A DNA stretch of 64,000 nucleotides. Origin: a candidate division FCPU426 bacterium (GTDB lineage Bacteria > Oederibacteriota > Muellerivitia > Muellerivitales > Muellerivitaceae). This document shows positions 1 through 64,000 of this stretch, one piece after another. The stretch spans positions 800,001 to 864,000 of the forward strand of contig CAVRAL010000004.1 in assembly GCA_963719085.1 (NCBI GenBank), in the 5' to 3' direction. A model generated the notes under the pieces. It was not told the origin of the DNA and searched no databases. It saw nothing but the letters and a program-made list of their open reading frames with translations. How positions within the stretch are numbered: position 1 is the first letter of the stretch; every line of letters begins with the position of its first letter. The position numbers and the translations under genes are program-made.

Positions 1-921
1 CTTTTGGATGACAAGGCCCTGCTGCTGAATAAAAAAGGGGACGCCTTTCTCATGTACAGCATCGAGGGTAAAAGCTGGGTTTGCTTGGGGGATCCGGTGG
101 GAAGTCCCCGGGACCAGGAAGAGCTTTCCCAAAAATTTATTTCCCTGTGCCGCCGCCAAAAAGCCTGGCCGGTTTTTTACCAGGTGGATCAGGATCATTT
201 ACAGCCCTATTTGGACCAAGGGCTGACGGTTTTAAAGATCGGCGAAGAAGCCTTGGTGCCCTTGGCCGATTTCCAATGGGAAAAGATCGCCTCCAGCGAG
301 TTAAAGGCCTCCTATCAAAGGTTTCAAAACAAGGATGAGTTTGATTTTGAGGTTTTGCCGGCGGGGGCGGCGGGTCCCCTTCTGCCCGAACTCAAACGCG
401 TCTCGGAAGAATGGCTCAGCAAAAATAAAACCCGGGAACGGGGTTTTTCCACGGGCTTTTTCGACGAGGATTATCTCAAGCGCCTGCCCCTGGTCATCGT
501 GCGGCGCGAAGGCAAGCTTTCGGCTTTCGCCGTGCTTTGGGAATCCCATGGCAAGGCGGAGATGGCCGTCGACCTGCTTCGCTCCAGCGCGGATGCCGGG
601 GCGGCTTTGGAGGATTGCCTGATCATTGAGTGCATGCGCTATGGCCAGTACAAGGGCTTTCAATGGTTCAGCTTCGGCGTGGCGCCGATGTTGAATATGG
701 AGGACGGTCCGCTGTCGACCTTCAAAGAAAAATTGGCCCGCTTGTTTTCCCCTTATGCCGATGGGGAAAAGCTGACGGGCGTAAGGGCCGAGATGGAAAA
801 ATTCACTCCCGAATGGCGGCCCAAATACCTGGCCGCGCCGGGGGAGCTGCCCGTCGGGGTGGTTTTGAGCACGGTGGAATCGCTTCAATCCCGCGGCATG
901 CGGACGGTGTTTGAGGCGTGA
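1..921 (+). CDS. mprF: MprF-like phosphatidylglycerol aminoacyltransferase, C-terminal (DUF2156) domain; 5' part lies outside the window
   Basis: Motifs LGDPVG, PVFYQV, KIGEEA, VSEEWL..K..RERGFS.GFF and KF.PEW.PKYLA; the frame is open to the left edge. Confidence 0.85.
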   Translation, partial: LLDDKALLLNKKGDAFLMYSIEGKSWVCLGDPVGSPRDQEELSQKFISLCRRQKAWPVFYQVDQDHLQPYLDQGLTVLKIGEEALVPLADFQWEKIASSELKASYQRFQNKDEFDFEVLPAGAAGPLLPELKRVSEEWLSKNKTRERGFSTGFFDEDYLKRLPLVIVRREGKLSAFAVLWESHGKAEMAVDLLRSSADAGAALEDCLIIECMRYGQYKGFQWFSFGVAPMLNMEDGPLSTFKEKLARLFSPYADGEKLTGVRAEMEKFTPEWRPKYLAAPGELPVGVVLSTVESLQSRGMRTVFEA

Positions 922-1559
922 GGACCCGGTTTTTCCCCGGATTTTTTTTGGCGGGAGCCGCCCTTTTATTCCAATCCGGATGCGCGCCCATCGGCTGGTC
1001 CGGACCCCGTCCGGGATCGGAAACCAGCTATGATTCGGGTTCTTACTCGGGCGCCGTCCAGGCCTCCGCGCAGGACGCCATCCGGACGGCGGAAGATATC
1101 CTTCAACACCAGCCCAACCGGGAGATGGACTGCTCCCACTTTGTGCTGGCCTGTTATCATTCGGGCCGCATGGCGGCTTTTTTTCACCGGCAAAAACCGG
1201 GGGAGAACCTGACCTATTATTTGAACAAGTATCTGACTGAGGGAAAGACCCGCCGGGCCAAAGCCGCCGATATCCAGCCCGGTGACATTCTTATTTTCAA
1301 TAAAACCTATGACCTCAATCACGACGGACGCATCGATGACAACGATGTCTACACCCACGCGGGAATTGTTGAGAGTTTCCAGGATTGGGTGGTGACTTAT
1401 CTAGACGCTTCCCTCGGAAGACACCCGATCGTTCAGCGGCGGCGGTTTAGTTTTTACGGCGATAAATATAATGAGACGGTGGCCAGGGATCCGGCCACGG
1501 GAACCAAGATCCACGCTCGGGACACCTTTTACGCCGCCTATGCGGTTCCGGCGAACTGA
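918..1559 (+). CDS. NlpC/P60 or CHAP-like lipoprotein, putative cell-wall peptidase
   Basis: Lipobox-like FQSGC; DCSHFV (catalytic Cys), PGDILIF and HAGIV (catalytic His). The GTG start overlaps the upstream stop. Confidence 0.75.
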   Translation: MRTRFFPGFFLAGAALLFQSGCAPIGWSGPRPGSETSYDSGSYSGAVQASAQDAIRTAEDILQHQPNREMDCSHFVLACYHSGRMAAFFHRQKPGENLTYYLNKYLTEGKTRRAKAADIQPGDILIFNKTYDLNHDGRIDDNDVYTHAGIVESFQDWVVTYLDASLGRHPIVQRRRFSFYGDKYNETVARDPATGTKIHARDTFYAAYAVPAN

Positions 1560-1573
1560 AGCTGAAACGACGT

Positions 1574-1882
1574 AATTAGCAATGATGTCCCGGGTTTCCT
1601 TATCGAAGTCAAAGATACTCGGGACAATGTCGCTTTCCCCTACCTACTATATGGAGAAGCGACGCGCACGCAGATAAAGAATAAATTTAAAATTCGAGAA
1701 GTGTGTTTTTGACAAAATAGGCGAAAACCAGGTTTTCGGAATGGTTCTAATGATGGATGAAATCCGATGCTTAAAACAAAAAATCGGTCTCTATCAGCTG
1801 TTATCAATGTTGCAATAGAGTTTGCTGTGAGAAGTAAATGATTTAGTAAGATTTTATCGGCGTCCATCCGCGTCCATTATTG
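1574..1882. repeat. Intergenic palindromic element, family A, copy 1, with a nested insertion
   Basis: Left arm CAATGATG...ACGCAGATAAA and right arm ATCGGCGTCCATCCGCGTCCATTATTG (1856-1882) around an AT-rich interior. Confidence 0.75.
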
Positions 1883-1900
1883 TTCCAAAAGAGGTTCTGA

Positions 1901-2368
1901 ATGTTTCATGTGGTTTTAATTGAACCGGAGATTCCCTGGAATACGGGCAATGTGGGGCGTACCTGCCTAGCCGCTGGGGCGGAATTGCATCTAGTCGGGC
2001 CGCTGGGTTTTTTTCTGGACCAGGCCGAGGTCAAACGGGCCGGGCTGGATTATTGGGAAAAGGTGAAATTGCACCGACACGCCACTTGGGAAAAATTCCT
2101 GGAAAGCCTGCCCGAGGGCGCTCCGCTTTTTTTCTTTTCCACCAAGGGCCAAAAGACATTGTGGGACGCCGTTTTTCCGCCGGAGTCCTATCTTATTTTC
2201 GGCAAAGAAACCGCCGGGTTTCCCAAGGAATTTTATGAAAAGTATAAAGAGCGGTTGTATCGTATCCCTCAAGAAGAGGACAGCGTGCGGAGCCTAAACC
2301 TGTCCACCTCGGCGGGCATCGCCCTGTTCGAGGCCTTACGGCAGACTCAAACCAGGAGGCAATCATGA
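1901..2368 (+). CDS. trmL: tRNA (cytidine/uridine-34 2'-O)-methyltransferase, SPOUT family
   Basis: EPEIPWNTGNVGRTC, RAGLDYW, FGKETAG and RSLNLS motifs. Confidence 0.95.
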   Translation: MFHVVLIEPEIPWNTGNVGRTCLAAGAELHLVGPLGFFLDQAEVKRAGLDYWEKVKLHRHATWEKFLESLPEGAPLFFFSTKGQKTLWDAVFPPESYLIFGKETAGFPKEFYEKYKERLYRIPQEEDSVRSLNLSTSAGIALFEALRQTQTRRQS

Positions 2369-2715
2369 CGAAAGCGGGATTTATCACCAGGTTCGTGGCG
2401 ATCTTTATCGATGGGATACTGTTTTGGGCCATTGGCTGGGCTATTCATTTCCCCCTTTTTGGTTTATTAGGAATTGTCTATGAGACCATTTTGATCGCCC
2501 AATGGAACGGCCAAACCATCGGAAAAAAAATTATGGGAATCAAAGTGGTGACCACCTCGGGCGGTTCCCTGGACGGATTAAGATCTTTTATCCGGTCTGT
2601 CAGCAAGATATTGTCTTTTCTGCCCTTGGACTTGGGGTTCTTATGGGCCCTTTGGGACAGTGAAAACCAAACCTGGCACGACAAAATCGCCGAAACTTAC
2701 GTGGTGAAAGCTTAA
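2365..2715 (+). CDS. RDD family membrane protein
   Basis: [22 protein letters not shown] and [11 protein letters not shown]. Confidence 0.9.
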
Positions 2716-2834
2716 GGGTTAATTCCAGGCGGACCTTTCAGTGTTTGCCTGGAAATGATCCGCCCATTGATTCCGGCCCCCACTTCGGGCAATCTGTCGC
2801 CTTCTATTTCCATTTCCTTTCAGGAAGGTCCGTC

Positions 2835-4910
2835 TTGAGTCAGTCCGCCGAGAACCCCCAACACACCAATCGTTTGATCCATGAGAAAAGCCCCTACCTG
2901 CTCCAACATGCCCACAATCCGGTGGATTGGTATCCTTGGGGCGAGGAGGCTTTTGAGAAGGCCCGCCAAGAAAACAAACCGGTTTTTATTTCCATCGGCT
3001 ATTCCACCTGCCATTGGTGCCACGTGATGGAACGGGAAAGTTTTGAGAATGAGGCCATCGCCAAACGGCTCAACGATGATTTCGTCTGTATCAAGGTGGA
3101 TCGGGAAGAGCGCCCGGACGTCGACCAGATTTATATGAACGCGGTCATGCTTTTGGCGGGCCAGGGAGGCTGGCCCCTCAATATGTTTCTCACCCCCGGC
3201 CTTAAGCCTTTTTATGGTGGAACCTATTTCGCGCCCGACAGCCGCTACGGCCGGCCGGGATTCCCGGCCGTGTTGGCGGATGTGGCCCGGCTTTGGAAAA
3301 CCCAGCCGGAAGAAGTGGAAAAGGCCGGCGCCCAATTGGCCGGGTTCATCGCCAAGGGAAACGCCGCCCCGCCCGCGGGGACCTTAAGCGAAACAACGCT
3401 TCAACAGGTGCGGCAGTACGCTCTGGCTTCCTTCGATTCCAAAGATGGGGGCTTTCGAAGCGCGCCTAAGTTTCCGCCTTCCATGTTGATTGGATTTTTG
3501 CTCCGGCTTTACGCCAAGACAAAAGACGAGACTTTGCTTCCGCTTGTTGCCACCACGCTCGACAAAATGGCCCAGGGCGGGATTTATGACCAGGTGGGCG
3601 GCGGGTTCGCCCGTTACTCCACCGACGATGAATGGCTGGTCCCGCATTTTGAGAAGATGCTTTACGACAACGCGCTTTTGTCGAAAGTTTACTTGGAAGC
3701 TTTCCAAGTCACCCAAAATCCCGAGTACGCCCGGATCGCGCGGGAAACCTTCACGTATCTTTTGCGGGACATGCGGGCGCCCGAGGGCGGCTTTTACAGC
3801 GCGGAGGACGCGGACAGCGAGGGGGAAGAAGGAAAGTTTTATGTTTGGACACCCGATGAAATTGAGCAGGTCTTAGGCCCGGAAGACGGCCGGCTTTTCA
3901 GCCAGCTCTACGATGTGACGCCCCACGGCAATTTTGAGGAAGGCAAAAGCATCCTGCGCCTCAAAAGCGACCTGCCCTATTCGCTCTCGGCTTTCGGCAA
4001 GGATGAGGCTTGGTGGAAGGGCGCCCAAGAAAAAATGCTTCAAGCCCGCGCCAAACGGATCCGGCCCCATCTGGACGATAAAATCCTCACGGCCTGGAAC
4101 AGCCTGCTGATTTCCTCGCTTTGCGCCGGCTATCAAATTTTAGGCGACGAGGTTTATTTGAAGGCGGCGGAAAAGGCCGCCAACTTCCTGACCAAAAACC
4201 TTTTCGAGAACGGAAGGTTGTTGGCGTCTTACCGTAAAGGACCCTCCAATATCCAAGCCTATATCGATGATTACGCTTTTTTCCAGGCCGCCTTGTTGGA
4301 CCTTTACGAAAGCACCTTTGAGGTTTCTTATCTCAAAAAGGCGCTGGTTCTGGAATCCGAAATGGTCCGTCTTTTCTGGGATGAGAAAGACGGGGCCTTC
4401 TTTTTTACCGGCGCCGATCAAAAGGACCGGGAGCGGCTCTTGGCCCGTTCCAAAGAAGCTTATGACGGCGTGATCCCCTCGGGCAATTCGGTGGCGGCGC
4501 TGAACTACTTCCGGCTGGCCGAATTCACGGGCAAAAAAGAAATGCGGGACCGCGCGGACGCCATTTTGAAATGCTTCTCGGGTCTTTTGACCCAGGGCGG
4601 CGCCAATTTCGCCCGCATGCTCCAGGCCTTTCAATTCGACTTTTATGGTCCCGCGGAGATTTTCGTGACCGGTCCCCCGGAGGCCTCCCGGGAAATGGTG
4701 AAGGCGATTTGGAAAGCCTTCCTGCCCAATAAGGTCCTGGTTTTCGCCGAGGAATCCCAATCGAAGGATTTGGCCACGGTCGCGCCCTGGGTCGAAGGCC
4801 GTGTGCCCCAAGGGGGAAAGCCCACCGCCTATATTTGCCGGAACTACACCTGCCAACTGCCCGTGACCGATAGCGTCAAGGCCCTGGAACACCTGAACTC
4901 CCTCGCCTAA
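2835..4910 (+). CDS. YyaL/SSP411-type thioredoxin-domain protein (DUF255 plus alpha/alpha toroid)
   Basis: [37 protein letters not shown] and [12 protein letters not shown]. Start moved to the TTG at 2835 after AGGAAGG. Confidence 0.93.
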
Positions 4911-4944
4911 AAATCCAACCGGGGGTTAAAATAGCGGCGACTGG

Positions 4945-4976
4945 CCCGGCGAAGCGAAGATCGCAGCGAAGCCGGG
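4945..4976. repeat. Short REP-like palindrome
   Basis: CCCGGC-GAAGC...GCGAA-GCCGGG in the intergenic space; single copy in the window. Confidence 0.35.
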
Positions 4977-5004
4977 TGATCGGCAACATTTCGAGGAGGC
5001 CTTC

Positions 5005-5418
5005 ATGGGCATGCTTAAAGAATTCAAGGAGTTCGCCGTCAAAGGCAATATGGTGGACCTGGCGGTCGGGGTCGTCATCGGCGGCGCTTTCGGAAAAGTT
5101 GTTTCTTCCATCGTGTCGGACCTGCTGATGCCGCCCATTGGCTTTATCATTGGCGGGATTAATTTCGCCGACATCAAATGGACGCTGAAGGCGGCCTTGC
5201 CCGATCCCTTGACCGGGAAAACGCTGGCGAACTCAGTCACCATCAACATTGGAAATTTTATCCAATCCCTCGTGGATTTCAGCATCATCGCCCTCTCGGT
5301 TTTTTTATTGGTGAAGCTGCTCAACACGCTGCACCACAAAGAAGAAGCCGCGGCCGAGCCTAGCGACGAAGTGAAGCTGCTCACGGAGATCCGGGACTTG
5401 CTTAAGAATCAAAAGTAA
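5005..5418 (+). CDS. mscL: Large-conductance mechanosensitive channel
   Basis: [27 protein letters not shown] and [19 protein letters not shown]. Confidence 0.98.
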
Positions 5419-5419
5419 G

Positions 5420-5557
5420 AGAACTTCTAACAAAATTTCAAAGGCATTTGAACAATGATAAACGCAGATGAACGTGGAAAGAAAATGACCCGAATCTTTT
5501 GGTTTCTCAAAATCTGTGTTTATCTGCGTCCATCATTGTTAAATAGGATTTGTTAGG
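5420..5557. repeat. Intergenic palindromic element, family A, copy 2
   Basis: AACAATGATAAACGCAGATGAAC ... GTTTATCTGCGTCCATCATTGTT, with outer arms CTAACAAA/TTTGTTAG. Confidence 0.85.
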
Positions 5558-5589
5558 GATTTAAAGTTTGTTGGGAAGGGAAATCAAAA

Positions 5590-6420
5590 TTGCCCACCTT
5601 TGACTTTTGCATTGAGAGTCCGGGCGGACGGGATGTTTGGGGAACCGCCACGGTGCCCCAAAAGCCCGCGGGGCCCGCGGTCTTGATGGCCCACGGGTTT
5701 TTAGGTTTTAAGGATTGGGCCTTTTTCCCCTGGCTGGCGGCGGCTTTCGCCCGGGAAGGTTTTCCGGTTTTGCGGTTTAATTTTTCCGGCTCCGGCATGG
5801 GCCCGGAAATCGACGGTCCCTTCAGCCAGCTGGAAGCCTTCGCGGCCGACACCATCTCCCGGCAGGTGCAGGATTTGCACGCGGTCATCGGCTCGGTCAC
5901 CGGGGAAAAGTTTAAAAAAGAGGGCCTGCGCTCGGACAAGGTTTTGCTTTGGGGCCATTCCCGCGGCGGCGCGGTTTGCCTGTTGGCCGCGGTCAACCGG
6001 CCGGAGGTCGCGGGCGTCTCGACCTGGGCTTCCATTTCAAGGGTGAACCGTTATTTTTACGAGGACAAAAAAACTTGGCGGGAAAAAGGTTTTTTCCCCG
6101 TGGAAAGTTCCCGTACCGGACAGACACTTAAAGTTTCCCCGGCCTTTTTGGAGGACGTGGAAAAATGGGGCAAGGCCGGGGATGTTCCCACGCATCTTCA
6201 TCATTTAAAGATTCCCGTTCTTCTCGTGCATGGCTCCGAGGACACCAGCGTGCCGCCGGAGGAATCCGAGAGCCTGGCGGCGCTTTATCCCCAGTCCCAT
6301 TTGGCCATCCTGGCCGGGGCCAACCACAAGTTCAACGCCAGCCATCCCTTCACCGAAGCCTCCCCGGTTTTGAAGGAAGCCGCCGAACGAACCGTGGAGT
6401 TTTACCGCGGCGTCAGCTAA
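5590..6420 (+). CDS. Alpha/beta hydrolase
   Basis: HGFLGFKDW, nucleophile elbow GHSRGG, HGSED and ANHKF. Confidence 0.9.
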   Translation: MPTFDFCIESPGGRDVWGTATVPQKPAGPAVLMAHGFLGFKDWAFFPWLAAAFAREGFPVLRFNFSGSGMGPEIDGPFSQLEAFAADTISRQVQDLHAVIGSVTGEKFKKEGLRSDKVLLWGHSRGGAVCLLAAVNRPEVAGVSTWASISRVNRYFYEDKKTWREKGFFPVESSRTGQTLKVSPAFLEDVEKWGKAGDVPTHLHHLKIPVLLVHGSEDTSVPPEESESLAALYPQSHLAILAGANHKFNASHPFTEASPVLKEAAERTVEFYRGVS

Positions 6421-6429
6421 GTTAAGGGC

Positions 6430-7092
6430 ATGAAAGCCCCGCGAACCCCGGCCCCGGTGACGTTTCAACTCAAACATTTCCCCGGTTTTTCGGCCCAAGA
6501 TCTCAAGCGCCTCCAACACTATTACGCCACCCAATTGAGCGATCAGTCCGCGCCGGAAAAACGCGTGGGTTGGCAGACCGCGCACGGCCAGCGGGTGCGG
6601 TTTGAGGCCTTGGCCTGCGTGGGGACGTTAAAGGGTGCCAAACTTTTGGATGTGGGATGCGGCTTGGGAGCCTTTTGGGGCTACCTGCGGGATCAAAAAT
6701 TGAGGGCCGATTACACGGGGGTTGATCTTTTTCCCAATGTCATCGCGGAAGCCCGCCGCCTTCATCCCGAGGCGGTTTTCGAGACCCGCAATATTGTGGC
6801 GCGGCCCTTCGCGGCCCGGCGGTTTGACTTCGCGTTTTTATCCGGCGTCTTCAACGTCAAGGTTCGTGACAACTGGAAATATATGAGGGCGCTCCTGAAA
6901 GCAGCCTTGCGGCAAACTAAAAAAGCCGTGGCCTTTAACGTGCTCAACGCGGAGGCGGATTTAAACGAGGCCGACCGTTTTTGCGTGGAGGCCAAGGCCT
7001 TAGCGGCCTTTGGCAGGCGTTTGGGCGCCTCTAAGGTGTGTTTGCTGGATCATTACCATCCGGTGGACCTGACCCTGTTCATTTATAAGTGA
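6430..7092 (+). CDS. Class I SAM-dependent methyltransferase
   Basis: LLDVGCGLG, YTGVD and SGVFN motifs. Confidence 0.88.
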   Translation: MKAPRTPAPVTFQLKHFPGFSAQDLKRLQHYYATQLSDQSAPEKRVGWQTAHGQRVRFEALACVGTLKGAKLLDVGCGLGAFWGYLRDQKLRADYTGVDLFPNVIAEARRLHPEAVFETRNIVARPFAARRFDFAFLSGVFNVKVRDNWKYMRALLKAALRQTKKAVAFNVLNAEADLNEADRFCVEAKALAAFGRRLGASKVCLLDHYHPVDLTLFIYK

Positions 7093-7161
7093 GCTTATTT
7101 TTGAAATGAAAAACAAAGTCCGGACTTTGGACTTTTTGAACATCCTGCTAAACTCTCTCCC

Positions 7162-7986
7162 ATGTCAGCGACCCCTCCCAAACACATTGTTTCGCTCGCG
7201 CCTTTCGTGTCTGAAATTCTGGCCCATCTGGGCGTGGTGGAGAATGTCACCACGGTCCGGGATTACCTGGAAGAAAAGCCCCCGGTTTCCGACTCCGCCC
7301 AACCCGAGCATTGGTTTTCCATGGCCTTGGCCCGGGTTTCGGACCTGAAGCCGGACCTGGTTTTCACCTATTCCCTGTCCCAACAGCTGCTCAGTAAAAA
7401 GCTCAAAGAGAAGGGTTTTAATGTGGTTCATTTGGACCCTTATCTTTTGAGGGAAGTGGAAGACGGCTTTACCCAGGTGGGAAAGGCCGCCGGCGCTCTG
7501 GACGCCTCGCGCAAAATGTCCCGGGAATTTGTCGCCGGGCTAGCCGCCCTCACCGAAAAAATCCCGCCGGGCGCTTACCGGCCTAAACTTTATTGCGAGG
7601 AATGGAACAAGCCCCAACAGGTTCCCGGACGCTGGTGGCCGGACCTGATGACCCAAGTCGGCGCCCATTATTTCCCCATCCTGCCCCGGGAAGTGAACCG
7701 GCAGGCCAAGATCGAGGAAATTATCCGGTTTGACCCGGATGTCATTATTTTTTCCGTTTACGGGACGGGATTGGAATTCAACCCGGATGAGGTCTTGAAG
7801 CGCATCGGCTGGGAAAAAATGATGGCTGTCCGTAAGCGGAAGGTTTATACGCTGGACGCCAAGCGTTTGAATTATCCTGGCCCCCGGTTAATTGACGGCG
7901 CCCAAGCCATTCAATCAGCCCTGGGGGAATCCTATTGGGGATGGCCCTTGGTGGACGCGGCCCATGTGCGCCGGGTGACTAATTAA
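7162..7986 (+). CDS. BtuF/TroA-like helical-backbone binding protein, diverged paralog, no signal peptide
   Basis: IVSLAP..SEIL, LKPDLV, YCEEW, FDPDVII and PGPRLIDG. Confidence 0.8.
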   Translation: MSATPPKHIVSLAPFVSEILAHLGVVENVTTVRDYLEEKPPVSDSAQPEHWFSMALARVSDLKPDLVFTYSLSQQLLSKKLKEKGFNVVHLDPYLLREVEDGFTQVGKAAGALDASRKMSREFVAGLAALTEKIPPGAYRPKLYCEEWNKPQQVPGRWWPDLMTQVGAHYFPILPREVNRQAKIEEIIRFDPDVIIFSVYGTGLEFNPDEVLKRIGWEKMMAVRKRKVYTLDAKRLNYPGPRLIDGAQAIQSALGESYWGWPLVDAAHVRRVTN

Positions 7987-8000
7987 AAGCTATTTCTTTT

Positions 8001-8113
8001 GCAATGATGAACGCAGATAAACGCGGATGAAAAATGGGGGAATTCTATTTTAAATCTCGGCCTTTCTATCTGCGTTCATCTGCGTGCGCGTCGCTTCTCC
8101 ATCATTGCTAATT
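8001..8113. repeat. Intergenic palindromic element, family A, copy 3
   Basis: GCAATGATGAACGCAGATAAACGCGGAT ... ATCTGCGTTCATCTGCGT[GCGCGTCGCTTCT]CCATCATTGC. Confidence 0.88.
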
Positions 8114-8143
8114 GCCTTTTAAATATTTCTTAAAGCGGCTGTT

Positions 8144-8953
8144 ATGTCCTCCTTTCCCCGACGAATCCTATCGCTGGCTCCCTCGAATACCGAAATTCTT
8201 TACGCGCTGGGGCTGGGCGACTCCATCGTGGGCGTCACCGAATATTGTCTTTATCCTCCGGAAGCCCAAAGCAAGACCCGGTTAAAGGGTTGGGTCTCCA
8301 TTCCGGTGGAAAAAATCCTGGCCTTGGAGCCGGATCTTGTCGTCACCAGCACGATTTGCCAGGACGCGCTCAAGCGAAAACTCGACGAAGCCAAAGTTCC
8401 ATTACTTCATTTGGACCCGCGCGACCTGAACGGCATCATCCAATCCTTTTTGAAATTAGGACAAGCCGCCGGGAAAGAGGCGGAAGCCAAGGCCTTGGCC
8501 CGAAAGTTTGAGCAAGAGCGAAAAGCCATTCAAGCGTCGGTTCCATCCGGCCATCCCCGGGTTTATTGCGAGGAATGGTCCAAACCACCCGCGGTTTCGG
8601 GGAACTGGGTTCCCGAGTTAGTGACCGCCGCGGGCGCCGAATATTTTCCCATTGAGCCGGGAACCTTAAGCCGGCCGGTTCGTTTGGAAGAGATTCAGGC
8701 CTTTGACCCTGAAATCGTTATTTTGTCCATTTGCGGCCAGGGTTTGGAACCCGATCCCGCTCAAATTCTCCAACGGGTGGGGTGGGAGCGGCTAAAGGCC
8801 GTCCAAGGAAAGTGGATTTTCGTTTTGGAGGATTCCTTACTGAATTGCCCGGGTCCGCGGGTTTTGGAAGGAGCCCGGCTCCTGCGGCAAATTTTGGAGG
8901 CTTTTCATCAAGGGGTGAAGCCGCCGAATTCGCCCTTCTTACGAAATCTTTGA
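8144..8953 (+). CDS. BtuF-like cobalamin/metal-chelate binding protein, no signal peptide
   Basis: RILSLAPSNTEILYALG, VGVTEYC.YP, LEPDLV, YCEEW and PGPRVLEG. Confidence 0.87.
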   Translation: MSSFPRRILSLAPSNTEILYALGLGDSIVGVTEYCLYPPEAQSKTRLKGWVSIPVEKILALEPDLVVTSTICQDALKRKLDEAKVPLLHLDPRDLNGIIQSFLKLGQAAGKEAEAKALARKFEQERKAIQASVPSGHPRVYCEEWSKPPAVSGNWVPELVTAAGAEYFPIEPGTLSRPVRLEEIQAFDPEIVILSICGQGLEPDPAQILQRVGWERLKAVQGKWIFVLEDSLLNCPGPRVLEGARLLRQILEAFHQGVKPPNSPFLRNL

Positions 8954-9098
8954 TTCAAAGCATTTAAGTCTGGATTCAACAATTTACCGTCCTGTATTAT
9001 GCCCTTCATTAGGCCCACTTTTAAATTAACTCGAGGCCTTGTCTCACCGGTTCGACAAATTTCCAACATAAATTTCCGGTGGCCCGAAGGACTTTGTC

Positions 9099-10805
9099 AT
9101 GGATGTTTTCGCCCCTGAAAAAGAAGAACAGCACGAAGACCTGCGTCTTTCCCTCACGCACATCAGCCAAAAAGCCATCGGCTCCAATTTAAACGACCTT
9201 TCCCAAGTGTTGGAACTCGCCCATGTTTTTGAGAAATGGACCCACCGGGCCAGCACGGTTTACGGCGGTTGGATTGAGGATTACCGCATCCAGGCCCAAC
9301 AACTGGTCACCGATCTTCAGTCGGGCCGGCCCGTGGCCAAGTGCATGGAAAATCTTCTTCGCTCCCTGCTTCAACTTCACCGCGCTTTGGATAAGGAACG
9401 GGAACAAAAGGCCCAGGATGACGCCCCCGCCGCCGAAGGGCCGCCGCCGCAACGGATGCCGGCCCCCGCGCCAGCTCCCGCGGTCATTGCCGCGCCCGTG
9501 ATGGCGCCGCCCGCGCCGCCGTCCGTGGTGATGCCGCTCATTTTTCCGACAACCCCCCTCGGAGCGGTTTCGTCCTCCCCGGCGCCACCCCCGCTCCCTG
9601 CGCCGCCAAAGATTGATCCGGCCGTCGAAGCCAAGCAAAAATATCACGAGTTTCTCCAAAAAACTTTTGAGAATAAAGTCAATCACATGGAAAGCCTCCT
9701 GGAGGCCTTGGGCGAACTCACGCTTTGCCAAGCCCAATTGTCCGAAGACCTGCACGCTTCCGCCTTGTCCGAGTCCGCCGGGCTTAATTCGGAGGCGGTC
9801 CGCATGGAAAAAATAACCCGACAGATCCGGGACTTAGTCCTGGCCCTGCGGGTGGTTCCGGTCCAAGCCTTATTCGAGAAGGTGGCGGTCGAGGCGCGAA
9901 CCCTGTCCCAAAACATGCGAAAGCCCGTGGAAGTGACCACCGAGGGCGAAGAAACCGAGATTGACCAGCGATTGATGGAGGATTTGGAAATCCTTCTGAG
10001 CCACTTGCTTAAAAACACCCTGGAACACGGGTTGGAAAGCCCGGCCGAAAGGCAGGCCGCGGGAAAAAGTCCCCAAGGCGCTTTCCGGTTAAAGGCCAGC
10101 CATTTGGGCGGCGCTTTCGTGCTGGAGGTTGAGGACGACGGCCGGGGAATTTTGTTAAGCCGTATCCGCGCCCGGGCCCAGGAACTGGGCTGGCTTAACG
10201 CGGGGGAAGAACCCGCGCCCGCCGGGCTCATTGATTTTCTTTTTAAGCCGGGTTTCGCGCCCCTGCACGCCCAAGGCCGGGTGGCGGGTTTGGAAGACAT
10301 GGAACAGCGGGTTCAGAAATTAAAAGGTTCCATCCGGGTTCAAAGCCAAGAAGGGGAAGGCTGCCGGATCATCCTGCGCCTGCCCAAGACCCTGGCCTTG
10401 ATTGAGGGCGTTTTGGTGCGGGTCGGGCGCAAGCGCTACCTTTTGCCCATGACCCAAGTCCGTAAAATTTCCCTGACCGGCGTCCAAGAATATGAGGAAG
10501 GCGCCAACGGGTCTAAATTACTGCGCACGGCGGACGGGGATTATCCGGTCGTCGATTTAAACCAATGGTTCGGCGAGGCCGAAAGCGGCCGGGGCCGGGT
10601 TTCCCTTCAAGTGGAGGCGGGCCGCACCCGCATGTGTCTTTTAGCCGATGAGGTGATGGGCAAACAGCAGGTCATGATGAAAGGATTGGGCGACGCGCTT
10701 CAATCCATGCCGGGCATCAGCGGTGGCGCCATTTTGGGCGATGGCAAGGTGGGGCTCATCCTGGACGTGAACGCTTTGACCCAGCCTTCCTGGAATGTCC
10801 TGTAA
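9099..10805 (+). CDS. CheA-like protein (dimerisation, HATPase and CheW domains) lacking a canonical Hpt domain
   Basis: LGEL dimer helix, KNTLEHGLE N-box, DDGRG G1-box and C-terminal GISGGAILGDGKVGLILD; no FRxxHTLKG motif. Confidence 0.88.
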   Translation: MDVFAPEKEEQHEDLRLSLTHISQKAIGSNLNDLSQVLELAHVFEKWTHRASTVYGGWIEDYRIQAQQLVTDLQSGRPVAKCMENLLRSLLQLHRALDKEREQKAQDDAPAAEGPPPQRMPAPAPAPAVIAAPVMAPPAPPSVVMPLIFPTTPLGAVSSSPAPPPLPAPPKIDPAVEAKQKYHEFLQKTFENKVNHMESLLEALGELTLCQAQLSEDLHASALSESAGLNSEAVRMEKITRQIRDLVLALRVVPVQALFEKVAVEARTLSQNMRKPVEVTTEGEETEIDQRLMEDLEILLSHLLKNTLEHGLESPAERQAAGKSPQGAFRLKASHLGGAFVLEVEDDGRGILLSRIRARAQELGWLNAGEEPAPAGLIDFLFKPGFAPLHAQGRVAGLEDMEQRVQKLKGSIRVQSQEGEGCRIILRLPKTLALIEGVLVRVGRKRYLLPMTQVRKISLTGVQEYEEGANGSKLLRTADGDYPVVDLNQWFGEAESGRGRVSLQVEAGRTRMCLLADEVMGKQQVMMKGLGDALQSMPGISGGAILGDGKVGLILDVNALTQPSWNVL

Positions 10806-10947
10806 ATTTTTTTCGAAGCCGGCTTTTTCTTCCCCGAGTTCAGCCTCCAAAAAAAGGGCGATTTTCCCCCGCGCGAAAAGTTCCGGTTGAGTTTTTTGTC
10901 CGGCTTCGCTTAAAAATCCGGTCAGGAATTAATGATATGTGGGTTCC

Positions 10948-11141
10948 GGGGAAGTTTCGCCGGATACAACCCTCATCGTGAAGGACAACCCGGCGTAGCC
11001 CTATTTTGGCGGAGTCGGGTGGGGCCGCGCTCCCCATCGATCCATTTTTCCAATTCCCTTAGGACAATTTACATAGTCGTTTCTTGAACGCAAGCAGGCC
11101 GACCCGCGTGAAAGGTTTCATAGTCCGGCGCTACCGTCCCC
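10948..11141 (+). ncRNA. Candidate structured RNA or leader between the two cheA-like genes
   Basis: End-to-end complementarity GGGGA/TCCCC and CGCCGGA/TCCGGCG, plus an internal hairpin at 11011-11043 followed by a T-run. Confidence 0.25.
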
Positions 11142-11177
11142 TTGGATGAAATTCCGGGACGGTCCAAGGACCCTTCG

Positions 11178-12761
11178 ATGACCGCTTCTTCCATGGAAAA
11201 AACCCAGGCCCACTCCACCGAGGAATTGCGCCGCTCGCTGCTTCTGTTAAGCCAGCAAGCCTTAGCTTCCAACTTAAAGGACGAAACCCGGGTTTTGGAA
11301 CTGGCGGAAGCTTTCGAGAAATGGACCTTGCCCGCCAGCACGGTTTTTGGATTGTGGATGGAATCGTTCCGGATCGAGTCCCACCATATCGTGGATGACT
11401 TGCGTTCGGGAAAATCGGCCGCCAAGGGGATGGAAAACCTGTTGCGGTCATTGCTTCAAGTCCACCGGATGATCGCCAAGGAAAAAGAGCGCCCCGCCGA
11501 AATTCCGGCCGGGGTCCCCGCGCCCCCTCCGGCGGTGCCGCCGGTCGGAACTTCGCCTGAGCCGACCGAAAACCATGAGGAAGAAAAGGAAATTGAAGCC
11601 GAATATGTGAAAACCCTGCGCCAAGGGTTGGAATTTAAAATCGGCCAGATGGACAAACTTTTTGAGTTTCTCGGGGAAGTGGCCATCGCCCAAGCCGAGT
11701 TTATGGAAGCGGCCCGGCCCTACCTGGCGGCTTCCGCCACCCTGCCCATGGAAGTTTCCCGGCTGGACAAGATGGGCAAACAAATCCGGGACCGGGTGCT
11801 GGCCTTGCGGTCGATTCCCGTCGAACCTCTTTTTGTAAAAATAACCCGCAAGGCCCAAACACTTTCCAAGCGCGGCGGCAAGCCCCTCCACGTGCTTTGC
11901 GAGGGCGGGGAAACCGAAGTGGATCAAGGGCTGCTGGAGGAGCTGGAGGGGCTTTTGGATCTGCTTTTAAAAAATTCCCTGGAACACGGCATTGAGTCTT
12001 CCGAGGAACGCCGGGACAAGGGAAAACCGCCTCAGGGACTTTTCCGGCTCAAGGCCAGCCATTTGGCCGGAGCTTTGGTCCTTGAAATTTCTGATGACGG
12101 CCGGGGATTGCGCTTGGAAGAGCTCCAGACCCGCGCGCGGGAATTGGGCTGGATGAAAGCGAAGGAGCAATTAACCCCCGCCCAATTGACCGATTTTTTA
12201 TTGCGGCCCGGGTTTATTTCCCCCTCGTCCCACGAGGGAGCGGCGGGGTTCGCCGAGATGGCGGAGCGGATTCAAAAACTAAAGGGCACCCTGCGGGTTC
12301 AAAGTCCCGAGGAGGGAGGCCTCAAGGTTCTTTTGCGCCTGCCGAAAACCCTGGCCTTGATCGAGGGGGTCCTGATCCGCGTGGGCCGCAAACGTTATTT
12401 ATTGCCCATGACCCAGGTCCGGAAAATTTCCCTCAGCGACACGCAAGAATATGAAACCGAAACCGGGGAGCCGAAACGCCTCAAGACGCCCGAGGGAGGA
12501 TGGCCGGTGGTTGATTTGAACGCCTGGTTTGACGAGCCCGTCACGGGACAAAACCGGGTGGCCTTGCAAGTGGAAGCGGGCCGCGTCCGTTTGTGTTTGA
12601 TGGCCGATGAAGTGATGGGCAAGCAGCAGGTGTTACTCAAGGGGTTGGACGAGGGGTTCAACGCGGCTCCCGGCATCAGCGGCGGCGCGATTTTGGGGGA
12701 TGGAAAAATCGGCTTGATCCTCGATGTCGAGGCGCTGGCCCGTCCGCGGGATTTGGCTTGA
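11178..12761 (+). CDS. Second CheA-like protein lacking Hpt; paralog of 9099-10805
   Basis: Same architecture, with KNSLEHGIE, DDGRG and the shared LRLPKTLALIEGVL.RVGRKRYLLPMTQVRKISL; RBS AAGGA before ATG 11178. Confidence 0.88.
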   Translation: MTASSMEKTQAHSTEELRRSLLLLSQQALASNLKDETRVLELAEAFEKWTLPASTVFGLWMESFRIESHHIVDDLRSGKSAAKGMENLLRSLLQVHRMIAKEKERPAEIPAGVPAPPPAVPPVGTSPEPTENHEEEKEIEAEYVKTLRQGLEFKIGQMDKLFEFLGEVAIAQAEFMEAARPYLAASATLPMEVSRLDKMGKQIRDRVLALRSIPVEPLFVKITRKAQTLSKRGGKPLHVLCEGGETEVDQGLLEELEGLLDLLLKNSLEHGIESSEERRDKGKPPQGLFRLKASHLAGALVLEISDDGRGLRLEELQTRARELGWMKAKEQLTPAQLTDFLLRPGFISPSSHEGAAGFAEMAERIQKLKGTLRVQSPEEGGLKVLLRLPKTLALIEGVLIRVGRKRYLLPMTQVRKISLSDTQEYETETGEPKRLKTPEGGWPVVDLNAWFDEPVTGQNRVALQVEAGRVRLCLMADEVMGKQQVLLKGLDEGFNAAPGISGGAILGDGKIGLILDVEALARPRDLA

Positions 12762-12762
12762 G

Positions 12763-13302
12763 ATGGAATCCACCGGACCGGAGCCTGAAAAATTCCTGAC
12801 CTTCCAATTGGCCGACGCCCGTTATGGCTTGGCGGTATCCGAACTGAGGGAAATGGTGGGCGGGGTGGAGGTGACCCCGGTCGCCTCGAATCAGCCCCTT
12901 TATTTGGGGACCCTGCGGCACAAGGGGCAGGTCATTCCGGTTTTGAACCTGCGCCGGCAGTTCGGCCTGCCCGAGGGCGAAATGACGCTTAAAAATTGTT
13001 TTGTCACCGTGAACCGGGAAGGCGCGGCCGAAACGACCGCGCTTTGGGTAGACGCGATTTTATCCTTGGTGGATGTGGCGCCGGCGGCGGTGGAGCCCGT
13101 GCCGGAACTTTTAAGCCCCGTTCCCTTGAATTACTTGAGGGGCCAGGTCCGTTTAAACGGCCAGATTCTTTACCTGCTCAACGTCCCTCAAATCTTGCGG
13201 GACGCGCCGGCTCTTTCCAGCGAGGAAACACCGGGAGCCTGGTTTGAGCCCGAAGTCCAAGAACTCAAAGAAAGTCGGGTTGAGATACGGCGGATCGGCT
13301 AG
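12763..13302 (+). CDS. cheW: Chemotaxis adaptor CheW
   Basis: KFLTFQL...YGL.V..LRE and G.L..KGQVIPVLNLRRQFG; the ATG is 1 nt after the cheA-like stop. Confidence 0.85.
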   Translation: MESTGPEPEKFLTFQLADARYGLAVSELREMVGGVEVTPVASNQPLYLGTLRHKGQVIPVLNLRRQFGLPEGEMTLKNCFVTVNREGAAETTALWVDAILSLVDVAPAAVEPVPELLSPVPLNYLRGQVRLNGQILYLLNVPQILRDAPALSSEETPGAWFEPEVQELKESRVEIRRIG

Positions 13303-13333
13303 ACGCACCATTAAAGTTGAAACGAGGCTGGCG

Positions 13334-14971
13334 ATGAAAATTCAAAGACGGTTGTTGATGGGTATCGCGCTGATGATTCTGGCCTTGGTAATCGTAGGGA
13401 TGGTGGGGGTCGGCTTCTCCTATAAGATTTTTGAGATCCAACAAGGCATTGGCCGCGACCAGGCCAGACTGGGCTATCTCCACAATGTTTCGGACGCTTA
13501 TATGAACGACGTGGTCAGCGCGGTTGAGCAAACCCGCAACGGCAACGGCTGGTCGTGGGAAGACGGCTTGGCCGCGATTCAAACCGCCGAAAAAACCAGC
13601 GAGGACAACTGGAAGTCCTATATGGAAACTGATAAGAACAAGAACGAAAAATACCTAGCCGCCATCGCGGACGCCAGCCTGAACAACAACAAGCATTTGA
13701 TGGAGCAATTGGAGGAGGCCTATTCGGGCAAGGACGCCAAACTGCTTGAGATTTTAGCCACCAGTGTGTTGTACCCCTCCCTGGAACCGGTGACCGACAG
13801 CCTCAAAAAGCTGGAGGATTTGACCCAGCAAGAGATCAAGGCGGAATCGGATCAATCCGACCTGTTTTATAAAAGCTCCCTGGGGATCACCGTCGTTTTG
13901 ACGGCGGGAACTATTGTGGCGGCGTTTTTTATGAATCTCTGGTTCGTCGGGGGCTTAAGCCGGCGGCTGGGATCTTTTGTGTCGGGTTTTGAGAACGGCG
14001 TGGATCAAGTCGGGTTTTCCGCGGCCCAGATTTCCGCCGCCAATTCCCAAGCGGCCTTAAGCGTTTCCACGGCCGCCGGAAGCTTGGATCAAACCCATGC
14101 CTCGCTTCGGTTGATCCAAAACCTGGAGCAACTGAACGAGGATCATTCGGGCCGGATCAACCGGTTGGCGGAGGAATCCAAAAATTCCCTGGCCGGAGCG
14201 CCGGCCCATTCGGACCAGGCCGCCCTGGTCCTGAAAAGCCTCCAGGACAATTCCCAAAAAATCGCCCAGAAAATCCAGGCCATTGAGCAAATCGCTTTCC
14301 AAGCGAATATTTTGGCCATGAACGCGGCCGTGGAGGCAGTTCGCATGGGACCCGCGGGAAAAGAGTTCAGCGTGGTGTCCGAGGAAATCCGCGGATTGTC
14401 CCAGCGTTGCGCCGAGTTGGCCCGCGAAACCACCCATTGGGCTTCCGAAAACAACCATTTATCCGCCGCCGGAACGGCGGAGAACGAGGGATTACGCCGG
14501 ATCTTTTCCGACAATCAGGAACGGCTCAAAAAATGGATGGAATTATTTTCCAATTTAGAGGCCTCCCATTTCGCCCGAAAGAAGGAGCTTCAGGACCTGC
14601 AAGCCAATTTCGGCCAAGTTGAAAAAACGGTTCAGGGACAAGCGCATATCACGGAAAAGGCGGTGGCCGCGGTCGACCAAATGAACACCCAGTCGGAAAA
14701 ATTAAAAAGTTTGGCCCAACAGCTGGCGGCCTTTTCGGGGGTCCGGGAAGACGTGGCCGCGGCCTCGCCTCGCGCGCCGAAGCGCAAAACCCAGGGTTCC
14801 AAGCCCGCCGCCGGCGCGCCGGCTCCCCAGCCCGAAATGATTTTGAAGACGGAAACGCCATCCGCCCCGCCGGCTTCCGCCAAATCCGGCTGGCCCCTTT
14901 TGAACTTGGCCGGCCGGACGGGGACGAATGACTCCAAAGTGGTCCGAATTGGTTCCCCCAAAACCGACTAA
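13334..14971 (+). CDS. Methyl-accepting chemotaxis protein with a diverged signalling tip
   Basis: TM, periplasmic four-helix domain, TM, then IAFQANILAMNAAVEA hairpin. Confidence 0.88.
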   Translation: MKIQRRLLMGIALMILALVIVGMVGVGFSYKIFEIQQGIGRDQARLGYLHNVSDAYMNDVVSAVEQTRNGNGWSWEDGLAAIQTAEKTSEDNWKSYMETDKNKNEKYLAAIADASLNNNKHLMEQLEEAYSGKDAKLLEILATSVLYPSLEPVTDSLKKLEDLTQQEIKAESDQSDLFYKSSLGITVVLTAGTIVAAFFMNLWFVGGLSRRLGSFVSGFENGVDQVGFSAAQISAANSQAALSVSTAAGSLDQTHASLRLIQNLEQLNEDHSGRINRLAEESKNSLAGAPAHSDQAALVLKSLQDNSQKIAQKIQAIEQIAFQANILAMNAAVEAVRMGPAGKEFSVVSEEIRGLSQRCAELARETTHWASENNHLSAAGTAENEGLRRIFSDNQERLKKWMELFSNLEASHFARKKELQDLQANFGQVEKTVQGQAHITEKAVAAVDQMNTQSEKLKSLAQQLAAFSGVREDVAAASPRAPKRKTQGSKPAAGAPAPQPEMILKTETPSAPPASAKSGWPLLNLAGRTGTNDSKVVRIGSPKTD

Positions 14972-15116
14972 ATCCCCCCGAAGGCATTTCAAAACCTATT
15001 TTTATGGGTCGCTTTCGAGGCCGGGCGAAAGGCAAAACCGGCCTTGGAGTTAAAGTTCGGGCGCTTTTTCCCGCGGGTTGCTAGAATTAAAGCCACTTTT
15101 AACCCCGGGAACTTTT

Positions 15117-18100
15117 ATGCCATTGAATCCCAACCTTCATTCCACCAGATCCTTTTTCGCCCTTTCGCCCGAACTCATGGCGTCCTTGAGCCCCGGGGGA
15201 CAAATCCTCGAGGCCAATTCCGCTTGGGAAACCAGCTTAGGCTTCCCGGTCGAGGCCTTAACGGGAACCGCTTTTTTTGATCTTTTGCATCCCGAAGACC
15301 GCCCGAAGGCGGTGGTGGAGTTGAACCGGCTTTCCCGCGGTAAACAAGAAAAAGTTTTCTTTGAGTCCCGATGCATGGACAAGTCCGGCGCGGCCCATAC
15401 CATCGCCTGGACTCTCTTGGCGGTTCCCGCGGGCGAGAACTGGCTTCTCATGGGCCGGGATGTGACCGATTGGCGCCAAGCCGAGCGGGCCCTGGCCGAA
15501 AGCCGGGAAAAATTCCAAAAATTCAGCGATTCTTCCACGGAAGGCGTGGCCTTTCACGAGCGCGGCGTCGTGCTGGAGGCCAACCAAGCTTTAGCCCGGA
15601 TGTTCGGGTATGAACAGGCTTCCGAGATGGTCGGCAAAAACGGATTGGATTTGACCGACGGGCCGGGCCGGGAAATGATCCGCCAGCACATCCAATCCCA
15701 TTCGGAAGAATCTTACGAAGTCACCGGACTGCGCCAGGATGGGAGCGCCTTCCCCTGCCAGATCCGGAGCCGGGAAATTTTTTATCAAGGGCGCGCCATG
15801 CGGGTTTCGACCTTTCTGGATATGACGCCTTTGCGGGCCCGCGAAAAGGAAATCCTGGAAAGCGAGGAAAAGTTCCGGTGCTTGGCGGAAGCCGCCACCG
15901 AGGGCGTGGGCATCACCCTGCAGGGCAAGATTTTGGAGGTCAACCAGGCTTTGGCCCGGATGTTTGGTTACGCGCCGGATGAGATGATCGGCCGAAGCGC
16001 CATGGAATTTTGCGCGCCCGAAAGCTTGGCCGAGATGACCCGCATGTCGCTTTCGGATAAAGAAGAGCCCTATGAGGGCATCGGCGTCCGGAAGGATGGG
16101 ACCAAGATCCCGCTTCAAATTTCCGGAAGGGCCATCCCTTTCCGGGGCCACCGGGTCCGCGTCGCGGTTTTCAAGGACCTGACCGATCAAAAAAAGAGGG
16201 AAGCGGAGACCACCCAGCAAAAAGCCTTGTCCGAGGAAATGATCCGGGAGAGCGAGGAAAAGTTCCGGAAGATTTTTGAGGAGGCTTTTTTCGGGATGGC
16301 CCTGGTGGACCTTCACCCTTCCCGTTTCCGCCGCGTCTTGAAGATGAATTCGGCCTTTCACCAAATGCTGGGGTACCGCGAGGAAGAGCTCATGGGCAAG
16401 ACCATGACCGACTTTTGCCATCCGGATGATTTACCCGCCGAAGGGGGGAGCTTGGGCCGGATTTTGGACGGCCAATCCTTGCGGGAAGAAATGGATAAAC
16501 GCTATATCCGCAAGGACGGCGCCACGGTTTGGGCGCATATTATTTTGATCGTGATCCGGGATTCGGCGGGGAAGCCGCTTTTTGGATTGGTTATGGCCCA
16601 GGACATCACCCAGCAAAGGGAGGCCGAAGCGGCCCGGAGCCGGACCGAAGCCCGTCTTCGCGCGGTCTTCAACAGCGGTTCCCAAACCATGGTGGTTTTG
16701 GACCGGCAGGGCCGGTTGGAATCTTTTAACACCCTGGCGGAACAAGAAATGAAACGTATCCGGGGTTTGACCCTGGAAACGGGCCGGTTGATGAGCGATT
16801 ACCTGGAAGGCCCGCTTTTAGAATTTTTTAAGGATAATTTTAAAAAATCTTTGCAAGGGCAAACCCTGACTTCGGAGCGGCAGGTGACCGGCCTTCAGCG
16901 GGAGCATTGGTTTGAGTTCCAGTACCATCCGGTTTTGGATGAACAGGGTCAAACCACCGCGGTTTGCGTGACCTCGGTCTGCATTGACGACCGTAAAAAA
17001 GCCCAAGACACTTTGCGCCAAAGTGAGGAACGGTTCCGGCGCATTTTCGAGGACGGGTCCGTGGGCATGACTTTGGTGGCTCCGGACAAGAAGTTTTTCC
17101 ACGTGAACCGGGCCTTTTGCGATCTGGTGGGCTATAGCCCCGAGGAGCTCACCACCATGACCTTCCGGGACATCACCCACCCGGAGGATTTGGCGGAAAA
17201 CATCCTTTTAGGCGAGGGGCTGCCCCAAGGCCGGGGTTTTCAAATGCAAAAACGCTACCGCCATAAGAACGGCGGCGTGGTTTGGGCCAATATTACGGTC
17301 ACGGCGTTCCGCGATGAAAAGGGCCTCTACCTGCACAGCCTGGGCATCATCGAGAACATCACGGAACAAAAGCGGGTTGAGGAAAATATCAGGGAAAGCG
17401 AGGACCGCTACCGGCGGCTGGTCGAGTTTTCACCGGACAGTATTTTCGTTTACATGAATGAAAAGATTGTCTACGCGAATCCCGCGGGGCTCAAACTATT
17501 GGGTGCCTCCGATCCCGGGCAAGTGGTCGGGCTCCCGGTCTTGTCCTTGTCCCATCCGGACGACCGGGCGGTCGTGGCGCGCCGGATTGAGAACGTCGCC
17601 CGGCACCGGGGGGAAAACCCGTCTTTGGAGCAAAAATTCATCCGCCTGGATGGACAAAGCGTGGAAGTGGAAGCCCAAGGCACTTCCTTCGCTTATCAAG
17701 GCAAGCCCGCCGGGCTGATGATCGTCCGGGACATCACCCAGCGCAAACGGGCCATCCAGGCCTTCCGGGAAAGCCAGGAAAGCTACCGCCGGTTGGTGGA
17801 ATTTTTCCCCGAGACGGTCTTGGTGCATAGCGAGGGCAAATTGCTTTATATCAACCCGCCGGGGCTCAAAATGTTCGGGGCCGTGGAACCGGGTGAGATC
17901 TTGGGCCGGTCGGTTTTTGATTTTGTGTCCACGCCCTTTTTGGAAACCGCCCGCATCCGGGTGGAAAGCATCTACTTGAATAAGATGTCCACCGATCCCA
18001 TGGACCAGGTTTGGCTGAAACTGGATGGGAGCCCGATCGACGTGGAAGTCCGGGGAACCTTTTTTAATTTCATGGGCAAGCCTTCCATCCTGTCGATCCT

Positions 18101-18818
18101 TCGCAACGTCTCCGAGAGAAAACGCACCCAGCAGATGCTGCTTCGCTATGAACGCCTGGCCGCCGTGGGACAGGTCATCGCCGGGATCGCCCACGACATC
18201 CGCAATCCCCTGGCCGTGCTCTCCTCCATGACCTTGCACCTGAAGGAAAAATTCGAGGGTTCGGCGTCGGTTTCCAAGGAAGTGGAGACGATCACGGCCC
18301 AAACCAACCGCTTGAAGCGCTTGATGAACGACATTTTGGATTACGCCAAGGGCTACACCCTGGTGAAACAACCCATTGAGCCCAAGGCCTTCCTGGAACA
18401 ATGCCTCAAGCTGGTGCAAACCCAGGTGGGCGCTTCGCACCGAAACGTCCAAGTGCGTTGGAAAATAGACTCGCCGCTCGCGTCCTTTACGGCGGACCGG
18501 GAAAGGCTGGAACAGGTCCTGTTGAATTTGATCCTCAACGCCTATGAGGCGGTGGAAAAAGGCGGGGTTCTCACCTTGGGGTTTGAGGAAACCGATCAAA
18601 TGGTTTGCTTAAAAGTGGAGGACAACGGACCCGGTATTCCGGAGGGCGCCATCACCCGGCTCTTCGAGCCCTTTTTCACGACCAAAAAATACGGGTCAGG
18701 CCTGGGGCTGTCCCTCAGCCAAAAAATAGTCGAGGCCCACGGCGGCAAGATTGAGGCGGAATGGGTTTACCCGCACGGCACGTTGTTTACGGTGCAGATT
18801 CCCAAAGAGCTTTCTTAG
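15117..18818 (+). CDS. Cytoplasmic sensor histidine kinase with 8 PAS domains
   Basis: Eight ESEEKFR/DIT-bounded PAS repeats; H-box AHDIRNPL, NLILNA, DNGPG, FFTTK and GSGLGL. Confidence 0.95.
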   Translation: MPLNPNLHSTRSFFALSPELMASLSPGGQILEANSAWETSLGFPVEALTGTAFFDLLHPEDRPKAVVELNRLSRGKQEKVFFESRCMDKSGAAHTIAWTLLAVPAGENWLLMGRDVTDWRQAERALAESREKFQKFSDSSTEGVAFHERGVVLEANQALARMFGYEQASEMVGKNGLDLTDGPGREMIRQHIQSHSEESYEVTGLRQDGSAFPCQIRSREIFYQGRAMRVSTFLDMTPLRAREKEILESEEKFRCLAEAATEGVGITLQGKILEVNQALARMFGYAPDEMIGRSAMEFCAPESLAEMTRMSLSDKEEPYEGIGVRKDGTKIPLQISGRAIPFRGHRVRVAVFKDLTDQKKREAETTQQKALSEEMIRESEEKFRKIFEEAFFGMALVDLHPSRFRRVLKMNSAFHQMLGYREEELMGKTMTDFCHPDDLPAEGGSLGRILDGQSLREEMDKRYIRKDGATVWAHIILIVIRDSAGKPLFGLVMAQDITQQREAEAARSRTEARLRAVFNSGSQTMVVLDRQGRLESFNTLAEQEMKRIRGLTLETGRLMSDYLEGPLLEFFKDNFKKSLQGQTLTSERQVTGLQREHWFEFQYHPVLDEQGQTTAVCVTSVCIDDRKKAQDTLRQSEERFRRIFEDGSVGMTLVAPDKKFFHVNRAFCDLVGYSPEELTTMTFRDITHPEDLAENILLGEGLPQGRGFQMQKRYRHKNGGVVWANITVTAFRDEKGLYLHSLGIIENITEQKRVEENIRESEDRYRRLVEFSPDSIFVYMNEKIVYANPAGLKLLGASDPGQVVGLPVLSLSHPDDRAVVARRIENVARHRGENPSLEQKFIRLDGQSVEVEAQGTSFAYQGKPAGLMIVRDITQRKRAIQAFRESQESYRRLVEFFPETVLVHSEGKLLYINPPGLKMFGAVEPGEILGRSVFDFVSTPFLETARIRVESIYLNKMSTDPMDQVWLKLDGSPIDVEVRGTFFNFMGKPSILSILRNVSERKRTQQMLLRYERLAAVGQVIAGIAHDIRNPLAVLSSMTLHLKEKFEGSASVSKEVETITAQTNRLKRLMNDILDYAKGYTLVKQPIEPKAFLEQCLKLVQTQVGASHRNVQVRWKIDSPLASFTADRERLEQVLLNLILNAYEAVEKGGVLTLGFEETDQMVCLKVEDNGPGIPEGAITRLFEPFFTTKKYGSGLGLSLSQKIVEAHGGKIEAEWVYPHGTLFTVQIPKELS

Positions 18819-18846
18819 AATCCCCGACAAAACCTAAAGTCATTGA

Positions 18847-18956
18847 ACAATGATGGACGCAGATAAACGCGGATTTGTTTAAATAGAAGATTTGATCTTT
18901 TTCCATCAGCGTTCATCCGCGTTAATCATTGTAAAAAATATTTTGTTAGAAGTTCT
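18847..18956. repeat. Intergenic palindromic element, family A, copy 4
   Basis: ACAATGATGGACGCAGATAAACGCGGAT ... ATCAGCGTTCATCCGCGTTAATCATTGT; 18940-18956 is the exact reverse complement of 5420-5436. Confidence 0.9.
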
Positions 18957-19021
18957 TAAGGGACTATCCTTTGTTTCACCGCCACGCCGCTTAAGGGGCG
19001 GCGCCTCCATTGATGCGTCGC

Positions 19022-20011
19022 TCATGGCGCGGCAACAGCCGCTGGCACGCCGCCCATGTCATCCACGGTGTGAAAATGATTGTGGCACTTCACGCAAGAA
19101 TTTAAAGACGCGTCGCCCGGCAGCCAGGTCACCGGCTGGGTGATGCCTTCCGGATTGCCGGCTACAGGCTTGTCCCATTCCATGGCGTAGCGCCAGTCGC
19201 CTGTTTCCGGCGAGCTTCCCTTGGGACCCTTTTGCATCACATAAAGAGGGCCCGAAATTGTGGAAGGCTTTCCCCCGTCGTCCTCAAAGGATTCCTTCAC
19301 GACTAAAGCGCCCACCGGCAGGCTGTCCGAGTTTTGGTAGGCTTTGACCGCGTCCTTTGAGACATAGGTATTCACCCAGCGGCCCCCGTGGGTTTTGCTT
19401 ATCCAGGGGCTCGTGTTCATTTTGATGAGGGTACTTAAGCCGGCTTTCGCTTTTTCCATCATGTCTTGTTGGGGAGGAGCGGAATTTTTCTGCGGTACCG
19501 CGGGTGTCGGCATGGACGCGGCTGGCACGGGAGCGGTGGCGATAGCGGGCGCGTCCTCATCCGAGCCATAAACCATCTCGCCGCCTTCGTGGCCGGCGGC
19601 GCCAAAAAGAACCGCGGTGGCTAGCCCTAAAATCAGCTGTATCGTGAAGGGGCCACGCTTACCTTGCGCCAAGCGGATGGCGCCCCAAAGGGTCGCCGCC
19701 GAAATAATCAGGCCCAAACTTCCTAAAAGGGCGTGAAAACGCAACTGACCCTTCAAAGCGGATTCAGCCGGGAGCCAGGACCACTGGGTGGTGAGGCCTA
19801 AATGATGGGCGAAAAGATGGCCTAAAATCACGCTGGGAACCGCGGTGATAAAGGTCAAGATCCAAAGCGCGGAGGCGGATTTAAACAGCCAATCTTGTTT
19901 GAAAACTCGGCCTGAACCAAAAGCCATGACCGCCAAGATGGAACAGACGATCGGGAAATGGGTGGCCGGGGGATGGAGCCAGCCAAGGGTTTCCGCTAGA
20001 AAATCCATCAT
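19022..20011 (-). CDS. DUF2231-like 4-TM domain fused to a cytochrome P460/c'-beta family domain
   Basis: N-terminal LHP...HFPI and four hydrophobic helices; C-terminal LPVGALVVKE, VMQK, GDWRY and CVKCH; RBS AAGGAG. Confidence 0.8.
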   Translation of the reverse strand: MMDFLAETLGWLHPPATHFPIVCSILAVMAFGSGRVFKQDWLFKSASALWILTFITAVPSVILGHLFAHHLGLTTQWSWLPAESALKGQLRFHALLGSLGLIISAATLWGAIRLAQGKRGPFTIQLILGLATAVLFGAAGHEGGEMVYGSDEDAPAIATAPVPAASMPTPAVPQKNSAPPQQDMMEKAKAGLSTLIKMNTSPWISKTHGGRWVNTYVSKDAVKAYQNSDSLPVGALVVKESFEDDGGKPSTISGPLYVMQKGPKGSSPETGDWRYAMEWDKPVAGNPEGITQPVTWLPGDASLNSCVKCHNHFHTVDDMGGVPAAVAAP

Positions 20012-20155
20012 GAGGGCTCCTTGATTAATCGAATGGGTCTTCCCAGAATAGCATTCGTTGGAGCGCGGGGTTACAGGCTTTTGGCGCTTTCCCACAATTG
20101 GGAATTTCAACCAACCCTCCCTATAATAAGGGCACTTTTATTGAAGGGCTTTTCG

Positions 20156-21610
20156 ATGAACCCATCCGAACAACATCCCGGGGATATCCCCTCCGAAATT
20201 ACCTTTATCGCCTTGCCGGAAGCCTTGGCCCAATTCCATCACTTGCCCAGCCACGTCCCGGTTTGGGTCCACCGCGAAAAAGAAGCCAAAACCAAAGGCT
20301 ATGATTTTGAGGAAGGCGCCCATGTGATGGAAGAGCTGCTCAAGGCGGCTCCCCGGATTCCCGGCGCTTATCTATTTCAGTTGTTCGTGAAAAAATGGGC
20401 GAAGTTGAAAGAAGTCCAACCGCTCATTCAAGCCCGCCGAATCTCCGAGGCCATCGAGCCTTTAGTGGAAATTCTCGACCTGGATCCGGAGTGCCCGCTG
20501 ACCTGTTTTCAACTGGCCTACTGTTTCCGCAAGACCGGGGAATTTGAAAAAGCCGAGAGCCTTTACGCCAAGGCGGCGAGACTCGCCCCCCAAGCCGGCT
20601 GGATCTACACCAACCTGGGCCGCACCTATCAGGCCATGGATAACCGGGCCAAGGCGATCGAGGCCTATTGGAAGGCCTTGGAACTTTTACCCGGCGACCT
20701 TTATGTGATGGAACAGTTGGTCGACCTGGGCGAGCTTTACGCCATGCCGGGCGAGGATGGAGAAGCGGAGCAGTCCTTCATGCGCCGGTCCGATTACGAG
20801 AAAAAAATGAACCAAGAAATCGACTGCCGGGAAGACGAAGCCGATCTTTTAGAACTGGGATGGCAGTTGCTTCAGGAAAAACTGCCGAACCTTGCCTCGC
20901 GTTGTTTTGAGAAGGCCCAGCGCCTTGGCGGCCAGGGCGCGGCCGGCGAGGCGCTTTTGGGCGCGGGAATCACCCGGCTGGAGCTCGGGCAGTACCGGGA
21001 CGCGGAGGATTGCCTGATCCGCTTCCTGGACGAGAATCCGGAGTCCGCCACCGCCCACCTCAATCTTTTTAAGGTTTACCTGGCCTTGGATGAGGTGGAT
21101 TTGGCTTGGGATGAGATTCAAACCGCCGTGCAGCTCGACCCGAACCGGCTCGAGGTGCTTCAACAACTCTTTTTCTTTTTTGAGGAAACCCAGCGCGAGG
21201 ACGAGGCCTTGGATTGGATGGACCGGTTGGCCGAACAGCATCCGCGGAGCTTCGCCCCTTTTTTAGTGAAGGCCCAATATTTCACATCCCGTCAGCGCTG
21301 GGCGGAGGCCGAGCCCCTGTTGTTGAAGGCTTTGAAACGATCCCCCCGCAACGAGGAAATTTTGCTTTATTATTCCGCTGAGCTCGGAAAACAGGGGTTG
21401 AACCAGGCCATCATCGATCTTTTGGAATCCCAGGAAGGGACCCTGCCCTTTTCGCTGACCATCAATTTGTCCCTGGCTTACCGAAACGCGGGAAAATTTT
21501 CCGAGAGTCAGGCCATCCTGAAAAACTTCTTGAAGACCCCGGGTTTGTCGCCTTTAGTTCAGGAACGGACCCGGGTGATTTTGAAGGAACTGGAACAGGA
21601 AAACCCTTAA
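20156..21610 (+). CDS. Tetratricopeptide-repeat protein
   Basis: Repeated TPR patterns (NLGRTY...AIEAYWKALELLP, AVQLDP, ALKRSP). Confidence 0.85.
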   Translation: MNPSEQHPGDIPSEITFIALPEALAQFHHLPSHVPVWVHREKEAKTKGYDFEEGAHVMEELLKAAPRIPGAYLFQLFVKKWAKLKEVQPLIQARRISEAIEPLVEILDLDPECPLTCFQLAYCFRKTGEFEKAESLYAKAARLAPQAGWIYTNLGRTYQAMDNRAKAIEAYWKALELLPGDLYVMEQLVDLGELYAMPGEDGEAEQSFMRRSDYEKKMNQEIDCREDEADLLELGWQLLQEKLPNLASRCFEKAQRLGGQGAAGEALLGAGITRLELGQYRDAEDCLIRFLDENPESATAHLNLFKVYLALDEVDLAWDEIQTAVQLDPNRLEVLQQLFFFFEETQREDEALDWMDRLAEQHPRSFAPFLVKAQYFTSRQRWAEAEPLLLKALKRSPRNEEILLYYSAELGKQGLNQAIIDLLESQEGTLPFSLTINLSLAYRNAGKFSESQAILKNFLKTPGLSPLVQERTRVILKELEQENP

Positions 21611-21619
21611 GGCAATTTA

Positions 21620-21836
21620 ACAATGATTAACGCGGATGAACGCTGATAAATACAAATCTGAATTATGCATTTAGCAAAAAAAATAAGCGCTTTATGCGTC
21701 ATTGCGGGGAACTAAGTTGCGACGCTCCCCGCAATGACATATGGGCAACAGCTTGAACAATGCTTGGCCAAGTTCATAGTTTCTATTCTTATTTCAAGGG
21801 GATTAAAAATCAGCGTTCATCGGCGTTAATCATTGT
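21620..21836. repeat. Intergenic palindromic element, family A, copy 5, containing a family C hairpin at 21698-21738
   Basis: ACAATGATTAACGCGGATGAACGCTGAT ... ATCAGCGTTCATCGGCGTTAATCATTGT; inner perfect 13-bp inverted repeat GTCATTGCGGGGA/TCCCCGCAATGAC. Confidence 0.9.
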
Positions 21837-21859
21837 AAAAAGGATTTGTCCTCGTTTTT

Positions 21860-22357
21860 CTAAAACCAGTACCCGCCGATTTTGATCCGTTTTTCGGCCA
21901 GCAGAGTGTCCAGGGCCGCGTAGGTTTTAGGCCCCAACAGCGCGGCCAGTCCCAGAATTAAAAATCCGAGGTCCCGGGCCACCGTCCATCCGCTGAGCTT
22001 TTCCGTGGAGTCCATGGAAAAGCAGCCACAGTTCAAATCCACGCCGTGAGCCAGGTTGACCGTCAGGGCGGCGGCGTAAACCGCCATCAAAACAGAAAAG
22101 ACCAAGGCCGCGCCCCGGGTTTTAAATCCCAGGCAAAGGCAAAGTCCCGTGAATAATTCCAGCCAGGGAATCACCACGGCCGCCAGGGGGATCAACTCGG
22201 CCGGCAAGGCGTGGTAGTTCTCCACCATTTTCGAGAATTTTTCGGCGCCGCCTATTTTATCCAGGCTGGCGATGATCAGGATAAATCCCGCCGCCAAACG
22301 GGCCAGGGTGAATCCCAGGGTGATTAAGTTCAGGCCCGGCCATTTATTTTTTTTCAT
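21860..22357 (-). CDS. MauE/DoxX family membrane protein
   Basis: ASLDKI, PWLEL..G, CGCF and RD motifs. Confidence 0.88.
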   Translation of the reverse strand: MKKNKWPGLNLITLGFTLARLAAGFILIIASLDKIGGAEKFSKMVENYHALPAELIPLAAVVIPWLELFTGLCLCLGFKTRGAALVFSVLMAVYAAALTVNLAHGVDLNCGCFSMDSTEKLSGWTVARDLGFLILGLAALLGPKTYAALDTLLAEKRIKIGGYWF

Positions 22358-22992
22358 GGTTGGTCCCCGGTGTTAATCGGGAAGTCGGCTTTTTTCCATT
22401 CGGGCCATCCTCCGAAAAAAACTTTCACGTTGGTATAACCCTGCTCCGTTAATTTTTGGGCCAAGTGAATCGAAAGGTCGCAGGAAGTACCGTGGCAATA
22501 GGCGATGATTTCCCGGGTTTTATCCGGCAAGAGCGGAAGCACCTGGGGCGCCATCTTTTCAAAATCGTCGGCGTAAAAATCCAAAGCCCCCGGAATGTGG
22601 CCTTGTTTATATTCGTCGGGAGAGCGGGCGTCCAAAAAGACCGCGCTTTTTCGGTCGAACCGGTCCTTGGCTCCGACCAAACTTAAACGGGGAAGATTGT
22701 CGGGCGCGGGCGGTACGGCGCCGGCGGGAGCCGTGGCTTGGGCCGAAGTCCCCGCGGCGGCTTTGGGCGGGGCGGGGGCTCCCCAGCCCGGATAAACGGC
22801 GGCCGGCTGGGATTTTAAAACATCCTGCAGATGGGGTTGGTGAACCGGCTTCACCTTGAGCTCAATGCCTTCGGTATAAAAAAGGTTAAATAAAAGGGCG
22901 AATAGACCGGAAAAAATAAAAATACCCCAAGCCTCGCCCAAAACAGAGAAAGGGCTCGCGGCGGGGGAAGGTTTGGGAGAACGGATGGCCAT
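22354..22992 (-). CDS. Membrane-anchored rhodanese-domain protein
   Basis: FLDARS..EY..GHIPGA, YCHGTSC and FFGGWPEW; overlaps the MauE gene by 4 nt. Confidence 0.9.
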   Translation of the reverse strand: MAIRSPKPSPAASPFSVLGEAWGIFIFSGLFALLFNLFYTEGIELKVKPVHQPHLQDVLKSQPAAVYPGWGAPAPPKAAAGTSAQATAPAGAVPPAPDNLPRLSLVGAKDRFDRKSAVFLDARSPDEYKQGHIPGALDFYADDFEKMAPQVLPLLPDKTREIIAYCHGTSCDLSIHLAQKLTEQGYTNVKVFFGGWPEWKKADFPINTGDQP

Positions 22993-23112
22993 GGGCTTTA
23001 TTATTCAATTCCGGACCCTTGAATGCAAGAAGAGGCCGCCGGGGCCAGACTTTTTCAGCAATCCACGCCTGTAAAGGGTAAAATGACGCACCTTATTCCG
23101 AAGGGAAGAACC

Positions 23113-24228
23113 ATGGCACCGCCGATCCAGATCAACCGCCGGACTATTTTTATGGTGGCTTTTTTCGCCCTTTTGGTCGGGCTTTTAAGCCTTCTTTTTT
23201 CCCTTTTGGAGCCTTTCCTTCGCTCATTTGTTTGGGCCACCTTGTTCGTCATGGTTTTTTATCCGGTTTATGACCGGCTGCACCGCTGGACCCGGGGGCA
23301 GGACTCGATCTCGGCGATTTTGGCCACCCTGCTGGTCATGCTTTGCCTGGCCTTGCCCGGTTTTTTCATTTTTATCAATTTAGGACGGGAATTGCCCAAC
23401 GCCTTCACCTTGCTCTCCTCTACTTCCTGGGACGAGAAAAGCCAGTGGGTCATGGCCGAGCTTCAATCCCTGGATCTGGAAAAACTGCTTCAAACCTTTG
23501 GGGTCAGCCCGGACCAAGCCCAACAGATCGTCCAGCGGGCTATCACCGCCGGTGTCCAGGATTTTGGCCAGATGGTTTTGACCAAGGTCGATTTTCTTTT
23601 TAAGCATGTGGCACAGTTTGGTTTGGAAATGGCTTTTACCCTGGTGGCCATGTTTTTCTTTTTCCGGGATGGTTCCCGTTACGCTTTAAAAGTGATCGAG
23701 CTTTTGCCTTTGGAAAAGGAGTATCAGGATAAAGTCGTGAAGACCTTATCGGCCACGGTCACCGCCGTCATGCGGGCCATGTTTATCAGCGCTTTTGTCC
23801 AGGGTGTTTTAACGGGCGTGGGGCTGGCCTTGACCGGGGTTCCCCTGCCTTTTCTTTTCGGCGTCGTGGCTTTCATCAACTCGTTCATTCCTTTTTTGGG
23901 AGCGGCTTCCATTTGGGTCCCGGGCGCGGTTTGGCTTTTTGTCCAGGGCCAGACGGTGGCGGGCGTTTTGCTTTTAATCTGGGGGGCTTTGATCTCGATT
24001 TTCGACCATCTCTTCCGGCCTTGGCTTATTGGAAGCGCGGCCAAGCTCCCGGTTTTTGGGCTTTTCTTCACGATTATCGGCGGGTTGGTGGTGTACGGTT
24101 TCCTGGGTATTTTTCTGGGACCGATCATCCTGTCCATGGGAATGGCTTTCCTGGCGATCTACCGGGAAGTTTACCTGAACCTCAAGCCCCCCCCGAAACA
24201 GCGCCCGTCCGTCCGCCGCCGGGGTTGA
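23113..24228 (+). CDS. AI-2E family transporter
   Basis: FFFFRDG, QGVLTG, IPFLG, D...RP.LIG and GG...GFLGIFLGP. Confidence 0.92.
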   Translation: MAPPIQINRRTIFMVAFFALLVGLLSLLFSLLEPFLRSFVWATLFVMVFYPVYDRLHRWTRGQDSISAILATLLVMLCLALPGFFIFINLGRELPNAFTLLSSTSWDEKSQWVMAELQSLDLEKLLQTFGVSPDQAQQIVQRAITAGVQDFGQMVLTKVDFLFKHVAQFGLEMAFTLVAMFFFFRDGSRYALKVIELLPLEKEYQDKVVKTLSATVTAVMRAMFISAFVQGVLTGVGLALTGVPLPFLFGVVAFINSFIPFLGAASIWVPGAVWLFVQGQTVAGVLLLIWGALISIFDHLFRPWLIGSAAKLPVFGLFFTIIGGLVVYGFLGIFLGPIILSMGMAFLAIYREVYLNLKPPPKQRPSVRRRG

Positions 24229-24289
24229 TTCGTTCCCGTCCCCGGCCCACAATAAGCGTGAGATCCCATTTCCTTTCATGAGGTGAACC

Positions 24290-25396
24290 ATGCGTTACCG
24301 TTGGCTGGGCAATACCGGATTGAACATCAGTGAAATCGGGTTCGGCGCTTGGGCCATCGGCGGCAGTTGGTGGGGGCCGCAGGATGATCAGGACTCCCGG
24401 TTGGCGCTTCATCAAGCCTTGGATCAGGGCATTAATTTTATCGACACGGCCTGGGTTTACGGCGACGGCCACAGCGAAAAGCTGATCGGTTCGGTTTTAA
24501 AAGAGCGGCATGAGAAGCCGGTCATCGCCACGAAGGTTCCCCCCATGACTTGGAACTGGGAAGGGCCGGCGGGAACGCCCTTGTCCGCCGCCTTTCCCAT
24601 AAATTGGGTGAAGGCCAAGGTGGAAGAATCGCTCACGCATTTGGGGGTGGAAACGCTGGATGTGCTTCAACTGCACACCTGGTTGGCCGAATGGAACAGC
24701 CAAGCCGGGCCCTTGATGGACGCCGTGGCGCGGTTGAAACAGCAAGGTAAGATCCGCGCCTTTGGCTTATCCCTCAAGGATAAAGAGCCCGATTCCGCTA
24801 ACGACCTCATCCGCTGGCGGCAGATCGACACCCTCCAGGTTTTTTTCAATTTGCTTTACCAAGAACCCATCGAAAAACTTTTTCCCCTGGCGGGCCGCTA
24901 TGGCGTGGGCATCATCGCCCGCGTGCCTTTGGCCTTCGGGGCCCTGAGCGGGCGTTTTAACGCCTCCACGAAGTTCATCGGGGACGACCACCGCTCCCGG
25001 CTTTATGTCGGGAACGATTTGAAGACGACCTTAAAAAAAGTGAAGAAGCTGGAATTTCTCGCGTCCCGTTCCATGCCCCTGGCCGAGGCCGCTTTGAAAT
25101 GGACCTTGGCTTACCCCGAAGTTTCCACCGCGATCCCCGGAATCCGAAATCCCCGGCAGGCCCGGATCAACAGCCTGGCGGGCGACGGCGCGCGGGTTCC
25201 CTTAGCGGCGGCCCGCAAAGCCCAAGGCCTTTACTCGAAAAATTTCGGCCTGCCGGTCATGAAAGCGGCCTCGCTGGACCCGATCCCGGCGGTCTTCATT
25301 TCGGGGGTAAAGCTATTGAGTCCGCCGAAGGGGAAAAAAATAAAGAAAGCCTCCAAACCGCCTAAAAAGCTTAAGAAAAAGAAAAATAAGAAATGA
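24290..25396 (+). CDS. Aldo/keto reductase with a Lys-rich C-terminal tail
   Basis: LGNTGL.ISEIGFGAW, GINFIDTAWVYGDGHSE and ATK. Confidence 0.93.
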   Translation: MRYRWLGNTGLNISEIGFGAWAIGGSWWGPQDDQDSRLALHQALDQGINFIDTAWVYGDGHSEKLIGSVLKERHEKPVIATKVPPMTWNWEGPAGTPLSAAFPINWVKAKVEESLTHLGVETLDVLQLHTWLAEWNSQAGPLMDAVARLKQQGKIRAFGLSLKDKEPDSANDLIRWRQIDTLQVFFNLLYQEPIEKLFPLAGRYGVGIIARVPLAFGALSGRFNASTKFIGDDHRSRLYVGNDLKTTLKKVKKLEFLASRSMPLAEAALKWTLAYPEVSTAIPGIRNPRQARINSLAGDGARVPLAAARKAQGLYSKNFGLPVMKAASLDPIPAVFISGVKLLSPPKGKKIKKASKPPKKLKKKKNKK

Positions 25397-25959
25397 TCCT
25401 TCCCTGGAAAAAAGTTTCGGATCGGGTGGACTACGACTGCGGTTTTTTTAAGGTGCATGTCCAAAAGAGCCTGTCGCCCGTCACCGGCAAGGAACACCCC
25501 TTTTATGTTTTGGACACGCATGATTGGGTCAATGTGATCGCTTTAACGCCTGACCGGCAGGTGCTTTTGGTTTCCCAGTTCCGGCACGGGTCCGAGCAGG
25601 TGAGCGATGAAATCCCCGGTGGGGCGGTGGACCGCAAAGACGCCACGCCCCTGGACGCGGGCAAGAGGGAATTGCTGGAAGAGACGGGCTATCAGGCGGC
25701 CCAGTGGTTCTCCTTAGGGTCGGTTCGGCCCAATCCGGCCATCCTGAATAACCGCTGTCATTTTTTCCTCGCCCTGGGCGCCGCGCGGGTCGCGGAGCTG
25801 CATTTGGATGAGGCGGAAGAACTGGAGGGCCTGCTGATTCCGCTCTCGGAAATTCCGGCGCGGATTCGGGACGGCGGGATCAGCCATGCCCTGGTCATCG
25901 CGGCTTTTCATTTGTTGGAGCTTTTCCGCGAAGAAAATCCCGACAAACTGGTATTTTAA
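25393..25959 (+). CDS. NUDIX hydrolase (ADP-ribose pyrophosphatase-like)
   Basis: Nudix box GGAVD...AGKRELLEETGY. Confidence 0.92.
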   Translation: MILPWKKVSDRVDYDCGFFKVHVQKSLSPVTGKEHPFYVLDTHDWVNVIALTPDRQVLLVSQFRHGSEQVSDEIPGGAVDRKDATPLDAGKRELLEETGYQAAQWFSLGSVRPNPAILNNRCHFFLALGAARVAELHLDEAEELEGLLIPLSEIPARIRDGGISHALVIAAFHLLELFREENPDKLVF

Positions 25960-26106
25960 AAATTTCGGACAAAATCCTTGCCCAATGGCTTGAGCAATTC
26001 CATAAAAATCCCGGAAAGTTAAACGATGCGCTTGTCCTCGGGCGCTTAACCGTGTAATTTAACCACCTTGTTTCTACAATATTAAAAAAGTTTAGAGGAA
26101 ATGTTT

Positions 26107-26703
26107 ATGTCCCGAGTCTGCGTCTTTATTGATGGAAGCAATCTTTATTTCGCCTTGAAGCGAAACAACAAGATGACCCGGGTGGATTACTACCAGTTCT
26201 CCCTGGCCTTGGTCGGCGAAAAGCGCCGCCTGATCCGCACCTACTACTACAACGCGGGTTTCGACTCCGCGCACTTTTCGGAGAAAGCCAAGAGCCAGCA
26301 ATCCTTTTTTGACTCGCTGGACCGCACGCCTTACCTGGAACTGCGCCTGGGCCGCATTATTCAAAATCGGGAAGGCCACCGCATGGAAAAGGGCGTGGAT
26401 GTGCGCATGGCGTCCGACATGGTTTATTACGCCGCCCGCGATTTTTATGACACGGCCATCGTCGTGACCGAGGACCAGGATTTTTCCCCCGCCATCGCGC
26501 TCGTCAAGGAATTGGGCAAGCATGTGGAACTGGCGATTTTCCCCGACGCCCAAAGCCGGGAAATGGTGCGAGCCACCGATAAGGTGGTGAATTTGGAAGA
26601 GATCGTCAACCAGCACGCCTCCCACGTTTTCCCCCCGGCCCAGAACGGCGAAGAGCGCCGCAGCCCGGCGGGCACGGACGAGGAAATGGCCTACGGTGTT
26701 TAA
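26107..26703 (+). CDS. NYN/LabA domain (PIN-like) protein
   Basis: FIDGSNLY, EKGVDV..A.D and D.DF.P; RBS GAGGA. Confidence 0.92.
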   Translation: MSRVCVFIDGSNLYFALKRNNKMTRVDYYQFSLALVGEKRRLIRTYYYNAGFDSAHFSEKAKSQQSFFDSLDRTPYLELRLGRIIQNREGHRMEKGVDVRMASDMVYYAARDFYDTAIVVTEDQDFSPAIALVKELGKHVELAIFPDAQSREMVRATDKVVNLEEIVNQHASHVFPPAQNGEERRSPAGTDEEMAYGV

Positions 26704-26724
26704 AAAAGATTCACAAAAAAATTA

Positions 26725-26832
26725 ACCACAGAGTGAACAGAGTTACTCAGAGTTTTAAAAACAAAACTATCTTGAGATTCAGATAAATAATCATGTTTTC
26801 ACGCCGAGTAACTCCGTGTAACTCTGTGGTGA
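26725..26832. repeat. Intergenic palindromic element, family B, copy 1
   Basis: ACCACAGAGTGAACAGAGTTACTCAGAG ... GAGTAACTCCGTGTAACTCTGTGGTGA. Confidence 0.85.
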
Positions 26833-26847
26833 AATTGTTTAGGTTGA

Positions 26848-27828
26848 TCATCGGTCGAAAAACCCCAACTGCTCGCCTTGAAGCTGGGTCTTCCATTTGT
26901 TTTTTAACTTCCATTTGCGCCGAAAACCTTCCAGCCTTTCTCGCAAGTTCGCGAGGTAGGCCTCATCCGGATGGGCGTTGCCCCGGTAAAGGCGGATGGT
27001 TTTCTCAAAAAGTCCCCGGTCCCGGGCTTTGAGCGTTTGAAAATAATAGCCCCGCACCACTTGTCCCCGCAGGCGAAGAAGATTGTAGACGAAATAATCC
27101 ACGTCAATTTCCTTGGCGACCTTGACCATGCCTTCCAGCGCCTCGTCGCTGTCGGTGACGAAAGGGATGACCGGCATCAAATGGATGCCGCAGGGAATGC
27201 CGTGGGCCTTGAGTTGGCGCAAAGCTTCCAGGCGCCGGGAAATGGGGACGGCGTGGGGCTCTAAAAATTTTTGTAAGGAAGGGTCCAAGGTGGTCAGGGT
27301 CATGGCCACGCCCCCATTGGAGCGGTCCACCACTTCTTTTAAGACGTCCAAGTCCCGCAGGACCAAGTCGGACTTGGTGGAAAAGACCGCGGGCCAGGCG
27401 TATTTGGCGAAAAGTTTGAAGGCGCCCCGGGCCAGCCGGTATTTTTTCTCGGCGGGTTGGTAAGGGTCGGTGGCCGCTCCCAGACTCACCCAGGCGCGGG
27501 AACGTTTCGGATTGGCGAGTTCTTTTTCCAAGACTTCCAGGATATTGACCTTCACTTGGATCTTGCGTTGGAAATCAAAGGAATTTTGGAAGCCTAAATA
27601 CCAATGGGTGTAGCGGGCGAAACAATAAGGACAGCCGTGCCGGCAGCCCCGGTATAAATTCAAACTGTAGTCATAAGGCTTGGGGCCATAGGGAAGCCGG
27701 GTGTGGTGCAGGGCCGTCTTGACCTTGATCTCGATATACTCCACCTGGCTCGGGTCATTGTCGGGCTCGACAAAAGACGGCGAAAAACGGGTGGTGGGCT
27801 CGCCCGAGTTAAAGGGCGGGTGATTCAT
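26848..27828 (-). CDS. SplB-like radical SAM protein, probably DNA repair
   Basis: NLYRGCRHGCPYCFAR, TDPYQPAE, TKSDLVLRD and EP.A...RR. Confidence 0.9.
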   Translation of the reverse strand: MNHPPFNSGEPTTRFSPSFVEPDNDPSQVEYIEIKVKTALHHTRLPYGPKPYDYSLNLYRGCRHGCPYCFARYTHWYLGFQNSFDFQRKIQVKVNILEVLEKELANPKRSRAWVSLGAATDPYQPAEKKYRLARGAFKLFAKYAWPAVFSTKSDLVLRDLDVLKEVVDRSNGGVAMTLTTLDPSLQKFLEPHAVPISRRLEALRQLKAHGIPCGIHLMPVIPFVTDSDEALEGMVKVAKEIDVDYFVYNLLRLRGQVVRGYYFQTLKARDRGLFEKTIRLYRGNAHPDEAYLANLRERLEGFRRKWKLKNKWKTQLQGEQLGFFDR

Positions 27829-28312
27829 CGCTGGCGGGCCGGCGGTCGCGGTAGTAGAAAAAAAGCGAAGGCGCGTGGGCCGGGTGAATTTTCAATTGGG
27901 CTTGGAGCCGCTCGGCGTTTTGAAGAAAGTCCCGGGTGGACTCGGTGAGTTTTTCCGGGGTGATCAAGCGGATCCATTGCAGTTCATCGTCCCAGGAAAA
28001 GGCTCCCTGGCCGGGCCCGGCGGTTTTTTCTTTTAAGAAACCCAGGAAGTCGGATAAGGCCGGCATGGATTGAAGCTTCACCCGCAAAAAAAAGCCCTCG
28101 GACCAGATAAGGAAATCCATGATTTTATATTGGTCTAAAAGCTGGCCCTGGGTGAGCGCTTGGATCAAGCGGTAAGCTTGGGGCAGGTCGGACAGCCAGG
28201 GAGCGGCGTTTTTAGTTTTGAGCGAGACTTCGTAAGTTAAGTCTTTTGGGGAAAAGCTCGAATAAGGCTTGGCGTCTTCCCGCGCGATCAAGGTTGAGCT
28301 TAAAGTAGACAT
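27809..28312 (-). CDS. RAYT/IS200 (Y1 HUH) transposase-fold protein lacking the catalytic residues
   Basis: Colinear with the RAYT pattern, but the HUH position reads GFF and the YIxxNP position reads DFLQNA; RBS AAAGGA. Confidence 0.6.
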   Translation of the reverse strand: MSTLSSTLIAREDAKPYSSFSPKDLTYEVSLKTKNAAPWLSDLPQAYRLIQALTQGQLLDQYKIMDFLIWSEGFFLRVKLQSMPALSDFLGFLKEKTAGPGQGAFSWDDELQWIRLITPEKLTESTRDFLQNAERLQAQLKIHPAHAPSLFFYYRDRRPASDESPAL

Positions 28313-28358
28313 GGGATTTCCTTTATTGAAGATTCTACTCCCCATAAAAGCCATCGTA

Positions 28359-28439
28359 ATGAACGCCGATAAACGCTGATCTAAAACTGCAGAGGATTTT
28401 GTTTTTTTACCATCCGCCTTTATCGGCGTTCATCATTGC
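28359..28439. repeat. Intergenic palindromic element, family A, copy 6
   Basis: Perfect 15-bp inverted repeat ATGAACGCCGATAAA (28359-28373) / TTTATCGGCGTTCAT (28419-28433), followed by CATTGC. Confidence 0.87.
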
Positions 28440-28473
28440 TCCATAAGGTTTTGATTCAGAGACTATGAAGAAA

Positions 28474-29091
28474 TCAGCGGGGGCTGAAAACGCCGACGAC
28501 TTTTCCCACGACCCTGAAATCTTGGCTTTCGGAAACGATAATGGGTTGGTATTTGGGGTTGGCCGGTTCCAGCCAAACCCGGGCTCCGGATTTACGGAAG
28601 GTTTTCACCGTGGCTTCGCCGTCGACCAAGGCCACCACAATCTCGCCGGGATTGGCGTGGGCGGTTTGCTGCACGATCAGTTTATCGCCGGGCAAAATAT
28701 GGGCGTTGATCATGGAATCGCCTTTGACCACCAGCGCGAACAAGGTGCGGCCGCCTCGGGCGAGGGACGGGTCCACCACCATGGTGCTGTCCCGATTTTC
28801 CACGGCCAGCAAGGGAAGCCCCGCGGCCACCTTACCTAATATAGGAATCGAAATTCCAACGGAAGAGTCATCGGACAAACGCAGTCCGCGGGCCGTGTGT
28901 TCCTCGCGTTCTAAATAGCCTTTTTCTTCCAGCGCCAAAAGATGCTTGCGCGCGCTTTGCGGGGAGTTCCATTTAAAGTGGCGCATGACTTCGCGCACGG
29001 TGGGCGGGCGGTGGTCGTCCATCAAATGCTGCTGCACATACTCAAGCACCAGCCGCTGGGTATCGGTTAAGGTTTCTTCGGAAGGGGCCAT
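28474..29091 (-). CDS. lexA: SOS repressor LexA
   Basis: PPTVRE winged helix, VAAG cleavage site, GDSM (catalytic Ser) and ATVK (catalytic Lys). Confidence 0.97.
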   Translation of the reverse strand: MAPSEETLTDTQRLVLEYVQQHLMDDHRPPTVREVMRHFKWNSPQSARKHLLALEEKGYLEREEHTARGLRLSDDSSVGISIPILGKVAAGLPLLAVENRDSTMVVDPSLARGGRTLFALVVKGDSMINAHILPGDKLIVQQTAHANPGEIVVALVDGEATVKTFRKSGARVWLEPANPKYQPIIVSESQDFRVVGKVVGVFSPR

Positions 29092-29112
29092 GGTCGTCTC
29101 CTAAAAATTTTT

Positions 29113-29163
29113 CTTGAAAAGAATACTCTTGTATACTAGTATACGCCCGTATTCTTGGTCAAG
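29113..29163. promoter_or_regulatory. Overlapping divergent lexA/radC promoters with two candidate LexA boxes
   Basis: Plus strand TTGAAA-N17-TAGTAT; minus strand TTGACC-N18-TAGTAT; boxes GAATAC-TCTT-GTATAC (29121-29136) and GTATAC-GCCC-GTATTC (29139-29154). Confidence 0.65.
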
Positions 29164-29180
29164 CAAAAAAGGAGAATCCG

Positions 29181-29906
29181 ATGACCCCTCTTTCCCTTGA
29201 AAAACAAGCCGATTCCACGCCGGGGGCTCCGGATGCGCCGGATTATCAGGGGCACCGCCAACGCCTCCGGGCCAAGTACGCTTTGTCGGGGGCTGAGGCC
29301 CTCCAAGATTACGAGCTGTTGGAGCTGATCCTTTCTTTTTCCATCCCGCACCGGGACACCAAGCCCTACGCCAAAAAATTGCTGGCGGCTTTTAAAAACT
29401 TAAAATCCATCTTGGAAGCCGATCTGGCCTCGCTTCAAAACTTGGGGGATTTGCCGCCCCAAAGCGCCCTTCAAGTGAAAGCCATGGGGGATCTTTTTAG
29501 GCTGCAGGCCCGCGAGGCTTTTAAGCGCGGGACGGTTTTAGGAAGCCCGGGGGAAGCGGCGTCTTTTTTCAGGGCCCAACTCGGAAGCCGGCCCAAAGAG
29601 GCTTTCGCGGCTTTTTTCTTGGATCACCGCAACCATTTGATCGCCTTTGAGATTTTGCAGCAAGGAACGGTGGACCAAACCGCCGTTTATCCCCGGGAAG
29701 TTTTAAAGCGCGCGCTCGACCTTCACGCCAGCGGCCTCATTTTGACGCACAACCATCCGGGCGGAAGTTTAGAGGCGTCCGAAGGCGACCGCCACCTGAC
29801 CCGGCAGCTTTCCACGGCCGCGCGGGCCATGGGGCTCACCATTCATGATCATTTAATCGTTACGGCGGAAGGGCATTTTTCGTTCCGGCAAGCGGGACTG
29901 CTGTAA
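29181..29906 (+). CDS. radC: RadC family JAB-domain protein
   Basis: GHRQRLR, DYELLEL, GTVD...VYPREV, HNHPGG...S..D and HDHLIV. Confidence 0.95.
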   Translation: MTPLSLEKQADSTPGAPDAPDYQGHRQRLRAKYALSGAEALQDYELLELILSFSIPHRDTKPYAKKLLAAFKNLKSILEADLASLQNLGDLPPQSALQVKAMGDLFRLQAREAFKRGTVLGSPGEAASFFRAQLGSRPKEAFAAFFLDHRNHLIAFEILQQGTVDQTAVYPREVLKRALDLHASGLILTHNHPGGSLEASEGDRHLTRQLSTAARAMGLTIHDHLIVTAEGHFSFRQAGLL

Positions 29907-29921
29907 AAAAAGGGGGAAGCC

Positions 29922-30272
29922 ATGGAAAAAACACGCAAGCTGTTGAAAGAGATCCTGCCGATGTTGGGCGCTTTTCGGGTGGAAAAAAAGCGATGGCCCC
30001 TTCACGCGGCTGAACTGCAGGCTTTCGCCTTTCACTTAAGAAAACCGCTGGACCTCGCCGGATTTCACCGGCTCAGCTTTAGGCCCCTCACTCCCGGCCA
30101 GTTGTCGGTGGACTACACCACGCTTCCGGGCGAGGATCTTTGGGCGGACCGGGGCCAGGCCGAGATTCATTTTTCAATGGAAGATCAAGAAGCGGATACC
30201 ATTCCCTTGAAGGTGCGGATGATATCGCTTCCGGCCCAGCAAGTGGAACTGCGCTCCTACTGCGCGATTTGA
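29922..30272 (+). CDS. Hypothetical protein downstream of radC
   Basis: ORF with a GGGGGA RBS, starting 15 nt after the radC stop; no family recognised. Confidence 0.6.
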   Translation: MEKTRKLLKEILPMLGAFRVEKKRWPLHAAELQAFAFHLRKPLDLAGFHRLSFRPLTPGQLSVDYTTLPGEDLWADRGQAEIHFSMEDQEADTIPLKVRMISLPAQQVELRSYCAI

Positions 30273-30293
30273 TTTAAAAATTTATTTTTGCGC

Positions 30294-30327
30294 AAAAAAA
30301 AAGCCGCCCCCTTACAGGGACGGCTTT
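30294..30327 (-). terminator. Rho-independent terminator for fabI, probably bidirectional
   Basis: Minus strand GCCGTCCCT-GTAA-GGGGGCGGC followed by nine T. Confidence 0.8.
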
Positions 30328-30352
30328 ATTTATTTAAAGATTTTATCCTAAA

Positions 30353-30389
30353 CCCTCGCCCCTTGAGGGAGAGGGCTAGGGTGAGGGGT
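30353..30389. repeat. CCCTCxCCC...GGGAGAGGG...GGGTGAGGGG palindromic element, family E
   Basis: CCCTCGCCCCTTGAGGGAGAGGGCTAGGGTGAGGGG immediately after the fabI stop. Confidence 0.65.
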
Positions 30390-30392
30390 GCC

Positions 30393-31199
30393 TTAAGAAG
30401 CCGCCGGGCCCTCCGCCTTCTTCTCGTCAAAATGCATTCCCACAATATTGGCGCCCGCGTCCACGTAAAGCACATCGCCGGTCACGCCCGAGGCCCAGGA
30501 ACTGGCCAGAAAGGTGGCCGTGGTGCCGACTTCATCCTGCGTGATGTTGCGCTTCAAGGGGTTCATGTCCTCGGCGGCCTTGAGCATGCTCTTGATGCCG
30601 CCGACGGCGGAGGCGGCCAGGGTCTTCAAAGGACCGGCGGAAATGGCGTTCACCCGGATTCCCTTGGCGCCCAAGTCGTAAGCCAGGTAGCGCACGGAGG
30701 CTTCCAGCGCGGCTTTGGCCACGCCCATGACGTTGTAATTGGGGATGACTTTTTGAGAGCCGTAATAAGTGAGGGCGATGATGCTGGCGCCCTCGTTGAG
30801 CAGGGGAACGGCGGGCCGGGTGATGGCGATCAAACTGTAGGCTGAAATATCCAGGGCCAATTGGAAGCCCGCGCGGCTGGTATTGGAAAAGGTTCCGGTC
30901 AGGTCATCTTTGTTGGCGAAAGCGATGCAATGGACCAGGATGTCGAATTTGCCCCAGGCTTTTTCCACTTCCTTATAGAGGGCCTCGATTTGGTCGTCCT
31001 TGCCCGCGTCGCAAGGCAGGATGAGTTTGGCTCCCACGGATTCGGCCAAGGGCCGCACGCGTTTTTCTAGGGCTTCTCCCAGGAAGTTAAAGCCCAGCTC
31101 CGCGCCTTCGGCGTGAAAGGCTTTGGCGATCGCCCAGGCGATGGAACGTTCGTTGGCCACCCCAAAGATGAAGGCTTTTTTTCCAGAAAGTAAACCCAT
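30393..31199 (-). CDS. fabI: Enoyl-ACP reductase (NADH)
   Basis: GVANERSIAWAIA, YNVMGVAKAALE and ISAGPLKTLA. Confidence 0.97.
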   Translation of the reverse strand: MGLLSGKKAFIFGVANERSIAWAIAKAFHAEGAELGFNFLGEALEKRVRPLAESVGAKLILPCDAGKDDQIEALYKEVEKAWGKFDILVHCIAFANKDDLTGTFSNTSRAGFQLALDISAYSLIAITRPAVPLLNEGASIIALTYYGSQKVIPNYNVMGVAKAALEASVRYLAYDLGAKGIRVNAISAGPLKTLAASAVGGIKSMLKAAEDMNPLKRNITQDEVGTTATFLASSWASGVTGDVLYVDAGANIVGMHFDEKKAEGPAAS

Positions 31200-31352
31200 G
31201 CGAACTCCTCCTAAAATGCTGAATAAAACGCCCCGCTACCTTAACTTTTTTTGACCCTAGATTAAAGCGCAAAATACCCCGCCAGGGCTTGGGTTATGGG
31301 AAAATAAGCCCGCTTTTTGTATAACCATCCTATTCTCCCTTCCGAGGTCAGT

Positions 31353-31643
31353 ATGCTCAAACATATCGTGATGTGGAAACTGAAGCCCGAAGCCTTAGGG
31401 CAAGCCCGCGAGATGAAAGTCCGGTTGGAAGCCTTAAGGGAGAAGATTCCCCAAATTTTGGAGCTGGAAGTGGGACTGCCGGTGAAGCCCGCCGAAGGCC
31501 AGCCGGACCTGGTGCTGGTGTCCCTCTTTCAAGATGAGGCGGCGCTGGAGACTTACCAAAAACATCCGGACCATCTGCCGGTGGTGGAGTTCGTAAAAAA
31601 AATCGCCGCTGAGCGCCGGGTGGTGGATTATTTAACCCGTTAA
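31353..31643 (+). CDS. Dabb family stress-responsive alpha/beta barrel
   Basis: MLKHIVMWKLK, IP.I..LEVG and YQKHPDH. Confidence 0.88.
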   Translation: MLKHIVMWKLKPEALGQAREMKVRLEALREKIPQILELEVGLPVKPAEGQPDLVLVSLFQDEAALETYQKHPDHLPVVEFVKKIAAERRVVDYLTR

Positions 31644-31655
31644 GAAAAATAGCTT

Positions 31656-31759
31656 TTCAACACAGGGTTACACGGAGGGAACCGAGTAAGACGTCTGGTA
31701 TTTTAGGAATTTTGTTCAATTTTAAAACTCTGAGTAACTCTGTTCACTCCGTGGTGAAA
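31656..31759. repeat. Intergenic palindromic element, family B, copy 2 (inverted relative to copy 1)
   Basis: 31720-31755 is the reverse complement of 26725-26760 at 35 of 36 positions. Confidence 0.88.
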
Positions 31760-31797
31760 TAGTCTTAGGGTTTCCGAAAAACGTAAAACCGAGGAAA

Positions 31798-32673
31798 ATG
31801 ATGCCGACTAAAAAATCCCCTGTCTCGAAAAATCCGAAGGTGAAAAAAAACGCCGCCCCTAAGGCTTCCGGCGCGGGCAAACCCTTAAGCGCGAAGCCGC
31901 TCAAGATCGCCACCTTCAACGCCAACTCCATCCGGGCCCGGCTCCCGATTCTTTTGGATTGGTTGAAAAAAGAACAGCCGGATGTTTTGGCGGTCCAAGA
32001 AACCAAAGTGCAGGATCACGAGTTTCCCAAAGAGGCGATCGAGGCCGAAGGATGGAAGGTCGTGTTTCACGGCCAAAAGAGCTACAACGGCGTGGCCTTT
32101 CTGTCGAAAGAGCCCCTTCAAGTGCTGGAAAACCGGCTTTATCCCAAGGAGGCCGAGGAACAGGCGCGGTTTTTGACGGTGGACTTCAAGGGCATCCGTC
32201 TTATCAATACCTATGTGCCCCAGGGTTTTGATATTGAGTCGGACAAGTACAAATACAAGATGAAGTTTTACGCCGACCTGAAAAAATATTTTGAGAAAAA
32301 CATCCCCGACGCGAAGCCGGCCCTTTGGATGGGGGATTTGAACGTGGCGCCGACCGAGATCGACTTGAATAATCCCAAGGGCAATTTGAACCATCCTTGC
32401 TACCACATTGACGCGCGCAACGCGTTGAAAGAAGCCATGGGAAGCAAGTGGACGGATTTATTCCGGGAGCAAGTGAAGGAGGGAGGACACTACACGTTTT
32501 GGGACATGCGCCAGCCTTCGGCTTTTGATCGAAACCTCGGTTGGCGCATTGATTTTATCTTGGGGACGAAGCCCATGGTCGAGCGCTTAAGCCGGATTTG
32601 GATCGATACCAAGCCCCGGGGCTTGGAGCGGCCCTCGGATCACACCTTTTTGGTGGCTGAATTCAAAGTTTGA
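31798..32673 (+). CDS. xth: Exodeoxyribonuclease III / AP endonuclease with a Lys-rich N-terminal extension
   Basis: ATFNANSIRAR, QETK, YNGVA, GDLN, GWRID and SDH. Confidence 0.96.
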   Translation: MMPTKKSPVSKNPKVKKNAAPKASGAGKPLSAKPLKIATFNANSIRARLPILLDWLKKEQPDVLAVQETKVQDHEFPKEAIEAEGWKVVFHGQKSYNGVAFLSKEPLQVLENRLYPKEAEEQARFLTVDFKGIRLINTYVPQGFDIESDKYKYKMKFYADLKKYFEKNIPDAKPALWMGDLNVAPTEIDLNNPKGNLNHPCYHIDARNALKEAMGSKWTDLFREQVKEGGHYTFWDMRQPSAFDRNLGWRIDFILGTKPMVERLSRIWIDTKPRGLERPSDHTFLVAEFKV

Positions 32674-32706
32674 GCCGCTTTTATCCCTTCGGTGGTGGTT
32701 TAAGCC

Positions 32707-32734
32707 ATTCCTAGCCCTATGGCTGGGATTTTTT
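32707..32734 (+). terminator. Putative terminator after xth
   Basis: TTCCTAGCC-CTAT-GGCTGGGA followed by a T-run. Confidence 0.55.
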
Positions 32735-32786
32735 CGTTCCTTTCCGAGGCCTCTTGTCCCGCAGGGCAATAAAGGTTGAACGTTAA

Positions 32787-32815
32787 TTGACGTCCCGGGT
32801 GATTGGGTGGATAAT
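32787..32815 (+). promoter_or_regulatory. Putative sigma70 promoter of the pilin cluster
   Basis: TTGACG-N17-GATAAT. Confidence 0.45.
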
Positions 32816-32932
32816 AAGGTTGTAAAAGTGTTGAACCAATAAACTTTTTCCTTTTCCCTCGTGGGGTTGCCGCTCCAAAGGTCGAAACATTTCCATGAAT
32901 TTAAAGCTTATTTGGTCAGGGAGCGGCGGGTC

Positions 32933-34429
32933 ATGAATTTTTTCTCTAAATTCCAATTTTTTCAACGAAAGCCCTCTCAAAAGACGGGCGGCGTTTCCTC
33001 GTCCCACTCTTTTCAGCAAGTCCAAAAAAACATAAAGTCCGGTGAAGGCCAAGCTTTGATCATGGCTGTTATTTTAAGCGTGGTGGCCGCCACCCTCATC
33101 ACGGTGGGCGGAAGGTTCATCCGGGACAGCCTGCGGCAATCCGAGCAGCAACAATTGTATGTGGCCCAAGCCGAGGACATGGCCCGCGCCGGTTTGGTGG
33201 ATACGCTGGGCTGGTTCCGCCGCCAACCGGGAATTGTCCAAGCTTGCGTCACCTGCCAGTTGGGAGCCGTCACCACTTATGGGGCCACCAACGCGATTGG
33301 GGTGACTTGCGGCCAACCGGATGACGCTTTCGCCCCCACCTTGAACGCTTCCGTTTCCGATACGGCTAATCCCGCCATCGGCATCGTGGAAGATATTCCG
33401 CTCGATAGCGCCATCAATACCGCGTCCGTCCATTTCGGCCGCTATGAGGTTCAAGTTCAGCCCAATCCTACGGCCACGGTAGGCGCGACCTTTATCTCCA
33501 ACGCGGTTCATGACACTAGCGGCACCCGGGTTTTGGGATCCATGAACGGCTTGGGCCAGTCCTGGCAGATCACCAGCTCCGCTTATATTTATAAAAGGCT
33601 CGACTACACCACGGGCAGTTATCCCGGTCCTTGGAACAAGGCTTACAACCAAAGTCCCAACGTGATTCTGGCCCGGGCCCGCATGTCGACCGAACTGCGC
33701 AAGATGAGCGTCAACTATCCCTACAACATCACCGCGGGCGTTTTCACGGACAAAGTTTCCAAGGTGAGCCTGGCCAACAACTACTCGCAAATTTCAGGAA
33801 CCTATAACTCTTCCAGCTTGGCCCTGGCGGCCATCGCGAACGGGGCCACGGCCAAAGTGAATCCAACCGGCGCCACCAGCACCAATTTTACGCCTTATAG
33901 TTCCGGCGCGGCCGGAGTCACCGTGATCAGCGGAAGCAACGTAATACCCCTTTCTTCCGACAGCGTTTTTGGCATGTCCTTAAACGACATTCAATTTATC
34001 GCCGACTACACGGGAAGCGCTTCTTCGCCCCTGACCATTGCCAACTCCTGGAAGCTTTCTTATTTCAGCGGCAACCTGACCTATTCGGCCAGCAGCACCC
34101 AAACCTGCTACCAAGGCATCGATACCGAAGGCATTTTGGTGGTGAACGGGAACCTTAGCATGAGCGGCGGCGTTTCCACCGCGATTTACCGGGGCGTCGT
34201 TTATGTGACGGGTAATTTGACCATGGGCGCCAATTCGGAAATTGACGGGGTGGTTTTTATGGGCTCACCCACCTCCACGACCGGCTCGGTTTCGATGACC
34301 GGCAATACGGGACAACAGGCCAGTATTTCTTACGATCCGGACCTGGTCAGCGAGGCCTTGACCAAGGTGGCGGTTTACCGGGAAAACATCAGCCAAAGAC
34401 AAATATTGTTTGGTGTGCCGAATCTTTAG
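32933..34429 (+). CDS. PilX/GspK-like minor pilin
   Basis: G|QALIMAVIL hydrophobic helix without E5, then QA...A.AG and C-terminal G.LVV.GNL / GVVYV.GNL repeats. Confidence 0.8.
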   Translation: MNFFSKFQFFQRKPSQKTGGVSSSHSFQQVQKNIKSGEGQALIMAVILSVVAATLITVGGRFIRDSLRQSEQQQLYVAQAEDMARAGLVDTLGWFRRQPGIVQACVTCQLGAVTTYGATNAIGVTCGQPDDAFAPTLNASVSDTANPAIGIVEDIPLDSAINTASVHFGRYEVQVQPNPTATVGATFISNAVHDTSGTRVLGSMNGLGQSWQITSSAYIYKRLDYTTGSYPGPWNKAYNQSPNVILARARMSTELRKMSVNYPYNITAGVFTDKVSKVSLANNYSQISGTYNSSSLALAAIANGATAKVNPTGATSTNFTPYSSGAAGVTVISGSNVIPLSSDSVFGMSLNDIQFIADYTGSASSPLTIANSWKLSYFSGNLTYSASSTQTCYQGIDTEGILVVNGNLSMSGGVSTAIYRGVVYVTGNLTMGANSEIDGVVFMGSPTSTTGSVSMTGNTGQQASISYDPDLVSEALTKVAVYRENISQRQILFGVPNL

Positions 34430-34439
34430 GAGAAAAGCC

Positions 34440-37400
34440 ATGAAACGATTAAGTCAAAAAGGTTTCAGCGTGGTGGAATTGGCCATCGCGGTCCTGATCA
34501 TGGGCGTGATGGTGGGAACCATCATGGGAGCCCGCACCTTCATGGCCAAGCAGACCCAAACCAATGCCGACAAGGCTTTCGCCACGGAAAAAGCCATCCA
34601 AATGTTTGAGGAGTTAAAGGCCTTGGCCAGCAGCAGTCAGCAGGGGATCGAGGTTTTGGACTCCTATACCAGCTCCAACTATGACCCGGTTTTGACGACC
34701 GATATCAATGTGGACGCCCCGACCACCGGCGTGGCCAACCCCTTGGATCCGCTGAGCCAGAACAAGGCCTATAGGGGTGGATGGCGTTTTGTGCGCAAGG
34801 TCCTCGTCCAAAATACGGGGGACGATTATACCCGGGTTGTTTATGTGTGGGTTTACGGAGCCATGGGCAATAGTTATACGTCCACCTCTAATTTGCCCCT
34901 TTTGGCCCAAGTGACCGGCATTGTGAGGACGAATAATTCGGTTCAAAGCCCGGCCCAAGTGTTGGATGTTTACCTGCTGGCTGTCCAAAACGTCCAGGGT
35001 TGGTGGTCCCAGGTGGATTCGCTTGAGAGCACCTATACCCAAATCATTAAAGACTTGCAGGACGTCAACAATAGCAGCATTTATATCAGGCCCCATTACA
35101 TCACCCGGCTTTCCTATGGCCGTGATCCCTACTACGCCCCCTATGTCAATGTGAGCCAAAATACGGTGAGCGATCCGGGCGCTTGGGTTTACCTCTATCC
35201 CGGTTCGGTTCCCAACGATTCCAACGTCAACCAGGAATTTTATGAGGGCGATGTGAACGGAGTGCTTCAAGCCGGCAGTTTCAATATCGACGGCACGATT
35301 TTAAACCCCTATTACTCCACCAGCGGCTCGCCCCAAACCATTAACTATTCGGTGGCCGACCAATATGACGATTCCATGCGGTACCCCGCCGAGCTGAACT
35401 TTTATAAAAGCGTGACCCAGGCCGCCGCCACCCAGTGCAACCAGACTTCCCTGGGGGTCACTGAAATCAGCGAACGGATGCTGCTGGATGGGATGAATAG
35501 CACGCCCCAATCCTTCGCCAACGCGCTCATTGTGAACCTGCACGGTGAAATGCTGCCCATGCCATCCATGCGTAATTATTCGGACGCGGCCAAGGATCCG
35601 GGCAACGTGATTTACGGCCATTCCGCGGTGACCCTAAACGGCGTTCCGGTAAGCGTGGCGGCTAAGGACGCGCGCGTGGTCACCCATCCGGAGCTTCTTT
35701 ATTATCCGACCACAGTTGTGAACGCCTCGGTGACCGTGCGGCTGCGCGTATACGCTTATTACGACGGACTGGATAGCTGCGCGGTCACGGGAACCGGCGG
35801 CGTGACCAACGTCAAGACCGGGGATCCCGAATTGCCGGCCATCAGCGTTTTTCTGCCGAACTATTACCTGCCTTACACCAGCGCTTCGACGGGGATGGCC
35901 CTCACGGACGTGAGCGGAAACTCCGCTGTGACTTATAAAGATATTGCCGTGACCTATTTGAGTACCGGAGCGAGCGCCGCGACTTTTGTTTCTTCGCTCA
36001 GTACCGACCCGGTGACCGCCGTGGTCTCCAACCCAACGACCCAAACCACCCTCATCACGCTTTATAACACCCGTCTGCGTTGCCCTTCCGGGCTTAACAA
36101 CACCGGCTTAAACCCCCTGAATCAACTCTACGGGTTGGAATATATCCCTTGCAGCGCGGATGTCACGGCACCGGTGACCACCCTGGCCAATCCGATTACC
36201 TTCACCAACCAGGACCTGTCCAGCACCACCGCCAACGTCCCCAAAAATACCGCCCGTTGGATCTTGCAGTTGAACTCCGTTCCCACGACCCTCTCCACTA
36301 CCGGCAATTGGCAGCCTCCGACCACGGGGAACCAGCCCCTTGTCATTGAAACCCGTATCGGCGCCGGCGTCACCACTTCGTCGGCTGGCGCGTCGTTTTC
36401 GGCGCTTCAGTCGGCGGGCGGCACGATTACGGGAACGACAATTGTAGTGAATGATGTTCCCACCAACGTATCCCAAACTTATGCCTGGCTGGGAACGGTG
36501 CCCCCGCCCTATACCGAACGGTTCCAATACACCGGTGATCCGCGGGATTGTCCTTACTTAGACGTGAAGGTGGGCGGACCGCAGGTATCCGGATTGGTGA
36601 CCATTGGGCCCTGCAGCTACAATTGGTGGTTCAAGGACATCACGAACGGCTCCACGGGTGTGGATGGTTACCTGGGCTTCCTCAATACGACGAACGCTTG
36701 GGCGGTCACGTCAGGGGGCCAAGCCCCCATCGCGATGAATGAGGACGTCCCCCGGTATCTTCAAACCCTCCGCAATGGCCTTTTGGCGACCACCTCGATT
36801 TGGAGCACGATCAACGGTTGGACCAATTACTACATGGGGTTCGGCGGCGAAATCGGTTATGACCAATCGCCTTTTTCCAACAGTGTCAGCTACAACGGTA
36901 CGCCTTGGTCCACCACGAAGACCGCCACCACCCGCACGGTTAATGAGATCGTCACCGAAAGTTGGGCCGGGGCTTCCTTTAAAACCTACAAGCGCATTCC
37001 CGCTAACGTGACCAACGCCGCCGGAGTCAAAACGGACATGTGGTACGCCAAGCCTTGGCTGGGCGAGCTTTATCCTGACAGCCAATTCGGCAGCTTCTGG
37101 TACACCTATGGAAACCTTCCCACGGCGGGAAGCACCCTGGTTGCCTCGTCCTTGAATCCGGTGACCTTTTACCGGGAAGACTCGGCGAATTTTAATAATA
37201 ACGTGTCGACTTACACCACGACCCAAGGTTTCATCAATGGGACCGAGTTGGGGAAATCCCCCGGCGCCTGGGGCTGCCAATCTTTCGGGGGCGGAACTCC
37301 CACCGGATTGACGAACGGCAATACCCTGGAACATGACGGAGGGGCCAATAATACCCAAACCGGAACCATCCTGAGCCTGGGGACAACCTGTTTCAGTATT

Positions 37401-38327
37401 TTTGGGGTGCCCCTTTCCGCTTCGGTCAGCTGTACCCGTCCTTGGGACATCAACTGGTCCGCCACGGGCACTATTTCCAAGCCGCCCGAATGGGGGATGG
37501 CGGTCACCAACAATGGCTACAACAATGGTTATGGAAACCCAACCTCCATGCCGATCACCTTGTCCATTCCGGCGGTCAGCGGAGTCAGCCGGCTCTTTTA
37601 TACTTCGGATGACACCAATTCGGGAGTGTCGAGTTGGAAGGCCACCGGTATTGTTCAAATGACCAACGCGGTCTCCCAAAGGGCCTATGTCCTTGAGAAC
37701 GGGTTGGCCACATCAGCCCAATTCGGTCCGGAACCGCTGGGCAAAACCTCCCTGGTTTTAATGTTGAGGACCTTTTTGGACGGGGGTTTAATGTCCGGGG
37801 TCAGCCAGGTCGGGCACATCACCCAATTGCCCTTGGTCCAGGAGACGACGCCGGAAGAGGCGATCGGCCAATACCAGAATCCTCAGACCATCCATGTGGT
37901 GGTGAGCAGCGCCGTCGCCAATACCACGAATGTCTGGTACCGTTTCGGCGGGTTAACTTCCGCCTCGGGGAATTTTTACACCCAGGAATATCCCGGCTAT
38001 ACCAGTTCCGCCCCGCTGACGGCGAGCACCTACAGCGAAGCCACCAGCCAGCAATTTATCTTGAACTTCAAATACGCCAACGACGCGGCTCCCGCCAGTT
38101 GGTATTACATGAGCAGCGGCGCTCCCATCGCGAGCCAGGCCCAAACGGGCATTGTCAGCTATACCAACGCGGTAACGGTCAGTTCCTTCCCGACGACATT
38201 CGCTTGGAATGTCTCGGATTCGACGACGTTCCCCCAGGCCGATTACGATGTCCGATGCGAGGTTTATCGCCAAGGGCTTCCGCTGCATTACAGTTTCCAC
38301 ACCATTACCTTGACCGTTGACCGTTAG
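34440..38327 (+). CDS. Giant (~1,295 aa) prepilin-type protein; PilV-like N-terminus plus a large S/T/N/G-rich extracellular region
   Basis: Class III signal KRLSQKG|FSVVELAIAVLI; A.Q.FEELK; RBS AGGAG. Confidence 0.85.
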   Translation: MKRLSQKGFSVVELAIAVLIMGVMVGTIMGARTFMAKQTQTNADKAFATEKAIQMFEELKALASSSQQGIEVLDSYTSSNYDPVLTTDINVDAPTTGVANPLDPLSQNKAYRGGWRFVRKVLVQNTGDDYTRVVYVWVYGAMGNSYTSTSNLPLLAQVTGIVRTNNSVQSPAQVLDVYLLAVQNVQGWWSQVDSLESTYTQIIKDLQDVNNSSIYIRPHYITRLSYGRDPYYAPYVNVSQNTVSDPGAWVYLYPGSVPNDSNVNQEFYEGDVNGVLQAGSFNIDGTILNPYYSTSGSPQTINYSVADQYDDSMRYPAELNFYKSVTQAAATQCNQTSLGVTEISERMLLDGMNSTPQSFANALIVNLHGEMLPMPSMRNYSDAAKDPGNVIYGHSAVTLNGVPVSVAAKDARVVTHPELLYYPTTVVNASVTVRLRVYAYYDGLDSCAVTGTGGVTNVKTGDPELPAISVFLPNYYLPYTSASTGMALTDVSGNSAVTYKDIAVTYLSTGASAATFVSSLSTDPVTAVVSNPTTQTTLITLYNTRLRCPSGLNNTGLNPLNQLYGLEYIPCSADVTAPVTTLANPITFTNQDLSSTTANVPKNTARWILQLNSVPTTLSTTGNWQPPTTGNQPLVIETRIGAGVTTSSAGASFSALQSAGGTITGTTIVVNDVPTNVSQTYAWLGTVPPPYTERFQYTGDPRDCPYLDVKVGGPQVSGLVTIGPCSYNWWFKDITNGSTGVDGYLGFLNTTNAWAVTSGGQAPIAMNEDVPRYLQTLRNGLLATTSIWSTINGWTNYYMGFGGEIGYDQSPFSNSVSYNGTPWSTTKTATTRTVNEIVTESWAGASFKTYKRIPANVTNAAGVKTDMWYAKPWLGELYPDSQFGSFWYTYGNLPTAGSTLVASSLNPVTFYREDSANFNNNVSTYTTTQGFINGTELGKSPGAWGCQSFGGGTPTGLTNGNTLEHDGGANNTQTGTILSLGTTCFSIFGVPLSASVSCTRPWDINWSATGTISKPPEWGMAVTNNGYNNGYGNPTSMPITLSIPAVSGVSRLFYTSDDTNSGVSSWKATGIVQMTNAVSQRAYVLENGLATSAQFGPEPLGKTSLVLMLRTFLDGGLMSGVSQVGHITQLPLVQETTPEEAIGQYQNPQTIHVVVSSAVANTTNVWYRFGGLTSASGNFYTQEYPGYTSSAPLTASTYSEATSQQFILNFKYANDAAPASWYYMSSGAPIASQAQTGIVSYTNAVTVSSFPTTFAWNVSDSTTFPQADYDVRCEVYRQGLPLHYSFHTITLTVDR

Positions 38328-38337
38328 GAAGACCGGC

Positions 38338-39480
38338 ATGCTCTTTCGAAAATCAGGAAAACTTACCTCCCGGGGCCAGACCATGATCGAACTGATGATC
38401 ATCGTCGGCATCATGGGGGTCATCACCCCTTCGGTCATCTTGATCTTCATCAAGATGCGCCAGGGTATGGCCGCCGACGAGATGCATCTGCGCCTGCAAA
38501 CCTTGAATGAACAGACCTTGGGGCGCATCCACGAAAGGATCATCCAGTCCCGGCATGTTTTTCAGGGGTCGGTGACCAGCACCAATTCCTCGGGGACTTC
38601 CTTCGCGAACGCCATTTCCATTCAAAGCGGGGATCCCGCCACCTTGGTCGGTTCCCAGATGGCGATCGCGCAAACCATCGCCACGGGAAGTTTGTCCCCC
38701 GCCGAAGGCGCGACCCCCGCCTTTTTCGGAGACTGCCTTTTGATGGGATGTTACGACACGTCCCAGACCATTTATAAATCGGGAGCGGCGACCGCTTATC
38801 TGGCCCCCGTCAGTGTTTCGGGCGCGGGGGTCAGCCAACAAGTCGTGAACGCCGGGGTGACTTCCAACTTGCCTGTAACGGTGGTTTTGGACGCCTACCG
38901 CTTTTATTATTATTACCTTTCCACCAAGGGCGTCCGACAGGTCAAAAACGCCACCGATTACAATTTGACCGAATGGCAAAGCGTCCAATACGCCGATTAC
39001 CGGGAATTGGCCGATATTCCCGATACCAATCTTCAAACTGAGGCGGCCAGCTGGCTGGCAAATCCGCCGACCGCGTCAGGGTACAAAGCCATTACGGTGG
39101 CTTGGGACCCCGACGCGGAGGATCCCACCCAGGCTTTTTATTCGCTCAGCAGCGCGGGCATCGGAAGCGTTTTGACGTCCTACAAAATTTTGGAGGCCCA
39201 ACCGGCGGTCAACCTAACGCAAATTTCTTCCGGGATCCTCAGCGGCGGTTTTAATTACGGCGTGGCCGGGAACACAGCTGGATTCGTGGGAAGCGCCGCG
39301 GTGCCACTCTACGGCACGGCTTCAGGTGTTTTCCCGGGAGGATTTGAGATCGGCATGTCGGGGTCGGGGACCGGGCTGGAAGTTTTGGTCCGAGAGCTGC
39401 TGATCGCCTCCGGCGCCACCGGCACGGGCGGGACTTGGAACGACAACACCATGGTCACCAACGCCCGCGACGTTTGGTAA
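38338..39480 (+). CDS. PilW/GspJ-like minor pilin
   Basis: RG|QTMIELMIIVGIMGVI with E5. Confidence 0.8.
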   Translation: MLFRKSGKLTSRGQTMIELMIIVGIMGVITPSVILIFIKMRQGMAADEMHLRLQTLNEQTLGRIHERIIQSRHVFQGSVTSTNSSGTSFANAISIQSGDPATLVGSQMAIAQTIATGSLSPAEGATPAFFGDCLLMGCYDTSQTIYKSGAATAYLAPVSVSGAGVSQQVVNAGVTSNLPVTVVLDAYRFYYYYLSTKGVRQVKNATDYNLTEWQSVQYADYRELADIPDTNLQTEAASWLANPPTASGYKAITVAWDPDAEDPTQAFYSLSSAGIGSVLTSYKILEAQPAVNLTQISSGILSGGFNYGVAGNTAGFVGSAAVPLYGTASGVFPGGFEIGMSGSGTGLEVLVRELLIASGATGTGGTWNDNTMVTNARDVW

Positions 39481-39513
39481 GCTTCGTTTTCTCCTTTTCC
39501 CTTAAGAGGTCTT

Positions 39514-39843
39514 ATGGCGGATGATTTAGCCCAAAAGCGTTGCGTCCCTTGCGAGGGCGGCACGAAGCCCTTGCCCCCAGAGCAAATCCAAACGTATCTG
39601 AAGCGCTTGCCCGGATGGGTTTTGGCCAAGGACGAGATCGTGAAGACCTATTCCTTCAAAAATTTTCATGAAACCATGGGCTTCGTCAACGCGGTCGCCT
39701 TTATCGCGAACCGCGAGGACCATCATCCCGAAATGGAAGTGGCCTACAAGACCTGTCAGGTGCGCTACAGCACCCACGCCATCGGCGGCCTCTCAGAAAA
39801 CGACTTTATTTGCGCCGCTAAAATTGAGGCCCTTCTTAAATAA
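39514..39843 (+). CDS. phhB: Pterin-4-alpha-carbinolamine dehydratase
   Basis: CVPCEGG, EDHHP and THAIGGLSENDFICAAKI. Confidence 0.95.
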   Translation: MADDLAQKRCVPCEGGTKPLPPEQIQTYLKRLPGWVLAKDEIVKTYSFKNFHETMGFVNAVAFIANREDHHPEMEVAYKTCQVRYSTHAIGGLSENDFICAAKIEALLK

Positions 39844-39896
39844 ATTTAACCTCTCCCGCTGGCCTTATGGGCCGACCAAGCGGAACATAATTAATG

Positions 39897-40037
39897 TGTC
39901 ATTGCGAGGAGCGTCTTTCGTGGGTTTTAGCGACGAAGCAATTCCAGTTTATGGCTTTCGATGCGCTGAAAGATTTAGACCCAAACAACCCATAAACTGA
40001 GATTGCTTTGTCACGAAGTTCGTTCCTCGCAATGACA
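39897..40037. repeat. Long GTCATTGCGAG/CTCGCAATGAC palindromic element, family C
   Basis: Three nested inverted repeats: TGTCATTGCGAGGA/TCCTCGCAATGACA, AAGCAAT/ATTGCTT and CAGTTTATGG/CCATAAACTG. Confidence 0.85.
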
Positions 40038-40149
40038 AATTAGACAATAAGTTTTTTTTATTGGAAGCCCAATTTAAGGCTGTAACTTTCAGGCTCACCC
40101 AGCCTTATATTCCAAAGTCGTCAGCCGTTCAAAATGTCCCGGAGGTTTT

Positions 40150-42024
40150 ATGCCGTCACCGACCATTACCGAATCTTCCGCCGGGTTGACCCTGGAGGAG
40201 TTTTTAAAACGCTATCCCTGGCCCGACGAGTGGCTTCAAAAGGGAAAGCCCATGCATTTTTTTTGGAAGTTCGACCTTCCGGTCTCCGTCGAAAAACTTT
40301 GGCCGCACCTGACCGACCTGTCTACCTTCAACCGCCGGGTGGGATTGGGCGCCATGCGTTTCACGGAAAAAAACGGCAAGCTCCAGGGCTTCGCGGTGAA
40401 TGTGGGAACCCGCATGGTCTGGGAAGAAGTTCCCTGGGAATGGGAATACGGGAAAGAATTCAGCCACGCCCGCGTGTACAGCGAGGGGCTTCCTTACTAT
40501 ATGAGGGCCCGTTATCTTTTTGAGCCGACCCAGTCCGGCCATTGCCGCTTGACGGTTTATCTATCCTGGATTCCCCGGGGATTTAAGGCCAAGCTTCTCA
40601 TTAACATCGGCTTAAAACAAATCCGCAAGGGCTATGAAAAGGCCCTGAAAGAAATCGTCCAATCGATCCAAACGGACGCCATCCTTCGCCCGCCGCCCGC
40701 GCCCATCAAGCTGACCGCCGATGGAAAAGAGCGTTTGAAAAATATGGCGAAGGGTTTGACCGAAAAAGGCCTGTCCGCCGGTTTGGCCGAGCGCTTGGTT
40801 CAATATGTGGAGACCGCCTCCGACGATGATATTTACCGCATCCGGGTCAAACCCCTGGCCCGGGAATGGAATATTCCCGAGCGGGAAGTTTTGACCGGCT
40901 TTCTTTGGGGAACCCGCCAAGGACTTTTCAAACTCACCTGGGACGTCATCTGCCCCCATTGCCGGGGCGTGCGCAATGAGGTGAGCACCCTGGGTGAACT
41001 CCCGAAGCGCGGAAGTTGTGAGGCCTGCCAGGTTAACTTTGACGCCACCACCTTCAACGCCCTGGAAGTCACTTTCCACGCGCACCCTTCGGTGCGGGTG
41101 GTGGAAAAACAAGTGTTTTGCGCCGCCGAGCCCGGCAAAAAGCCCCATATCAAGATGCAAAAGACCCTGAAGCCGGAAGATCAGTTAAGTTTGGGAACGC
41201 TGTTGGGTTCGGGCCGCTACCGTCTTCGCATCATTGGAAAAGACATTTATAACCTGTTGGATGTGGACGCCCAAGCCCAGGGCACCGAAGTGAAATGGGA
41301 TGATTCGCTCAGCCAGCAAAACCTCAAAAGCGCCTACTTTCCGACTTTGCTCCTCAAAAACAACGCGGGCCAAGCCAATACTTTTATTTTGGAAGAAAGC
41401 CAAATCGACCAGGACACCTTAAGACCGGTGGACCTGTTTAACTTCCAAAATTTCAGGGATCTTTTCTCGCAGGAAGCCCTGGCGTCCGATCTCAAATTAG
41501 AAATCGGCGTCCAGACCATTCTGTTTACCGATCTGGTGGGTTCTACCAAGTTTTACGAGGTTGAGGGCGACACGGTGGCCTTTACGGAGGTGAAAGAGCA
41601 TTTCAACAAGGCTTACGCCACGGTCTTGAAGCATGACGGCGTCATTGTGAAGACCATCGGCGACGCGGTCATGGCGGCTTTCGCCCACCAGGTTGACGCG
41701 GTGAAGGCGGCCATCGAGCTTCAGCGCTTTTTCAACGACAAAAACCCCGCCACCCGCCTGCGTTTACGGGTGACGCTTAACACCGGTTCCTGCCTGGCGG
41801 TGAACCTGAACAGCAATATCGATTATTTCGGGAATACGGTGAACTTGGCGGCCAAGATCCAGTCGATGGCCGGCGCGGGCGAGATCGCCTTCACCGAAAA
41901 CGTGCTCAACGATCCCGAGCTTCAAAAGCTGATCCAAGACGAGAATATACATTTGGAAAAGCTGGAGTTTGAGATGAAGTGGGCGAAGCGCACGATCCCG
42001 CTTTATCGTCTGAGGGTGGGGTAA
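40150..42024 (+). CDS. Class III adenylate/guanylate cyclase with SRPBCC-like and Cys-rich (DUF5939-like) N-terminal domains
   Basis: CPHC...CEAC; LFTDLVGST, KTIGDAVMA and DYFGNTVNLAA. Confidence 0.9.
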   Translation: MPSPTITESSAGLTLEEFLKRYPWPDEWLQKGKPMHFFWKFDLPVSVEKLWPHLTDLSTFNRRVGLGAMRFTEKNGKLQGFAVNVGTRMVWEEVPWEWEYGKEFSHARVYSEGLPYYMRARYLFEPTQSGHCRLTVYLSWIPRGFKAKLLINIGLKQIRKGYEKALKEIVQSIQTDAILRPPPAPIKLTADGKERLKNMAKGLTEKGLSAGLAERLVQYVETASDDDIYRIRVKPLAREWNIPEREVLTGFLWGTRQGLFKLTWDVICPHCRGVRNEVSTLGELPKRGSCEACQVNFDATTFNALEVTFHAHPSVRVVEKQVFCAAEPGKKPHIKMQKTLKPEDQLSLGTLLGSGRYRLRIIGKDIYNLLDVDAQAQGTEVKWDDSLSQQNLKSAYFPTLLLKNNAGQANTFILEESQIDQDTLRPVDLFNFQNFRDLFSQEALASDLKLEIGVQTILFTDLVGSTKFYEVEGDTVAFTEVKEHFNKAYATVLKHDGVIVKTIGDAVMAAFAHQVDAVKAAIELQRFFNDKNPATRLRLRVTLNTGSCLAVNLNSNIDYFGNTVNLAAKIQSMAGAGEIAFTENVLNDPELQKLIQDENIHLEKLEFEMKWAKRTIPLYRLRVG

Positions 42025-42036
42025 TTAGGGAAGTGG

Positions 42037-42708
42037 TCAGGAGCGGTTTTTTGATTTTCCCGGGGCTGGCGCCTTTTTTCGTTTGGACCCCATGAGGGCC
42101 TTGGCAATCTGTACGAAGGTTGGAATCAGTGACACGAAAATGATCCCCAAGACTACCGTTTCAAAATGCCGGCCCACCCAGGGTAGATTTCCGAACAAGT
42201 ATCCCGATCCAATGCACAGCAGGGTCCAGGAAAGGACTCCGGCTAGGTTGAAGCGGGTGAATTTCCCATAGGTCATTTCCCCGACCCCCGCCACGAAGGG
42301 CGCGAAGGTCCGGAAGATGGGCGCGAACTGGAAAAGAACCAGCGTCTGCACTCCATGCTTCTCGTAGATCTGATGGGTTTTTTCCAAGTACTTACGGTTC
42401 ACGAATTTCCCGAAGACATTTTCCCCGAAGAGGCGGCCGATCCAGTAATTGCTGTGGTCCCCCAAAAGGGCGGCCACCGTTAGCAGCGCCCAGGAAAATC
42501 CTACGTTCAACTGGGCGGAGGCGGAAAGGGCGCCCACGGCGAAAAGCAGGGAGTCTCCGGGCAAAATCGGCGTCACCACCAAACCGGTCTCGCAAAAAAT
42601 GATCCCGAAAAGGATGGCGTAAATCATCACCCCATAAGTTTGGATGAGATCGGGTAAATACTGGTTTAAGTGCAAGATATGGCTCAGCAGGGTGTGAAGG
42701 GATTCCAT
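42037..42708 (-). CDS. dedA: DedA family membrane protein
   Basis: FCETGLVVTPILPGDSLLF and RTFAPFVAG. Confidence 0.93.
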   Translation of the reverse strand: MESLHTLLSHILHLNQYLPDLIQTYGVMIYAILFGIIFCETGLVVTPILPGDSLLFAVGALSASAQLNVGFSWALLTVAALLGDHSNYWIGRLFGENVFGKFVNRKYLEKTHQIYEKHGVQTLVLFQFAPIFRTFAPFVAGVGEMTYGKFTRFNLAGVLSWTLLCIGSGYLFGNLPWVGRHFETVVLGIIFVSLIPTFVQIAKALMGSKRKKAPAPGKSKNRS

Positions 42709-42791
42709 GGAATTTCCTTTTGAGGATTTATATGGTTGAAAACCGCCGATATCTTACCAGGAAAACAAAAAATGGAAGGGCCGCAACCGGC

Positions 42792-44246
42792 TTAAGATGA
42801 AGCCGGAGGCGGATTTTCGGGGTTATCCGGGCCGCTGGTCGCGGGAGTCTCAACGGCTTCGGGTTTGGTCGGGTCTTGCGGCTCATCCTTGGCTTCGCCG
42901 TTGGCTCCCTTGGCGCCTTTGGCTCGGGGGGTGCGTTTGCGGGGGAAGGACAGTTTTTGGGTGTCCTCATCGTAGGCGAAAAGGTTGCCGAACCTCGCCC
43001 AATGCCAGAAGGTCTCGAAGGTCTTCTCGAAATTTTCCGAGGGCAGGTTGAAGATGATGATTTCCTGCGCCACTTCGGCGTCCAGCTTCATGCGGGGGTG
43101 CTTGGCCAAAATGTCGTAAACCTGTTTGAAGATGCGGAGCTTCAGTAGTTGTTCCCGCCAAATCGCCTGCCGCTCCTGGGAGGTGGCCTTCACGAACCGA
43201 AGGCCGTTGGGCGTCAAGACGACTTGGCGCTTGGGCGTGTCGACGAAATCCAAAAGTTCCAAAGCCTTGACCAGTTTGATGACCTCGCCGAATTCCTTGT
43301 CGGTCTCCGTGGCGATCTTAAATAGGTCTTCCTTGCCTTCGCGGGCGTCCAGGTATTCCAAAACCCCGACCATGATGCTGGGCACGGCGTCGGGCAAAGC
43401 CTCGGCGGCGGGCAGCTCGTTGGGCTGGAGCACGGGTTCGGGCACGTCGGGGATTTCATGGCCCGTGATGATTTCATGCAGTTGGTCCACCAATTTGGCG
43501 AACTCGGAAGAACGGTAATCCCGGGGCCGGGGCAGTTTGTTTTCCACGATTTTTAAAATGTGGCCCGGATGGGTGCCCAACACCACGATGCGGTCCGCCA
43601 TAAAAACGACCTCCGGGATGTCGTGGCTGACCATCAAAACCGAGGAGGGATTTTTATCATGCGCGGCCCAGATGTCGATGACTTCCGCGCGCAGGGTTTC
43701 CGCGGTCAGCGCGTCCACATGGCTGAAGGGCTCGTCCATAAAAAGAATTTCCGGGTCCACCGACAGGGCCCGCGCGATGCCGACCCGCTGTTTCATCCCG
43801 CCGGAAAGTTCCCGGGGATAGGTTTCCTCGAAGCCGGCCAGCCCCACCATTTGAATGGCCTTCTGGGCCCGCTCCTCAATCTCGCCCGGGGGGCAGCCCC
43901 GGGATTGCAGGGCGGTTTGGATATTCTCGGCCACGGTCATCCAGGGGAATAAGGCGAAACTTTGAAATACGATGCTCACGCCGGGGTTCAAGTCTTTTAA
44001 GGGCAGGTCGTGGTAGAGCACCTCGCCTTGGGACGGGGGAATGAGGCCGGCCAAAATGCGCAGCAGGGTGGACTTACCGCAACCCGAGGGCCCCAGCAAG
44101 GCCACCACTTCGCGTTTTTGAATGCACAGGTCGACCTTCTCCAAAACCTTCAGGGTCTTGCCGTTGGGCAGATTGAATTCTTGGCTGACGTTTTTGACTT
44201 CAATGAGTTTCAGGTCGCCCTGAATCGCCGTACGGTCGACCGCCAT
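42792..44246 (-). CDS. NitT/TauT-type ABC transporter ATPase with a C-terminal AAA-associated domain
   Basis: [24 protein letters not shown] and C-terminal WARFG.LFAYD. Confidence 0.93.
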
Positions 44247-44263
44247 AATGACACCCCTAAAAA

Positions 44264-44320
44264 AGTTCTAAGTTTTGAGTTCTAAGTTCTTAGTTAACTT
44301 AAAACCTAACACTCAAAACT
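44264..44320. repeat. Heptamer-based inverted repeat element, family F
   Basis: AGTTCTA-AGTTTTG-AGTTCTA-AGTTCT facing AACTTAA-AACCTAA-CACTCAA-AACT, inside the ABC operon. Confidence 0.7.
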
Positions 44321-44327
44321 AACTTAT

Positions 44328-46094
44328 CTACTTGCTCAACGAGTATTTTTCCTCGGCCAACCGGTAAAGCCTTTTCCAAACCAGCCGGTTAAAAGTCACC
44401 ACCATCAGCGACATCACCACCACGCTGGCCGCCAAAACCGGAAAGTTCGCCGAGGAAGCGGCCTCGCTGATTTGGGATCCCAGACCAAAAGCCGTCTGGG
44501 TTTGGCCCTTATTGGTCACATACTCCGCCACGATGCTGGCGTTCCAGGTTCCGCCGGCCGACGTCACCATGCCCGTAATGAGATAAGGGAAAATCCCGGG
44601 TAGATGAACTTTTCGAAAAAGGGCCCAGCCCTTGAGCCCGTACATCCGCGCGGCCTCTAAAAGATCCGACGGGATAGCCATGGCCCCGGCGATGACGTTG
44701 AATAAAATATACCATTGGGCGCCCAATAACATGAGGGCGATCGCGCCCCAGTTCAGGGAAATTCCCATCAAGTGCATCAGCAGGATCACGTAAGAAAAAA
44801 GCATGGGCGCGGGAAAAGACGCCGCCACCTGGACGAAAGGCTGGGTGACCCGCGACAGCTTGGGCGACAAGCCGATCATGAGTCCCACCGGCACCGTCCA
44901 AAGGGTGGAAAGGCCGACCGCCACCAAGACCCGTCCCAGGGTCGCCAGGGCTTCCTCCAAAATGAGTTTCCATTCGGTCAGGCTGACCTTGGTGAAAAGC
45001 TCGATGATTTGCCAAGCGCCCAGCACCATGGCGGTTAAAAGGCCGAAAAAGGCCAGCAGTGAAACGATCTTGACCAGCGGGCTGGTATTGCGGGAGGCCT
45101 TGGGCTTCGCCGCCGAGGCCGTTGGGATTTGGGCGTCCGACACCACGGCGGTTTCGGCGGCCGATTGTTTGCGCCTTAATAACCGCTGGATAAAGCCGAT
45201 GATTTGGGAGCGGTTGAGGAAATCCAAAAACCAGGACGACATGGCCTCCTCACTGCCGCCTTCCTCGACCCTAAACTTTTGCCCCCAAACCACCAAGGGC
45301 CGCCAAAGACATTGGTCCAGCACCACGATCATCACGATCATGGCCAGCACCCCCCAAAGTTTGGCCGCGTCATCGCCTTTGTCCGCGGCCACGCTCATAT
45401 AAGAGCCCAGTCCCGGCAGGCGGAAGTCCTTGTCGCCGAGCTGGAAAGCCTCGCTCACGGTTAAAAAAAACCAGCCGCCGGCCATGCTCATCATGCTGTT
45501 CCAAATAAGCCCCAGCGCCGAAAAGGGGATTTCCAGTTTCAAGGCTTTTTGGATCGGGTTGAAGCGGTAGATGGCGGCCGCTTCCTGAAGATATTGGGGG
45601 ATGGCCCGCAAGGATTGGTAAAAACTAAAGGTCATATTCCAGACCTGGCCGGTGAAGATCATAATGACGGCGGCCAATTCCAGGCCGATATTGCTGTTGG
45701 GGAAAATCGCCACCAGGGCTAAAACCAAGCCCGGCATGAAACCCAAAACGGGGATGCTTTGTAAAATATCCAACATGGGGATCAGGACTTTTTCCGCCAT
45801 GCGGTCCTTGGCGGCCCAATAGCCGTAAGCCAGTGTAAATAAGAAGGAAAGGATATAGGCCATCAGGCCCCGGCAAAGGGAGAAGAAAGTGTATTTGGGC
45901 AGGGCCCAAGGGGAGAGATCGATTTCCACCGCCGCGCGGTGCTGGCCGGTCCACTCGCCCGCCACGGTCATCAGGCCGAAAACCAACCCGATTAGTCCCA
46001 GGATCAGCGCCAAATCGATCCACCAAATTTTCTGGTAACGGGTCAGGAAGGAAGAGGCTTCGCCCCAGATTTTTTTGAATTGGATCATGGCCAT
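44328..46094 (-). CDS. NitT/TauT-type ABC permease with two membrane domains
   Basis: LDILQSIPVLGF, WNSMMSMAGGWFFL, ASFPAP, WYILFNVIAG and EAA motifs. Confidence 0.93.
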   Translation of the reverse strand: MAMIQFKKIWGEASSFLTRYQKIWWIDLALILGLIGLVFGLMTVAGEWTGQHRAAVEIDLSPWALPKYTFFSLCRGLMAYILSFLFTLAYGYWAAKDRMAEKVLIPMLDILQSIPVLGFMPGLVLALVAIFPNSNIGLELAAVIMIFTGQVWNMTFSFYQSLRAIPQYLQEAAAIYRFNPIQKALKLEIPFSALGLIWNSMMSMAGGWFFLTVSEAFQLGDKDFRLPGLGSYMSVAADKGDDAAKLWGVLAMIVMIVVLDQCLWRPLVVWGQKFRVEEGGSEEAMSSWFLDFLNRSQIIGFIQRLLRRKQSAAETAVVSDAQIPTASAAKPKASRNTSPLVKIVSLLAFFGLLTAMVLGAWQIIELFTKVSLTEWKLILEEALATLGRVLVAVGLSTLWTVPVGLMIGLSPKLSRVTQPFVQVAASFPAPMLFSYVILLMHLMGISLNWGAIALMLLGAQWYILFNVIAGAMAIPSDLLEAARMYGLKGWALFRKVHLPGIFPYLITGMVTSAGGTWNASIVAEYVTNKGQTQTAFGLGSQISEAASSANFPVLAASVVVMSLMVVTFNRLVWKRLYRLAEEKYSLSK

Positions 46095-46301
46095 CTCTTG
46101 CCGTGGAGTCGAAACCAATCAGGAAGGAAAAATCGGCGCGAAACGCGCGATGGGCCGATTATCAAACGCCCTCCGGGGCTTGTCAATCCGCAAATGCCCC
46201 AGCGGGATTACGGGCGGGTTAAAAATAAAACGGCTTCAAGGCCGTGGTATGGTACTTATGGTTTCAGTCATCCAGCGGCCATCAAAGGCGGAAGCGACCC
46301 T

Positions 46302-47210
46302 GTGAAAAAGACCCTGATTCTTTTTGTTCTTTTTTTAACCTCAAGCCTGAGCGCGGCGACAGTGGATCCCGCCGCGTGGAAACCCCTGGAGGATTTTTGG
46401 GGCGGGGCGGGCTGGCAGGAAGACGGTTTTTGGGTTTTGGGATTCCCCCGGTCCGATTTGAACGTGATGGTGGAGGGCACGCCCCTGGAAACGACCTTGG
46501 GGCTGACGTCCCATCTTCGTTTCAAAGCCTTGTCCAAGGGGTTTGAGGTGAAAGGGCAACTGGTGCTTTTGGACCAGGAAAGCCGCCGGGTGGAGGACAA
46601 GCTGGTCCTGGACGGGTTTAAATTGGAGGATTTCGGCGATCTTTTGGTGGGAGAGACGCCCGCGATTAAAGTCTTGGATTTTTCCGGCAAGGGAACCGCG
46701 GGTGTTTTGAACGCCGAACTTAAGGAAATTTTGGGGTTTACGGGAACGCCCCTAACGCCCTTGTCTTTTCCCACGCCCGCCCCCGGCGCCGAAAAGGATT
46801 GGGATTCGGCGCAGACCGCGCTGGGCCAAAAGGGCTTCCTCCAGGGGAAAATACTTTGGCTCCTCGCCCAGCCCTTTACGCCCGCGTCCGAACCGGCCCC
46901 GGGGTTTCTTTCGTTAAGGATTCAACGGGACGGGTCGTCCCTTTTGGTTTTGGGCGAGGCGATTCTTGATCCCTCGCGAAGCTCCGAACTTCTGAAGACA
47001 TTGGCCCGCGCCAAGATGACGGTGACCTCGCTTCGGCCTTGGGGCTTGGGCGCGGTTCACGTGAGATGGTGGGGAAGCGGCGAGGAGGCGGCCGTGATTT
47101 CGGCCCTTCAAAAAATTAACGCGCTCAACGTCCCCGCGGGCGAAGCGCCTTCGCCCCAGGAGACACCCGCGCTGCCGGCGAAAGCCACGCCGATGACGGA
47201 AGGTTTTTAA
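46302..47210 (+). CDS. Secreted DUF1259 (LppY/LpqO)-like protein, degenerate
   Basis: Signal peptide from GTG 46302; FPRSDL.V.V.G and G.LVLL..E; the HNH motifs are absent. Confidence 0.65.
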   Translation: MKKTLILFVLFLTSSLSAATVDPAAWKPLEDFWGGAGWQEDGFWVLGFPRSDLNVMVEGTPLETTLGLTSHLRFKALSKGFEVKGQLVLLDQESRRVEDKLVLDGFKLEDFGDLLVGETPAIKVLDFSGKGTAGVLNAELKEILGFTGTPLTPLSFPTPAPGAEKDWDSAQTALGQKGFLQGKILWLLAQPFTPASEPAPGFLSLRIQRDGSSLLVLGEAILDPSRSSELLKTLARAKMTVTSLRPWGLGAVHVRWWGSGEEAAVISALQKINALNVPAGEAPSPQETPALPAKATPMTEGF

Positions 47211-47212
47211 AA

Positions 47213-48400
47213 TTGCGCCGGTCCTCGAAATTAGGAGCCCTCTTAGGCGTGGTGCTTTTGATCGGCTTGGGCGAGGAACTATGGTCCAAATTTGTCCCTC
47301 CCTATCTTTTGGCCCTCGGCGGCACCGCCTGGGTGGTGGCTTTTTACGGGACCTTGCGTGATTTTTTAGACGCGCTTTATCCCTATCCCGGCGGTTGGTT
47401 GAATGACCGCTTCGGAAGCCGCCGCGCGCTTTTGGGTTTCACCGCGCTTTCCATGGTGGGCTACGGTTTTTATTTATTCAGCCCCAATGTGCCGCTTTTT
47501 CTCCTTGGTTCTTGTTTCGCCCTCGCTTGGACCAGTTTCTCCCTTCCCGCGCTTTTTGATATTGTGGCCCAGGCCCTGCCTTCGGCCCAACGCACTTGGG
47601 GGTTCAGCGCTCAAGCCATCCTGAAGCGCGTCCCCGCCGTGGTGGGCCCGCTTTTGGGCGGACTGCTCATCACCCGGCTGGGGCTTAAAATCGGGTTTCA
47701 AACGGCGTTGGTAGCGACGCTTTTATTGGCCGGGGCGGCGCTTTGGATCATTCGAACCTATTACCCCCAAGAAAAACCGGCTCCGGTGGATTCCAAAAAC
47801 CTTTTTCATCTTTGGAAAACCATGGACAGGCGCCTGAAATCCCTTTTGGCGGCGGATTGCCTCATCCGGTTGGCCGAGGGAATCCCGGATGTTTTTGTGG
47901 TGCTTTACTTGTTTCAAGTGATGAAAGTAAACGCCTTTCAAGCCGGGTGGTTGATGGGGCTCCAAATGGCGACTTCCATCCTTTTATACCTGCCGGTCGC
48001 CAAGTGGTCGGCGGGGATGAACCGCAAGCCCCTGGTGCTTCTGACCTTTTGTTTTTTCACGCTTTATCCCCTGGCGGTCATTGGGGCTTCCGGAATGGGT
48101 TTATTGGCGGCGGCGTTTATCGTGGGAGGCTTGCGGGAATTCGGCGAGCCCGCCCGCAAAGCCATGATCGCGGACTTGGCGGGCAAGGCCGCCCGGGGCC
48201 GGGTGGTGGGGCTTTATTACCTCATCCGGGGATTCGTGGTTTTTCCCGCCTCGCTTTTGGGGGGATGGCTTTGGACGAAGGATGTCCGGCTTCCTTTTGA
48301 AACGGCGGCTGTTTTTGGCTTTTTGGGATTATTGTTCTTCCTGGCCAAAGGAAAAGACACGCGGCCGGAGAGGATTTTCACCGCCAAGGCTTCCCGCTAG
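47213..48400 (+). CDS. MFS transporter
   Basis: GGWLNDRFGSRR motif A; about 12 hydrophobic segments. Confidence 0.92.
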   Translation: MRRSSKLGALLGVVLLIGLGEELWSKFVPPYLLALGGTAWVVAFYGTLRDFLDALYPYPGGWLNDRFGSRRALLGFTALSMVGYGFYLFSPNVPLFLLGSCFALAWTSFSLPALFDIVAQALPSAQRTWGFSAQAILKRVPAVVGPLLGGLLITRLGLKIGFQTALVATLLLAGAALWIIRTYYPQEKPAPVDSKNLFHLWKTMDRRLKSLLAADCLIRLAEGIPDVFVVLYLFQVMKVNAFQAGWLMGLQMATSILLYLPVAKWSAGMNRKPLVLLTFCFFTLYPLAVIGASGMGLLAAAFIVGGLREFGEPARKAMIADLAGKAARGRVVGLYYLIRGFVVFPASLLGGWLWTKDVRLPFETAAVFGFLGLLFFLAKGKDTRPERIFTAKASR

Positions 48401-48580
48401 CCTGATTTCAGGCTAACTATGCGGGACAGTGCCGCCCCCGTTAATTTTTTTATGGGGGGCGTTGAAATAGGTTTTGTTGGAATTATTTTGATGTGCGGGA
48501 TTGTCTATTTTCAAATAAGGTTCATGTTAGAATGCCCCGCCGAAAATCAAAGGACCCTTAATTTTATGGAGGATGGATCG

Positions 48581-50023
48581 ATGACAGCCACAACACAAGT
48601 GAAACAAGCCGATTTTGGCATCTTTGGAATCGCCGTCATGGGCGCGAACTTGGCCATGAACATTGAGGACCACGGTTTCACCGTGGCGGTCGTCAATTTG
48701 CGCAGTGACCGGGTGACGCCTTTTATGAAGATGAACGAGGGCAAAAAATTTATCGGCGCCCACACGCTGGAAGATTTCGTCAATTCGCTCAAGACCCCCC
48801 GCCGCATCATGCTGATGGTGAAGGCCGGCGACCCGGTGGATGACGCCATTAAAATCCTCAAGCCCCTCCTGTCCAAGGGCGACATCATCATCGACGGCGG
48901 AAATTCTTGGTTCAAGGATACCCAGCGCCGCGAGGCGGAGTTGACCCAGGAAGGTTTTTATTTCTTCGGCGCTGGCGTGTCGGGCGGCGAGGAAGGCGCC
49001 CGTTTCGGCCCCTCCATCATGCCCGGCGGCAGCGAGAAGGCTTATGAGTTCGTGAAGCCGATCTTCGAGGCCATCTCGGCCAAGACCAACTCGGGTCCTT
49101 GCGTGACCCATTGCGGTCCCGACGGCGCGGGTCATTTCGTGAAGATGGTGCACAATGGAATTGAATACGGCGACATGCAGCTCATCGCCGAAGCCTATGA
49201 CATTCTGCGCAAAGTGCTGGGCCTGGGCGCCGCCGAACTGGCGGACATTTTCGCGGAGTGGAACAAAGGCATCCTGGATTCCTTCCTCGTCGAGCTCACC
49301 GCCAAGGTTTTGACCGTCATCGACGACGAGACGAAAAAACCGCTGGTCGATTTGGTCCTGGACAAAGCGGGCCAAAAGGGAACGGGCAAGTGGACGGCCC
49401 AAATCGCCCTCGACATGGGCGTTCTGATCCCGACCATCGTGGCCTCTTTGGACGGCCGCGGCATGTCCAGCATCAAGGACGAACGCGTGGCGGCTTCCAA
49501 GCAGATCAAAGCGGTTCCCATCACCTACAACAAGGCCGAGAAGCAGGCCCTCATCGACGCGGTGCGGGACGCCTTGTACGATTCCAAAGTTTGTTCCTAC
49601 ACCCAGGGTATGCGCCTGATCAAGGCGGCCTCCGACGAGTACAAATGGAACGTCAATTTGGGCGAGATGGCGCGCATCTGGAAGGGGGGCTGCATCATCC
49701 GGGCCCGTTTGCTCGACGAAATCATGAAGGCTTACGGACGTAACGCTTCGCTTCCGTCCCTGCTGTTGGACGATTCATTCAAGAAACAGATTGAGTCCAC
49801 CCAGGGCAACTGGCGTAAGGCCATCGCCATCGCGGTGACCAATGGAATCCCGACGCCGGCCATGAGCGCCAGCTTGGCTTACTACGACGCTTACCGCACG
49901 GCGGACCTGCCGCAAAACCTGACCCAGGCCCAGCGCGACGCCTTTGGTTCGCACACGTATGAGCGCGTGGATCATTTGGAAAAGGGCTTTATCCACAGCG
50001 AGTGGCTCAAGAACGCGAAGTAA
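48581..50023 (+). CDS. gnd: 6-phosphogluconate dehydrogenase, decarboxylating
   Basis: GIAVMG.NLA.N, GVSGGEEGA, KMVHNGIEY, QKGTG and QAQRD.FG.HTY; RBS GGAGG. Confidence 0.98.
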   Translation: MTATTQVKQADFGIFGIAVMGANLAMNIEDHGFTVAVVNLRSDRVTPFMKMNEGKKFIGAHTLEDFVNSLKTPRRIMLMVKAGDPVDDAIKILKPLLSKGDIIIDGGNSWFKDTQRREAELTQEGFYFFGAGVSGGEEGARFGPSIMPGGSEKAYEFVKPIFEAISAKTNSGPCVTHCGPDGAGHFVKMVHNGIEYGDMQLIAEAYDILRKVLGLGAAELADIFAEWNKGILDSFLVELTAKVLTVIDDETKKPLVDLVLDKAGQKGTGKWTAQIALDMGVLIPTIVASLDGRGMSSIKDERVAASKQIKAVPITYNKAEKQALIDAVRDALYDSKVCSYTQGMRLIKAASDEYKWNVNLGEMARIWKGGCIIRARLLDEIMKAYGRNASLPSLLLDDSFKKQIESTQGNWRKAIAIAVTNGIPTPAMSASLAYYDAYRTADLPQNLTQAQRDAFGSHTYERVDHLEKGFIHSEWLKNAK

Positions 50024-50105
50024 GACGAAGGAAACTTTGGGCAGGGGGAAACCGTCTAACGGGCTGTGGTAATTTTGGTATAGATGTTCATTTAAGGAGG
50101 ATGGC

Positions 50106-50687
50106 ATGAAATTCAAGGTTTTGTTGGCCGGGTTTCTGTTGACGGTTTTGGGGATTGGTTCGGCTTCGGCCCAAGAGGTTCATTTGGGATTGGAAGGGGG
50201 GGCTAATTTCTCCAATTTCATTGGAAGTGACACGAGTTCAGCCGGAAGTTACAAGCTCGGATTCGTGGGCGGGGGCTTCTTGGAATTGAATTTGATCAAG
50301 GACTTCGCCATTCGTCCTGAAATCCTCTATGAGCAGAAGGGGGAGCATTTCGCCCAGTATTCAGAGTCAACCGTTGATGATTATATTGAGCTGCCGATAT
50401 TATTGAAGCTGTCCCTCGGCGCTCCCGGATTTAACCCCGCGATCTTGCTCGGCCCCGCTTTTAGTTTAAACACACTCTCTCAACGAGTAACCGACAGCGG
50501 TAGCGTCGTTCAAACTTTCAGTGATGTCAGCGCGCTCGATATCGCGGTGGTCGGCGGCGTGCAAGTGGATATAGACAAGTTTTTCGTCAGCGGCCGTTAT
50601 GAACTTGGATTATCCAGCATCGACACAGAGGGCGACGACGCCCACAACGGAACCTTCACCTTCTTGGTTGGTTATACCTTTATCTAA
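50106..50687 (+). CDS. Porin-family outer-membrane beta-barrel, copy A
   Basis: Signal peptide, G..GGANF, PEILYEQKG, YIELPILLK, RYELGL and a terminal aromatic residue. Confidence 0.85.
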   Translation: MKFKVLLAGFLLTVLGIGSASAQEVHLGLEGGANFSNFIGSDTSSAGSYKLGFVGGGFLELNLIKDFAIRPEILYEQKGEHFAQYSESTVDDYIELPILLKLSLGAPGFNPAILLGPAFSLNTLSQRVTDSGSVVQTFSDVSALDIAVVGGVQVDIDKFFVSGRYELGLSSIDTEGDDAHNGTFTFLVGYTFI

Positions 50688-50705
50688 CCGATTTTTTAGG
50701 ACATC

Positions 50706-50742
50706 AGGTCCAAGAACGCGCTCGCGTTCTTGGACCTTTTTT
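50706..50742 (+). terminator. Rho-independent terminator
   Basis: AGGTCCAAGAACGC/GCGTTCTTGGACCT followed by a T-run. Confidence 0.85.
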
Positions 50743-50851
50743 GTTTATGCCTCCCGTGGATTATGGGGATAGTGGGGCTTGCCGTGATGGACGCTTTTCC
50801 CAAGGCCGGGAGCCCGGACGCTCGAATTACAATCCTTGCGGGTTCTTTCCA
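50737..50851 (+). pseudogene. Duplicated nuoL-like upstream region and first codons (copy of 51702-51815; start ATG reads ACG)
   Basis: Six differences over about 115 nt against 51702-51815. Confidence 0.92.
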
Positions 50852-50928
50852 GTTCGCGTCCGTATGAGCGGATTGATCACTTGGAAAAGGGATTTATCCA
50901 CAGCGAGCGGCTCAAAAACGCCGAGTAA
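50852..50928 (+). pseudogene. gnd: Orphan 3' end of a gnd allele (counterpart of 49947-50023)
   Basis: 65 of 77 nt identical; encodes SRPYERIDHLEKGFIHSERLKNAE* versus SHTYERVDHLEKGFIHSEWLKNAK*. Confidence 0.92.
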
Positions 50929-51065
50929 GCCGCGTTTTAGCGACCCCGAACCGGGAAGTAAAACGATGGTCCTCGATTTAACCCGGGGTTTTTGAACCGA
51001 AAGCCCCGGCCAATCGTCAAAACAGGTAGAAGCCAAAGAAATTAATGGGTGAAAGGGAGGTGTTT

Positions 51066-51656
51066 ATGCGATTAAAAGCGATTTGGATGGGGTTGGTCTT
51101 AACGATGGCAGGCTTAGCTCCGACGGTTTGGGCGCAGGGTATTCCGGCGCCGCCTTTCCAGCTGGGTTTGGAAGCGGGCGCGAATTTCGCCAATCTCATT
51201 GGATCCGATGTTAGCTCCATTACCAGCGACAACGCCAACCGCCTGGGCTTCGTCGGCGGCGGTTATTTGTCCTTGAACCTGTCTCCCAGTTTCGCGATCC
51301 GCCCCGAGGTGCTTTATGAGCAAAAGGGAGTGGCCATTTCGGGCTCCAGCACTTCCGACGAGCTGGATTATATTGAGGTTCCCGTGCTCTTGAAGATCGG
51401 TTTGGGCACCCCAATTATTAATCCCAATATCCTGATCGGACCGGCCTTTTCTTGGAATACGCTGGCGAAGGCTTCCAACGGCTCGAGCATCAGCGGCATC
51501 AACTCGTCGGATGTGGGATTGGTCGGAGGCGTGGAACTGGACATCGACAAATTTAATGTTTCGGGCCGCTATGAGCTGGGCTTGGACAACATCCAGAAAA
51601 ACACCAACGTTCAAAACGGCACCTTCACCTTCTTGGTCGGCTTTTCTTTCCTGTAA
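51066..51656 (+). CDS. Porin-family outer-membrane beta-barrel, copy B
   Basis: Same motifs as copy A; RBS GGAGG. Confidence 0.87.
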   Translation: MRLKAIWMGLVLTMAGLAPTVWAQGIPAPPFQLGLEAGANFANLIGSDVSSITSDNANRLGFVGGGYLSLNLSPSFAIRPEVLYEQKGVAISGSSTSDELDYIEVPVLLKIGLGTPIINPNILIGPAFSWNTLAKASNGSSISGINSSDVGLVGGVELDIDKFNVSGRYELGLDNIQKNTNVQNGTFTFLVGFSFL

Positions 51657-51673
51657 TTTCGAAGCGAAACGAG

Positions 51674-51707
51674 ATCCCAGGGGGCTCAATGCCCCCTGGG
51701 ATTTTTT
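51674..51707 (+). terminator. Rho-independent terminator
   Basis: ATCCCAGGGGG/CCCCCTGGGAT followed by a T-run. Confidence 0.85.
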
Positions 51708-51781
51708 GTTTATGCCTCCCGCAGATTATGGGATAGTGGGGCTTGCCGTGATGGACGCTCTTCCCAAGGCCGGGAGCCCGG

Positions 51782-53737
51782 ATGCTCGAATTACAATCCT
51801 TGCAGGTTCTTTCCACCGTGAATTGCGGATGGCTTTGGATGATCGCCGGCGTGCCCCTATTGGGCGCCTTGGTGAACGCCTTTTTGGCTTTACGGCCCCA
51901 TCCCTCGAACTCCGCGGCCTTGAGCGGCGCCATCGCTTTGACCGGGTCCGGGCTTTCTTTTTTCCTGTCTTTCCTGGCCTTTCTTGTTTTTAAAAACCTG
52001 CCGGATAACACGGTTCTTTTCCAAAATTTGTTGGATTGGATGGATGTCTCCCACCTGCGATTCGCCGTGGGATTTCAATTGGACGATTTGTCCCTGGTCA
52101 TGGTTCTTTTCATCACTTGGATCGCCGGATGGATCCACCTTTACGCCGTGGGGAGCCTCAAACACGAGCCGGGTCTGGGCCGGTATTTGGCCTGCTTGAA
52201 CCTGCTTCTTTTTTTCATGTTGGTTTTGGTCATGGCCGACGGCCTGCTGTTGTTGTTTTTAGGATGGGTGGGAGTGGGTTTTTGCGCGGTCTTTCTGATC
52301 GGATTCGGTTCGCCCAAGGCGGCCCAGAAGGCCCTGGCGATCCACCGCGTCAGCGACGGGGCCTTCCTGATCGGCTTGACGCTGGTGGTGGCCCTCACCG
52401 GAACGCTTAATTTCAACGACCTGGAAACCTTGCGCCAGGACTTTCATGAGGGAACCGCCACCCTTATTTGCCTTTGTTTCCTCGCGGCGGCTTTGGGCAA
52501 GTCGGCCCAGTTTCCCCTGTCCACCTGGCTGGCGGACTCCTCCTTGGGGCCCGTGCCGGGCATCGGGCTTCTTTACGCCGTCACCTTGGGGACCACGGGG
52601 GTTTATCTCATCGCCCGGCTTCATTTTATTTTCGTTTTGGCGCCCTGGGCCACCACGGTCATGGCCTTGGCTGGAATGGTCACGGCTTTGGGCGGTATTT
52701 TTTTGGCGTCGGCGCAAACCCAGCTCAAAAAAATATTGGCCTATTCCACCGTCTCCCAATTGGGTTTGATGTTTTTGGGGCTGGGCGTGAGCGCCTACAC
52801 CGCGGGGCTTTTTCATTTGATCACCCACGGCTTTTTTAAGACCGTTCTTTTCCTGGCCGCGGGTTCCGTCATCGGGATGCTGAAGGGCGAGCAGGACATC
52901 CGCAAGATGGGCGGGCTTTTAAAAAAAATGCCGCTGACCAGTCTGGCTTTTTTATTGGCCTGGCTTTCGGCGTGCGGCCTTCCGCCCTTCTCGGGCTTTT
53001 TCAGCGAGAACGAGATTTTGTGGCGGGCCTTGGCCACGCCCAATCCCTTGATTCCCTGGCTTCCGGAGGTGCTTTATGGCGCCGGACTCTTGGTGGCCGG
53101 TTTGACGGCTTACGCGCTCACCCGGATGCTCGCCCTGGCTTTTTTCGGCTCGGAGAAAATCGAGCGGGACCCGGGGGAGCATTTCAATGATTCCCCGCTG
53201 GTCATGACGGTGCCCCTGTTGATTCTGGCCTTGATTTCACTGGGGATTGGATGGATCGGCCTTCCGGAGGCCATCGGCGGCGGCGCCCATCTGGACCGAT
53301 TCCTCGATTCCACCTTCCGTCTTTCCACGCTGGAGTCCAACGGCATCGCGGGCAATTGGCAGCCCATCCTCATGCTGGTTTTCTTGGCGGTGGTTTTGCT
53401 GGGAGTGGGCGTGGCTTGGACTTTTTTCCGTCCCCGGCACAAACGTTCCCCGGCGTTTTTTCATTGGATGGAGCAGGCCGGCAAGGCCGAGGAGCCCTGG
53501 TTTGGGCTGGACGATTTTTACGAGAAGACCCTGATGGGCGGTTTGCGCCGGGCGGCCTATTGGGTCTGCCAGCGGTTGATCGACGAGATTTTGCTCGAGT
53601 CGCTCACGCGTCTGCTGGGCCGCGCCGCCGCCGGCTGGGTCCGGGCCTTGAAAAAAAGCCGCGTTGGCTGGGCGCAATTTTATTTTGTTTATGTTTTCAT
53701 CGGCGCGTCATTGTTGGTTTATTTCGCCTTTCATTAA
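51782..53737 (+). CDS. NuoL-like antiporter subunit, orphan and degenerate
   Basis: GKSAQFPL..WL, KKILAYSTVSQLG, FHLITHGFFK and EQDIRKMGGL. Confidence 0.9.
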   Translation: MLELQSLQVLSTVNCGWLWMIAGVPLLGALVNAFLALRPHPSNSAALSGAIALTGSGLSFFLSFLAFLVFKNLPDNTVLFQNLLDWMDVSHLRFAVGFQLDDLSLVMVLFITWIAGWIHLYAVGSLKHEPGLGRYLACLNLLLFFMLVLVMADGLLLLFLGWVGVGFCAVFLIGFGSPKAAQKALAIHRVSDGAFLIGLTLVVALTGTLNFNDLETLRQDFHEGTATLICLCFLAAALGKSAQFPLSTWLADSSLGPVPGIGLLYAVTLGTTGVYLIARLHFIFVLAPWATTVMALAGMVTALGGIFLASAQTQLKKILAYSTVSQLGLMFLGLGVSAYTAGLFHLITHGFFKTVLFLAAGSVIGMLKGEQDIRKMGGLLKKMPLTSLAFLLAWLSACGLPPFSGFFSENEILWRALATPNPLIPWLPEVLYGAGLLVAGLTAYALTRMLALAFFGSEKIERDPGEHFNDSPLVMTVPLLILALISLGIGWIGLPEAIGGGAHLDRFLDSTFRLSTLESNGIAGNWQPILMLVFLAVVLLGVGVAWTFFRPRHKRSPAFFHWMEQAGKAEEPWFGLDDFYEKTLMGGLRRAAYWVCQRLIDEILLESLTRLLGRAAAGWVRALKKSRVGWAQFYFVYVFIGASLLVYFAFH

Positions 53738-53758
53738 TTTTTTAGCCGGGAGCTATCC

Positions 53759-55270
53759 GTGACTCTTTCGTGGATTTTGGGGCTGCCTTTGGTCGGCGCC
53801 CTGCTTATATTTTTGTCGCCCCGCGCCAAAAGCGGCTGGTGGCTCGCGCTGGGTGTGGCACTGGCGACTTTTTTGTTGTCCCTCAAGTTTTATCTCAACT
53901 TCGATGCTTTTGACGGCGGGTTTCAGTTCGCCGAAAAGCTGGATTTGGGCGCCTGGCTGGGCTTTCACGACAATCTGGGGTTGGACGGGATTTCCTTAGG
54001 ATTCGTCCTGCTCACCACCTTTTTGACGCCGCTGGGCGTGGCCGCGGATTTGGAAAACCGGCGGGGCCGGGACAAGGGCTTTTACGCCTGCCTGCTTATT
54101 TTGGAGTCCGCCGCGCTTTGCGCCTTCGCCGCTGATGATTTATTTTTGTTTTTCCTTTCTTGGGAGAGCGTTTTGGTGGTTCTTTTTTATCTGTTCCGTT
54201 TTTTTGGCGCCGCGCGCCGGGTTCCCGCCGTGTTTCAATTTGTTTTTTTCACGATGGGGGCGTCGCTGCTTCTGCTTTTCGGGCTTTTGATGCTGGTCCA
54301 ACACACCCATACCTTTGGCTACTTTGAGATTTTCGACCAGACCCTGCCGGATGATCTTCAATTTTGGTGTTTTTTGGCGCTCACGGCCGCCTTTTTGATC
54401 CAGATCCCGGTCCCGCCTTTTCACGGCTGGATGTCGGACCTTTACGCCGAGGCCCCCTTGGGGGGGGCGTTGTTCTTGACCGCGCTTTTTTCCTCCTTGG
54501 GGGTTTACGGGTTGGTGCGCTACTCCATCCCCCTTTTTCCCTACGCCGCCAAAGCCTTCGCGCCCGTGTTTCTGCTTTTAGGACTGGCCGTGATCATCTA
54601 TGGAAGCCTCCGCGCCGCGCTCCAGACCGATCCCAAACGCCTGGCGGCGTCTTTCGGCTTGTCCCAATCGGGCTGGATACTTTTAGGCTTTTTTAGTTTT
54701 TCCATGACCGGTTTCCAAGGCGCGCTGCTTTTGATGCTGGCGCTGGCGGTTTCCCTGGCGTTTTTTTTCGTGGTGCTGGGCATGGTATTGAGGCGGCGGG
54801 AAAGCCGGGAGCTGGATCGGTTCGGCGGATGGCTTTTAAGGACGCCCCGGCTGGCCTTGGCTTTTTTAGGCGCGCTTTTGAGTCTGGCCGCGGTGCCGGG
54901 TTCGGGGGAATTCAGCGGAATTTTTTTAATTTTGATTTCAGTTTATAAGGCCTCGCCGCTTTTAGGGCTATTGGCGGCGGGCACCTTTATTTTCTCGGCT
55001 TGGTCGCTGATTCTTTTGTTCCAGAAAATCTTCCTGGGCGCTTCCGGCCCGGCCAAACACCCGGCGAAGATCGACGACCTTTCATTGCGGGAGGGGTTTT
55101 TGCTTCTGCCTTTTCTCGCGGTCATCCTTTGGATCGGCGTCAGCCCGAATAGTTTGCTGCAGCCCATGGAAAAAACCGTCCAACTCAACGTTTTACAGAG
55201 GCTGAACACCCTGCCGGTGATGACCGACTTCGCGGCGTACCAGCGCATGCTTCAGGGACAAAAACACTAG
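53759..55270 (+). CDS. NuoM-like antiporter subunit, orphan and degenerate
   Basis: LGLDGIS, DLFLFF..WE, P.HGW....AEAP and DL..RE...L.P; GTG start after GGAG. Confidence 0.88.
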   Translation: MTLSWILGLPLVGALLIFLSPRAKSGWWLALGVALATFLLSLKFYLNFDAFDGGFQFAEKLDLGAWLGFHDNLGLDGISLGFVLLTTFLTPLGVAADLENRRGRDKGFYACLLILESAALCAFAADDLFLFFLSWESVLVVLFYLFRFFGAARRVPAVFQFVFFTMGASLLLLFGLLMLVQHTHTFGYFEIFDQTLPDDLQFWCFLALTAAFLIQIPVPPFHGWMSDLYAEAPLGGALFLTALFSSLGVYGLVRYSIPLFPYAAKAFAPVFLLLGLAVIIYGSLRAALQTDPKRLAASFGLSQSGWILLGFFSFSMTGFQGALLLMLALAVSLAFFFVVLGMVLRRRESRELDRFGGWLLRTPRLALAFLGALLSLAAVPGSGEFSGIFLILISVYKASPLLGLLAAGTFIFSAWSLILLFQKIFLGASGPAKHPAKIDDLSLREGFLLLPFLAVILWIGVSPNSLLQPMEKTVQLNVLQRLNTLPVMTDFAAYQRMLQGQKH

Positions 55271-55323
55271 AAAGCGCCTCAAAGCCCGTTTTAAAATGAA
55301 CGGACCTTTTTACGGAGGGAACA

Positions 55324-55890
55324 ATGGCGAAAGTCGATTTGGATGAGCTGGGACCCCTTGAGAATCTGGTGGGGACTTTCAAAGGGACCAAGGGCGACGA
55401 TACCGCCCCCTCGGATGACCGCGGCACGGAGAAAAACCCCTACCATGAGGTGATTGTTTTTACGCATATCCTGCCCGCCGTCAACCACGAGCAGACGCTT
55501 TACGGCCTCCGGTACCACCAGCAGGTCTTCCGCCACAACGAGGAATTTTCTTTTCATGACCAAGTGGGATACTGGCACTGGGATCCCAAGGCGAAGCTGG
55601 TGATGCAGTCGCTGACCATCGCGCGGGGGATGGCGGCGCTGGCGGGCGGCCCGGCGCGGAGCGGCTCCAAATCGTTCAAATTAAAAGCGCAGCTGGGTTC
55701 CAAGACCTTCGGAATCGCCTCCAACCCATTTTTGGATAAGGAATTCCAGACGGTGGCGTACTCGATTCAAATCGCTTTTTTGGATGAGGACACTTTCACC
55801 TACGATCAAACGACCAAAATTCATATCAAGGGACAGCCGAAAATTTTCGAGCACCGGGACAAGAACACGTTAAAACGGGTGAAGGTTTGA
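55324..55890 (+). CDS. Nitrobindin/DUF1794-like heme-binding beta-barrel
   Basis: LGPL..LVG...G.KG.D.AP, LYGLRY, FHDQVGYW.W and F.H.D.NTL.R. Confidence 0.82.
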   Translation: MAKVDLDELGPLENLVGTFKGTKGDDTAPSDDRGTEKNPYHEVIVFTHILPAVNHEQTLYGLRYHQQVFRHNEEFSFHDQVGYWHWDPKAKLVMQSLTIARGMAALAGGPARSGSKSFKLKAQLGSKTFGIASNPFLDKEFQTVAYSIQIAFLDEDTFTYDQTTKIHIKGQPKIFEHRDKNTLKRVKV

Positions 55891-55922
55891 AAAGACTTCC
55901 AGGCTAAATCAAAACATGATTT

Positions 55923-56036
55923 ACCGCCAAGACGCCAAGAAACCAAAACGAGATGATTTAGTTCTTAATGTGTGCCAAAAATCGTAAACAATTATTTTCT
56001 ATGGTCTTAGTTTTTCTTGGCGAACTTGGCGTCTTG
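55923..56036. repeat. CGCCAAG-based palindromic element, family D
   Basis: Perfect 12-bp inverted repeat CAAGACGCCAAG (55928-55939) / CTTGGCGTCTTG (56025-56036) around an AT-rich loop. Confidence 0.8.
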
Positions 56037-56125
56037 CGCCGCCCCCCTTTGAAAATAATAACGAGGGCCGTATGTCCCGCTTGGTTGGCCCGGGAAGGGC
56101 CAGCGGAGCGGTGAAATGGTTTGGA

Positions 56126-57154
56126 TTATTTTACTTGTATAGTGGCTTTGATGCCTTTGCAAGTTGGGAAAGTCCCCGCGGTCAGCCGCTGTTGAACGGC
56201 TTGGTTCCCCTTGAGATAGGCGTCCCAAAAAGCCAAGGTGGCTTGTTCCACGTAAGAATGAAAACGGAAGCCGCCCCGGCTTCCGTCCAATTGCCGGTCG
56301 CTGAAATCCATGTGGCTGGCTCCCTGCAGGACAATATCAAATTTATGATGGGCCGGCAGGTGTTTGAAAACTTCGGCGCGCCAATCGGCGGGTTCGCCGT
56401 TCAGCCCGTGGTCCTGGCTCCCGCGGATGATCAGTACCGGCCGCAGGATGGGCCGGAAGGATTCCAGGTCAAAGCCGACGGTGGAGGTTCCGGGCGGCGA
56501 CAGCGCCTCAAAGCAAGTCACCCGGTTGTCTTGGAAACGGCGCGCCGATCCGTCCGAAAGATGCGCGGTGGCGCCCGCCACGGCCAAAGCCGTATAGGCC
56601 CCGAAGGAATGCCCGGCTACGCCGATGTGGGTCGGGTCCATCCGGCCCTGTAAATCGGAGATCTTGGTTTCAATGGAAGCCAGGGAATCGATGATGAAAG
56701 AAATATCCAGGGGACGGTCCGTGAGGTTTTCATCCTTTTGCGTGGACAGCACGATGGCCCGCAGGCTGGCCAGGGGCCTTCCTTTTTTCGAGAGGGTCGT
56801 GTCACTGCCCTTGTGGGTGATGAAGACGCAAAGATAACCGTGCTCGGCCCAATAACGGCCCAGGTAGCCGTAGGATTCTTTCGAGCTTCCGGCCTCCGGG
56901 GAAAAAAGAATAACCGGAAGGCGGCCGGGGATGTCGGCGTCCCGGGGATCGAAAATTTTGATCGGCACGTCCCGGTCGCGCGCGTCGTCATGCAGAACCA
57001 AGACTTGGGTATTCACGACCACCTTGGCCACATGGGGCTTGGCCTGAAGCGCGGCCGGCAAGACGAGCGGGAGCGCCGCCGCGATGAGTCGAATGAGATT
57101 TTGAAAAGACAGGCGCAAGCCGGGTTCCTTGGGGCCTAAATAGCGACGGGCCAT
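56126..57154 (-). CDS. Secreted alpha/beta hydrolase (dienelactone-hydrolase-like); start position uncertain
   Basis: RDRDVPIKI, RPLDISFIID, GHSFG, G..D and ASHMDFSD. Confidence 0.85.
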   Translation of the reverse strand: MARRYLGPKEPGLRLSFQNLIRLIAAALPLVLPAALQAKPHVAKVVVNTQVLVLHDDARDRDVPIKIFDPRDADIPGRLPVILFSPEAGSSKESYGYLGRYWAEHGYLCVFITHKGSDTTLSKKGRPLASLRAIVLSTQKDENLTDRPLDISFIIDSLASIETKISDLQGRMDPTHIGVAGHSFGAYTALAVAGATAHLSDGSARRFQDNRVTCFEALSPPGTSTVGFDLESFRPILRPVLIIRGSQDHGLNGEPADWRAEVFKHLPAHHKFDIVLQGASHMDFSDRQLDGSRGGFRFHSYVEQATLAFWDAYLKGNQAVQQRLTAGTFPTCKGIKATIQVK

Positions 57155-57249
57155 TATCGCCGATCCGTCCCGAGTCGGGCGGGAAAGTTGATTTTCGCCC
57201 CGCCTTTGGATAAAAAGACCGGGGCGTATTTTGCCCCCAAGGAGACTCT

Positions 57250-57585
57250 ATGAAAACCATTGGATTACTGTTTCTGTCGAATATCTTCATGACTTTCGCC
57301 TGGTACGGCCACTTAAAGACCCTTAGGGACAAGCCCTTGATGGTGGCGGTCTTGGTCAGTTGGGGGATCGCTTTTTTTGAGTACCTACTCCAAGTGCCCG
57401 CCAACCGCATTGGGTATGGAACCTTTTCCCTCGCCCAACTCAAGATCATCCAAGAGATCATCACCATGGTGGTTTTCGCCGGATTCGCCGTGCTTTATAT
57501 GAAAAAGACCTTCAACGCGGATTTTCTTTACGCGGGTCTTTGCATGGTCGGCGCGGCTTATTTTATTTTTAGGCAAACAGAGTAG
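57250..57585 (+). CDS. Small DMT-superfamily protein (DUF486-type)
   Basis: SNIFMTFAWYGHLK, SWGIAFFEY..QVPANRIG and QLKIIQE. Confidence 0.93.
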   Translation: MKTIGLLFLSNIFMTFAWYGHLKTLRDKPLMVAVLVSWGIAFFEYLLQVPANRIGYGTFSLAQLKIIQEIITMVVFAGFAVLYMKKTFNADFLYAGLCMVGAAYFIFRQTE

Positions 57586-57807
57586 TCCAGTTACGAAAAA
57601 AAGCCGCTTAACGGACTGGGCAAACGAAGTAGTCCAGCCACCAAGCAAGTCTTTAACAAAAGCTGGGCAAACGGAGTAGTCCAGTTACGAAAGAAAGCCG
57701 CTTAACGGACTGGGCAAACGCAGTAGTCCAGCCACCAAGCAAGTCTTTAATAAAAGCTGGGCAAACGGAGTAGTCCGGTTACAAAAGGATTATTTAGTCA
57801 AAGCTGG
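57572..57807. repeat. 47-bp-period array: 22-bp core CTGGGCAAACGNAGTAGTCCRG with 25-nt spacers in the order A-B-A'-B'-C
   Basis: Cores at 57572 (partial), 57616, 57663, 57710 and 57757, then a terminal CTGG at 57804. Confidence 0.93.
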
Positions 57808-58040
57808 AGATGCGGGCGCGTCGGCGGGGCAGTAGCTTGCCTCCAATCCTCAGAGGATGGGGAGTAAATCATTTAACCGAAAAATGATTTTATAAAGAAC
57901 CCGTTTAATTGTTAAAAGTAACCTACGTGAAACTTGCTTAAAAAAAATGAAAAGGGATGATATCGGCCAGCACTAACTTCTCATTTTGATAGGCCAAAAT
58001 GATAGGCCCCATGAGAAGACAGCCCTGAAAGGCTGGCCCC

Positions 58041-58937
58041 ATGAACCGATCCATCTTTGTGCTTTTGTTAATGGCTTTCGCCGCCATGCCCCTGGCTTGT
58101 GACTGCGGCAAGATGGATCCCACGGACCCGACCGGCAATAGCGGCACCCTCACCGCCCCCGCGACCACTTCCGGCACTGTGACGCCGCTTCCGACGTCGA
58201 CTGAAACCAATACGCCCACCATCACCCAAACGCCGACGGCCACCACCACGCTCACCCCCGAACCGACCCACACCTTCACCGCCACGATGACCTTCACTAA
58301 AACTTCAACTCCGACAGTCACCTGGACCTACACGCCCTCCAACACGCCCACAATTACGCCAACGGTCACTCCGACCTTTACGCCCACGACTACCCCGACC
58401 AAGACACCAACCTTAACGCCCACTTCAACGCCGACGAGCACACCCACCACTACCCCGACAGCTTGCGCGAACACGACTCCCGTTGGGAATATGACCAACA
58501 ACGCCCAAGTTGGAAGTATTCCGGCAAATCACATTACGCTAATGGAAGTAGCTGTTGCCGGAAGTGGATTGGCGCAGGTGTTGGATGTGAAATTCGGGGT
58601 TCAAACAGCTGCTTCGCCCAATCCTCAAGTTTATGTTGGGATTTATGGGGACAGCGGTGGTTCGCCATCAACACTAGTTGCGAGTAGTGACCTCAGCTCT
58701 TATGGAACCGGAATCAATACTGTTTCATTTTCTCCCCGGGTCTATTTGGCGCCTGGGAATTATTGGATCGGTCTTTCGCCTACGGCAAGTATTCCCGATT
58801 TGCTTTTCTTAAGCACGAATCCGGGGCCATCGGTCGCTTATTCAACCGGGGCCGGACCCACTTTACCGTCTACCCTTGCGACCCCGACTGGCTCGGTTCC
58901 GGATGCGATGCAAATTTGGTTGGAATATTGTCAGTAG
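58041..58937 (+). CDS. Lipoprotein with a Thr/Pro-rich stalk and a C-terminal beta-rich domain
   Basis: Lipobox PLAC; about 105 aa of TPT repeats; GIYGDSGGSP...L.PGNYWIG. Confidence 0.85.
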   Translation: MNRSIFVLLLMAFAAMPLACDCGKMDPTDPTGNSGTLTAPATTSGTVTPLPTSTETNTPTITQTPTATTTLTPEPTHTFTATMTFTKTSTPTVTWTYTPSNTPTITPTVTPTFTPTTTPTKTPTLTPTSTPTSTPTTTPTACANTTPVGNMTNNAQVGSIPANHITLMEVAVAGSGLAQVLDVKFGVQTAASPNPQVYVGIYGDSGGSPSTLVASSDLSSYGTGINTVSFSPRVYLAPGNYWIGLSPTASIPDLLFLSTNPGPSVAYSTGAGPTLPSTLATPTGSVPDAMQIWLEYCQ

Positions 58938-58940
58938 AGA

Positions 58941-60410
58941 TTAGTTAAAGCGGTAGGAAGCGGCGATGTGGGTTCGGTATAAATCACCGTAAGCACTTGG
59001 ATCATTCACGACCGAAGGCTGATCCCACGAGACGCCCAAGTCCAAACTTAAATTTTTATCCTGATAACCGATGCCAGCTAGGATGGTCGTGCTGATGATT
59101 TCCTGTCCCGGATGGACGGGAAAATAAAAATCGTCCTCGTCCACGGTGCCCGTGTTGTTTTGGTCCTCGACAATGACCCCCATGCGAAAAGCCCAGCTTT
59201 TAGACAGGTTTCGTTCTCCGCCGATTGATATTTTGTAGTCGAAATAATTGTTGTTCGCGGTGACAGCGGAAGAGTTGCTTTGAGTTCCCGTGACTCCGGA
59301 TAATGCGGCTTGGACACCAAGGGTAAAATCTTGCGGAGCTTCCACGCCTAGCCCCAAGATGCCTGTCCAGCCTGTCACATTAAAGCCCCCATTAGGATTT
59401 TCAGTTGAATCAAATGTATTCTCAGTTTGATTCTCAATCGTGAAATCACCGCCAGTTTTTAAATTGATTCCGGTCGAAAGAGGGCTTGTCATCTTAAAGA
59501 CCGCGGTGCCCTCGGAAATGTTCTCGTTGCCAAGGTTAAAATTGGCGACATTGGGTATCGAAGTGGCATCAGTGGAGTCTTGATGAAATCCCAGGTTCCA
59601 GGTGACAAAGCGTCCAGTTAATCCAGCCTCGAATTTCCCCGGGCTGTCAAAGTAGATTTCAGGACCCCAAAGTAAAAGATTGTTGGTTGTAATTGTTTGA
59701 GTCACGGTGAAATTAGTCGAAAGTAAACTGTTGAAAGCTTGTAAGTTTTTTATTTCATCGAATTGGCCCAACTGTGTCCCCGCGATTCCCCCGATTCGAA
59801 GATGATCTTGATTCGGGTTCGACGCCCCTAGCAAGTTGATCAACAGGCCGCCGGTTCCTTCTAAGTTGTTATTGGTGCCGCTACCGGAAGTGATTTGATT
59901 GTTCACATTAAACTGATAGGGGCTGATGGTTAGGTTGGTTTGCTCAGGTTGAATTTCGGCGCCCAAGGTGAAGATGCCGAAGTTATAGGCCATTCGGCCC
60001 AATTCGCGGGTGCGGTCATTGGTGGCGATATGATCTCCCGAGTCGTTTTGGCCTTCAGTGTGCAAGGTGTCCCCGTCGGCTTGTAGGGCCCAGTTGGGGT
60101 TTAAAAAAGCAATAAGCCCGTGGTACTTCGTCACGTCATCGTTGAATTGACTCATGCTTCCATAAATGTGGAAAAGACCGTCCGAGGGGGAAGCGTCTTT
60201 GGCCCATTCGGCGGCCGCGTCAAAACGGGTTTGGGGAGTTAACAACGCGAGACCCGCGGGGTTTCCCAAGGTGAAGGGGTTAACCGCGACCGACTCGTCC
60301 GTGATAACAAGGGAAAGGTCACCGGTCGAATCGACCCGTGTGTCGGAGGCGTGGCTGGGGCTTTGGGAAAGAAGGAGTATGGAAATTGCCCAAAGCAGAG
60401 CTTTTTTCAT
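58941..60410 (-). CDS. Putative outer-membrane beta-barrel protein
   Basis: Signal peptide SHA|, GNPAGL, alternating beta-strand patterns and C-terminal ASYRFN. Confidence 0.72.
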   Translation of the reverse strand: MKKALLWAISILLLSQSPSHASDTRVDSTGDLSLVITDESVAVNPFTLGNPAGLALLTPQTRFDAAAEWAKDASPSDGLFHIYGSMSQFNDDVTKYHGLIAFLNPNWALQADGDTLHTEGQNDSGDHIATNDRTRELGRMAYNFGIFTLGAEIQPEQTNLTISPYQFNVNNQITSGSGTNNNLEGTGGLLINLLGASNPNQDHLRIGGIAGTQLGQFDEIKNLQAFNSLLSTNFTVTQTITTNNLLLWGPEIYFDSPGKFEAGLTGRFVTWNLGFHQDSTDATSIPNVANFNLGNENISEGTAVFKMTSPLSTGINLKTGGDFTIENQTENTFDSTENPNGGFNVTGWTGILGLGVEAPQDFTLGVQAALSGVTGTQSNSSAVTANNNYFDYKISIGGERNLSKSWAFRMGVIVEDQNNTGTVDEDDFYFPVHPGQEIISTTILAGIGYQDKNLSLDLGVSWDQPSVVNDPSAYGDLYRTHIAASYRFN

Positions 60411-60569
60411 CGGTTTACCCTAAGACGGAATTGGGGTGAGTATAGCATGGGCCCGCGGGCTTGCTTTCAAAAATGGGCTGGTTCCAGTCTCCCGATTCAA
60501 GGCCTGGGAAGGTATAATTTATCCTCAATTGGAAAGCTGTTACTTATATATAAAGAAAAGGGCGAAGAC

Positions 60570-61532
60570 ATGAAAAAGTTTTTTCCGGCGATTCTGGGTT
60601 TAGTTTTAGCGGTTGCGACAGGAGCCCCCTTGTGGGCGCAAGATGGAACCCCCGTGCCTGCGCCGCCGGACTTGGGTGGAACCGCGCCGCCCTCCATGCC
60701 GGATTTAAGCGCGATCGAGCTTCCGCCCCTGCCCGCCTCCAGCCCCGCGGTGGCCGCGCCCACGACCAGCATTGAGGAAGCCCCGATTCCACAGCCCTCG
60801 GTGAAAATGACGCCAACCCCTGTCCCGGCCGTGATGGCCCCTCCGCCTCCGCCGCTGCCAACTCCCACCGTGAAAGTGAATGCGCCTGTCCCGACGGCGG
60901 TTCCGACTAAAGTTCTTCCGCCTCCGCCCGCTCCGGCGCCCCCGAGTGAGTCTTCAGCGGCTCCAGCCGCTTCCGTGCCCGCCGCCGCGACGGGCGGTAT
61001 CGGGGATTATTTTCCTTGGACCCAAGGTCAAAGGTTGAATTATGAATATTTAAAACCCGCCGCGGGCTCGACGGTGAAAAAGACCCGGGTGGTGGAATGT
61101 TTGGAAGACACGACCATGCCCAACGGCACGGTTCACTTCACTTTAAAAACCACCGAGGGCGCCCAAGTGGTTCAGGATAAATACTCGCTTCTGGACAACC
61201 GGGTGGAGCATACCTTCGCGGGCAAGATGGCTTTGACCGGACACACCATCCTTGAATTGCCGGCGGGCGGGCAGTCGCTGGAGTGGCAGTTAAAGGGCGG
61301 CGATGGATTAACCCACGCTTATAAGGCTTTTTTCGGCAAGGCCCAGGTTTATCAGAAGGTTTATCCTGATTGCGTGATCGTCATCGATAAGGGGCTTCAA
61401 GGGACCAAGCCGGTTTCCACCCGCATCGACTATTACGCCAAGGGGATCGGTTTGGTGGCGGTGGAGAGCTACGCGCCCGGGATGAAGCTGGTCCAAACCG
61501 AATCGCTGGCTTTGGTGGAATCTGGCCAATAA
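60570..61532 (+). CDS. Secreted protein with a Pro-rich region and a YFP...YYAKGIGLV beta domain
   Basis: Signal peptide LWA|Q; DYFP...G....Y and YYAKGIGLV. Confidence 0.78.
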   Translation: MKKFFPAILGLVLAVATGAPLWAQDGTPVPAPPDLGGTAPPSMPDLSAIELPPLPASSPAVAAPTTSIEEAPIPQPSVKMTPTPVPAVMAPPPPPLPTPTVKVNAPVPTAVPTKVLPPPPAPAPPSESSAAPAASVPAAATGGIGDYFPWTQGQRLNYEYLKPAAGSTVKKTRVVECLEDTTMPNGTVHFTLKTTEGAQVVQDKYSLLDNRVEHTFAGKMALTGHTILELPAGGQSLEWQLKGGDGLTHAYKAFFGKAQVYQKVYPDCVIVIDKGLQGTKPVSTRIDYYAKGIGLVAVESYAPGMKLVQTESLALVESGQ

Positions 61533-61677
61533 AGTCCTGGCTTAGGCCCGCGCTTTTTAAGCTGAAATCGGCCCTTTTCCTCAGGAAAAGGGTTGCGGTT
61601 AATAAGCCCTGAAGATTATGATGCTAACCCTGACACGACAACCCCAGGTGAATACTATTTAGGAGGCAAGTTTTAAA

Positions 61678-63498
61678 ATGGCAAATGACATCGTAATCGC
61701 ATTCGGCGGCGCGGCGGGCGACGGAAACGCCTCAGCCGGCAACATTCTCGCCCAAGCCAGTGCCCGGCAAGGTTTATCCGTCTACGCGTATAACAGCTAT
61801 CAATCCCTGATTCGCGGCGGCCATTCGTACCTGCGTATCCGCATTTCCAACCAGAAAGTCACCAACCACGGCGATCAAGTGACGGCCTTGGTTTGCTTGA
61901 ACCAAGATTCGATGAACAAGCATTTACAAGAACTCGTCGCCGGCGCCTTTTGCATTTTCAACAGCGACAAGTTGAAGCCCGGCACCGCTCCCGCGGGCGT
62001 GCAGATGTGTCCCTTCCCCTTTTATGAACTGGCCGGCAACGACGCGCTGCCTGTCATGCAGAACACGGTCGCCATCGGGGTTTTGACCCGGATGATCGGC
62101 ATGGACTTCACTTATTTACAATCGGTGTTTGAGCACACTTTCGCCAAGAAGCCCCAAGTCGTGGCCGCCAACATCAAGGCCGCCCGAGCGGGTTACGATT
62201 ACGCGGAAAAGAATTTCAAGCCGATCCAGCCCTTGGAAAAGACGAAAGAGAAGTTGGCCTTCGTCACCGGTAACGAGCTCCTGGCTATGGGCGCCGCCAA
62301 CGCGGGTTGCAAAGTGTATTGCGCTTATCCCATGAGCCCGGCCTCCGGCATCCTTCACTGGATGGGTTCGCATGGCAAGGAACTGGGCATCTGCGTGCGC
62401 CAGGTTGAGGATGAGATCGGCGTGATCAACATGACCATCGGCGCGGCCCAAATGGGAACCCGCGCGATGTGCGCCACCTCGGGAGGCGGATTCGCCCTGA
62501 TGACCGAGGCCGTCGGTATGGCTTCCATCATGGAAATTCCTATCGTGGCTATCAATGTGATGCGCGGCGGACCGTCGACCGGTTTGCCGACCAAGCAGGA
62601 ACAAGGCGACTTGAACCAGGCCATCGGCGCCTCGCCCGGCGATTTCCCCCGGATGATCTTGGCCCCGACGTCCATCCCGGATTGCTACCGCGCGGTGGCG
62701 GAGTCCTTCAACTGGGCGGAGAAATATCAGATCCCGGTCATCCTGCTGTCGGACCTTTTGATGAGCGAAGGCACCGAGACGGTCGGAGTGGACTGGCTGG
62801 ATTACGATCCCAAAATTGAGCGCGGTGAGATGATTTTTGAGCACAAGGGCGGGCCCACCAACTACCTGCGCTACAAAGACACCCCCTCGGGCGTTTCGCC
62901 CCGGGCCATTCCCGGCACGCCGGAACATTTGTACGTTTCCGCCACCGACGAGCATGATGAGGACGGCGTCACCATCTCGGACGTTTACACCGACCCGCTG
63001 ATCCGCAAAAAAATGGTCGATAAGCGCTCGCGCAAAATGGACGCGCTCTTGAAAGAACTGCCGGCCCCCGTTCTCGAAGGGCCCGCGGACGCCGATACCA
63101 CCGTCATCACCTACGGCTCCACTTGGGGCGTGGTGAACGAAGCCATCGGCCGCTTGAACAAGGAAGGCATCAAGATCAACCACCTTTCCATCAAGTACCT
63201 GGTGCCTTTCCAGGAAAAAGAAGTGGCCGCTTTGCTCAAGGGTAAAAAGAAACTGATCGTGATCGAGATGAACAAGTCGGGCCAGTTCGCCCGCCACTTG
63301 CGCGCCGAGGCCGGCATCACGGTCGACGCCAACATCCGCAAATACGACGGCGAGCCTTTCGAACCCAAGCATGTGGTGGAAGGCATCAAGGAAGTTTTGA
63401 AGGGCAAAACTTTGGTCGAGTCCCAGTCGGTCGAACCCGGCTGGCGCAACCCGCATCCTCCGGGACCGGGCGTTTTGTCGACTTCGTCGACGCATTGA
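61678..63498 (+). CDS. korA: 2-oxoacid:ferredoxin oxidoreductase, alpha subunit (gamma-alpha fusion)
   Basis: GGAAGDG, IRGGHS, AYPMSP, QVEDE, TSGGGF.LM.E and RGGPSTGLPT; RBS AGGAGG. Confidence 0.93.
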   Translation: MANDIVIAFGGAAGDGNASAGNILAQASARQGLSVYAYNSYQSLIRGGHSYLRIRISNQKVTNHGDQVTALVCLNQDSMNKHLQELVAGAFCIFNSDKLKPGTAPAGVQMCPFPFYELAGNDALPVMQNTVAIGVLTRMIGMDFTYLQSVFEHTFAKKPQVVAANIKAARAGYDYAEKNFKPIQPLEKTKEKLAFVTGNELLAMGAANAGCKVYCAYPMSPASGILHWMGSHGKELGICVRQVEDEIGVINMTIGAAQMGTRAMCATSGGGFALMTEAVGMASIMEIPIVAINVMRGGPSTGLPTKQEQGDLNQAIGASPGDFPRMILAPTSIPDCYRAVAESFNWAEKYQIPVILLSDLLMSEGTETVGVDWLDYDPKIERGEMIFEHKGGPTNYLRYKDTPSGVSPRAIPGTPEHLYVSATDEHDEDGVTISDVYTDPLIRKKMVDKRSRKMDALLKELPAPVLEGPADADTTVITYGSTWGVVNEAIGRLNKEGIKINHLSIKYLVPFQEKEVAALLKGKKKLIVIEMNKSGQFARHLRAEAGITVDANIRKYDGEPFEPKHVVEGIKEVLKGKTLVESQSVEPGWRNPHPPGPGVLSTSSTH

Positions 63499-63555
63499 TC
63501 GGAAACTAAAAGAAGATTCATCGAACCCTTCGGGGTCCAAAAACAGGAGGATTTT

Positions 63556-64000
63556 ATGCCTATAGCGGTAGCCGCCCCCAGAGACGCGAAAGCTTTTAAA
63601 GCCGAAGTTCCGCCGGATTGGTGTCCGGGCTGCGGGGACTACGGGGTTTTGACCGTTCTCCAGCGCGCTTGCGGGGAATTGGGAATCTTGAACCACGAGC
63701 TGATGGTGGTATCGGGCATCGGCTGCTCATCCAACCTGCCGGGCTTTTTCAAATCCTACGGCATGCATTCCCTGCACGGCCGCTCTTTGCCGGTCGCCAC
63801 CGGCGCCAAGATCGCCAACCATGAAATGACCGTCATCGCCTGCGGCGGCGACGGGGACGGCTACGGCATCGGCCAGGGCCATTTCATCCATTCCATGCGC
63901 CGCAACATCAACCTGACCTACATCGTCATGGACAATGAGATCTACGGATTGACCACGGGACAAACCTCCCCGACGTCGGAAACCGGCATGAAGACCAAGT
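63556..64000 (+). CDS. korB: 2-oxoacid:ferredoxin oxidoreductase, beta subunit; runs off the window and is missing from the ORF track
   Basis: Manual translation MPIAVAAPRDAKAFKAEVPPDWCPGCGDYG...SGIGCSS...HGR...GGDGDG...DNEIYGLT; RBS AGGAGG. Confidence 0.95.
   Translation, partial: MPIAVAAPRDAKAFKAEVPPDWCPGCGDYGVLTVLQRACGELGILNHELMVVSGIGCSSNLPGFFKSYGMHSLHGRSLPVATGAKIANHEMTVIACGGDGDGYGIGQGHFIHSMRRNINLTYIVMDNEIYGLTTGQTSPTSETGMKTK

Follow-up and report, generated by a model that had tools for sequence, protein, structure and literature searches.

Two genes of the complex I membrane arm, for a NuoL and a NuoM, lie side by side in the window, the 64,000-nucleotide stretch of DNA that was analysed. 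The features of the locus are listed below.

48419 to 51656, forward strand: gnd and OMP beta-barrel gene(s), the left synteny anchor; in four relatives nuoA...N lies directly 3′ of gnd-OMP.
50737 to 50932, forward strand: duplicated nuoL leader and first codons (ATG changed to ACG), fused to a copied gnd 3′-end.
51657 to 51781, forward strand: short leader, with a terminator-like hairpin at 51671-51705, then ~76 nt to the ATG.
51782 to 53737, forward strand: nuoL, encoding a NuoL with lateral helix and TM16; full-length ORF of 651 aa.
53759 to 55270, forward strand: nuoM, encoding a 14-helix NuoM with conserved C-terminal tail; full-length ORF of 503 aa.
55271 to 56125, no strand assigned: site of nuoN in relatives, where a nitrobindin-like (THAP4 heme-binding) gene stands at 55324-55890.

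The coordinates bear out a first-pass annotation of this DNA, which had described two adjacent, full-length ORFs (to be referred to as the orphan NuoL and orphan NuoM). The ATG at 51782 is taken as the correct nuoL start because the N-terminus is conserved throughout the clade; a GTG at 51818 was rejected for this reason. The segment at 50737 is a tandem duplication, which doubled the OMP gene in the genome of the window (G000). Around the pair lie OMP barrel, gnd, nitrobindin-like and hydrolase genes, and no CupA- or DabA-like partner is found among them. The nitrobindin-like gene itself was rejected as a partner, being absent at this site in G001 (the other genome of the same genus), L089 and L090.

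The orphan NuoL scores 475.6 bits with NCBIfam TIGR01974 (NuoL, cut-off 407.5), and the orphan NuoM 361.6 bits with TIGR01972 (NuoM, cut-off 263.8). Both fall short of the stricter equivalog models. The predicted models of both have the antiporter-like fold, with a pLDDT of 82.8 and a match to NuoL chains for NuoL, and a pLDDT of 88.4 and a TM-score of 0.93 to NuoM/ND4 chains for NuoM. The lateral helix plus TM16 of the orphan NuoL is of normal length (103 residues, compared to 102 in E. coli). Members of the clade bear ordinary NuoL, NuoM or MrpD annotation wherever the source names them, and searches of open-access papers turned up no account of an orphan NuoL-NuoM pair that is both conserved and de-charged.

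The two proteins were aligned with the real E. coli K-12 NuoL and NuoM sequences, and all nine motif changes reported by the first-pass annotation were found where it had placed them. The replacements in NuoM (E. coli numbering in brackets) are Q215 (K234), Y229 (H248), S246 (K265), Q303 (H322), L329 (H348) and I388 (E407). Among the best 120 of 1657 NuoM matches, K234, K265, H322, H348 and E407 are present in all 115 other homologs and are lost in the orphan NuoM (the frameshifted L090 sequence was left out of the residue counts). The change at H248 is present as described, but is not part of the loss, as Tyr occurs in 16 of these 115 otherwise intact homologs. In the same set of matches E144, H241 and R273 are retained in 5/5 orphan sequences, and E144 is all that the orphan NuoM has of the residues of a pumping NuoM (TM5 Glu, TM7 Lys, TM8 Lys, His relay and TM12 Glu). 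The replacements K265S (5/5) and H322Q (4/4) are polar and fixed; those at H348 and E407, and at K399 of NuoL, differ between members. The TM5-TM6 motif common to the NuoM of 14- and 11-subunit complexes is rewritten.

Lys or Glu residues at shifted positions, which the first-pass annotation had held to be incompatible with its reading, were looked for in the alignments of both clades, and none that restores the charged axis was found. The sole candidate lies four residues N-terminal of E407 in NuoM; it is acidic in the window (E384) and in two others (Asp) but Val in G001, and so is not conserved. No new conserved ionisable residue was seen mid-membrane in the comparison of the orphan NuoM sequences.

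In the window, the replacements in NuoL are V163 (E144), Y265 (H254) and E409 (K399). Among the best 120 of 414 matches, H254, K399 and D400 are lost in 6/6 clusters of the orphan clade, and R175, D178 and K229 are kept in 6/6 (P0124, nearly identical to the G001 sequence, was counted once). T247 is also lost clade-wide. E359 is kept in 6/6 clusters, H338 and K342 are lost in 2/6, and E144 is kept in 4/6 and replaced by Val in 2/6, including the lineage of the window. Of the pumping-NuoL set, the window protein therefore keeps D178, K229 and K342, and has lost E144, H254, K399 and D400. The description of the pair as stripped of its charged axis holds for NuoM save E144, but is overstated for NuoL, which is half stripped and keeps R175, D178, K229, H334, H338, K342 and E359. 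Public run X1 carries the stretch with E144V and H254Y with zero differences; it may be the source sample, and is therefore not independent confirmation. Runs X2 and X3 gave patchy coverage only. No RNA run is among those listed, which speaks neither for nor against expression.

The pair is what remains of an otherwise deleted 14-subunit nuoA-N operon; sister genera still have the whole operon at this site. Orthologs of the two proteins sit in a nuo operon with nuoF, nuoG and nuoN in all 16 genomes fetched from outside the genus. The order is gnd-OMP-nuoA...N in four of these, and gnd-OMP-L-M in G000 and G001. Of the 30 other family genomes 27 have nuoF; it was not found in the two genomes of the genus. 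Twelve of the 14 operon genes are deleted, with L and M alone retained. The short leader marks the left deletion, of the promoter region and nuoA-K; the longer region upstream of the relatives' nuoA, with two TGTGA..TCACA boxes (G002/G018) and TATAAT (3/3), is absent here. In the trees, both proteins nest inside the family's own clade, on long stems. The M tree was built with FastTree, leaving out L033 and the partial P0013, and the grouping of G025 with the orphan NuoM in it is probably long-branch attraction. Contig L090 has many frameshifts, read as likely sequencing error.

The sole complex I of G000 is encoded by an 11-subunit nuo operon at C1:656038-666093, and no nuoE, nuoF or nuoG is present in this genome (99% complete). 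The first-pass statement that no other nuo or mrp gene lies nearby is correct within the window, but the genome holds this operon, of the 11-subunit type only, and an mrpB/C/D remnant. The host NuoN keeps K395, and its changes show no clustering in the far half; the lateral helix of the host NuoL has 102 residues, as in E. coli. The host NuoM is accelerated in the genus, with 81 derived changes at conserved sites compared to 21 in NuoL and 28 in NuoN (the rate tests left out G018 and G004 NuoN and G019 NuoM), and no longer has the equivalent of H348 or one His of TM8. At changed sites of the orphan NuoM, the new residue is that of the 11-subunit type at 20/100 and the old residue at 39/100; the counts for NuoL are 10/104 and 47/104. 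Judged from these residues, the pair has moved away from the host's L and M, not towards them.

A second de-charged set, the orphan mrpBCD cassette, is located at C4:647676-650106 of the same genome. Its products are MrpD-, MrpC- and MrpB/MbhE-like, with scores far under the curated cut-offs. Neither this cassette nor the origin of the pair from an operon was part of the first-pass annotation. Twenty-six of the 31 family genomes carry the cassette; its MrpD is found in 26/31 family genomes and in 0/68 other genomes of the phylum (E<=1e-30). All 31 orphan MrpD sequences have a gap in place of the TM7 Lys, Arg in place of K247, and K395 unchanged, compared to all three kept in 28/28 canonical MrpD matches; the split sequence of G042 was left out of alignment A3. 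H305Q was withdrawn as a loss, as canonical MrpD itself has Gln in 28/28. Inspected by eye, the 26 rows of the orphan MrpC show Gln where MrpC and NuoK have their Glu. The full MrpA-G set is absent from G000: mrpE and mrpG were not found, and none of the six PF00361 genes is an MrpA. NuoN, NuoK and NuoJ are reported to be equivalent to MrpD, MrpC and MrpA's C-terminal portion (PMC7419157, in excerpt), and the cassette is equivalent to the missing NuoJ/K/N.

The two loci are ~200 kb apart, and adjacent in none of the loci examined. In G004 (80% complete) and G041 (66%), the orphan MrpD is present and a 14-subunit NuoL was not found. The genus-specific changes in MrpD cluster in its far half with two sequences (p=0.002, post hoc, one of 18 tests) and with eight (p ~0.03, post hoc, changes unpolarised). 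The C28 operon of G017 was considered as the ancestor of the cassette and set aside; it reads as an MBH-type hydrogenase operon, and the similarity is weak.

Both orphan proteins are under purifying selection. The ω value is 0.129 for NuoL and 0.079-0.128 for NuoM (three pairs), with dS of 1.3-2.2, and ω=1 is rejected for the pairs (2ΔL 210-308) and in each region tested (2ΔL 23-117). Intact pairs have ω of 0.034-0.079, about half as large; dS is saturated in several control genes, and their ω values are therefore unreliable. The lateral helix and TM16 region has ω of 0.12. Residues 1-96 of NuoM are 77% identical, and its C-terminal tail 93%. Frames are open in six NuoL and four full-length NuoM clusters, at 56-84% identity. 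A dN/dS near 1, the sign of decay in the first-pass annotation, was not observed (0.08-0.13). Its reading of a repurposed, non-pumping membrane module is thus supported by the selection analysis as well as by the alignments.

Topology was assigned by hand, from AlphaFold helices for NuoL and NuoM and by homology for MrpD. In all three orphan proteins, conservation is highest in the loops predicted to be periplasmic: 0.85 compared to 0.76 for TM segments in NuoL (intact 0.61 and 0.80; 3/649 circular shifts), 0.75 compared to 0.71 in NuoM (intact 0.68 and 0.73; 14/499), and 0.70-0.73 in MrpD compared to 0.41 in canonical MrpD (0/480 and 6/479). For the same genome pair, the loops of the orphan NuoL are 0.82 identical, and those of the working NuoL 0.62. 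The TM and cytoplasmic parts are the relaxed classes. Within-genus intact pairs reach similar periplasmic identities (0.74-0.95 for L, 0.74-0.92 for M), and an increase in periplasmic constraint was softened for this reason to constraint that is kept. It could reflect L-M contacts alone.

Loss of pumping by the orphan NuoL and NuoM is very probable. A structural role requiring a third subunit in the NuoN position is likely, in line with the constrained lateral helix and the well-kept N-terminal part and tail of NuoM, and the chance that this subunit is the orphan MrpD rather than the 11-subunit NuoN is marginally better than even. K395 of MrpD and E144 of NuoM are at positions that face each other across the NuoN/MrpD-NuoM interface (PMC9271201 and PMC7419157, both in excerpt). 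In the mechanism proposed here, the family's NuoL and NuoM would already have had a second job with the MrpD, MrpC and MrpB of the cassette before the deletion. This job, together with the duplication of N, K and J by the cassette, would explain why exactly L and M survived. The pair would have been selectively kept with a broken proton axis, likely without pumping, as a structural module docking on the cassette proteins. The result would be a membrane arm without a redox module, with the predicted periplasmic face as its working surface, which would bind a periplasmic or membrane partner. Of the three options in the first-pass annotation, a pump-dead scaffold has the best support, and we hold it tentatively in the form given here, at somewhat less than an even chance. 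A further form of it, a complete five-subunit chimeric 'pseudo-arm' (NuoL-NuoM-MrpD-MrpC-MrpB) with the proton wire off in each large subunit, exapted as a periplasm-facing scaffold, with ordinary family NuoL and NuoM doing the same non-bioenergetic job on the side, is doubtful.

The main rival, which we consider fairly unlikely, is that the pair takes the place of NuoL and NuoM on the host 11-subunit NuoN as a swap-in distal module. The pair would then resemble the exchangeable NdhD/NdhF pairs of cyanobacteria, and the resulting isoform would pump fewer protons or be braked. The same genome does encode an 11-subunit core, its NuoN retains K395, the orphan lateral helix is of normal length, and the acceleration of the host NuoM, with its lost His residues, speaks for this complex. 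The L/M/N sets used by 11-subunit complexes in cyanobacteria differ (PMC3144371, in excerpt), NdhF3 has non-polar residues replacing the lateral-channel charges (PMC6981117, in excerpt), and in Yarrowia the stoichiometry fell by half when the distal module was lost (PMC3160332, in excerpt). On the other hand, the pair comes from a different complex I lineage and shows no convergence on 11-subunit residues, the TM5-TM6 motif that the two NuoM types have in common has been rewritten in the orphan NuoM, and changes in the host NuoN are not clustered in its far half. Moreover, E. coli mutants in M_K234, in L_K229 or in the TM5 Glu of either subunit were inactive, not uncoupled (PMC3046159, in excerpt). 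The first-pass suggestion of subunits that uncouple complex I is weakened as a result.

Two other readings keep a transport function. A residual ion function, with NuoL as an MrpA-like half-channel (R175/D178/K229, E359 and mostly E144) that leaks Na+ or H+ or works as a slow antiporter, is consistent with the conservation of these residues, with K395 and the Arg at K247 in MrpD, and with the ability of NuoL to replace MrpA in B. subtilis, where it rescues an mrpA deletion (PMC4938563, abstract). It is distinctly unlikely, however, as all six clusters are without H254 and the exit pair K399/D400, two of the six are also without H338 and K342, NuoM has no axis for a relay, and mrpE and mrpG were not found in G000. 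Passive passage of CO2 or another neutral solute through the de-charged lateral cavity, with the pair as channel or carrier either alone or together with the cassette proteins, is quite improbable as well. NdhF3 offers a precedent, the predicted fold is intact and K265S and H322Q are fixed; against these stand the neighboring genes, with no CupA- or DabA-like partner, the relaxation of the TM and cytoplasmic parts, and the varied replacements at K399, H348 and E407. A transporter of another solute, as the first-pass annotation put it, finds little support in the mixed replacements at the lost sites and in the mid-membrane residues of NuoM. Slow decay of functionless leftovers is very improbable. 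The twofold ω, the lost promoter region and the further loss of axis residues in single lineages would fit it, but it is largely refuted by the rejection of ω=1 region by region, by frames that stay open while the other 12 genes were deleted, and by the lack of pseudogene features in dN/dS, stops and frameshifts.

The charged axis of antiporter-like subunits is treated as invariant. Purifying selection on L and M after removal of the axis and of 12 of the 14 genes implies a second, non-pumping job of NuoL and NuoM. The orphan NuoL, NuoM and MrpD are natural variants in which structure is parted from pumping, with E144 of M, K395 of MrpD and D178/K229 of L left in place, and together with the cassette the pair offers a test of natural Nuo-Mrp subunit co-assembly. 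If the pair is instead exchanged into the 11-subunit complex, it would represent, outside cyanobacteria, an isoform that acts as a gear-shift or brake. As these proteins are annotated as ordinary NuoL, NuoM and MrpD, metabolic reconstructions overcount pumps in this group.

Among known systems, the cyanobacterial NDH-1 pairs NdhD3/NdhF3 and NdhD4/NdhF4 likewise form a separate M and L pair beside an 11-subunit core, and NdhF3 has lost lateral-channel charges, as here (PMC6981117, in excerpt). In NDH-1, however, NdhD3 is still a proton channel and CupA is attached, whereas the NuoM here is more stripped and no linked CupA/B is seen among the neighbors. The pair and the host core also come from different complex I lineages, and the pair is not a paralog of the core's own L and M with a matching interface. 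The 2M complex I of Chadwick et al. 2018 reportedly has a second nuoM in the operon and a lengthened lateral helix. It is said likewise to have an extra NuoM in the genome, but the extra subunits here are outside the operon and de-charged, and the helices of the orphan and host NuoL are not lengthened (103 and 102 compared to 102); a four-module, 2M-like arm was rejected on this length. The cassette proteins resemble MrpD, MrpC and MrpB/MbhE of the Mrp Na+/H+ antiporter (MrpA-D-C-B) and the MBH membrane module, but MrpA, MrpE and MrpG were not found, MrpD is without the TM7 Lys, its TM8 Lys is replaced by Arg, and MrpC is without its Glu. Compared to the NuoL/NuoM module of 14-subunit complex I (E. 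coli 3RKO; Paracoccus 8QBY), the pair has lost K234, K265, H322, H348 and E407 of M and H254, K399 and D400 of L, and its cognate nuoA-K and nuoN are deleted, so that G000 does not hold the set of nuoE, F, G and cognate nuoA-N. With this module it nevertheless shares family models, fold and gene order, by direct descent.

The L* (NuoL-like) and M* (NuoM-like) proteins are encoded by two adjoining reading frames, both full length and both passing the curated subfamily models for NuoL and NuoM:

window 51782-53737, nuoL*, 651 aa
window 53759-55270, nuoM*, 503 aa

The pair is a real, conserved, de-charged remnant. The nine motif changes that the first-pass annotation listed are all in register with the actual E. 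coli K-12 NuoL, NuoM and NuoN sequences (E. coli numbering here). Its description of a pair stripped of the charged axis is nearly fully correct for M*, but only about half so for L*. The best 120 of 1657 NuoM matches comprise five M* clusters (P0001-P0004 and the partial P0013) and 115 others. K234 and K265 are missing from all five M* clusters, and H322, H348 and E407 also from the four full-length ones; each of these residues is kept in all 115 other matches listed. E144, H241 and R273 are kept in 5/5 M* clusters, and M* has gained no conserved ionisable residue in mid-membrane. Residue 248, a His that had been counted among the losses, is Tyr in 16 of the 115 others listed, and is therefore a family trait outside the loss. 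For NuoL, the best 120 of 414 matches comprise six L* clusters (P0121-P0126) and 114 others; P0124 is almost identical to the L* of G001. T247, H254, K399 and D400 are gone from all six, with mixed replacements, and H100, R175, D178, K229, Q232 and E359 are retained in all six. E144 is changed to Val only in the window's L* and P0122. Of the other 114 matches listed, 113 have H254, the remaining one showing a gap, and 113 have K399. Searches of the open-access literature yielded no account of a de-charged pair of this kind.

In E. coli, mutation of NuoM K234, NuoL K229 or the TM5 Glu of either subunit abolishes function (PMC3046159), and the relay and exit are formed by K265, H322, E407, K399 and D400 (PMC9271201). 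Because such mutations abolish function and the relay and exit residues are gone, pumping by L*M* appears unlikely from the sequences.

L* and M* are relaxed about twofold, not decaying. A pairwise codon model puts omega at 0.129 in L* and, in three M* pairs, at 0.079, 0.093 and 0.128 (dS 1.3-2.2; omega=1 rejected, 2dL 210-308), so the decay that the first-pass annotation associated with dN/dS near 1 is not seen; twelve intact within-genus comparisons give 0.034-0.079. Constraint holds in all regions tested; the lateral helix plus TM16 has an omega of 0.12 and is of normal length in L*. The AlphaFold models of M* and L* are confident (pLDDT 88.4 and 82.8) and match the NuoM and NuoL folds. For L*, M* and D*, an MrpD-like protein encoded elsewhere in the source genome, G000, topology was set by hand from the models with the N-terminus presumed outside; the loops thus placed inside are the basic ones. 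The predicted periplasmic loops are the best-conserved class in these three proteins, unlike in intact 14-subunit-type NuoL and NuoM and MrpD at matched overall identity. Between G000 and G001, the sole other genus genome, L* is 0.82 identical in loops and 0.76 in TM segments; the working NuoL has corresponding values of 0.62 and 0.88. Since loop identity in intact within-genus pairs is similar to that of L*, the fair reading of this modelled topology is relaxation of the interior with the constraint on the loops maintained.

The pair is what was left after two deletions, of nuoA-K and nuoN, based on synteny with intact operons, nuoF distribution, trees and a missing upstream region. Most family genomes carry orthologs with 40-49% identity. 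Wherever the region was fetched outside the genus (16 of 16 genomes), these lie inside a nuo operon with nuoF, nuoG and nuoN, residues intact. The order is gnd-OMP-nuoA...nuoN in four of these, and gnd-OMP-nuoL-nuoM at the same site in G000 and G001. Of the 30 other family genomes, 27 have nuoF; the three in which it was not found are G001 and two genomes 63-66% complete. In the trees, M* and L* are nested on long stems within the family's 14-subunit clade, and P0126 branches off first among the L* sequences. Upstream of nuoA, relatives have TGTGA..TCACA boxes, which we take to be CRP-like, and TATAAT; this region is missing in the genus. Two further features flank the pair:

window 49947-51815, tandem duplication of the gnd 3' end, OMP barrel gene and nuoL* leader
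window 55324-55890, nitrobindin-like (THAP4 heme-binding) gene, directly after nuoM*

The duplication doubled the OMP gene in G000, and the copied nuoL* start codon is ACG. The nitrobindin-like gene is not at the post-nuoM* site in G001 or in loci L089 and L090. Elsewhere in the window, a 624-aa ORF (40150-42024) is by eye adenylate/guanylate cyclase-like, extended at its N-terminus and containing a cysteine-rich segment. Three ORFs at 58041-61532 (a Thr/Pro-rich lipoprotein, a 489-aa possible barrel and a Pro-rich protein) have no Pfam match and are conserved in G001.

The search for a canonical nuo operon elsewhere in G000 (3.04 Mb, 99% complete) finds a single one, A-B-C-D-H-I-J-K-L-M-N (C1:656038-666093), but it is of the 11-subunit type; nuoE, nuoF and nuoG were not found in this genome. 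The role of the lost NADH module may have passed to two adjacent NDH-2-like ORFs (C4:591582-594233), which match E. coli Ndh at E 7e-31 and 3e-27. The genome also has two heme-copper oxidases and one bd oxidase, and gave no match for Rnf/Nqr or FeFe hydrogenase. Most family genomes have two complex I operons, 14- and 11-subunit, of different lineages, and NuoG of the former is short, about 540 aa (L034-L051). A PF00361 search of G000 returns six genes, of which three belong to the operon, two are nuoL* and nuoM*, and the sixth lies at C4:647943-648806. That sixth gene is MrpD-like and is preceded by MrpC-like and MrpB/MbhE-like genes. The working NuoM of the operon and this three-gene cassette lie at:

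C1:663017-664627 (in L001), working 11-subunit NuoM
C4:647676-650106 (L057:9677-12107), minus strand, mrpB*-mrpC*-mrpD* cassette, with D* and C* de-charged

Throughout the family the working NuoM has no TM7 Lys, and in the genus it is strongly accelerated (TM8 His to Asn, H348 equivalent to Gln). At E<=1e-30, 26 of 31 family genomes have D*, against 0 of 68 other phylum genomes. The cassette is a three-gene unit in varying neighbourhoods, often divergent from a gene for a roughly 710-aa membrane protein, and its products have conserved periplasmic motifs and a C-terminal tail. D* rows (31/31) retain K395, carry Arg in place of the TM8 Lys and are gapped at the TM7 Lys position; the three Lys are all present in canonical MrpD matches (28/28). 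mrpE and mrpG were not found in G000. The basal family genome G017, without D*, has an MBH-type Mrp-linked hydrogenase operon (L126:3474-13497).

In the antiporter-like subunits of complex I, the β-hairpin contacts the C-terminal helix of the neighbor. The constrained two-subunit lateral helix, TM16, and the E144 and hairpin of M* suggest that a third subunit would occupy the NuoN position next to M*; neighboring subunits are linked by β-hairpins on the periplasmic side (PMC7419157). The candidates would be D* and the host NuoN. With the host NuoN, L*M* would be mounted on the 11-subunit complex. The accelerated working NuoM, a cyanobacterial swap-in precedent (PMC3144371, PMC6981117) and the halving of stoichiometry without the distal module (PMC3160332) keep this arrangement in consideration. 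It is nevertheless unlikely, as the changes in L* and M* have not converged with the residues of the 11-subunit type.

That lack of convergence also favors D*, which would give a non-pumping L*-M*-D*-C*-B* scaffold. This partnership would account for which genes survived. Moreover, D* K395 and M* E144, which correspond to residues facing each other across the NuoM-NuoN interface, are both retained, L*, M* and D* have a conservation signature in common, and NuoL can replace MrpA (PMC4938563). On the other hand, the co-change test is weak and post hoc, and acceleration is also seen in the working NuoM of the host, so that the L*-M*-D*-C*-B* scaffold is put forward tentatively, as the preferred reading but one with somewhat less than even odds. 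A bolder and rather less probable reading sees all five proteins as a pseudo-arm, a chimera of complex I and Mrp parts taken over for a periplasm-facing structural role. By published subunit equivalences (PMC7419157), mrpD*, mrpC* and mrpB* stand for NuoN, NuoK and NuoJ, membrane subunits no longer encoded beside L* and M*.

What the first reader, a model, noticed from the sequence alone, without database searches (positions are those of the whole stretch)
57572..57807. Cas-less 47-bp-period repeat-spacer array starting in the stop codon of a DMT gene
Seen: five 22-bp cores at exact 47-bp spacing, each able to form a hairpin (CTGGGC/GTCCAG). The 25-nt spacers run A-B-A'-B'-C, with A/A' and B/B' each differing by 1 nt and B/C sharing 14 of 25. 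An alternative stem closes each spacer with covarying ends (CCAGT..ACTGG, CCAGC..GCTGG, CCGGT..GCTGG). The first core encodes the gene's RQTE-stop. The period is not a multiple of 3, so the array is non-coding. ACGGA occurs four times. A lower-GC stretch of surface-protein genes follows. Inference, unranked: a processed small-RNA or guide array, a CsrA-sponge-like RNA, iterated protein-binding sites, or stacked integration scars.
Basis: partly seen in the sequence, partly recalled or inferred. Interest (0 to 1): 0.72.

Follow-up and report, generated by a model that had tools for sequence, protein, structure and literature searches.

The report
Stacked hairpin inserts inside transporter gene
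Five 47-base DNA units, each predicted to fold into one hairpin, sit in a row inside the last codons of a small membrane-protein gene of an uncultured soil bacterium and are missing in its relatives; they are likely tiny selfish inserts rather than a CRISPR-like guide array, but no other copy or responsible enzyme was found.

Summary
The array is real: 5 x 47 bp at 57572-57806, a 22-bp core at least 20/22 alike, 25-nt middles in order A-B-A'-B'-C. New: it does not follow the DMT gene, it lies inside it. Removing exactly 235 bp restores the frame to a stop at 57833-57835 with a tail as long as in relatives, which lack the array; there is no target duplication. The natural unit is a 10-nt linker plus one stem-loop with GTAG at its foot, five complete times. 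No other copy was found in this genome, 98 phylum genomes, or the GTDB, metagenome, viral, phage and plasmid collections. The genome has no Cas1, CsrA, IS110/Nop, RT or Y1 transposase; the middles match nothing above chance. Best reading (0.5): stacked, non-autonomous PATE/REP-like hairpin units of three types, one pair later duplicated; mobiliser unknown. CRISPR, TIGR, CsrB and type III antitoxin fail defining tests. Transcription untested. The scan had not noted this sequence elsewhere, but noted other stacked hairpin units at gene ends in this genome. Interest 0.33.

The parts
57250..57585 (+). DMT_6 (DUF486) small membrane protein gene, 111 aa; its last three residues and stop now come from unit 1 of the insert
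   Evidence: (PF04342, E 1.7e-45)
57572..57806 (+). the insertion, exactly 5 x 47 = 235 bp (equally 57573-57807; one G is ambiguous), no target duplication, 46.8% GC
57572..57618 (+). unit 1, type A; stem arms 57585-57591 and 57615-57621; middle 57591-57615
57619..57665 (+). unit 2, type B; middle 57638-57662
57666..57712 (+). unit 3, type A'; middle 57685-57709; units 3-4 repeat units 1-2 at 96% (94-bp period)
57713..57759 (+). unit 4, type B'; middle 57732-57756
57760..57806 (+). unit 5, type C; middle 57779-57803; its stem changes all keep pairing except the outermost pair
57807..57835 (+). displaced original 3' end of the DMT gene (eight codons and a stop at 57833-57835 once the insert is taken out)
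   Evidence: same tail length as relatives' contigs
57836..57861 (+). further 26-32 bp hairpin-forming stretch absent in relatives X4, X6, X7, X9; unique in the genome; possibly a second small insert
58041..58937 (+). Thr/Pro-rich lipoprotein-like gene, syntenic in relatives that lack the array (context, not part of the insert)

Best explanation
The array is a lineage-specific insertion of five complete 47-bp single-hairpin units inside the last codons of the DMT gene, without target duplication, and is likely a stack of non-autonomous selfish mini-elements (PATE/REP-like) moved as single-stranded DNA by an HUH-type enzyme supplied from elsewhere. Shown: exact unit-multiple insertion, empty site in relatives, displaced gene tail, conserved ends with variable loop. 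Inferred: three already-diverged family members (A, B, C) entered one after another at the same T-rich site, which such insertion leaves intact; the A-B pair was then copied once in tandem (4 differences in 94 bp); the conserved core is the joined right and left ends plus the stem that the enzyme would recognise, and the loop is free to vary. The array persists because unit 1 supplies an in-frame stop and the lost tail is variable among relatives. No host function is needed.
For: Empty site: same-genus G001, contigs of X4, X6, X7 (joint 57572 to 57862 with 22 other letters), X5 (68 other letters) and X9 (loose end) all run from the DMT gene to the downstream region without the array. Excising 235 bp gives a 116-aa frame whose tail after the conserved F-R has eight residues and a stop, as in X4/X6/X7 and X9; against X9 it agrees at 20 of 27 bases counted by eye (binomial p 4e-5 at an assumed 35% background). 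All five loop-closing stems are complete, whereas the core hairpin is missing in unit 1 and there is no sixth core, so the unit is linker + hairpin, not repeat + spacer. GTAG stands directly 5' of each stem, as in GTAG-type REPs (PMC3733652 section 5; PMC8266576 passages). PATEs lack inverted ends and target duplications, can be as short as 52 bp and mobile, and can be heterogeneous with conserved terminal oligonucleotides (PMC3119063 passages). Y1 transposases are present in 22 of 30 other family genomes. The genome is rich in selfish hairpin repeat families and has other stacked units at gene ends.
Against: A mobile family should have other copies: none in this genome, none in 30 family genomes at up to 2 mismatches, none in 98 phylum genomes by pattern or covariance model, only isolated single chance matches in GTDB (25 of 25 loci), metagenomes (5 of 5) and viruses. 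No Y1 transposase in G000 or G001 and no unit-like sequence beside 20 Y1 loci of the family. Each unit has one hairpin, not two terminal ones, with a long weakly paired loop; head-to-tail arrangement is rare among GTAG REPs (PMC3733652). The exact 25-nt loop length in three unlike types is not explained by selfish mobility alone. The gene tail itself diverges fast (about 14 of 27 bases alike with the X4 type, by eye), so some in-place divergence cannot be excluded. X4, X6 and X7 give identical letters and count as one lineage; X9 is one 151-nt contig of depth 3.
Confidence: 0.5

Rival explanations
1. In-place tandem repeat: one 47-bp piece was inserted once, amplified by slippage or unequal exchange, and selection (for stems that stabilise or pause the DMT transcript) or repeated homogenisation kept the core while loops drifted.
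For: Exact unit multiples follow from tandem amplification; the 94-bp doubling is plain; B and C loops are related (p 0.001); the genome has other unique non-coding tandem repeats of 44-46 bp.
Against: A/B and A/C loops are no more alike than shuffles (p 0.26, 0.19) while cores are 20-21/22; the other 44-46-bp repeats are 85-99% alike along the unit; the array is younger than the split from relatives with 8 differences in 115 coding bases; no indel in any loop.
Confidence: 0.2
2. A captured piece of a functional array from an unsampled mobile element: a transcript cut in the linkers into 47-nt stem-loop RNAs whose 23-25-nt loops act as guides or protein ligands, now orphaned.
For: Constant loop length, conserved linker and stem, A+T richer than the host contig (46.8% vs 54.3%), stem changes that keep pairing.
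Against: A random capture would end on unit boundaries only about 2 times in 47; no effector gene nearby; no targets; no Rfam match (best E 7); covariation not significant; no homologous array anywhere searched.
Confidence: 0.15
3. Iterated binding or recombination sites: the 22-bp core is an imperfect palindrome centred on a variable dinucleotide, spaced 47 bp (about 4.5 helical turns, from general knowledge) for a dimeric DNA-binding protein.
For: Six-base inverted ends and a central variable pair in cores 2-5; five tyrosine recombinases in the genome.
Against: The motif has no other occurrence at up to 5 mismatches and the half-site palindrome with 10-nt spacing is not enriched; it sits inside a gene end and is absent in relatives; the array ends are cut at hairpin-unit, not core, boundaries.
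Confidence: 0.08
4. A remnant of a known RNA array system: orphan or off-target CRISPR array, TIGR array, type III antitoxin, or CsrB-like sponge.
For: Period within the CptI/TenpI range (PMC3401426 Table 2); core starts with TG and ends with CCA like TIGR repeats (PMC12045711 passages); four ACGGA.
Against: No repeat-length target duplication and no closing repeat; no Cas1, Nop, IS110, CsrA; no inner box C/D pair with 9-nt spacers; no terminator and toxin gene downstream.
Confidence: 0.07

Closest known systems
PATEs, transposase-free derivatives of IS200/IS605 elements (described for Haloquadratum walsbyi, PMC3119063, passages read)
   Same: Very short, no inverted ends, no target duplication, hairpin, present in one lineage and absent at the same site in relatives, heterogeneous interior with conserved termini; a 52-bp mobile PATE is reported.
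   Different: One hairpin instead of two near-terminal ones; no parent IS or Y1 transposase found; single locus; five units stacked head to tail with constant length.
GTAG-tagged REPs and their clusters, with TnpA-REP/RAYT (PMC3733652 section 5 and passages; PMC8266576 passages)
   Same: GTAG at the 5' foot of a short imperfect stem with G-T pairs, 39-nt body, variable loops, tandem reiteration of a pair, overlap with a stop codon.
   Different: Five copies at one site rather than tens to hundreds genome-wide; all head to tail; long weakly paired loop; no RAYT; junctions do not fall at a CT site if the relatives' codon is taken as ancestral.
CRISPR arrays and off-target Cas1-Cas2 insertions (general knowledge; lead from earlier scan notes)
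   Same: Constant period, conserved block alternating with variable block.
   Different: No closing repeat, no duplication of native sequence, repeated and related middles, no Cas1, no targets.
TIGR arrays (PMC12045711, bioRxiv 10.64898/2026.09.09.750476; passages read)
   Same: Conserved block begins with TG and ends with CCA; five units; stem-loop units.
   Different: One 25-nt middle without inner C/D motifs and 9-nt dual spacers; no adjacent Nop-domain gene.
Type III antitoxin repeats ToxI/CptI/TenpI (PMC3401426, passages read)
   Same: Tandem non-coding repeats of 40-57 nt, A-rich segments.
   Different: No terminator and toxin gene downstream, no clear pseudoknot, lies inside a gene end.

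Membership tests
PATE / IS200-IS605 derivative | no terminal inverted repeats and no target duplication | tested here: met
   excision of 235 bp leaves an intact frame with only one ambiguous base; empty sites
PATE / IS200-IS605 derivative | palindromes near both ends related to those of an IS605-type element | tested here: not met
   one stem per unit; no match beside 20 Y1 loci of the family, best E 1.9; only 20 of the listed Y1 loci were examined
PATE / IS200-IS605 derivative | copies at several sites, or a Y1 transposase available | tested here: not met
   single locus; PF01797 absent in G000 though present in 22 of 30 family genomes
GTAG-type REP | GTAG at the 5' foot of a 5-13 bp stem | tested here: met
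   5 of 5 units
GTAG-type REP | high copy number across the genome | tested here: not met
   GTAG is followed by hairpins no more often than control tetramers (4.8% vs 4.8-5.1%)
GTAG-type REP | cognate RAYT/TnpA-REP flanked by the repeat | tested here: not met
CRISPR array | n+1 repeats around n unique spacers; repeat duplicated at each acquisition | tested here: not met
   5 cores, 5 middles, no closing core; A and B recur; relatives' empty site lacks the core
CRISPR array | Cas1 in the genome | tested here: not met
   0 matches, genome 99% complete, control rang in 7 of 14
CRISPR array | spacers match mobile elements or self | tested here: inconclusive
   no hit in phages, plasmids or viral contigs; self best scores 16, 14, 13 vs 12-15 for six shuffles each; most real spacers also lack hits
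TIGR array | [quoted passage not shown] | tested here: not met
   read from the alignment against the definition
TIGR array | adjacent Nop-domain Tas gene | tested here: not met
   neighbours are DMT_6, a hydrolase and a lipoprotein-like ORF; PF02371 and PF01798 absent; the authors' custom Tas profile was not available
Type III antitoxin | repeats followed by a terminator and a toxin gene | tested here: not met
   the ToxN search had a silent control and is not counted
Type III antitoxin | conserved H-type pseudoknot per repeat | tested here: inconclusive
   many short crossing helices listed, no control run, output partly cut
CsrB/RsmZ-type sponge | CsrA in the host and GGA in most hairpin loops | tested here: not met
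   no PF02599 (control rang in 3 of 14); GGA in 2 of 5 core loops
any processed RNA array | transcription and cleavage into unit-length RNAs | not testable with these tools
   no RNA run was listed

The most novel reading that the evidence does not exclude
An undescribed cassette-acquisition system: an unknown enzyme adds fixed-length 47-nt cassettes, with constant ends and a stem that displays a variable 25-nt loop, one after another at a single site and without duplicating the target, so the array is a memory or guide array built on a principle different from CRISPR, TIGR and integrons.
Probability: 0.07. Interest if true: 0.8.

Novelty: new variant of a known kind. Interest (0 to 1): 0.33.

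Why it matters
If the best reading holds, it is among the shortest mobile-looking units on record (47 bp, one hairpin) and shows that serial insertion at a reusable site can build a Cas-less array that mimics repeat-spacer geometry; that is a useful caution for array-mining pipelines and a small handle on how such arrays begin. With one locus, no second copy and no enzyme it is not yet a testable system. It would matter much more if the units proved to be acquired cassettes or processed RNAs.

Tried and rejected
Rfam scan: only RT-2 at E 7, rejected. Genome-wide core, BLAST, nhmmer and periodicity scans: array only. Relatives by BLAST: 31 of 60 other genomes match, all within the DMT gene only. 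Exact core in GTDB: 25 loci, one match each; three had a loose second match 174-1397 nt away, none in register. Metagenomes: 5 single matches. Viral scans: 0, 1, 39 single matches; the best by covariance model (27 bits) lies inside a 215-aa ORF. Two-core viral scan: 73 loci, 86 of 94 matches with triplet periods (low-complexity repeats); one giant-virus record has dispersed 43-46-nt tandem hairpin units sharing the searched motif, best p 0.006 in 27 comparisons, not significant after correction. Covariance-model hits in 9 of 98 phylum genomes were isolated, mostly coding, chance matches. A 46-bp repeat elsewhere in the genome is not significantly like the unit (p 0.15-0.89). A 17-nt near-complement between middle B and the downstream gene is within the chance range. 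Assembly artefact: junctions are present in public contigs; the uncovered centre and the empty X3 lay prove nothing. RT and IS110 origin: families absent. A search of an unrelated phylum was not run (one search returned an error), so diverged cores outside this phylum are covered only by exact-pattern scans. Literature searches listed no paper on this sequence or arrangement; they were keyword searches of open papers only, and no supplements were read (REP family consensus figures were not visible).

Full report
Observation. The window holds five units at 57572, 57619, 57666, 57713 and 57760, exactly 47 bp apart, with a 94-bp higher-order repeat at 96%. The 22 core positions are 20-21/22 alike in every pair; the 25 middle positions are 24/25 for A/A' and B/B', 14-15/25 for B/C and 8-9/25 for A/B and A/C. 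A test that does not fix the boundary shows the matches are clustered (p 0.0002-0.001 in four pairs, 0.034 in the fifth). By alignment against shuffles only B and C are related (p 0.001); A/B and A/C are not. All + frames contain stops. Public contigs carry both junctions, though they may come from the source sample and none covers the centre.

What the unit is. The alternative stem closes all five middles: 34 of 35 cells pair, with one pair changed on both sides and two on one side. With five related rows this is not significant (146 of 500 shuffles), and the array as a whole folds no better than shuffles. Still, counting complete structures, the array is five linker-plus-hairpin units, each with GTAG directly 5' of the stem, and not repeats bracketing spacers: there is no closing sixth core.

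Where it sits. The upstream gene is DMT_6. The same-genus genome G001 has the same gene order and no array. Contigs of four further runs join the gene end straight to position 57862 (X4, X5; X6, X7), and X9 shows another array-free tail; X4, X6 and X7 have identical letters and count once. Taking out exactly 235 bp restores a 116-aa frame ending at 57833-57835. After the conserved F-R this tail has eight residues and a stop, as in the X4 type and X9 (G001 has six); it agrees with X9 at 20 of 27 bases, counted by eye (p 4e-5 at an assumed 35% background), and with the X4 type at about 14 of 27; against G001 the tail alignment is not significant. So the array is an insertion inside the arginine codon, with one ambiguous G and no target duplication, and unit 1 supplies the new stop. 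A further 26-32 bp hairpin stretch follows the displaced stop and is also missing in relatives.

Search for kin. Nothing else in the genome matches at up to 5 mismatches or by profile, and the array joins none of the 73 intergenic repeat clusters found by self-comparison. None of 30 family genomes has the core at up to 2 mismatches. In 98 other phylum genomes a looser stem pattern occurs at control levels and the covariance model gives isolated weak hits in 9, all chance-like on inspection. GTDB, metagenome and viral scans gave single matches only; phage and plasmid BLAST gave E 0.9 or worse. These scans are exact-pattern or sampled, so a family with a diverged core could be missed. The middles have no self target above shuffles and no exact viral match. 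Earlier scan notes hold no look-alike of this sequence.

Enzymes. G000 (99% complete) has no Cas1, CsrA, Y1 transposase, IS110 transposase, RVT_1 or Nop match, with working controls; the ToxN control was silent. It has 5 GIY-YIG, 4 PDDEXK_3 and 5 tyrosine-recombinase matches, none near the array. Y1 transposases occur in 22 of 30 other family genomes, not in G001; 20 of their loci show no unit-like flank.

Mechanism. Shown: an exact five-unit insertion without duplication, three loop types under one set of ends, and a later doubling of the A-B pair. Inferred: units with conserved ends, one hairpin, a tetranucleotide at its foot and no target duplication are what single-strand HUH transposition acts on, and because it leaves the target intact it can stack elements at one site (general knowledge of IS200/IS605; guide and cleavage rules in PMC8266576 passages). 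PMC3119063 (passages) reports transposase-free PATEs without inverted ends or duplications, one only 52 bp long and apparently mobile. The genome carries many hairpin repeat families and other stacked units at gene ends (following notes e1-7782726 and e1-7782776), unrelated in sequence to this one. I put this at 0.5. Against it stand the lack of any second site or enzyme and the constant loop length. In-place amplification with a protected stem (0.2), capture of a functional RNA array (0.15), iterated binding sites (0.08) and remnants of CRISPR, TIGR, type III antitoxin or CsrB (0.07 together) are the rivals.

Comparison and membership. It works like a PATE or GTAG-REP cluster but is not filed in either: no parent element, no second palindrome, no high copy number, no RAYT (PMC3733652 section 5 and passages). 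It fails CRISPR (no closing repeat, no duplication, no Cas1), TIGR (no dual spacers, no Tas; PMC12045711 and bioRxiv 10.64898/2026.09.09.750476, passages), type III antitoxin (no terminator and toxin; PMC3401426, passages) and CsrB (no CsrA). Other papers were seen as search listings only; none describes this sequence, within the limits of five keyword searches of open papers.

Verdict. New variant of a known kind, interest 0.33; a 0.07 chance that it records an undescribed cassette-acquisition system, which would merit 0.8. Transcription and strain variation are untested.

Noticed in passing
window 57836-57861: Extra 26-32 bp stretch with a short hairpin between the displaced DMT stop and the sequence shared with relatives, flanked by a 7-of-9 direct repeat; unique in the genome. 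Possibly a second small insertion.
   Followed up: partly
G000 C4:949479-949760, C4:1066095-1066196, C4:81886-81991: Three other unique non-coding tandem repeats with periods of 45, 46 and 44 bp (6.3, 2.2, 2.4 copies), hairpin-like by eye; the 46-bp one lies just upstream of an ORF that looks like a Y-family polymerase by eye.
   Followed up: partly
L055, L059, L069, L070, L077, L078, L085 (one giant-virus genome record): Dispersed clusters of 43-46-nt tandem hairpin units that share an 11-base motif with the array's linker; similarity outside the searched motif is borderline.
   Followed up: partly
window 57647-57663 and 58061-58077: Middle B is complementary over about 15 of 17 bases to the early codons of the downstream lipoprotein-like gene; within the genome-wide chance range.
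   Followed up: partly
G000 C4:1004600-1046400: Stacked 66-68-bp two-hairpin units at the stops of several genes, same architecture as this array but unrelated sequence.
   Followed up: partly
whole genome G000: Large dispersed palindromic repeat families (one cluster of 427 tiles, others of 27, 18, 12, 10) and four PDDEXK_3 and five GIY-YIG matches, yet no Y1, IS110, RT or Cas1 gene.
   Followed up: no
window 58041-58937 and 58941-60410: A Thr/Pro-rich lipoprotein-like ORF and a 489-aa outer-membrane-like ORF without Pfam match.
   Followed up: no
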